From the IMG/VR virus record IMGVR_UViG_3300028800_001532: 32,290 nucleotides of DNA. One strand, 5' to 3'. Every line of letters begins with the position of its first letter. The first letter of the stretch is position 1. The translations under genes were made by a program, and so were the position numbers. The stretch is from a virus. Positions 1 to 32,290 of this stretch are shown one piece after another. The notes under the pieces were generated by a model. The model was not told the DNA's origin. It made no database searches and saw nothing but the letters and a program-made list of their open reading frames with translations.

Positions 1-25
1 GGGATGCCCTTCTTGGGTTTGGTGC

Positions 26-298
26 TCAAGAGAGGCTCACGTTGGTTCGGTCGGGTTCCGTGTGGGAGGCGGCGCGGTGCTGCGCGATGGTGGCCTTGAG
101 GCGGACGACGGTCCAGTACGTGTACCGACCGTCGTAGGGGCTGGGCGACAGCTCCTGCATCTCTTCGTCGCAGTAGGGCGCGGGAGCGTGCTGGCAGCCA
201 GCGGGGCAACCCTTGTGGACCAGGGCGCGGCAGTCCTCGCACACGCACGAGCAAGGAGTGACATCGAAGCCCGGTCCCGATGTGGGGAGGTCCTTCAT
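26..298 (-). CDS. small Cys-rich hypothetical protein (about 90 aa). The start overlaps the upstream stop (ATGA).
   Basis: This is the C-terminal part of track ORF 26..763. GC3 in this frame is very high (about 85%). The start ATG at 296-298 overlaps the stop of ORF 295..861. The sequence carries paired CxxC-like cysteines. Confidence 0.45.
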   Translation of the reverse strand: MKDLPTSGPGFDVTPCSCVCEDCRALVHKGCPAGCQHAPAPYCDEEMQELSPSPYDGRYTYWTVVRLKATIAQHRAASHTEPDRTNVSLS

Positions 299-861
299 GC
301 GGCGGCTTTCTTGGCCTTGCGCTGTTCGGTCTTGCGTTCGGCTTCCAGCTTCTTGCTCGTCGCACGGACGCGGGCCTTGTGCTTCGCCTTGTTGGCTTTC
401 TTGCGGGTCTTCGGCATGGGAAGGGCGCTCCTTACCCCCTTTTCGGGGTACTTGAACACGGGAGGCCCGAGGATGCTGTCGATGTGTTGGTCCATCGCCG
501 TGATGGGGTCGGGCATCGTCTCGATCTCTCGGATGCGCCTGAAGAGAACCTTCCAGGCGCATCCCCTCTCGTGGTGGGGCTTGATAGCGTGGCAGTGCGT
601 GCAGCGATCTTCCCAGACGCCTGCACGCAGAGTGGTCTGGCCCCATTCGCCCTGCTGGTAGATGAGCTTCAGCAAGTCCAGGCCGAGGATGGCGACGCGG
701 CCCCTCGCCATCTTGATCGCGATGTCTTCGCTGTTGCCGTGGCCTGTGGCGCCCAACACACAAACATCGGACTCGACGCGCTCGTCACCCTCGATGCGGT
801 AGACGTCTCCCGCATTCTGGACCTGCCAGTTCTCGATGAGGATGCGCTTGAAGAGGTTCAT
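295..861 (-). CDS. hypothetical protein with a lysine-rich (KAKK, histone-H1-like) C-terminal tail
   Basis: Track ORF of 188 aa. The C-terminus reads PKTRKKANKAKHKARV...RKAKKAAA, which suggests nucleic-acid binding. I recognise no catalytic motif. Confidence 0.5.
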   Translation of the reverse strand: MNLFKRILIENWQVQNAGDVYRIEGDERVESDVCVLGATGHGNSEDIAIKMARGRVAILGLDLLKLIYQQGEWGQTTLRAGVWEDRCTHCHAIKPHHERGCAWKVLFRRIREIETMPDPITAMDQHIDSILGPPVFKYPEKGVRSALPMPKTRKKANKAKHKARVRATSKKLEAERKTEQRKAKKAAA

Positions 862-867
862 CGGTCG

Positions 868-1092
868 TTACCGGGTGGGGTTGTCGAGGACGTCTCGAAG
901 GAGAGGGGAGGGACGGACCTTCACGGTCGAGTGCATGCGTGCGGCCGCGCACGAGTAGGGTCCCGGCTTCAGGTTCGAGGGGGTCGGGCATCCTTCGACC
1001 TTCCACTGGCACTCGGCCAGGAAAGGGCACGGGTTGCCGGCAGGGATGCGGCCGCGCACCAGGCCGTTCGTGTCCATGGGGTCGAGGTCCAT
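868..1092 (-). CDS. small hypothetical protein (74 aa)
   Basis: Track ORF. Its start is preceded on the minus strand by GGTGTA-N10-ATG. Confidence 0.45.
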   Translation of the reverse strand: MDLDPMDTNGLVRGRIPAGNPCPFLAECQWKVEGCPTPSNLKPGPYSCAAARMHSTVKVRPSPLLRDVLDNPTR

Positions 1093-1135
1093 GTGGAACT
1101 AGTACACCGACCGGTGTAATAATGGGAGACATGAC
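1093..1135. promoter_or_regulatory. divergent promoter region with a GGTGTA element on each strand
   Basis: On the plus strand GGTGTA lies about 1113-1118 and is followed by ataatgggagac then ATG. On the minus strand TACACC lies about 1103-1108, which reads GGTGTA-ctagttccac-ATG toward the 868..1092 gene. Confidence 0.55.
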
Positions 1136-1186
1136 GTGCCTGGACTCGGCAGAGAATCGCCCCCACAACCCCGAGCGGGGCTAACG

Positions 1187-2212
1187 ATGGCCCGAACGGC
1201 GGCTAAGAACGCGGATCCCAAGAACTACTACGGGCTGCTCGAAGTGAGCCCGCGGGCGCGTGCTTCGATCATCAACTCGGCGTACCGCACCCTGGCCAAG
1301 GAAACGCACCCGGACAGCCCTGGGGGCGATCTGGCGCGGTTCAGGGCCATCACGGCGGCATACGACGTCCTCAGCAACGCCGACAAGCGGGCCGAGTACG
1401 ACACGGGATTGCGGCCGGGGGTCGGAACCGTCATCGGAAACTACGAGGTCGAGTCGGTCATTGCTGAAGGAGGCTTCGGCACGACGTACAAGGGCCGGCA
1501 CGTCATCACGGAGGAGCCTGTGTGCATCAAGCACTGCTCCGAGGTGTCGGTCATGCACGACGCGGTCTTGATTGCCGAGGCCAAGTCGATCTGGGACATG
1601 TGCCACTATGCGCTGCCCGCGATGCGGGACATGCAGCGGCTGGAGGACAACTCGCTGGCGCTCATCATGAGCTACATCCCGGGCCCGACGCTCGAACAGG
1701 TCGTCGAGAAGGCGGGCAAGCTCGAACCCGAGGACGTGGCGTGGATCACAGACCGGATCCTCAACGTGCTGCTCTACCTGCACCACCACGGGATCGTGCA
1801 CGGGGATCTCAAGCCACAGAACGTGATCGTGCAGCCGGACCAGCACAGCCTCGTGCTGGTGGACTTCGGTCTCACGCTGGTCAAGCCGACGTCCTCGACG
1901 AAGTCCATGGGGTACACGCCGTACTTCGCGCCCCCGGAGCAGATCGACGGCAACACGCTCTTGCCGGCCTCGGACTTCTACAGCCTGGGGATGATCATGA
2001 TCTACACTCTCTCGGGCGGGGACATGAAGGCGGTCGAGAAGCTCAAGGTGCCGACGACAGCGCCCGACGCCCTGTGCAGCTTCATCAAGAGGCTGATCGT
2101 CAAGGACGTGCTTGCGCGTCCGCAGGGTGACCTCTGGGAAGAGTTCCGCGAGGTGCGCAAGAAGGCGTTCGGTCGTGACCGCAGTGGTATGAAGCCCATC
2201 GCAGGGCTGTAG
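1187..2212 (+). CDS. DnaJ J-domain fused to a Ser/Thr protein kinase
   Basis: The N-terminus reads YYGLLEV...AYRTLAKETHPDSPGG...AAYDVLSNADKRAEYD, a J domain with an HPD motif. The kinase motifs are GGFGTTYKG, CIKH, HGDLKPQN, VDFGL and FAPPE. ATG 1187 is preferred over GTG 1136 because the first 17 codons from 1136 have low GC3. Confidence 0.8.
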   Translation: MARTAAKNADPKNYYGLLEVSPRARASIINSAYRTLAKETHPDSPGGDLARFRAITAAYDVLSNADKRAEYDTGLRPGVGTVIGNYEVESVIAEGGFGTTYKGRHVITEEPVCIKHCSEVSVMHDAVLIAEAKSIWDMCHYALPAMRDMQRLEDNSLALIMSYIPGPTLEQVVEKAGKLEPEDVAWITDRILNVLLYLHHHGIVHGDLKPQNVIVQPDQHSLVLVDFGLTLVKPTSSTKSMGYTPYFAPPEQIDGNTLLPASDFYSLGMIMIYTLSGGDMKAVEKLKVPTTAPDALCSFIKRLIVKDVLARPQGDLWEEFREVRKKAFGRDRSGMKPIAGL

Positions 2213-2223
2213 AGGAGATCATC

Positions 2224-3180
2224 ATGGCAGAGACAGCCGACTTCGATCCCGGGCCCTGGCGCGGCCACGACTTCAAGGATGCGCGCAAGGCGTACGACAA
2301 GCACGCTGGCCGCAGCTACTCGGAGGCGACCACCAAGGGGGTCGTCGCCAAGGACCTCGTGCCGAACGGTCTGACGACCGACAGCGAGAACCCGCTCGTC
2401 GTCCTATGCGACGTGACGGGCTCGATGGGCGAGTGGCCGGGCGTCATCTTCTCGAAGCTGCCGTACCTCGACATCGAGGGCAAGAGCTACCTCGGGCCCA
2501 CGATGGAGACCAGCTTCGGGGCCATCGGGGATGCGCACAAGGGCGACACGTACCCTCTCCAGGTGCGGCAGTTCGACAAGGGTCAGAAGCTCAGCGACCA
2601 CCTCAAGGCCCTCGTCATCGAGGGCAAGGGTGGCAACGACCACTGCGAGTCCTACGAGCTGGCCGCGCTCTACTACGCCCGCAAGGTGCAGATGCCCGCA
2701 GCAAAGGGCAAGCCCATCATGATCTTCATCGGCGACGAGGGTCTGCACGACTACGTCACCAAGGCCATGGCGGCAGACATCCATGTGCGGCTGACCGAGG
2801 CCCGCATCGACACGCCCGATATCTTCAAGGAGCTGACGCGCAAGTTCTCGGTCTACGTGGTGCGCAAGCCCTACGGCGACTCCTACGAGCGGATCATCCA
2901 CCAGCAGTGGGAGAAGCTCATCGGCGAGGACCATGTGCTGATGCTGCCCGGTGCGGACCGTGTGGTGGACGTCATCTTCGGCATCCTCGCGCACGAGACC
3001 GGCAAGGTGGACTACTTCCGCGAGGAGCTGGAAGGCCGTCAGAAGCCCGAGCAAGTGGCGACGGTCTACAAGTCGCTCCAGACCATCCACGCGCTGCCCC
3101 CGAAGACCCCCAAGAAGAAGGGCATGAGCGTCATGCACCTGCCTGAGGGCAAGAAGACCAAGGGTCTTCTCAACAAGTAG
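2224..3180 (+). CDS. von Willebrand factor A (vWA) domain protein
   Basis: A MIDAS-like motif LVVLCDVTGSMGEW is present. The Shine-Dalgarno site GAGGAG lies 6 nt upstream. The gene starts 11 nt after the kinase stop. Confidence 0.7.
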   Translation: MAETADFDPGPWRGHDFKDARKAYDKHAGRSYSEATTKGVVAKDLVPNGLTTDSENPLVVLCDVTGSMGEWPGVIFSKLPYLDIEGKSYLGPTMETSFGAIGDAHKGDTYPLQVRQFDKGQKLSDHLKALVIEGKGGNDHCESYELAALYYARKVQMPAAKGKPIMIFIGDEGLHDYVTKAMAADIHVRLTEARIDTPDIFKELTRKFSVYVVRKPYGDSYERIIHQQWEKLIGEDHVLMLPGADRVVDVIFGILAHETGKVDYFREELEGRQKPEQVATVYKSLQTIHALPPKTPKKKGMSVMHLPEGKKTKGLLNK

Positions 3181-3198
3181 CCGACACACGGAGCCGGA

Positions 3199-4050
3199 AT
3201 GAACATCATCCCCGTTTTCTTCACCCCCAAGATGGTGGCTGACTCGGAGTCAGCTTCACCCAGTGCTGCGAAGCCCTCGAAGGTCGTTGACTCGTGGCAG
3301 CGGAAGTTCCAGATCGCGGTCATCGAACCCGAACGGGTGACCATCGAGGAGTTCGCACGGGCGCACGATCGCCAGTTCGTGTTCGACATCCTCGGGGGTA
3401 AGAGGGCCAACGGCTTCGGCAACCACTCCCAAGCGGTTGCCGAGTCGCTGCCCTACACGTCGGGTTCGATGTTGTCGGCCGCTCGCCACGTGCTCAAGCA
3501 CGGGGGCGCGGCCGCAGCTCCGTGCTCGGGGTTTCACCACGCGGAGTACAGCAGCGCGATGGGGTACTGCACCTTCAACGGCCTGATGGTCACGGCGCTG
3601 GCCTTGAAGGAAGAGGGGCTCGCCAAGCGGGTTGGCATCCTCGACCTCGACATGCACTACGGCAACGGGACGGACAACATCATCGCCGCCCGCAAGGCGC
3701 ACGAGTGGGTCCAACACTTCACGGCCGGCGCCACCTTCATGTTCGAGAACCACGTGGAGGCGTTCTTCAAGCGACTGCCCGAGGAGCTGGACAAGATGAA
3801 GGACTGTGATGTCGTGCTCTACCAGGCAGGAGCCGACCCCCACATCGACGATCCCAACGGCGGCTGGCTCACGACCGAGGAGCTTCGCCAGCGTGACGCG
3901 GTGGTGTTCGATGCCCTCAAGGCGAGCAAGGTACCGGTCGCCTGGAACCTCGCGGGTGGTTACCAGATCGAGCCGGACGGCAGCATCCCCAAGGTGCTTG
4001 AGATCCACGACAACACCATGCGAGAATGCGTCAGAGCATTCGGTCAGTGA
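3199..4050 (+). CDS. histone-deacetylase / acetylpolyamine-amidohydrolase family (arginase-deacetylase fold) protein
   Basis: GFHHAEYSSAMGYCTFNG corresponds to the catalytic HH and the GFCYVND region. LDLDMHYGNG corresponds to DIDIHHGDG with its Asp and His Zn ligands. AGADPHIDDP supplies the third Zn Asp, and LAGGY corresponds to GGGGY with the catalytic Tyr. The gene starts 18 nt after the vWA stop. Confidence 0.8.
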   Translation: MNIIPVFFTPKMVADSESASPSAAKPSKVVDSWQRKFQIAVIEPERVTIEEFARAHDRQFVFDILGGKRANGFGNHSQAVAESLPYTSGSMLSAARHVLKHGGAAAAPCSGFHHAEYSSAMGYCTFNGLMVTALALKEEGLAKRVGILDLDMHYGNGTDNIIAARKAHEWVQHFTAGATFMFENHVEAFFKRLPEELDKMKDCDVVLYQAGADPHIDDPNGGWLTTEELRQRDAVVFDALKASKVPVAWNLAGGYQIEPDGSIPKVLEIHDNTMRECVRAFGQ

Positions 4051-4075
4051 CAATCGAGCCGCGCTCGGAGGTTAG

Positions 4076-4201
4076 GGTGTCGATTCAGCTTGCGAGGTGT
4101 GGTGAATTTGCACGGCCATCGTCGGCTGAAAGAACGCCGCTCGCAGATATCGGTGGACAGTTCGAGGTGGGATCCCTCGTCGCATCGCAGGCTGAATCGA
4201 C
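4076..4201. repeat. 13-16 bp inverted repeat (GTGTCGATTCAGC ... GCTGAATCGACAC) flanking about 100 nt of non-coding sequence
   Basis: The arms at about 4076-4088 and 4189-4201 are perfect reverse complements over 13 bp. They are AT-richer than their surroundings. A TGACGTGCGCGC motif follows at about 4207-4218. Confidence 0.5.
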
Positions 4202-4233
4202 ACTCTGACGTGCGCGCAATGAGGAGGCAGACG

Positions 4234-4410
4234 ATGGCGACGGAAGCTCCTGCGGACCACAAGCCCTACAGCACGGCACCGTGCGCGAAGTGTGGAGCGT
4301 TCAAGGTGCGCTGCTCACTCGAAGACGAGTCGGACGGATGCGGTACTTACTACGACATCAAGTGCGAGTCGTGCGGTCACTCCTACAGGACGGATGGGCC
4401 GGACGCGTGA
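4234..4410 (+). CDS. small zinc-ribbon protein (58 aa)
   Basis: The Shine-Dalgarno site AGGAGG lies 7 nt upstream. The sequence carries CAKCG ... CESCG, two CxxC pairs. Confidence 0.5.
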   Translation: MATEAPADHKPYSTAPCAKCGAFKVRCSLEDESDGCGTYYDIKCESCGHSYRTDGPDA

Positions 4411-4411
4411 A

Positions 4412-4439
4412 CTAACCGGCGCGTGACGTGCGCGCGATC
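4412..4439. repeat. copy 1 of a 28-nt intergenic element, actaaccggcgcgtgacgtgcgcgcgatc
   Basis: This copy is identical to the copy at 4721-4749. It shares its 22-nt core with the copy at 16915-16936. It sits right after a stop codon and about 35 nt before the next ATG. Confidence 0.7.
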
Positions 4440-4469
4440 GGGACCAGACCAAAGCAGGAGAGCGCGACG

Positions 4470-4736
4470 ATGAGTGAGAAGTTCACAATCGAGTACATCG
4501 AGGAGTTCTCGACCAAGGCGTGTACCAACGCGCACCACTGCGCCATGCTACGACAGCTTCTCGTAGAGCGGATCGCATTGATGGCGAAGATCGACGATGT
4601 GCGCAAGGAGGCGCTTCACGAGGCGGCCAACGTCTGCCACCAGCGGGCCAAGTCGTTCGCGAGCGTAGACATGGTGAAGACGTCCACATGCGACGCTGAC
4701 CGAGACGCGATTCTCGGTCTACTAACCGGCGCGTGA
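4470..4736 (+). CDS. small hypothetical protein (88 aa)
   Basis: The Shine-Dalgarno site GGAGAG lies upstream of ATG 4470. Its stop codon lies inside copy 2 of the repeat. Confidence 0.5.
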   Translation: MSEKFTIEYIEEFSTKACTNAHHCAMLRQLLVERIALMAKIDDVRKEALHEAANVCHQRAKSFASVDMVKTSTCDADRDAILGLLTGA

Positions 4737-4749
4737 CGTGCGCGCGATC
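4721..4749. repeat. copy 2 of the 28-nt intergenic element
   Basis: This copy is identical to the one at 4412-4439. It overlaps the stop codon of the 4470..4736 gene. Confidence 0.7.
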
Positions 4750-4779
4750 AAGAGCGGATCGACGGAGACGAGAGGAACG

Positions 4780-5103
4780 ATGACGAAGAAGCTCACGGCA
4801 ACTCAGCTCAAGGCACTCTCGGTGCTGGCCGATGGCAAGGAGCGACAGGTGTACGAGTGCGGGTCAACGAACACGGTGGAGTCGCTGGAGGCTCGCGACC
4901 TGATCGATTGGCGGCCGAGCGAACGCAAGCACTTTGGATCGTCGCCCGGCTACGCCCTCGTGAAGATCACCGAGGCGGGCCTCGTCGAACTGCGACGCGT
5001 GCCATGCACGGAGTGCGGGTACCCGCTCCTGTCGAACGGACACTTCGCCGCATGTGGTGCGCCGGCAGGTTCACTAGCTGGCGCCGTGCCGGTGCCCCAA
5101 TAA
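4780..5103 (+). CDS. small hypothetical protein (107 aa), possibly DNA-binding
   Basis: The Shine-Dalgarno site GAGAGGAA lies upstream of ATG 4780. The reading frame is in-frame with track ORF 4738..5103. Confidence 0.5.
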   Translation: MTKKLTATQLKALSVLADGKERQVYECGSTNTVESLEARDLIDWRPSERKHFGSSPGYALVKITEAGLVELRRVPCTECGYPLLSNGHFAACGAPAGSLAGAVPVPQ

Positions 5104-5255
5104 TCGTGCGCGCGATCGGAGGCAAGTAGCACATGTGGATTCCGGTCAGGTGGGTGCGAAACGAGATGTGGACGCCGAACAGCGCCGCGTTGCGGGAATG
5201 GATTCCGATCGAGTGGGAGTGGTGGGACCGCGCGTGAACAGATGGAGGTTTTCCC

Positions 5256-6203
5256 GTGGACATGATGGTAACGCTCTGGCCGAGCTTTCCGCACTTTGAC
5301 ACGTTCGTGCACCACCGTCGCATCAGTGGCATCCGCCTGAACAGCGCGATGATGAGCAACCCCGAGCTGGACAAGGAGTTGGAGAAGATCACATCTCTGC
5401 CCAAAGACAGTCGTCTACCCAGAACAGGCACGGTGCCGCTCCTCTTCGACATCAAAGGACGTCAGCCTCGCATCATCGAGGTGCTGCCTAACGACGAGAA
5501 CCTCGAACTGCGCCTCAACCATCCCATCACAGTCAAGACCCCGTGCCCTGTGTTGTTCAAGGCGGGGGAGGACAGCGCTCTGCTCGATCACCTGGAGGAG
5601 GACGGTCAGCGGCTCGTCTTCCGGGGTGGGCCCCACTACAGGGTCAAGGCGGGGGAGTCGTTGTACCTTAGGGATCCGTCGTTCCAGATCCGAGGGGACC
5701 TCTTCACGCCCGAAGAGGTCACAAAGATGCAGAAGTGCGTGAAGGCGGGCTTCAAGAGCTGGTTTCTCTCGTACGTCGAGGAGGAGCGCGACGTGGAGCT
5801 GTTCCTCGAACACGTCGGCAGGGACGCAGAGGTCTACCTCAAGATCGAGAGCATGAAGGGCCTCGACTTCGTGAACCGGTTTCCCGCGCTCCAGAAGCGG
5901 CACTCCGGCCTCTCGCTCGTGGCCGCGCGAGGAGACCTCTACGTGGAGATCGACCGCCCACACAACATCGCCAAGGCGTTGCAGCACATCATCGACCACG
6001 ACATGGGCGCAGTCGTGGCCTCACGCCTGCTACTCTCGACGTCAGAGGGACCGGTGCCCTCGTGCGCCGACTTCCTGGAGCTGCAATGGCTGTGGGAAGC
6101 TGGCTACCACCGCTACATGCTTTGCGATGAGCTGTGCCTTCGAGAGGACAAGCTCTCGTCAGCCCTTCAAGCGTTCGACGAATTCCGGAGCAGCTTGCCT
6201 TAG
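5256..6203 (+). CDS. pyruvate-kinase-like / PEP-utilising TIM-barrel (HpcH-aldolase-like) protein
   Basis: KIESMKGLDFVNRF resembles the pyruvate kinase KIENQEG motif. LVAARGDLYVEI resembles MVARGDLGVEI. Unlike pyruvate kinase, no separate nucleotide-binding or C-terminal regulatory domain is apparent. The Shine-Dalgarno site GGAGG lies 8 nt upstream. Confidence 0.55.
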   Translation: MDMMVTLWPSFPHFDTFVHHRRISGIRLNSAMMSNPELDKELEKITSLPKDSRLPRTGTVPLLFDIKGRQPRIIEVLPNDENLELRLNHPITVKTPCPVLFKAGEDSALLDHLEEDGQRLVFRGGPHYRVKAGESLYLRDPSFQIRGDLFTPEEVTKMQKCVKAGFKSWFLSYVEEERDVELFLEHVGRDAEVYLKIESMKGLDFVNRFPALQKRHSGLSLVAARGDLYVEIDRPHNIAKALQHIIDHDMGAVVASRLLLSTSEGPVPSCADFLELQWLWEAGYHRYMLCDELCLREDKLSSALQAFDEFRSSLP

Positions 6204-6395
6204 AGGTCGAGGACCGCGATGCCGAGGCTCGCGAAGTAGTCGTCGCTCTCCTGCTGCTTTCGATTGGGGGTCACATCCAAGACGGCCAGGGTGGGCTGCA
6301 CCTCTGGGGCACGGGGTTCGTTGGTGGTTGTGGGGTGATCCAACGGCTTGTCGCCGGTGGGATCGCACAGAACGTCCAGGATGATGTCGTCCATA
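6200..6395 (-). CDS. possible small acidic protein (65 aa)
   Basis: This is the C-terminal part of track ORF 6200..6535. GC3 in this frame is very high (about 85%). It diverges from the 6420 gene across only about 24 nt, so the call is uncertain. Confidence 0.3.
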
Positions 6396-6419
6396 CCCCA
6401 GACGGTGTACAAAAAGAGC

Positions 6420-6785
6420 ATGGCATCACCCGCACCCACACCGATCCCTCTGGATGAGACGATCGAAGCCGTCGTGAAGGTCTTCGCTGAGTCGGGTTTG
6501 GCCGGCAAGGCGCAGATCTGGAAGGCCCAGGACATCTCGGACTACGGTGGCATCCACTTCGTTCTTGACGCAACGCAGCCACGCGATGGGGACGAGCCGG
6601 AGCACATCGTCATGACGGTGATGAACAGCCCCGGCGGCCGCTGGAATCTGCATGGGGACGTAGCGGGAGAAGAGACTGGACGGATCATGCACCTGGAGCC
6701 GGTGCGTTCAACCAACCCCGAGGACGGGAAGGTCTTGGCCGAGAACCTCGTGGCCTGGTGGAAAGCGAAGCTCCCTGCGGTGTAG
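6420..6785 (+). CDS. hypothetical protein (121 aa)
   Basis: GGTGTA lies at about 6404-6409, with N10 before ATG 6420. The reading frame is in-frame with track ORF 6348..6785. Confidence 0.5.
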   Translation: MASPAPTPIPLDETIEAVVKVFAESGLAGKAQIWKAQDISDYGGIHFVLDATQPRDGDEPEHIVMTVMNSPGGRWNLHGDVAGEETGRIMHLEPVRSTNPEDGKVLAENLVAWWKAKLPAV

Positions 6786-6793
6786 GGAGGGGC

Positions 6794-7408
6794 ATGTTCC
6801 ACACGAAGCTGAACGGTCTCTTCCTTCGGGACGACAGTACGGTCCACGACAAGCCCCGGGACAAGACGTTCTACACATTGGCCGAGGACACCATCTTCGC
6901 CGTGCAGCAGCCCCGCAGGGCCATCGTACCCATGCAAGAGTTTCTTGGGAGCGTCGAATACATCGACGCAGCCGTACAGGAGCGCTTGTGCTGCCTTCTG
7001 GGGGCAGAGGCGGCTGCTGTTCTCGATCGCACCCCGGCTTTGATGTTCGACAATGTGGTACAGTACATGAAGATACGGTTGCGCGACGTGGGAGGTCTTG
7101 CGGCCATCGTGGGTAACCGGGCAGTCCTCGAAGCACTCGATGGCGTTTCGGACGTTCCGCTCTACCTTGCGCCCGTGCGGATGCATGCGAGCATCGCATT
7201 CGGCCTACCACTTCCGGAACACACAGGGCGTATCGTGCAGACGGACGAGAAGAGCTGGTCTCCGCTACACGTGACGAGGAGGCTGGGTCTAGTGTCTTTC
7301 GGTGTGTCGGTACCGGTTCAGATTTACGGCGTGTCCGATGTGGCGGACAAGAGCGTCCCTGAGAATCCTCGTCCAGCTCAGAGCGAAGCTCTACTCAAGA
7401 CGGCCTGA
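6794..7408 (+). CDS. hypothetical protein (204 aa)
   Basis: The Shine-Dalgarno site GGGAGGGG lies upstream of ATG 6794, which is internal to track ORF 6758..7408. Confidence 0.5.
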   Translation: MFHTKLNGLFLRDDSTVHDKPRDKTFYTLAEDTIFAVQQPRRAIVPMQEFLGSVEYIDAAVQERLCCLLGAEAAAVLDRTPALMFDNVVQYMKIRLRDVGGLAAIVGNRAVLEALDGVSDVPLYLAPVRMHASIAFGLPLPEHTGRIVQTDEKSWSPLHVTRRLGLVSFGVSVPVQIYGVSDVADKSVPENPRPAQSEALLKTA

Positions 7409-7409
7409 C

Positions 7410-7712
7410 GTGAGCCTCTTCGCCACCAACCTCCCGCTCATCCGCAAGATTGTCGAGCAGCTCTGGCGAGAGATCACACGCCAGGCGGGCGATGCCTCGA
7501 TGCTCAACATCGAGCGGGCACGCGTCGAGGTAACGATCAAGGTCATCCCCGTGCGCAAGATGCCAGAGCACTTCATCCCTCCGGCCGTGGACATCAAGTA
7601 CCTGCGAGCCAACACCGCAGCGCGCCTCTACAAGAACAAGCCGCCCAGAATGGGGGGACCCAGGGGCAAGGTCGAGACCCTCTGGAAGCGCCTCATGGGC
7701 GCTGACGACTAG
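7410..7712 (+). CDS. hypothetical protein (about 100 aa)
   Basis: A GTG start at 7410 sits immediately after the previous stop, in the frame of track ORF 7302..7712. The gene is convergent with 7709..8353. Confidence 0.4.
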   Translation: MSLFATNLPLIRKIVEQLWREITRQAGDASMLNIERARVEVTIKVIPVRKMPEHFIPPAVDIKYLRANTAARLYKNKPPRMGGPRGKVETLWKRLMGADD

Positions 7713-8353
7713 GGCTTCTTCCAGGGCTCGTAGCCGTCCACGAACTCAAGGTAGGGGTCGTGGACGTCAACGGAGCTGTATCCCGGCTTCCAGACCGTGC
7801 CTGTGTTGTTGCCCTGCGGGTCCACGTAGTGGCTGTAGCCCGTATGGAACATCCAGGTCGGGACGGGCACACGTGGGTGCTTGGAACCGAAATCGATGAA
7901 CACCCAAGCCCGGTTGTGCTCGATGACAGTTCCCTTGAGGCCCGGTTCGACATGCGTGTAGGTGGCCGCCGTTGAACCGGGAACCTGCTTGCGGTTGTAC
8001 TGGATGCCCGTCTTACGCACGTGCACTTCGCGACCGACGCTGATCTTGAAGCCATCGTCGATCCTGATGACCTCTGCCCAGCGGACCGACGCCGCATCGA
8101 TGTTCTTGTACAGGTCTGCGATGGCGGCCTCGCGTGAGTCCCCCTCACCGTAGATGGAGTTCGTGTGGTCTCGATCCTCATACTGCCCGACCGGGTAATC
8201 GTCAGCAGGGCCGATGCGAGCATCAACCAGGACCTTGTACTCCGAGACGTTCACACCTCGGACAGCTTCCTCGACCTTGATGTATTCGAGCACACGCCGA
8301 AGCGGTTTTATGTAGTCGCGCAGCTGAGCCCGAACTTGCATGAGGTCAGTCAT
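7709..8353 (-). CDS. hypothetical protein (214 aa)
   Basis: Track ORF. Its start overlaps the upstream stop by 4 nt (ATGA). Confidence 0.55.
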   Translation of the reverse strand: MTDLMQVRAQLRDYIKPLRRVLEYIKVEEAVRGVNVSEYKVLVDARIGPADDYPVGQYEDRDHTNSIYGEGDSREAAIADLYKNIDAASVRWAEVIRIDDGFKISVGREVHVRKTGIQYNRKQVPGSTAATYTHVEPGLKGTVIEHNRAWVFIDFGSKHPRVPVPTWMFHTGYSHYVDPQGNNTGTVWKPGYSSVDVHDPYLEFVDGYEPWKKP

Positions 8354-8904
8354 CGCATGGCACCCTTGCGGTAGCGAGCGTTTTCCTTGCGCAGAAGTTC
8401 GAGGTGACGCTTGGCGATGCGGTCGTCATCTGGCAACACTTCGAGGCCCTCCTTGAGGAGCTTCTGTCGGATCTCGTCACGGGACTCGCACTTGCTTTGC
8501 CGTACCTCGTTGAGGCGGCCGTCCACGAACGACACCTCGAACTCGACATCGGGGGAGCGCTCGCTCACGCGCCCACCGAAGAGATGGTCCCCCTCGAAGA
8601 CAACCGGATCGCATGCGTAGCACTGCGAGTAGCATTCGATCGTCCGGTTGATGCCGTAGCGCTTGTAGGTGGTGGTCTGAGTGGCCGCGAGTCCCGCGTC
8701 CGTGATGACGTACGCCTTTTCAATGTGTTCGTGTTCGTACCGAGCGCTTACGTAGAGCTGGCCCTCGTAGATGAAGTACGAGTCCATGTTGCACTCCAGG
8801 CTCTTGGACTGAAGCTCAACTCCCTTCTGCGGATGGCCGGCGGCGCACAGGAACTTGGCGGCCGATTGATCGTCGAGCACGAAGAAGCTGTCGAACATTC
8901 CCAT
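8350..8904 (-). CDS. hypothetical protein (184 aa)
   Basis: Track ORF. On the minus strand GGTGTA-N10-ATG precedes the start (TACACC at about 8915-8920). Confidence 0.55.
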   Translation of the reverse strand: MGMFDSFFVLDDQSAAKFLCAAGHPQKGVELQSKSLECNMDSYFIYEGQLYVSARYEHEHIEKAYVITDAGLAATQTTTYKRYGINRTIECYSQCYACDPVVFEGDHLFGGRVSERSPDVEFEVSFVDGRLNEVRQSKCESRDEIRQKLLKEGLEVLPDDDRIAKRHLELLRKENARYRKGAMR

Positions 8905-8931
8905 GCCCGACCCTTACACCGCTCCGAAGCG

Positions 8932-9159
8932 TCAGAGCGGGAAGGAACCGGCCGGCACCTTGTCGCGCTCGAACTCGGCCAGGGCTTCCTTCTGGGTGTC
9001 GGTCGGCACCAGCAACCCGCAGGCGCAGGTGTCGATCGCCAGGTCGGCGGGGATCGTGAGCTTCGTGCCCTCAGCTGAGCGGGCATAGCCCGCGAGCTGA
9101 CGTCCGGGCTTGGCGACGGGGTGGATGTTGGTTCCGTGGCAGTTGGAGCAGGTCGGCAT
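8932..9159 (-). CDS. small zinc-ribbon protein (75 aa)
   Basis: The sequence carries CSNCHG ... CACG cysteine pairs. On the minus strand GGTGTA-N11-ATG precedes the start (TACACC at about 9171-9176). Confidence 0.45.
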   Translation of the reverse strand: MPTCSNCHGTNIHPVAKPGRQLAGYARSAEGTKLTIPADLAIDTCACGLLVPTDTQKEALAEFERDKVPAGSFPL

Positions 9160-9232
9160 GGCGGGGACTGTACACCTGTCCCCGTTCCAGGTCTAGCCTC
9201 AAAAGTTACCTCGTTCGGTGTACTGTAGAGGC
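9160..9232. promoter_or_regulatory. divergent promoter region with a GGTGTA element on both strands and a GGGGAC...GTCCCC hairpin
   Basis: On the plus strand GGTGTA lies at about 9217-9222, with N10 before ATG 9233. The minus-strand copy lies at 9171-9176. Confidence 0.5.
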
Positions 9233-9264
9233 ATGGTCTTCCACCGCGCCTATCAGGACAGCTG

Positions 9265-9933
9265 ATGATCTACCTCGGAACGACGAACAGTGACAAGGTC
9301 GCGGAGATCGCGGCGCTCCTCTCCCCGCTCCGGGTGGAGCTGAAGACGATCGCCCTCGATGTGCCCGAGACGGAGGACACCTTCGAGGGCAACGCGCGCC
9401 TGAAGGGGATCGCGTACGCGAAGCACACGGGCGGCATCACGATCTCGGAAGACTCCGGCCTCATCATCCCGGCCCTCGGGGGATTGCCCGGTCCGTGGTC
9501 GGCCCGCTTCTGCGACTGCATCCTCGATCTGGCCACCGGCAAGGTGTCTTCGGTGGCCGAGGTTCATCCTCGTGGGCGTGCCGAGATGGACGTGGTCAAC
9601 AACAACCGTGTCCTGGAGCTGCTGCGGACCAACTGGTTCACGAGAGAGGAACGCTTCAAGGCTCGTCCGGCGGCCGCGATGTTCAAGGTCGTCCTCGTTG
9701 TCGCTTCCCCGAGCGGGATCCTGTTTCAATCCTCAGGCGAGTGCCACGGGTGGATTGCAGAAGAGGCACGAGGGACCAACGGCTTCGGCTACGACTCGAT
9801 CTTCATCGGGCAGGACACGTTCGGCAAGACCTTCGCAGAGCTGGACACTCCCCGCAAGAACCAGCGGAGCCATCGCAAGCGTGTGCTCGACGAGCTGTTC
9901 ATGTGGGCTTCGCAGCATCGGGAGCTTCTATGA
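9265..9933 (+). CDS. Ham1/RdgB-family non-canonical purine NTP pyrophosphatase (ITPase)
   Basis: The N-terminus reads LGTTNSDKVAEI and the motif ISEDSGL is present, both typical of the Ham1 family. The protein has a roughly 30-aa C-terminal extension. Confidence 0.75.
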   Translation: MIYLGTTNSDKVAEIAALLSPLRVELKTIALDVPETEDTFEGNARLKGIAYAKHTGGITISEDSGLIIPALGGLPGPWSARFCDCILDLATGKVSSVAEVHPRGRAEMDVVNNNRVLELLRTNWFTREERFKARPAAAMFKVVLVVASPSGILFQSSGECHGWIAEEARGTNGFGYDSIFIGQDTFGKTFAELDTPRKNQRSHRKRVLDELFMWASQHRELL

Positions 9934-10898
9934 TCGTCATCGACGGCAACGACGGCATCGGCAAGTCCACCATCTGCAAGGAGCTGCAACAACGCGGCTA
10001 CAACGTCGTGGACCGTGGGCTGCCCACGAAGCTGACCGACAACCCGGACCTCGAACCGGACCCTGAGCGCTTCGACGATATCTACTGCATCCTCGACGCG
10101 CCCGTGGAGGTGAGCCGCGAGAGGCTTGCAGCTGCCGGCAAGGATATGAACGAGCACTGGCACACGGTGGAGACGCTCACGCACTACCGCAAGCGCTTCC
10201 AAGAGGTCTCCAGCTGGCTCGGGGTGCCGCTCATCGACTCTACGGGCACGAAAGAGCAGACCCTCGTCAAGGTGCTCAAGTATCTCGACATCAAGCCGAC
10301 AATCCGTGTCGGACTCCCGAAGGGCAGGCTCTTTGGGGTTGCCGACGAATGGCTCGGCAGGGCGGGCTACACGATCGACCCCAAGGGACGCAACTACCGC
10401 CCAAAGTGCTCGGACCCGCAGATCGAGCCGTTCATCCTCAAGCCCCGGGCCTTGCCGCAGATGGTGGCGCTCGGGCTGCTCGATGCTGCCATCACGGGCA
10501 AGGACCTCATCCAGGAGAGCATCTACTGCGGGCACCTTCATGTCGTGGCGAAGCTTCGAGAGCCGCGCGTGCGCATCTGCGTGGCAGCTAGCCCTCAGGG
10601 CACACCCAAGAGGGTGCCGGCTGTCGTCGCGACAGAGTTCCCCAACATCGCGAGCCGCTGGATGCTGGAACACGGGATCGCGCACGTCATCATCCAGACG
10701 TACGGGTCCACGGAAGCGTACGCGCCGGTGTTCGCCGACTACGTGGTGGACGTAGTGGAGACCTCGCAGACCCTCAAGGACAACGGTCTTGAGATCCTCG
10801 AAGAGGTGCTGGACAGTTCACCTGTGCTCATCACCCGCAAGAAGTCCGCTGCATCGCAACACCAGTTCACGCGAAGGATGTGGGAGACGGCGAAATGA
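9930..10898 (+). CDS. fusion protein with an N-terminal P-loop (nucleoside or nucleotide) kinase domain and a C-terminal ATP phosphoribosyltransferase (HisG short form) domain
   Basis: The P-loop reads MIVIDGNDGIGKST. The C-terminal half matches HisG in IRVGLPKGRL, LDAAITGKDL, and VVATEFPNI...YVVDVVETSQTLKDNGL. The start overlaps the Ham1 stop (ATGA). Track ORF 9495..10898 merely extends the frame upstream through the Ham1 gene. Confidence 0.7.
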   Translation: MIVIDGNDGIGKSTICKELQQRGYNVVDRGLPTKLTDNPDLEPDPERFDDIYCILDAPVEVSRERLAAAGKDMNEHWHTVETLTHYRKRFQEVSSWLGVPLIDSTGTKEQTLVKVLKYLDIKPTIRVGLPKGRLFGVADEWLGRAGYTIDPKGRNYRPKCSDPQIEPFILKPRALPQMVALGLLDAAITGKDLIQESIYCGHLHVVAKLREPRVRICVAASPQGTPKRVPAVVATEFPNIASRWMLEHGIAHVIIQTYGSTEAYAPVFADYVVDVVETSQTLKDNGLEILEEVLDSSPVLITRKKSAASQHQFTRRMWETAK

Positions 10899-11695
10899 GC
10901 CTGGACATCGACAAGCTGACCGACGCGCAGTTCGAGGCCCTTCCTCTGGTGGTCGAGGGGGAGAGCAAGATCGTGCGGGATGCCGGCAAGGGCTACGCGG
11001 TCATCAAGTTCAAGCCGACCATCTACTCCTTCACAAGCAACCGTACGGGGGTCGTGCCGGGCTCGGACGTGCTTCGCTTACGAGCAACCAAGGTTTTCGT
11101 CAGGGAGCTGCTGCGCAACGGGGTCGATCACTCGTACGAGGCCATCAACGATCGCTTCGTGCTCTCGCGCCTCATCCCCCGTCCCCCGCCGATCGAGGTG
11201 GTGGTCAAGTCGTACCACTCGGGCACGTCGAAGCACCGTTACGTGGGGATGACGGACCATTCCATCCGTCAGAGCCACCCCTTCTACGCCGGCAAGACCT
11301 TCGGTCCGGACGGTGGCTACCCTACCACCCTCGTGCGCTTCGACTGGCGCAACCCCATGTGGCACCCTGAGGACCAGAAGAAGATGCTGGCCGATGAAGT
11401 GCTCGGCGACGATCTGGCCGACTGGTACATCGACACGCACGTGGCGCGCAGGACAGCCCTCCAGACGCAGCGTATCCTCCAGGACTTCCTGGCGAATCGC
11501 GACGTCATGGTCTACGACCTGTGCCTGTTCATCACGGAGGACGGGCAGGAGGTCTTCGGCGAGATCAGCCAGGATTGCGGCCGTTTCCGGCACTTCGATC
11601 TCGGATCGCTCGACAAGGACGTCTGGCGTGCTGGGGGTTCGAGCGCAGTGGTGCTAGAGAAATGGAAGACCCTGCTCGACATCATCGAGAAGTAG
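10895..11695 (+). CDS. SAICAR synthetase (PurC)-like ATP-dependent ligase
   Basis: VVEGESKIVRD...IKFKPTIYSFTSNRTGVVPGSDVLR and PIEVVVKSYHSGTSKHR align to the PurC motifs GKAK..., FDxxG and VEVVVRNxxAGSLxKR. The start overlaps the previous stop (ATGA). Confidence 0.65.
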   Translation: MSLDIDKLTDAQFEALPLVVEGESKIVRDAGKGYAVIKFKPTIYSFTSNRTGVVPGSDVLRLRATKVFVRELLRNGVDHSYEAINDRFVLSRLIPRPPPIEVVVKSYHSGTSKHRYVGMTDHSIRQSHPFYAGKTFGPDGGYPTTLVRFDWRNPMWHPEDQKKMLADEVLGDDLADWYIDTHVARRTALQTQRILQDFLANRDVMVYDLCLFITEDGQEVFGEISQDCGRFRHFDLGSLDKDVWRAGGSSAVVLEKWKTLLDIIEK

Positions 11696-11701
11696 GAGTC
11701 C

Positions 11702-12268
11702 ATGAACTACCAAAGCAGCTTCAAGGTGCCTGCTGGCAAGGTGCCGAGCATCGTGCTCTGCAACCCTAAGAATGCCTATAATGTCTCGATGGTCCAACGC
11801 ATCGCCTCCTGCTACGGCTGGCAGCAGGTCTGGTTCACAGGCGACCGTGTGGGCCTGGACCTCGCGGGCAAGAAGCGCCTGCCCCGTGAAGAGCGGATGA
11901 AGGGCTTCAAGCAGGTCGAGATCGTCCAGTACGACCGACCCCTCGATCAGTTCAGCAAGGACGTGGTCCCTATCGCCGTCGAGGTCCGGGCGAACTCGGA
12001 GAAGCTGCACCAGTTCGAGCATCCGGACAATGCCGTCTATGTCTTCGGTCCCGAGGACGGGTCCATCCCCGAGGGGGTGCTGACGCACTGCCATCGGTTC
12101 CTCGTCATTCCGGTGAGGTTCTGCCTGAACCTCGCGACAGCGGTGTCCACGATCCTCTGGGACCGGGCGTACAAGCGGGGCGAGGTCCACGAGATGGAGG
12201 ACGCCAAGGCGTACGCCGAGACCGACACGAAGGCCATGGGGATCTACGACGAGCTGAGGCAGTCGTGA
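11702..12268 (+). CDS. SpoU/TrmH-family (SPOUT) RNA 2-prime-O-methyltransferase
   Basis: IVLCNPKNAYNVSMVQR, VYVFGPEDGSIPEGVL and LVIPVRFCLNLATAVSTIL match the three SPOUT motifs. Confidence 0.75.
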   Translation: MNYQSSFKVPAGKVPSIVLCNPKNAYNVSMVQRIASCYGWQQVWFTGDRVGLDLAGKKRLPREERMKGFKQVEIVQYDRPLDQFSKDVVPIAVEVRANSEKLHQFEHPDNAVYVFGPEDGSIPEGVLTHCHRFLVIPVRFCLNLATAVSTILWDRAYKRGEVHEMEDAKAYAETDTKAMGIYDELRQS

Positions 12269-12510
12269 ACGACGTTGCAGCAGCGTGTCCGCACGAGCAT
12301 CTCCAGTTCGAGGTGTGCGATCAGACCGGGGGCGTGGGCTGCAACGACTGCAACACCCTCCTAGCCTACTGCTGGGCTGACAACCACATTCCCGAGTCGT
12401 TGTGGAACCGCATGTGCGCCCAGGACCCGGAGGCTCGTCCCTGCGAGCAGAGTCGCGATGACGTGTGCGCCCTCTGCGATGAGCCCATCGAGACGAAGTC
12501 GGAGAGTTGA
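12265..12510 (+). CDS. small Cys-rich protein (81 aa)
   Basis: The GTG start overlaps the previous stop (GTGA). The sequence carries CPHEH ... CNDCN ... CALCD pairs. Confidence 0.45.
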   Translation: MNDVAAACPHEHLQFEVCDQTGGVGCNDCNTLLAYCWADNHIPESLWNRMCAQDPEARPCEQSRDDVCALCDEPIETKSES

Positions 12511-12524
12511 CCAAGGAGAGAACG

Positions 12525-12794
12525 ATGCTGAGCGACAATGCAATGTGTGTGCTGACGGCCATCAAGCTGGGGTGCTCCATCTCGTCAATCCCGAGCACCA
12601 TCTACGACGAGCTAGCCGGTGCCGGTCTGATTTGCGCCTCTGTTCCGTGTCTGCCCGACGTGTGCCTGACCGATGCAGGTGCGGAGCTGGTGTCTGACGT
12701 GGAGTACGCATCGGGCGAGACGGGTGTCGTGCCGTTCGGGCACTTCCGAGACGTGTCCAGGCCGTGTCCTGTCAGCGACCGCCAGTCTCTATAG
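12525..12794 (+). CDS. small hypothetical protein (89 aa)
   Basis: The Shine-Dalgarno site AAGGAGAG lies 5 nt upstream of ATG 12525. Confidence 0.45.
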   Translation: MLSDNAMCVLTAIKLGCSISSIPSTIYDELAGAGLICASVPCLPDVCLTDAGAELVSDVEYASGETGVVPFGHFRDVSRPCPVSDRQSL

Positions 12795-12820
12795 GCTCGA
12801 CGTCCACGAAAGAGACGACG

Positions 12821-13099
12821 ATGCTGACCGACAAACAGAAAGCGATGATCCTGGCGAGCGACAGATGGCCCGTGACGATGGTCACGGAGCGTGAGCGTGA
12901 CTCGATCTCCTACGAGGTCGTGTGCGGCAACGTCACGGCCGGAGACCATGGCGACGCGCGGTCCGTCTGGTGCGAGACGGTACACTTCGGTGCGACGGAC
13001 GCCACCGTTGCAGGTGGGTCCGACTTCGTTCAGGCGGCACGGCATCAGCAGCAGATCGCTGACGAAGTGCTGGCGTTCCTTCACGAAACCGAGGGCTGA
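12821..13099 (+). CDS. small hypothetical protein (92 aa)
   Basis: The ATG is internal to track ORF 12764..13099. The Shine-Dalgarno-like AAAGAGA lies upstream. Confidence 0.45.
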   Translation: MLTDKQKAMILASDRWPVTMVTERERDSISYEVVCGNVTAGDHGDARSVWCETVHFGATDATVAGGSDFVQAARHQQQIADEVLAFLHETEG

Positions 13100-13133
13100 C
13101 ACCCTGCGCGCTTGCCCTCGAAAGGAATGCGAC

Positions 13134-13367
13134 ATGCAACCGATCGTGTTCAAAGAATGTACCGTGGAGACGACGGCTCGCGACGGGGAACGCCGGACGA
13201 GGGTCACTCTTCGACTGTCGAGAGGCTGGGTTGGAGACACGTATCCGGACGGTGAGGTGCGCGAACCCTCATTGTTGACGTTGTCGATCGACAACAAGGT
13301 CGCAGCCGGCCTGAGATTGGGCCAGGTCTTCACGCTGACTTTGGCGGAAGAGATCCAGGCCAAGTAG
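13134..13367 (+). CDS. small hypothetical protein (77 aa)
   Basis: The ATG is internal to track ORF 12891..13367. A TGCGCGC motif lies about 35 nt upstream. Confidence 0.45.
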   Translation: MQPIVFKECTVETTARDGERRTRVTLRLSRGWVGDTYPDGEVREPSLLTLSIDNKVAAGLRLGQVFTLTLAEEIQAK

Positions 13368-13402
13368 TGATCCAACCCTGCGCGCGGGCCGCAGTTTCCG
13401 CC

Positions 13403-13467
13403 ATGCGCTGTACGTACTGAACACCCGTCTTAGAATCGTACTCGACGGGGTTGCGCTGTACGTACGG
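13403..13467. repeat. 13-nt direct repeat GCGCTGTACGTAC present twice (about 48 nt apart) in a 150-nt intergenic region
   Basis: The copies lie at about 13405-13417 and 13453-13465. Each contains the palindromic GTACGTAC. The repeat lies upstream of a module that contains an RHH protein. Confidence 0.5.
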
Positions 13468-13518
13468 AGCATGTAGATTGATTGGTGTCAGCACGGAGCT
13501 GGCGCGGAGGATGAGACG

Positions 13519-13731
13519 ATGACCGCCGAGAAGCTTGCTAAGAGCCTGTTTGCCGACGACCTGGGCCGCGCCGATGACGTCCCCGTCGAGCGCGATGGGG
13601 AGCGGGCCTACGACGGCTGGGTCCGCGCCGCTGGTGAGGCTGGCGACAGGGAGACGGCGACGGCCCTGGCCGGCGTCGATCGCTCCGAGTTCGCCGCCGC
13701 GTGGGACGCGCTCGTCGAGGCGCAGTCGTGA
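13519..13731 (+). CDS. small acidic hypothetical protein (70 aa)
   Basis: Track ORF. The Shine-Dalgarno site GGAGGA lies upstream. Confidence 0.45.
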   Translation: MTAEKLAKSLFADDLGRADDVPVERDGERAYDGWVRAAGEAGDRETATALAGVDRSEFAAAWDALVEAQS

Positions 13732-13904
13732 GCCGCTCCGGCACCCCCACGACCCCGAACGGCAAACGCACGCGCCCGATGGTCACGCTCACGCTCTCCC
13801 CCGAGGCACTTGCCCGACTCGACGCCATCGCGGCCGAGCGCGGGCAGACGCGATCCGGTGCCGTCGAGCAGCTCGTGCGCAACGCGCGATTGGGCGAGCG
13901 GTAG
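13728..13904 (+). CDS. ribbon-helix-helix (CopG/Arc-like) DNA-binding protein
   Basis: MVTLTLSPEALARLDAIAAERGQTRSGAVEQLVRNA fits the RHH pattern. A GTG start at 13728 overlaps the previous stop. ATG 13779 is an alternative start. Confidence 0.5.
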   Translation: MSRSGTPTTPNGKRTRPMVTLTLSPEALARLDAIAAERGQTRSGAVEQLVRNARLGER

Positions 13905-13935
13905 ACGTACACACCTGCGCGCGAGGGACAAGAAG

Positions 13936-14250
13936 ATGAAAAAGCCTGACGTCACTTTCTCGAAACCGTCCAAGGCCGACATGGCTTATGCGATGAAGCG
14001 GCTCCGGTACATGGACCCGGCGAACGTGGCGAAGGACCACAAGTCGCCGGAGGCGAGAGCCGCGATCACGGCCGTGCTTCGTTGGCTCTCCCTCAACTCG
14101 AATGTCGCGTGGAGACTCAAGACGGGCGCCTACACCGACGTCGCCATGTCGAAGAGTGTGCGTCGGGATGGTCCGTGGGACGCCACGATCCTGAGCAAGA
14201 AGGCTCTGGAGCAGATCGAAAAACTGTTCGATTTCGACGGCGCGCAGTGA
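13936..14250 (+). CDS. small hypothetical protein (104 aa)
   Basis: The ATG is internal to track ORF 13810..14250. A TGCGCGC motif lies about 25 nt upstream. Confidence 0.45.
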   Translation: MKKPDVTFSKPSKADMAYAMKRLRYMDPANVAKDHKSPEARAAITAVLRWLSLNSNVAWRLKTGAYTDVAMSKSVRRDGPWDATILSKKALEQIEKLFDFDGAQ

Positions 14251-14333
14251 TCCCAATTTGCGCGCCAGCCGCCTTTTCGCAGAATCGACCGAGAAACACA
14301 CTCTCTAATAGACAACCGAGCGAGGCCCACGCG

Positions 14334-14999
14334 ATGAACGATACACGATCTGACGCGGAGGTCGCGAAGTCGGCCGAGTCTTACGGGTTGCCGACGACGT
14401 ACCGCGCAGCCGTCGAGGAAGTACACGAGTGGCGCGAGGCGTCGCAGGTCGTCGGCTACTTCACGCCCGACTCGCTGCGGAAGTACCTCGTCGCCCAGGG
14501 ACGGCACCATGACGAGCACCATGCCAGCGAGAAGCGCTTGTGGGACGCCATCGGGGGCGAACCGGAAGACGACGCGGACCCGGAGGTGCGCGAGTTGGAT
14601 GACGCCGTGCGCGCCACGATCCAGTACGAGCGCGACCAGACGGAGCAGGCTCGCTCAGTCATCGACATGGCCAAGGCTGCACTGCCGGAGTACCTGCACG
14701 GCGAACCTGACCTGGTCTTCGCGGTGAAGGTGCTCGCCGGTCACTACGCGAGTCAGTTGAAGACGGCGACCGAGTTCGCCGGGAGCCTGAAGGAAGCCCA
14801 CGCCGCGTTGCGCGCGCTCACTGGCGGACACATCGCAAGCGAGGTTGAGGCCGAGTTGGCGAAAGAGTCGAACGGTTCGCCGTTCGCCCTAGGCGTGCGC
14901 GCTCTCGACCGCATCCGCAAGCATCGCTGCCTCGCATGCGGCAAGCTCACGCGCGACACGACGGCCGGGTGCGATCACTGCGAACTGGAGGACAAGTGA
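14334..14999 (+). CDS. hypothetical protein (221 aa) with a C-terminal CxxC...CxxC
   Basis: The ATG is internal to track ORF 14082..14999. The C-terminus reads CLACGK...CDHCE. Confidence 0.45.
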   Translation: MNDTRSDAEVAKSAESYGLPTTYRAAVEEVHEWREASQVVGYFTPDSLRKYLVAQGRHHDEHHASEKRLWDAIGGEPEDDADPEVRELDDAVRATIQYERDQTEQARSVIDMAKAALPEYLHGEPDLVFAVKVLAGHYASQLKTATEFAGSLKEAHAALRALTGGHIASEVEAELAKESNGSPFALGVRALDRIRKHRCLACGKLTRDTTAGCDHCELEDK

Positions 15000-15181
15000 G
15001 CAAGCCGTTCACGCGCCGCCAGCTGGAAGAGGCGTTGCACGCGGCCGTGCTCGGCCTGCGGTCGCTCGACGGGATGTCTGGCACGGTCGAGAAGAGAGCG
15101 AGCCTGATCAAGCCCGCTCCCACTTCCGGGGGCCGACTACAATGCAAGATGGCGCGTGATCTGCGCGCTTTGTGGACCTAG
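14996..15181 (+). CDS. small hypothetical protein (61 aa)
   Basis: The GTG start overlaps the previous stop (GTGA), in the frame of track ORF 14936..15181. Confidence 0.35.
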   Translation: MSKPFTRRQLEEALHAAVLGLRSLDGMSGTVEKRASLIKPAPTSGGRLQCKMARDLRALWT

Positions 15182-15196
15182 ACGGAGGAAACGTAG

Positions 15197-15562
15197 ATGC
15201 CTCTTACACCAATCCAGACGAGGTGGGACGACGGGGTCACGTTGCGGCCCTTGGAGTCCAAGGTGGCACGCGTCCTGCGCGACGTCGGTGGGTACCTGCT
15301 CTACCGCGAGTGCTACAGCGGGAGCGAGCCGTCCGTCTCTCGCGTGCACTGGTACGTGAGTCTTGGCTCCTATCCGTGGCGAGTCTCGTTGAAGGAAGGG
15401 ACTGTCGCCGAGACCTGGCACGAAGTAGAGCAGTACCCAACGTTCCACGAGGCCGATGCAGCAGCCAGGCGCCACGTGCGCCGATGCGCGTGCGCCGTCC
15501 CAGATGGGACGGACTGGAAGGCGGCGCCGCTGTTCGATCGGCACGAAGCGGGTACGCGCTGA
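15197..15562 (+). CDS. small hypothetical protein (121 aa)
   Basis: Track ORF. The Shine-Dalgarno site GGAGGA lies 8 nt upstream. Confidence 0.45.
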   Translation: MPLTPIQTRWDDGVTLRPLESKVARVLRDVGGYLLYRECYSGSEPSVSRVHWYVSLGSYPWRVSLKEGTVAETWHEVEQYPTFHEADAAARRHVRRCACAVPDGTDWKAAPLFDRHEAGTR

Positions 15563-15750
15563 TGGCCGCCAAGCGAGCCCCGACGAAGAAGACGACGTGG
15601 AAGCTGCCCAAGGGCTACACGCTCACGATCTGCGGCGATGTGCTCCAGGTCTGCGACGCTGCGGGCGACGAGGTGCTCTGCATCGACGAAGACGATGCAG
15701 ACGAGTGGATCGAGACGATGAAGGACGCGGCCGACACTCAGCAGCGGTAA
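15562..15750 (+). CDS. small acidic hypothetical protein (62 aa)
   Basis: The ATG overlaps the previous stop (TGATG). The reading frame is in-frame with the tail of track ORF 15172..15750. Confidence 0.4.
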   Translation: MAAKRAPTKKTTWKLPKGYTLTICGDVLQVCDAAGDEVLCIDEDDADEWIETMKDAADTQQR

Positions 15751-15815
15751 GTAGTAGTGCGCGCAGCTCAGAGAAACTTGCGCGCGATGAACAGCGGAAC
15801 GAAGGAGACGTAGCG

Positions 15816-16037
15816 ATGGGCAAGAAGCGGAAGTACAGGGTCATCGGTTCGGTCACGATCAGCGTGAACACGGAGGTGGAGGCCACATCGAAGGCCGAAG
15901 CTGTCAGGCTCGCACAAGAGCGTCCGATGCAGTCGTTCTGCCACCAGTGCTCCACGGGCAGCCCTGACGAGGAGTGGACTACGAGCGGCGAGTTGGATGG
16001 AGAGCCGACCGACGTGCGGGTGGAAGAGGAGACCTGA
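15816..16037 (+). CDS. small hypothetical protein (73 aa)
   Basis: The Shine-Dalgarno site AAGGAG lies upstream. Tandem TGCGCGC motifs lie upstream. Confidence 0.45.
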   Translation: MGKKRKYRVIGSVTISVNTEVEATSKAEAVRLAQERPMQSFCHQCSTGSPDEEWTTSGELDGEPTDVRVEEET

Positions 16038-16039
16038 CG

Positions 16040-16285
16040 ATGGCGACGAGGAAGCGGCAGAAGGTGGCGGGTCCGTGGATGCACGGCGTCGATGGTAGCG
16101 ATCAGGGACAGCCCGTCATGCGCGACGACATCGGCGGGCCGGAGGGGGAGATCGGCATCACGCTAGCCGTCGAGTACCCGACGTGCGTCTACGTCAGGAC
16201 GTTCTTCGGTGAGGAGTGGCGCAGGGTGAAGGACCGCAAGGCGGCCGACAGGGCGCTTCGCCGCGCAGGTTGGACACTGACGTGA
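16040..16285 (+). CDS. small hypothetical protein (81 aa)
   Basis: ATG 16040 lies 3 nt after the previous stop. Confidence 0.4.
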   Translation: MATRKRQKVAGPWMHGVDGSDQGQPVMRDDIGGPEGEIGITLAVEYPTCVYVRTFFGEEWRRVKDRKAADRALRRAGWTLT

Positions 16286-16347
16286 TCACGGACACTCGCG
16301 TGGGCGCCTGCGCGCTTTTGGGACCTAGACGAAGGAAGGGTGAAGCG

Positions 16348-16542
16348 ATGGGCGTTCCGTTCGGTGAGATGGTGACACGCATCACGGTGAAGACGGGCAT
16401 GTGGGTTGACCACAAGGAGGACGGCACGACGACTCTCGTGATCGCAATGGCCAACGGCCGCACGGTGACGGACACGCTCTCCAGCGACGATCGTCACTCG
16501 CTGCTGAACGCGCTGACGTGGAAACCTGGTGATGCGAGGTAG
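16348..16542 (+). CDS. small hypothetical protein (64 aa)
   Basis: The Shine-Dalgarno site GAAGGAAGG lies upstream. A TGCGCGC motif lies about 35 nt upstream. Confidence 0.4.
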   Translation: MGVPFGEMVTRITVKTGMWVDHKEDGTTTLVIAMANGRTVTDTLSSDDRHSLLNALTWKPGDAR

Positions 16543-16610
16543 GTTCGGACGTTCGTGTGGGCCAGGTAGCCTGCGCGCATCTTGAGACGGGACAACGGAA
16601 AGGAGCGGCG

Positions 16611-16781
16611 ATGGTCCAGTTTCACCGGCACCCTGACTGCAGATGCGACGTCGCCCCAAAGGGCTGCATCGTGCATCCACCCGGCCACCGCGGCACCGAA
16701 TTGGCCACGCTCAGCGCGCCCCGCGCACAACTGGAGGCGCTGGCCTGCGCCGGCCCGCGCGGCGTTCCCCCGCATGGGTGA
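16611..16781 (+). CDS. small hypothetical protein (56 aa)
   Basis: The Shine-Dalgarno site AAAGGAG lies upstream. GC3 is high. The stop overlaps the next start (ATGGGTGA). Confidence 0.4.
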   Translation: MVQFHRHPDCRCDVAPKGCIVHPPGHRGTELATLSAPRAQLEALACAGPRGVPPHG

Positions 16782-16923
16782 GTGCAGTTCGACGGAGGCG
16801 CATGCGTGTCCGCGGTGCGGCATGTGCCGCGAGGAGTGGGCCCACGGGCGTAAGTGCGAGTTCTGGCGTCTTCTGCGAGAAGTGATGAACGTGGCGCCAC
16901 CAGCTTCGGAAAAGGGCGCGTGA
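16774..16923 (+). CDS. small Cys-rich protein (49 aa)
   Basis: The sequence carries CPRCGMC ... C. GC3 is high. The stop lies inside copy 3 of the 28-nt element. Confidence 0.35.
   Translation: MGECSSTEAHACPRCGMCREEWAHGRKCEFWRLLREVMNVAPPASEKGA

Positions 16924-32290: not shown

Follow-up and report, generated by a model that had tools for sequence, protein, structure and literature searches.

The DNA analyzed here, referred to as the window, is a 32,290-nt stretch of the IMG/VR virus record IMGVR_UViG_3300028800_001532 and is part of a huge-phage genome, its source contig being 218 kb in length. A sequence-only reading, made without database searches, had placed three ORFs on the + strand at 1187-2212, 2224-3180 and 3199-4050, and described them as an operon of a J-domain-Ser/Thr kinase fusion, a vWA protein and an HDAC-like deacetylase. 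The three ORFs were recovered in our ORF check, and separate gene calling on the source contig returned the same coordinates. The features of the locus, with the kinase, vWA and pyruvate kinase (PK) genes forming what is called the cassette below, are as follows:

1187..2212, + strand: J-domain-Ser/Thr kinase fusion, 341 aa from an ATG start; first cassette gene (Pfam, AF2 and a PDB fold match)
1223..1402, + strand: J-domain, residues 13-72; Pfam DnaJ over the full profile, with HPD at nt 1307-1315
1442..2122, + strand: Hanks-type kinase domain (Pfam Pkinase and motifs)
2224..3180, + strand: vWA-fold protein with a MIDAS-like site, 318 aa; second cassette gene (AF2 and Foldseek)
3199..4050, + strand: class IV (HDAC11-like) zinc-dependent deacylase, 283 aa; lineage-specific cargo (Pfam Hist_deacetyl)
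4234..5103, + strand: three small ORFs of 58, 88 and 107 aa between the HDAC gene and the PK-like gene; variable cargo (source-contig calls)
5256..6203, + strand: pyruvate kinase without the C domain, i.e., an A domain and a short B domain; third conserved cassette gene (profile and hhalign)

The intergenic gaps are 11 nt between the kinase and vWA genes and 18 nt between the vWA and HDAC genes, as originally noted. Shine-Dalgarno sites precede the vWA start (AGGAGA) and the HDAC start (GGAG), and no terminator-like site was found on the + strand between the kinase, vWA and HDAC genes. Taken together, these features argue for co-transcription. When the Pfam searches suggested by the sequence-only reading were run, DnaJ, Pkinase and Hist_deacetyl were all significant, whereas the vWA protein had no match. 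The three small ORFs had neither a Pfam domain nor homologs in related loci. The PK-like gene at 5256-6203, which the earlier reading had missed, is the conserved third partner of the kinase and vWA genes.

The fusion of an HPD-bearing J-domain to a kinase was correctly read. The Pfam DnaJ profile is matched at E=1e-15 (58 bits, the cut-off being 27.8), so the J-domain did not fail profile significance, and Pkinase is matched at 2.4e-33. The J-domain has the features by which J-domain proteins are recognized, namely the full DnaJ profile and an HPD motif between helices II and III (residues 41-43), the latter invariant across the close family (alignments A4/A5), and it is helical in the AF2 model (pLDDT 86-96). 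For the fusion as a whole the model has a pLDDT of 82.2, with the activation segment (residues 233-258) disordered; in the PDB its closest fold match is the DNAJB1-PKAc chimera (4wb7/8fe2), followed by PknB/Stk1. The motifs of the kinase domain are the following:

nt 1463-1480, + strand: G-loop, AEGGFG
nt 1520-1531, + strand: VCIK, with Lys115
nt 1799-1822, + strand: HGDLKPQN, with D207 and N212 (non-RD)
nt 1862-1870, + strand: DFG, residues 226-228
nt 1928-1939, + strand: APPE

The catalytic set of a Hanks-type Ser/Thr kinase is all present (K115, the alpha-C Glu E131, D207, N212, DFG and APPE), and the catalytic residues are invariant within the clade of the window. The description of the kinase as fully motif-complete has to be qualified at two positions: the first Gly of the G-loop is Ala, and the Arg of HRD is absent, being replaced by an HGD that is invariant in the family, which makes this a non-RD kinase. 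The C-terminus is a short conserved tail. The architecture had also been called unusual; it is not rare, since 120 of the 120 best homologs carry both DnaJ and Pkinase.

Two J-domain systems invite comparison. The best whole-chain structural match, the human DNAJB1-PRKACA chimera (J-PKAc), likewise has an N-terminal J-domain fused to a kinase core. However, J-PKAc is a eukaryotic AGC kinase that arises by somatic deletion, whereas the phage fusion occurs naturally, is conserved and carries a PknB-like non-RD kinase; identity between the two is ~20%. The J-domain protein Rki of RB43 (PMC3486835) is likewise encoded by a phage and acts by way of host DnaK, but it is a small, stand-alone J-protein that stabilizes sigma-32, with no kinase, vWA or PK partner.

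For the second protein, the call of a vWA fold was upheld by structure prediction and Foldseek only, and not by sequence models: besides the missing Pfam match, the family profile gave no vWA support when searched against the PDB. The protein belongs to PHROG 2971, an entry annotated as function unknown. Its AF2 model (pLDDT 86.9, pTM 0.86) matched the vWA domains of integrin beta-I, SpaC and NorD in the PDB (E ~3e-7, probability 1.0, ~255 columns), and viral VWFA proteins and vWA domains in BFVD (probability 1.0). Two motifs mark the MIDAS-like site:

nt 2410-2424, + strand: DVTGS
within nt 2728-2742, + strand: GDE

Neither DVTGS (residues 63-67) nor GDE (170-172) varies within the family. 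Set against the MIDAS motif DxSxS...T...D, DVTGS has the variant form DxTxS, and the invariant Asp is D171, within GDE; judging from the sequence, the middle ligand is possibly E142 or S143.

The third cassette protein belongs to a separate family of 252 clusters, ~300-390 aa in length, which a single-sequence search leaves unconnected to canonical pyruvate kinases. Searched as a family profile against the PDB, it matched pyruvate kinases only (best 4e-11); Pfam PK was found in 17 of 19 family members, and hhalign aligned the family to PykF with 95.9% probability. The protein is colinear with PykF 1-335 and ends near the equivalent of PykF residue 335, such that the C-terminal regulatory and tetramerization domain is missing. 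The motifs are as follows:

nt 5334-5348, + strand: IRLNS
nt 5448-5471, + strand: DIKGRQPR
nt 5841-5849, + strand: KIE
nt 5925-5936, + strand: ARGD

Like canonical PK (E. coli PykF, 4yng/1pky), the phage protein has an A-domain TIM barrel, a B-domain insertion at the same place and the catalytic residues. PykF R32, N34, D66, K68, R73, K220, E222 and D246 are all conserved, with T278 present as Ser, and the catalytic and PEP/ADP-binding residues are invariant within the family. Unlike the canonical enzyme, it is ~310 aa rather than 470, has no C domain and only a short B domain, and is altered at two K+-site positions, S36A and T67I.

The gene-neighbourhood analysis called for by the sequence-only reading was carried out on 73 vWA-anchored huge-phage loci (23 from IMG/VR and 50 from GTDB MAGs, many of them redundant or from MAGs). 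The kinase gene adjoins the vWA gene in 67 of the 73 (23/23 IMG/VR and 44/50 GTDB MAG loci; divergently oriented in 3 of the 44), and the PK gene follows the vWA gene in 71 (21/23 and 50/50). In the megaphage LR745208, for example, the three genes are contiguous. The same kinase and vWA pair, in the same order and adjacent, is found in ~200 cluster C mycobacteriophages, where the PK-like gene is absent. The earlier proposal of a kinase-vWA pairing is therefore strongly supported. In cluster C (Bixzunavirus) phage Catera, gp249 and gp250 are homologs of the window kinase (~25% identity, with HPD kept) and vWA protein (~32%), although gp250 is annotated as hypothetical only, and the HGA catalytic loop and missing VAIK lysine of gp249 indicate that it is likely a pseudokinase. 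No published description of a kinase-vWA-PK cassette was found in the literature; the trio is apparently both widespread in huge phages and undescribed.

The proposed coupling of the kinase, vWA and PK genes is read from conserved synteny. It could be argued that these early or auxiliary genes have nothing to do with one another and have simply kept an order inherited by descent, particularly since insertions are tolerated at both junctions, unrelated ORFs occupying them in different phages, and since partners have been lost in some lineages. However, the three genes stay adjacent and in order even where identity has fallen to 28-40% and the flanks have been replaced. The window has ~48 called genes, and the three are essentially the only ones to reappear at related loci; near the 23 IMG/VR loci, no other window gene is conserved, except for one weak match in two loci. 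In addition, paralogous vWA and PK pairs have been duplicated together in L086. An absence of any functional coupling is, in our judgment, very improbable.

The kinase family also shows a mosaic pattern of decay. About 10 full-length kinases lack the HPD motif and 3 lack the J-domain, while the most distant members, and Catera, have kept HPD but have degenerate catalytic loops. It can be deduced that neither DnaK stimulation nor phosphotransfer is required in every member. The retention of HPD beside dead kinase loops, including those of gp249, could mean that the locus is a chaperone or assembly module, in which the J-domain brings in DnaK, the vWA protein acts as a co-chaperone, the kinase fold is mainly a scaffold and the PK is an auxiliary metabolic gene. 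There is some precedent: co-chaperone roles are known for vWA proteins, and the DnaJ and MoxR-vWA pairs found in jumbo phages have been proposed to serve assembly (PMC7824862). We consider this quite improbable for the window, whose clade has an invariant catalytic set and where linked genes for structural proteins or assembly are lacking; moreover, it is the J-domain or its HPD that several members have lost, and the PK gene follows vWA more consistently than the kinase gene precedes it.

The HDAC-like protein is a different matter. As an enzyme it was well described by the sequence-only reading: Pfam Hist_deacetyl is matched at 1.6e-29, and the catalytic set (H113-H114, D149/D151/H153, D213 and GGY255) is invariant or >=90% conserved in 26 homologs, with the zinc ligands D151/H153/D213, the His dyad H113/H114 and Y255 aligning with those of solved class IV enzymes. 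Neither substituted catalytic residues nor a non-significant profile, either of which had been named as grounds for rejection, was seen, and from its sequence the protein looks catalytically competent. Its best PDB relatives are 9RJE (chrHDAC11-1/A, 3e-21) and 9GKV (VcHdaH, 1e-15), placing it closest to class IV rather than to class I/II or APAH. With the class IV enzymes (the HDAC11 family, represented by 9RJE and the V. cholerae HdaH structures 9GKV/9GKY) it shares the GFHH, DxDxH, GADPH and GGY motifs and a small single domain, but it is phage-encoded and, at 283 aa, shorter still. In place of the RPP-type motif it has SGFHH, compared to the GGGFHH and SGGYHH described in PMC11532494. The APAH match is weaker (E ~1e-9, partial coverage), and APAHs are dimeric, polyamine-specific enzymes of ~340-350 aa; to date, APAH-type polyamine deacetylases of viruses have been reported from giant eukaryotic viruses, and these are less closely related to the phage protein (PMC9992855). 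The original label of a lysine or polyamine deacetylase was thus too specific, the substrates of the nearest class IV enzymes being unassigned or long-chain acyl groups.

The sequence-only reading had made this enzyme an integral member of a three-gene operon, in which deacylation would be coupled to phosphorylation and Hsp70 recruitment, e.g., for host takeover or anti-defence. The tight same-strand packing, the Shine-Dalgarno sites and the lack of a terminator all fit such a system, and HDAC and cassette genes often share genomes. Proximity of the two, to within ~1 kb, is limited to the window and three closely related lineages (L099, L029/L030 and L104). These account for 4 of the 9 genomes in the window's own subclade, which may point to some functional link, and the occurrence in three nearby lineages means that the combination is not strictly confined to this genome. 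However, the window and these lineages show three different arrangements (in L099, kinase-vWA-HDAC-PK), and no HDAC gene was found in the neighbourhood of any of the 73 vWA-anchored loci (0/23 IMG/VR, 0/50 GTDB MAG), nor the kinase-vWA-PK module in any of 14 HDAC-anchored loci. In a 484-kb relative the HDAC gene lies ~80 kb away from the module. The relative L103, which is syntenic with the flanks of the window, has the HDAC gene in the syntenic spot, but its locus contains no kinase, vWA or PK-like gene. Rhodococcus phage E3 also has an HDAC gene with no kinase or vWA gene nearby. A single kinase-vWA-HDAC system is therefore unlikely: the kinase-vWA part of the proposed operon is conserved, but the linkage to HDAC is shallow and variable. 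The HDAC gene is a lineage-specific, movable passenger in the vWA-PK junction and not a conserved member, which corrects a tempting but unsupported link to the kinase/vWA signalling pair.

Pairings of vWA proteins and kinases had also led to the label of a ternary signalling or conflict system. In the TerY-P triad, as outlined in PMC11090510 after Anantharaman et al. 2012, a TerY-like vWA protein is combined with a PP2C phosphatase and a Ser/Thr kinase. The phage locus resembles it in having a stand-alone vWA protein with a MIDAS-like site beside a Hanks-type Ser/Thr kinase, for which a metal- or phosphorylation-dependent switch logic has been proposed. On this model the vWA protein could be a sensor and the kinase a switch that aborts infection by a competing phage, as a form of defence or superinfection exclusion. 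Such pairs are the core of anti-phage TerY-P triads (PMC11090510), the kinase domain scores against the defence kinases PD-T4-6 and mad6 in PADLOC, there is a weak TCAD9 match, and in one locus (L101) a Tad2-like gene adjoins the cassette. However, only the kinase domain matches PADLOC defence models, and does so through generic Pkinase similarity; the vWA, PK and HDAC proteins have no match. No PP2C gene was found among the Pfam-annotated genes within ~8-13 kb in each direction along the source contig, or at the related loci that were inspected, where the third partner is instead the truncated PK. The TerY-P kinase has a C-terminal Zn-ribbon or OB fold, as opposed to the N-terminal J-domain of the phage kinase, and the phage vWA protein is recognized by neither PADLOC nor Pfam. 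A MoxR AAA+ or GTPase core together with effectors defines the MoxR-vWA ternary conflict systems and the actinobacterial kinase-PP2C-vWA theme (Kaur et al. 2020, PMC7159879), which also combine vWA adaptors with kinases and in some cases with Hsp70 and DnaJ components. Unlike these, the phage locus has no effector gene in its neighbourhood, and no gene for a MoxR-type AAA+ ATPase or GTPase adjoins the cassette, either in the window or at any of the loci that were inspected. The ternary label is thus not sustained. The cassette is phage-encoded, near-universal and order-conserved in the huge-phage clade, with its pair in all of cluster C, and looks like a core function rather than a patchy island, making a defence role quite unlikely.

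We favor the reading, to which we give a probability of roughly 60%, that the kinase, vWA and PK proteins function together as a host-takeover cassette, probably via host DnaK, and that the HDAC is independent of it. The module would be expressed on one transcript. The HPD J-domain would dock on host DnaK-ATP and trigger hydrolysis, thus bringing Hsp70 to the kinase, where it could hold or remodel kinase targets, or DnaK could itself become the target. There is precedent for both parts: in the human chimera the J-domain recruits Hsp70 to its kinase (PMC6533061), and a J-protein from a phage has been described that acts on DnaK (PMC3486835). Being non-RD, the kinase would need no activation-loop phosphorylation. 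The metal site of the vWA protein may bind an acidic, possibly phosphorylated, partner, so that the protein would serve as an adaptor between kinase and PK. The PK, presumably unregulated, would convert PEP and (d)NDP to (d)NTP, and its output could either feed the kinase/DnaK cycle locally or rewire the energy and nucleotide supply of the host. The vWA-PK junction is a cargo slot, filled here by the HDAC gene and the three small ORFs and elsewhere by unrelated genes, with the HDAC-like enzyme most likely acting on its own substrate, apart from the cassette. An extended version is more doubtful than probable and is offered tentatively: the trio might be one physical machine that joins Hsp70 recruitment, Ser/Thr phosphorylation and PEP-driven (d)NTP regeneration, with the vWA protein replacing the lost PK regulatory domain. 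Such a machine would belong to the huge-phage clade, in reduced form in all cluster C phages, and take over host proteostasis or metabolism.

Huge-phage genomes contain hundreds of genes with no assigned role. The cassette described here is compact, keeps its gene order at identities as low as ~30%, and consists entirely of enzymes or adaptors whose activities can be assayed. The presence of the kinase-vWA pair in the cultivable cluster C mycobacteriophages, which infect M. smegmatis, makes direct testing feasible. If our reading is correct, these phages would encode a naturally occurring equivalent of the human oncogenic J-domain-kinase fusion, together with an unregulated pyruvate kinase of viral origin, of which we found no published example.

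An earlier sequence-only reading placed three adjacent ORFs here, encoding a J-domain-kinase fusion (J-kinase), a vWA protein and an HDAC-like deacetylase, and treated them as an operon that might serve host takeover or defence/anti-defence. The ORFs themselves are secure, since they were called in the window and a separate round of gene calling on the 218,019-bp source contig gave the same genes, with intergenic gaps of 11 nt (kinase-vWA) and 18 nt (vWA-HDAC). The genes considered below, including a gene for a truncated pyruvate kinase (PK-like), are as follows.

1187-2212, + strand: J-kinase, 341 aa from the ATG, with an upstream GTG at 1136 as a possible extension
2224-3180, + strand: vWA protein, 318 aa
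3199-4050, + strand: HDAC, 283 aa
5256-6203, + strand: PK-like protein, a pyruvate kinase without the C domain

Shine-Dalgarno sites lie just 5' of the vWA start (AGGAGA) and of the HDAC start (GGAG). Every gene from 1187 to ~7712 is on the + strand, and two divergently transcribed genes lie upstream. A terminator scan found no + strand terminator-like site between the kinase, vWA and HDAC genes; the promoter/terminator scan gave signal no better than shuffled sequence. There are no tRNA genes in the window, and the small ORFs around the HDAC gene have no Pfam domains.

Conservation of the neighborhood was assessed in two independent sets of relatives. For the first, 23 IMG/VR loci were taken with the vWA gene as anchor and 8 kb on either side. 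In all 23, the J-kinase gene adjoins the vWA gene, and a homolog of 5256-6203 follows the vWA gene in 21, the remaining two having a broken vWA gene. When all ~48 window genes were used as queries, only the kinase, vWA and PK-like genes recurred in these loci, apart from a weak match for 28207-29427 in two of them; the HDAC was found in none. The second set, 50 loci from GTDB MAG contigs, gave the same picture: the vWA gene is followed by the PK-like gene in 50/50, the kinase is adjacent in 44/50 (three divergently oriented) and the HDAC is again absent (0/50). At least two of the six GTDB loci with no adjacent kinase are cut by a contig end. The kinase-vWA-PK order is kept down to 28-40% identity. 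Because some loci are near-duplicates (L004/L005, L009/L022 and L011/L012), the independent lineages are fewer than the raw counts, but their diversity is still wide. The kinase-vWA link of the original proposal is thus borne out.

The window derives from a huge phage. Homologs are carried by viral contigs in IMG/VR as well as by metagenome contigs 200-760 kb long. The best GenBank match is a 485-kb "uncultured phage", LR745208 (also present as locus L018); searching GenBank phages with the region by megablast gave no match. A homologous kinase and vWA pair, without the PK gene, is found in ~200 cluster C mycobacteriophages, for example as gp249/gp250 of Catera. A cellular origin of the module was considered, most of the 50 GTDB carriers (L049-L098) bearing CPR-bacterial or DPANN-archaeal labels, and was rejected because every one of the 50 is a MAG or a single-cell assembly. 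For many of them the source is a 0.1-um filter fraction, and the contigs are most plausibly huge-phage DNA mis-binned into small-cell genomes. One carrier, L085 (CP010425.1, "Archaeon GW2011_AR15 chromosome", 41777-54709), lies in a record that is described as a closed chromosome.

The position of the HDAC gene relative to the other three varies among relatives (identities in brackets).

Gene order around the cassette in the window and in related loci (L-numbers denote fetched loci of relatives)
Window: kinase, vWA, HDAC, three small ORFs, PK
L099 (vWA 66%): kinase, vWA, HDAC, PK
L029/L030 (vWA 71%): kinase, vWA, three small ORFs, HDAC, three small ORFs, PK
L104 (HDAC 73%): HDAC, ~850 bp, kinase, small ORF, vWA, PK
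L100, L101, L102, L031 (vWA 59-68%): kinase, vWA, (small ORFs), PK; no HDAC nearby
483,777-bp phage (L031 and L033): HDAC ~80 kb away from the module
L103 (closest HDAC homolog, 74-75%): HDAC at the same spot; kinase, vWA and PK absent within 6 kb

L103 is syntenic with both window flanks, with homologs of 295-861, 868-1092, 6348-6785, 7302-7712, 8350-8904 and 8932-9159. In 14 IMG/VR loci anchored on the HDAC gene, no module gene occurs in the flanking sequence available, and Rhodococcus phage E3 carries the HDAC alone. The HDAC family is large, with ~283-aa proteins at 64-75% identity, often on module-bearing huge contigs. In other phages, the same two junctions are occupied by unrelated ORFs (a 443-aa protein, membrane proteins, a possible homing endonuclease), and the junctions are therefore cargo slots. 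The HDAC is a regionally linked yet separable passenger within the window's subclade; its integral membership, as first proposed, is contradicted by its variable position and by its absence from both module-locus sets. Other genes are also found at these loci. In L104, the neighbors of the HDAC gene (217-5468) are a further Pkinase gene that stands alone, a pair of NUDIX genes and a gene for a NAMPT/NAPRTase (NAD salvage), and L101 has a Tad2-like (anti-Thoeris family) gene at 7125-7409, directly 3' of the PK-like gene.

As an enzyme, the HDAC appears intact. It matches Pfam Hist_deacetyl (1.6e-29), and, as the sequence-only reading had it, the catalytic residues are conserved: across 26 phage homologs, conservation of H113-H114, D149/D151/H153, D213 and G253-G254-Y255 is complete or at least 90%, and these residues align with those of solved enzymes. 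The closest solved relatives are class IV enzymes, namely 9RJE (chrHDAC11-1/A, E=3e-21), whose clade has been suggested to use non-peptide substrates, and Vibrio cholerae HdaH (9GKV, 1e-15), a weak de-decanoylase. Acetylpolyamine amidohydrolases (APAHs), whose viral members characterised to date are from giant eukaryotic viruses (PMC9992855), match only at ~1e-9. A polyamine deacetylase was rejected on this comparison, and with class IV enzymes nearest, the proposed "lysine or polyamine deacetylase" is unproven; a putative deacylase, with the substrate left unspecified, is the safer description.

The conserved third gene encodes a small pyruvate kinase relative. The profile of the family matches only pyruvate kinases in the PDB (85 sequences, best 4e-11), and Pfam PK is hit by 17 of the 19 members. 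With hhalign, the match to E. coli PykF (a reference sequence identical to 4yng_A) has 95.9% probability and covers the C-terminal half only; MAFFT was used for the N-terminal motifs and aligned the protein colinearly with PykF 1-335. The PykF residues R32, N34, D66, K68, R73, K220, E222, R244-G-D246 and T278 (as Ser) are kept, while S36 and T67 are altered. Unlike PykF, the phage protein lacks a C-terminal regulatory domain and has a shortened B domain. An exhaustive phmmer search of 1.84 billion cluster representatives returned only 252 relatives, nearly all ~300-390 aa or fragments, so that the protein belongs to a small family of its own rather than being a host gene cut short. Many of the representatives P0361-P0386 are 340-480 aa and match in two separate stretches, a pattern pointing to barrel insertions in some lineages.

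The J-kinase matches Pfam DnaJ (E=1e-15) and Pkinase (E=2.4e-33), and both domains occur together in 120/120 of its best homologs (327-353 aa). The HPD motif is at residues 41-43, followed by AEGGFG, VCIK (K115), E131, HGDLKPQN, DFG and APPE. The kinase had been called fully motif-complete; the motif set is indeed present, but the first Gly of the G-loop is Ala and HRD is replaced by HGD. The latter change is invariant in the family, making this a non-RD kinase. The AF2 model is of good confidence (pLDDT 82.2), with the activation segment disordered. Over the whole chain, the PDB entries that match best are the human DNAJB1-PKAc chimeras 4wb7 and 8fe2 (E ~2e-16, ~380 columns), in which Hsp70 is recruited via the J-domain (PMC6533061); PknB/Stk1 come next.

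By its motifs, the wider family shows a mosaic decay of J-domain and kinase functions. About 10 full-length members retain the J fold with HPD lost, and three are missing the J-domain altogether. The most distant kinases (L093, L095, L096, L098 and Catera gp249) keep HPD, and have an altered DFG and catalytic loops reading HGN, HEN, HGS or HGA; the VAIK lysine is absent in Catera gp249 (L002, 3908-4981) and retained in L093-L098. Given these degenerate loops and the altered DFG, the label "serine/threonine kinase" in ~200 mycobacteriophage genomes may mean a pseudokinase. In the window's clade, both domains are intact as judged by motifs.

Protein 2 has zero Pfam matches, and its family profile (22 sequences) has no match in the PDB, so the vWA identity is unproven by sequence models. 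It is structure prediction that upholds the assignment. A confident AlphaFold2 model from 34 homologs (pLDDT 86.9, pTM 0.86) matched the vWA domains of integrin beta-I, SpaC and NorD in Foldseek (E ~3e-7, probability 1.0, ~255 columns), as well as viral VWFA proteins. The predicted structure confirms a vWA fold; DVTGS and GDE, invariant across the family, are at hand for a putative MIDAS site. Short conserved tails, disordered and modelled at low confidence, are present at the vWA N-terminus (2224-2280, M[AS]E[ST]xD[YF]xPGxW), the vWA C-terminus (3120-3177, GKSVM...GKKTKxLL) and the kinase C-terminus (2170-2209, FGRxRSGMKxIPG[FL]), and are candidate docking or phosphorylation motifs. Several tandem vWA paralogs occur in L086 (1066-7704, also with two PK-like genes) and L097 (6001-10168), suggesting that vWA, jointly with PK in L086, can duplicate inside the locus. 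In one cluster C subgroup, made up of Mycobacterium phage Sauce and ~20 others, the vWA match is limited to residues 29-157, and the best BFVD structural match to the model is a 595-aa Sauce protein; the gene may be rearranged or fused in this subgroup.

Several other genes of the window are recorded here. An 862-aa protein resembling major vault protein (MVP) is encoded at 22123-24711 (+; MVP_shoulder 5.9e-28, Vault_3 2.2e-10), an ADP-ribosylglycohydrolase at 28207-29427 (+; 1e-23) and an elongation factor Ts homolog at 31051-31713 (-; 6e-36). L102, too, has an ADP-ribosylglycohydrolase gene, upstream of its cassette. A nucleotide/RNA metabolism gene run at 9265-12268 (+) comprises a Ham1p-like NTP pyrophosphatase, a HisG-like ATP phosphoribosyltransferase, a weak SAICAR-synthetase-like gene and a SpoU methylase. 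In the Catera genome, the second gene 3' of the vWA gene is adenylosuccinate-synthetase-like.

We favour a host-takeover cassette of kinase, vWA and PK, transcribed as a unit, for which the conserved synteny is the strongest support. The J-domain would dock host DnaK-ATP and trigger hydrolysis, so that Hsp70 is brought to the kinase or DnaK is itself the substrate, and the non-RD kinase would act without activation-loop priming. The vWA metal site may bind an acidic or phosphorylated partner, with the vWA protein bridging kinase and PK. Pyruvate kinases are broad in NDP use, and an unregulated PK could convert PEP and (d)NDP to (d)NTP, which would either regenerate ATP locally or divert host energy/nucleotide flux.

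Known systems were compared with this arrangement. The closest published one, the TerY-P triad of vWA, PP2C and an STK with a Zn-ribbon or OB fold (PMC11090510), shares the vWA-kinase pairing but was rejected, since the cassette has no PP2C and a different kinase fusion, and its vWA is not TerY-like by any model. The MoxR-vWA ternary systems require an AAA+ ATPase (PMC7159879), which is absent here, and a catalogued defence system was dismissed because the PADLOC matches reflect generic kinase similarity only. Within the literature that could be searched, we found no description of a J-kinase/vWA/PK cassette. The kinase-vWA part of the earlier interpretation stands, without the HDAC as an integral member, and the conserved kinase-vWA-mini-PK cassette is an apparently undescribed variant of vWA-kinase modules. 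The kinase-vWA pair of the cluster C mycobacteriophages makes this finding testable there.

Follow-up and report, generated by a model that had tools for sequence, protein, structure and literature searches.

A widely shared gene set of HisG, mini-kinase, PurC-fold and Ham1 activities in a phage-like contig

Three of the four genes found at positions 9265-12268 of the window (the whole stretch of 32,290 nucleotides that was analysed) belong to an undescribed and widely shared gene set; the fourth, which encodes a SpoU methyltransferase, does not. This set recurs as a module whose members come from just seven activities: HisG, HisE, HisI, HisA, a PurC-fold protein named here PurCL, a mini-kinase and Ham1. 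No paper describing it was found in a literature search. The module most likely diverts the first histidine steps into a modified purine enzyme to give an unusual purine nucleotide, for which a candidate structure is proposed below. The idea of a module devoted to an unusual nucleotide had been put forward in an earlier note on this DNA, and it now has strong backing, since in phages, giant viruses and bacteria alike the operon is conserved and its genes occur as fusions.

The operon and its products

The operon sits on a 218-kb phage-like contig (63% GC in this phage). Four ORFs are confirmed on the plus strand, and the reading frames are supported by a GC3 of 0.83-0.88 in all four. The products are, in order, a Ham1 ITPase, a kinase-HisG fusion, PurCL and a SpoU methyltransferase:

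9160..9264, no strand: intergenic region between divergent genes, ahead of the operon; presumed promoter
9265..9933, + strand: Ham1/RdgB-family non-canonical purine NTP pyrophosphatase (222 aa; PF01725, E 1.9e-41)
9930-10898, + strand: kinase-HisG fusion ORF
9930..10292, + strand: mini P-loop kinase domain, N-terminal part of the fusion (121 aa)
10302..10898, + strand: short-form HisG (ATP phosphoribosyltransferase) domain of the fusion (PF01634, TIGR00070)
10895..11695, + strand: PurCL, PurC-fold enzyme (266 aa; PF01259, 22.6 bits)
11702..12268, + strand: SpoU/TrmH-family SPOUT methyltransferase (188 aa; PF00588, E 8.8e-14)

The Pfam and TIGRFAM profile matches at these coordinates agree with the genes and domains originally called. 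All four genes had been described as coupled by overlaps; this holds for the first three, whose stop and start codons overlap as ATGA at 9930 and 10895, and not for the SpoU gene, which starts 6 nt after the PurCL stop. An alternative GTG start for PurCL lies at 10880. The intergenic region 9160..9264, flanked by a minus-strand ORF (8932-9159) and the Ham1 gene, is presumed to hold the promoter, and no match to the sigma-70 consensus was found in it. No further his or pur gene is present in contig positions 1662-53080 (about 51 kb), which bears out the earlier placement of these genes outside any his or pur operon. The defence-system search with PADLOC gave no matches.

Ham1 scores 123.8 bits against the TIGR00042 equivalog, under the cut-off of 145.35, because of a module-specific insertion of about 25 aa. 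Compared with RdgB and ITPase structures of the PDB (including 3tqu), the EDSGL, FGYD and SHR motifs are retained; judged by these residues, the catalytic and base-binding motifs are intact and of the ITP type (6-oxopurine).

The fusion at position 9930 had been suspected of being an assembly or frameshift artefact. It is real, since the same kinase-HisG architecture is conserved in at least 11 (about 15) independent homologues from other contigs, with 301-339 aa and 38-61% identity. The P-loop of the kinase domain is GNDGIGKST (pattern DGNDGxGKST) and is accompanied by a DRG motif, the invariant residues being D5, G6, N7, D8, G9, G11, K12, T14, D28, R29, G30, R65 and H78. Matches to dTMP-kinase and AAA_18 models are weak, and the Pfam TMK, AAA_18 and CoaE models as well as the NCBIfam kinase models all remain below cut-off; phrog_761 (thymidylate kinase) is matched with E 6e-9. 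The AF2 model (pLDDT 93.7) retrieves adenylate, dTMP and UMP-CMP kinases as best Foldseek matches (E 1.6e-3, TMq 0.57-0.72). With 121 aa against the 170-210 aa of a full NMP kinase, the domain is about 60-80 residues short, and the model suggests the core of an NMP-kinase fold. The HisG domain matches PF01634 with E 7e-31 and TIGR00070 with 118.4 bits (cut-off 75.75), and it contains the PKGRL motif and the PRPP-loop motif, here D-V-V-E-T-S-Q-T-L, in which a conserved Gly is replaced by Ser in the HisG of the window only. Neither HisZ, nor an aaRS-like gene, nor HisB/C/D/F/H was found in the window, the contig flanks or related loci.

PurCL matches PF01259 in its N-terminal half only (22.6 bits against a cut-off of 20), and no NCBIfam PurC model matches it. 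Its AF2 model (pLDDT 88.9) retrieves 38 PurC/PAICS chains at E<=1e-3 in Foldseek, the best being 2yzl (E 1.3e-16, TM 0.75/0.83), with about 20% identity to PurC structures, so that the predicted structure has the PurC fold. Family members share 59-76% identity, with about 70 invariant columns, and form 379 clusters at 50% identity; a search of 1.84 billion representatives with the PurCL profile recovered no canonical PurC. By these sequence comparisons PurCL is a sharply separate and very conserved family. In 34 family members the PurC motifs GK(A/T)K, DFKLE and (A/G)DE are replaced by invariant GESK, DLCLF and FGE; in E. coli numbering, K177/E179/D191 of PurC are changed to C/F/G. Both Mg ligands and two ATP-site lysines are thereby absent, whereas the fold and the ribotide-binding motifs are common to both families (PurCL retains EVVV(R/K), SG(T)S, EIS.D..R and LDKDV(F/W)R). 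For this reason the earlier description of the protein as an ATP-dependent, SAICAR-type ligase is not tenable. PurCL has additional invariant basic stretches (HSGTSKHRY, VRFDWRNP and GRFRH) and, unlike canonical PurC, is fused to His enzymes.

Occurrence of the module in other genomes

The module occurs as operons or as Rosetta-stone fusions of up to 1337 aa. The layout Ham1/[kinase-HisG]/PurCL is common to the window and L002, L004, L005, L007 and L008, and the order HisG/PurCL/Ham1/kinase is found in L009-L013, L016, L019, L020 and L025. A HisA-HisI-HisE fusion adjoins HisG in eleven loci (L007, L008, L010, L011, L013, L015, L016, L019, L021, L046 and L060). In most loci Ham1 adjoins PurCL, and the two are fused in L018, P0154-P0157 and P0024. 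The Rosetta-stone fusions, built from the seven domains alone, include HisG-kinase-PurCL in NCLDV proteins of about 780 aa, a Rosetta-stone fusion of 588 aa (L070), kinase..PurCL..HisA-I-E-HisG in 1228 aa (L071), HisA-I-E-HisG..PurCL (P0188), PurCL-Ham1..HisG (P0154) and PurCL-Ham1-kinase (P0156 and L018). The roles of the kinase and Ham1 are uncertain, because PurCL, kinase and Ham1 occur alone in L018, L024, L026, L028 and L040, and the closest relative (L075) is without kinase and Ham1.

The HisG, HisE, HisI and HisA proteins of the module score above Pfam/TIGRFAM thresholds. The module lacks HisF/H/B/C/D, further pur genes and any reductase. Neither the approximately 51 kb of contig nor the flanking regions of about 50 loci contain de novo pur genes, apart from PurA in CPR bacteria, which lies inside the operon there (L012, L015, L016, L021 and L025; PF00709, E 1e-141 to 1e-152). 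A census of 104 flanking ORFs revealed no other recurrent family. No short-chain dehydrogenase recurs among them and none is part of the fusion proteins; one saccharopine-dehydrogenase-like gene is present, in L025 only. The viral carriers are Lak megaphages (AT-rich, 25-27% GC), other huge phages and giant-virus MAGs, and the cellular ones are CPR bacteria, Woesearchaeota, Myxococcota, Bdellovibrionota, Planctomycetia, Blastocatellia and others. No Streptomyces locus was recovered with the PurCL patterns.

Proposed pathway and known analogues

The HisG, HisE, HisI and HisA steps are established histidine biochemistry. In the proposed pathway, HisG would condense ATP (or dATP/ADP) with PRPP to give PR-ATP, from which pyrophosphate would be removed by HisE or, in this phage, possibly by Ham1 or a host enzyme; HisI would open the purine ring to give ProFAR, and HisA would yield the ketose PRFAR. 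For this phage, the host or unseen parts of the genome would have to supply the HisE, HisI and HisA steps. The ketose PRFAR, and not ProFAR, is argued to be the substrate of PurCL, since HisA is retained wherever HisI is present. The earlier note had made HisG and PurC meet at AICAR; the two are instead linked through PRFAR, because HisA-HisI-HisE fusions share operons and polypeptides with them. PurCL may pull PRFAR from histidine synthesis and rearrange it without ATP, in the manner of CofB/PenC, a homologue of PurC. The product judged most likely would be the 5'-phosphate of a ring-expanded (1,3-diazepine, 8-oxo) IMP analogue, and ammonia and a four-carbon sugar-acid phosphate would be released alongside. 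The kinase could phosphorylate the NMP product, or the adenine nucleotide that enters the pathway, to the diphosphate, and the ITPase could convert 6-oxopurine-like triphosphates to monophosphates, thus setting or limiting the triphosphate pool. This full reading, with a PRFAR branch, a ring-expanded IMP analogue made by PurCL and a phosphorylation state set by kinase and ITPase, is tentative and falls somewhat short of an even chance. Against it count the Ser in place of the conserved Gly in the PRPP loop and the fact that kinase and ITPase would oppose each other on the same nucleotide; PurA inside five CPR operons would be explained no less well by an IMP product.

The earlier note did not consider the closest known analogues. 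One is Cns3, a kinase-HisG protein; the others are the biosynthetic clusters for pentostatin, coformycin and adechlorin. These clusters of Actinomycetota (PenA-PenC-PenB; CofB-CofA; AdeC/AdeL-AdeK-AdeA) co-recruit HisG and SAICAR-synthetase homologues and, in some cases, a HisA homologue (AdeK) (PMC12648386, PMC13055916). As in the module, a dedicated HisG is co-located with a SAICAR-synthetase homologue outside his and pur operons, and an early histidine intermediate is turned into a purine-derived nucleotide analogue (on the module side, as proposed). Ren et al. reportedly showed in 2020 that CofB turns the branch-point intermediate into 8-ketocoformycin 5'-phosphate without use of ATP. PurCL is likened to CofB/PenC by gene company and PurC homology; the PDB contains no structure of CofB, PenC or AdeA. 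In contrast to the coformycin and pentostatin clusters of actinomycetes, the module of viruses, CPR and predatory bacteria is without the short-chain dehydrogenase (PenB/CofA), the transporter and the companion 'protege' nucleoside genes, adds Ham1 and the mini-kinase as constant partners, and brings its own HisA-I-E genes. As no CofA/PenB-type reductase is present in operons, fusions or flanks, a true coformycin (8-hydroxy) product is not encoded.

Cns3 is said, after Xia et al. in 2017, to consist of an N-terminal nucleoside/nucleotide kinase domain and a C-terminal HisG domain. This is the same order as in 9930-10898, and the pathway of Cns3 yields a diazepine nucleoside, pentostatin, in Cordyceps militaris (PMC12648386). 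However, Cns3 is fungal, its cluster is without Ham1 and without a PurC-like gene, the kinase of the window is a truncated core of 121 aa, and no close sequence relation to Cns3 is detectable among the 29 homologue matches of the fusion. With the early histidine pathway the module has the HisG, HisE, HisI and HisA families in common; unlike that pathway, it stops at PRFAR, with no HisF/H/B/C/D and no HisZ seen, and its carriers are organisms and viruses not expected to make histidine.

It may be speculated that viruses, episymbionts and predators use the product against adenosine/AMP/ATP deaminases or IMP-using enzymes of their hosts. That the pathway makes a coformycin-family nucleotide from ATP and PRPP as a weapon against host purine deaminases is unlikely. 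The same low weight is given to its phage version, an anti-defence role against ATP/dATP/dAMP-deaminase immunity (RADAR, Cad1, Kongming) in which the ITPase would destroy ITP/dITP as a second line. KomB of Kongming is a HAM1-family dITP sensor from a phage-host conflict over inosine nucleotides, with the catalytic Asp changed to His and a SIR2 effector partner (bioRxiv 10.1101/2024.12.20.629578). Ham1 of the window, by contrast, keeps the Asp (EDSGL) and has neither a SIR2 neighbour nor a PADLOC match; at most, it could act against Kongming-type signalling.

If the histidine-branch reading is true, this conserved and easily recognised gene set represents a new branch of the histidine pathway in about 380 clusters at 50% identity, many of which hold it as multi-enzyme fusions. 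It is carried by the Lak megaphages found in human and animal guts, further huge phages, giant viruses, CPR/DPANN symbionts and predatory bacteria. Viruses would gain a capability for small-molecule biosynthesis, and the presence of 'histidine' and 'purine' genes in organisms that make neither would be explained. The central question raised is the fate of PRFAR. A product that inhibits a deaminase or an IMP enzyme would bear on phage counter-defence and nucleoside drug discovery, and the deaminase-weapon reading, if true, would give the first virus-encoded pathway of the nucleoside-antibiotic type.

Other explanations and the SpoU neighbour

Purine interconversion or salvage could also account for the module, with a probability that is again low. 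PurCL would close the ring of ProFAR/PRFAR, the carboxamide nitrogen attacking the formimino carbon, to give IMP and phosphoribosyl- or ribulosyl-amine; adenine nucleotides would thus be converted to IMP (and further to GMP), Ham1 would clear ITP and the kinase would feed or recycle adenylates. This chemistry requires no reductase and agrees with the canonical PurA inside the five CPR operons, with the ITP-type motifs of Ham1 and with the salvage dependence of the carriers (CPR, DPANN, predators, viruses). On the other hand, HisA would be superfluous and yet is always kept with HisI, one deaminase would achieve the same far more cheaply, and a futile cycle would arise where PurA is present; moreover, a need for G nucleotides is not tracked, as the module is carried by Lak phages with 25-27% GC and by a phage with 63% GC. 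More doubtful still is a pathway for a modified base, in which a non-canonical purine (d)NMP would be brought by the kinase toward the triphosphate for viral DNA or RNA and the pyrophosphatase would remove the competing nucleotide. A synthase, a dNMP-kinase-like domain and an NTP pyrophosphatase are the classic trio of such pathways, and the T4 hydroxymethyl-dC and phage Z-base pathways follow the same logic; the module matches this trio, is enriched in very large viruses and adjoins a SpoU methyltransferase in this lineage. However, nothing was found pointing to the DNA hypermodification suggested at first: numerous cellular genomes carry the module (Myxococcota, Planctomycetia, Blastocatellia, CPR), no polymerase, dATPase or glycosylase is recurrently linked in the flanks, and Ham1, with its 6-oxopurine-type motifs, would hydrolyse a hypoxanthine-like product triphosphate and not ATP.

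The module could act as a generator of AICAR/ZMP (ZTP) or another signal if PurCL split PRFAR to AICAR without imidazole-glycerol phosphate, with kinase and ITPase interconverting ZMP and ZTP, and this is slightly less probable than the modified base. In its favour, AICAR naturally derives from PRFAR, ribotides of the AICAR type are ligands of PurC-fold enzymes (yeast PurC is bound to AICAR in PDB 2cnq) and a kinase/pyrophosphatase pair would suit the control of a signal. Against it, PurCL lacks both a HisF-like fold and a glutaminase, there is no linked sensor or effector gene, PADLOC finds no matches and Ham1 carries ITP-type motifs. The least probable explanation, to which hardly any weight is given, is that of ordinary auxiliary metabolic genes placed together by chance, with HisG serving host histidine, PurC serving purines and Ham1 house-cleaning. 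The HisG score is above the TIGR00070 equivalog cut-off, and purine and pyrimidine genes have been described from huge phages (PMC7162821). Gene content, PurCL residues and fusions already contradict this explanation: HisB/C/D/F/H and other pur genes are missing from the module and from 51 kb of contig, PurCL is without the Mg/ATP residues of PurC and without an NCBIfam PurC match, its profile misses canonical PurC among 1.84 billion representatives, and the encoded enzymes are repeatedly joined in one polypeptide.

The SpoU protein (PF00588, 52.2 bits, cut-off 29.7) gives weak matches to the TrmJ/TrmL equivalogs and no sequence match in the PDB. Its inclusion in the module, as first proposed, is not upheld by the other loci, all of which lack it beside the module except that of the closest relative. 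It lies next to the module genes in one transcription unit, outside the conserved module; in the 536-kb contig of that relative (L075) it likewise follows PurCL and is 92% identical.

The window locus and its proteins

The locus lies in DNA of 63% GC that forms part of a 218,019-bp metagenomic contig (ERZ27245399 k141_1829800), whose many small unannotated ORFs, few PHROG matches and unusual accessory genes fit a jumbo phage. Four genes follow one another, with GC3 of 0.83-0.88 in the reading frames of all of them:

9265-9933, plus strand: Ham1 (PF01725, E 1.9e-41)
9930-10898, plus strand: kinase-HisG fusion of 322 aa (P-loop domain, residues 1-121; HisG, residues 125-322)
10895-11695, plus strand: PurC-like protein, here PurCL (PF01259, 22.6 bits, cut-off 20)
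11702-12268, plus strand: SpoU (PF00588, E 8.8e-14)

Ham1, kinase-HisG and PurCL are joined by ATGA overlaps, and SpoU starts 6 nt past the PurCL stop. The term module is used for HisG, HisE, HisI, HisA, PurCL, the mini-kinase and Ham1, in varying subsets and orders. No phage record matched the locus in megablast, the PHROGs search gave nothing beyond a P-loop match, and in PADLOC the module proteins matched no model, the bare P-loop excepted. The earlier note had proposed a nucleotide-modifying operon here, unless the fusion were an artefact or the genes ordinary his and pur copies. The kinase-HisG architecture recurs in independent proteins (301-339 aa, 38-61% identity), so the frameshift or assembly objection fails. 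No further his or pur gene is found at contig positions 1662-53080, so these are not ordinary biosynthetic copies; simple augmentation of the his and pur pathways is contradicted.

The HisG part is of the short form (PF01634 E 7e-31; TIGR00070 118 bits, cut-off 75.75) and retains the PKGRL and PRPP-loop motifs, with Ser instead of the loop Gly in the window copy. The mini-kinase, residues 1-121, carries a dTMP-kinase-like P-loop (DGNDGIGKST). Its AF2 model is confident (pLDDT 93.7), and its likeness to adenylate, dTMP and UMP-CMP kinases in Foldseek is weak (E 1.6e-3) because it is about 60-80 residues shorter than a complete NMP kinase. When compared with RdgB/ITPase structures, Ham1 has the catalytic EDSGL, FGYD and SHR motifs intact, and it bears an insertion of about 25 aa common to other module copies. 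In contrast, the HAM1 of Kongming is of an inactive sensor type, in which Asp is replaced by His (bioRxiv 10.1101/2024.12.20.629578). For SpoU no solved relative was found by sequence, and this gene stands beside the module in the nearest relative of the locus only.

PurCL forms a family of its own. Its alignment of 34 members, from different phyla and viruses, shows 59-76% identity to the window protein and about 70 invariant columns. When 1.84 billion representative proteins were scanned in full by HMMER, the PurCL profile hit 379 clusters at E<=1e-3, 155 of them at E<=1e-30; many of the hits are 400-1337 aa long, and canonical PurC was not reached. The AF2 model (pLDDT 88.9) matches PurC structures in Foldseek with E 1e-16, TM 0.75-0.83 and about 20% identity. 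Aligned by profile with PurC chains, PurCL retains the ribotide-binding motifs EVVV(R/K), SG(T)S, EIS.D..R and LDKDV(F/W)R. The Mg-ATP site carries invariant swaps: GESK stands in place of GK(A/T)K, Cys and Phe replace Lys and Glu in DFKLE, and Gly replaces Asp in (A/G)DE. The Lys, Glu and Asp lost from DFKLE and (A/G)DE we take to be K177, E179 and D191 of E. coli PurC, E179 and D191 being Mg ligands (Ginder et al. 2006). PurCL has also gained the basic stretches HSGTSKHRY, VRFDWRNP and GRFRH, which are invariant. Two cysteines are also invariant, C210 and C228 in the window protein, at the positions that in PurC hold the ATP-site Lys and the Thr/Ser beside the metal-binding Asp; judged from the alignment, they are candidate catalytic residues. 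From these features we infer that the ligand of PurCL is an AICAR-type ribotide bearing a second phosphate, and that the enzyme is no ATP-dependent ligase.

Distribution of the module in cells and viruses

Ham1, kinase-HisG and PurC-like genes occur in the same order in the contigs of fusion homologues from two bacterial MAGs and another phage-like contig. A pattern scan with one genome per species found 45 PurCL loci, in bacteria (Myxococcota, Blastocatellia, Planctomycetia and Bdellovibrionota/Oligoflexia), in many CPR lineages (Falkow-, Uhr-, Vogel-, Parcu- and Saccharibacteria) and in one Woesearchaeote, with lower-identity loci in Bradyrhizobium, Devosia, a Nostocales strain and a clostridial strain. 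The clusters of ten distant relatives of PurCL comprise only unnamed metagenomic proteins, and tblastn of PurCL against plasmids gave zero matches.

Two main layouts were recovered by tblastn with the window proteins, namely Ham1/[kinase-HisG]/PurCL and HisG/PurCL/Ham1/kinase. In at least 11 loci a HisA-HisI-HisE triple fusion of about 400 aa (PF00977, PF01502 and PF01503) directly adjoins HisG, and five CPR loci hold a canonical adenylosuccinate synthetase inside the operon. According to Pfam, ten long PurCL-profile hits consist of HisA, HisI, HisE, HisG, TMK-like P-loop, PurCL and Ham1 domains only, in varying orders. A Pfam census of 104 flanking ORFs from about 50 loci revealed no other recurrent family; dehydrogenases, transporters, regulators and effectors were all absent as recurrent neighbours. 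Ham1 as a simple substitute for HisE was downgraded, since at least 10 loci carry both. Next to a distant PurCL of Anaeromicropila populeti (L045, 8861-10177) there is a fusion of mini-kinase and HIT/DcpS-like nucleotide hydrolase, which may stand in for Ham1. In the Nostocales cyanobacterium HT-58-2 (L039, 8825-10353), a cultured strain, genes for a HAD phosphatase and a HisH-like glutamine amidotransferase come after the distant PurCL; this appears to be another form of the pathway, possibly one that makes a nucleoside.

Among viruses, five consecutive genes encode HisG, kinase, Ham1, a CoaD-like nucleotidyltransferase and PurCL in all 15 records of Lak megaphages, which infect Prevotella and measure 540-550 kb. 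The CoaD-like protein, of the cytidylyltransferase family (PF01467 E 6.5e-17), lies between Ham1 and PurCL (L051, 7426-7917; L052, 7398-7889), and this insertion hints that the pathway product may be nucleotidylated further in these phages. From IMG/VR come a 335-kb phage whose locus reads Ham1/HisG/PurCL/HisA-I-E, a phage that encodes a HisG-kinase-PurCL fusion of 588 aa, and a 481-kb phage in which a single 1228-aa protein comprises kinase, PurCL, HisA, HisI, HisE and HisG. In several giant-virus MAGs from the same source, HisG-kinase-PurCL proteins reach about 780 aa.

The closest relative of the window locus (L075, 7437-10591) lies on the 536-kb contig GROS21-1 scaffold_8 and consists of HisG, HisA-HisI, PurCL (76% identity), a 65-aa ORF and SpoU (92% identical to that of the window). 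SpoU here surpasses PurCL in conservation. Stand-alone HisG and a HisA-HisI fusion without HisE replace Ham1 and kinase-HisG, both Ham1 and the kinase being absent within 9 kb.

The putative PRFAR-branch pathway

Gene content shows the route HisG, HisE, HisI, HisA, ending at PRFAR, and repeated fusion backs it; the module is very probably a pathway that branches off at this intermediate. PurCL is the sole candidate for the following step, and the ketose PRFAR is argued to be its substrate because HisA is present wherever HisI is. Only one characterised precedent places a PurC homologue downstream of HisG and HisA, namely the pentostatin/coformycin/adechlorin family (PenC, CofB and AdeA; PMC12648386, PMC13055916). 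The loss of ATP and Mg residues in PurCL would fit ATP-free chemistry of the CofB kind. In the reaction reported for CofB (Ren et al. 2020), the branch-point intermediate is cyclised, with no ATP consumed, and yields 8-ketocoformycin 5'-phosphate. Precedent and lost residues favour, tentatively and with chances put slightly short of even, a PurCL that would convert PRFAR into a ring-expanded 8-oxo IMP analogue. Control over the phosphorylation state of this product, or of inosine nucleotides, would then fall to the kinase and the ITPase.

The ring-expanded product has weak points: no reductase is encoded, the kinase and ITPase activities oppose each other, and five CPR loci have PurA in the operon. 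Its rivals are IMP, as in salvage, and AICAR/ZMP. Replacement of nucleic-acid bases is a possible role of the module, albeit poorly supported. The kinase may be a PRPP-forming, PhnN-like enzyme; in loci that lack HisG (L018, L024 and L040) it still accompanies PurCL and Ham1.

A histidine-pathway branch into a PurC homologue is already known from actinomycete and fungal nucleoside-antibiotic clusters, and Cns3 is a kinase-HisG fusion like that of the window. What is new is the composition, with Ham1 and mini-kinase present and reductase absent, the HisA-I-E carried by the module itself, which makes it self-contained, the mega-fusions of its enzymes, and the carriers (megaphages, giant viruses, CPR/DPANN and predators). 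In the literature on phages or CPR, no paper describing the module was found.

Other genes on the contig

At 22123-24711 (plus strand) an 862-aa protein bears major-vault-protein domains (MVP_shoulder E 5.9e-28, Vault_3 E 2.2e-10) on this phage-like contig; vault proteins are typically eukaryotic. The product of 1136-2212 (plus strand) fuses a DnaJ domain to a Ser/Thr protein kinase domain, and in PADLOC it strongly matches the models of PD-T4-6 and mad6-type defence kinases (E 1e-33 to 1e-38). A histone-deacetylase-family protein is encoded at 3199-4050 (plus strand; PF00850 E 1.6e-29), and a Blastocatellia MAG (L004, 1409-2350) has a Hist_deacetyl gene about 6 kb upstream of its module. Besides, an ADP-ribosylglycohydrolase (28207-29427, plus strand; PF03747 E 1e-23) and an elongation factor Ts homologue (31051-31713, minus strand; PF00889 E 6e-36) are present. 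Upstream of the window, the same contig (L074, 11843-12968) encodes peptidyl-tRNA hydrolase PTH2 and an AlkB-like 2OG-Fe(II) oxygenase.
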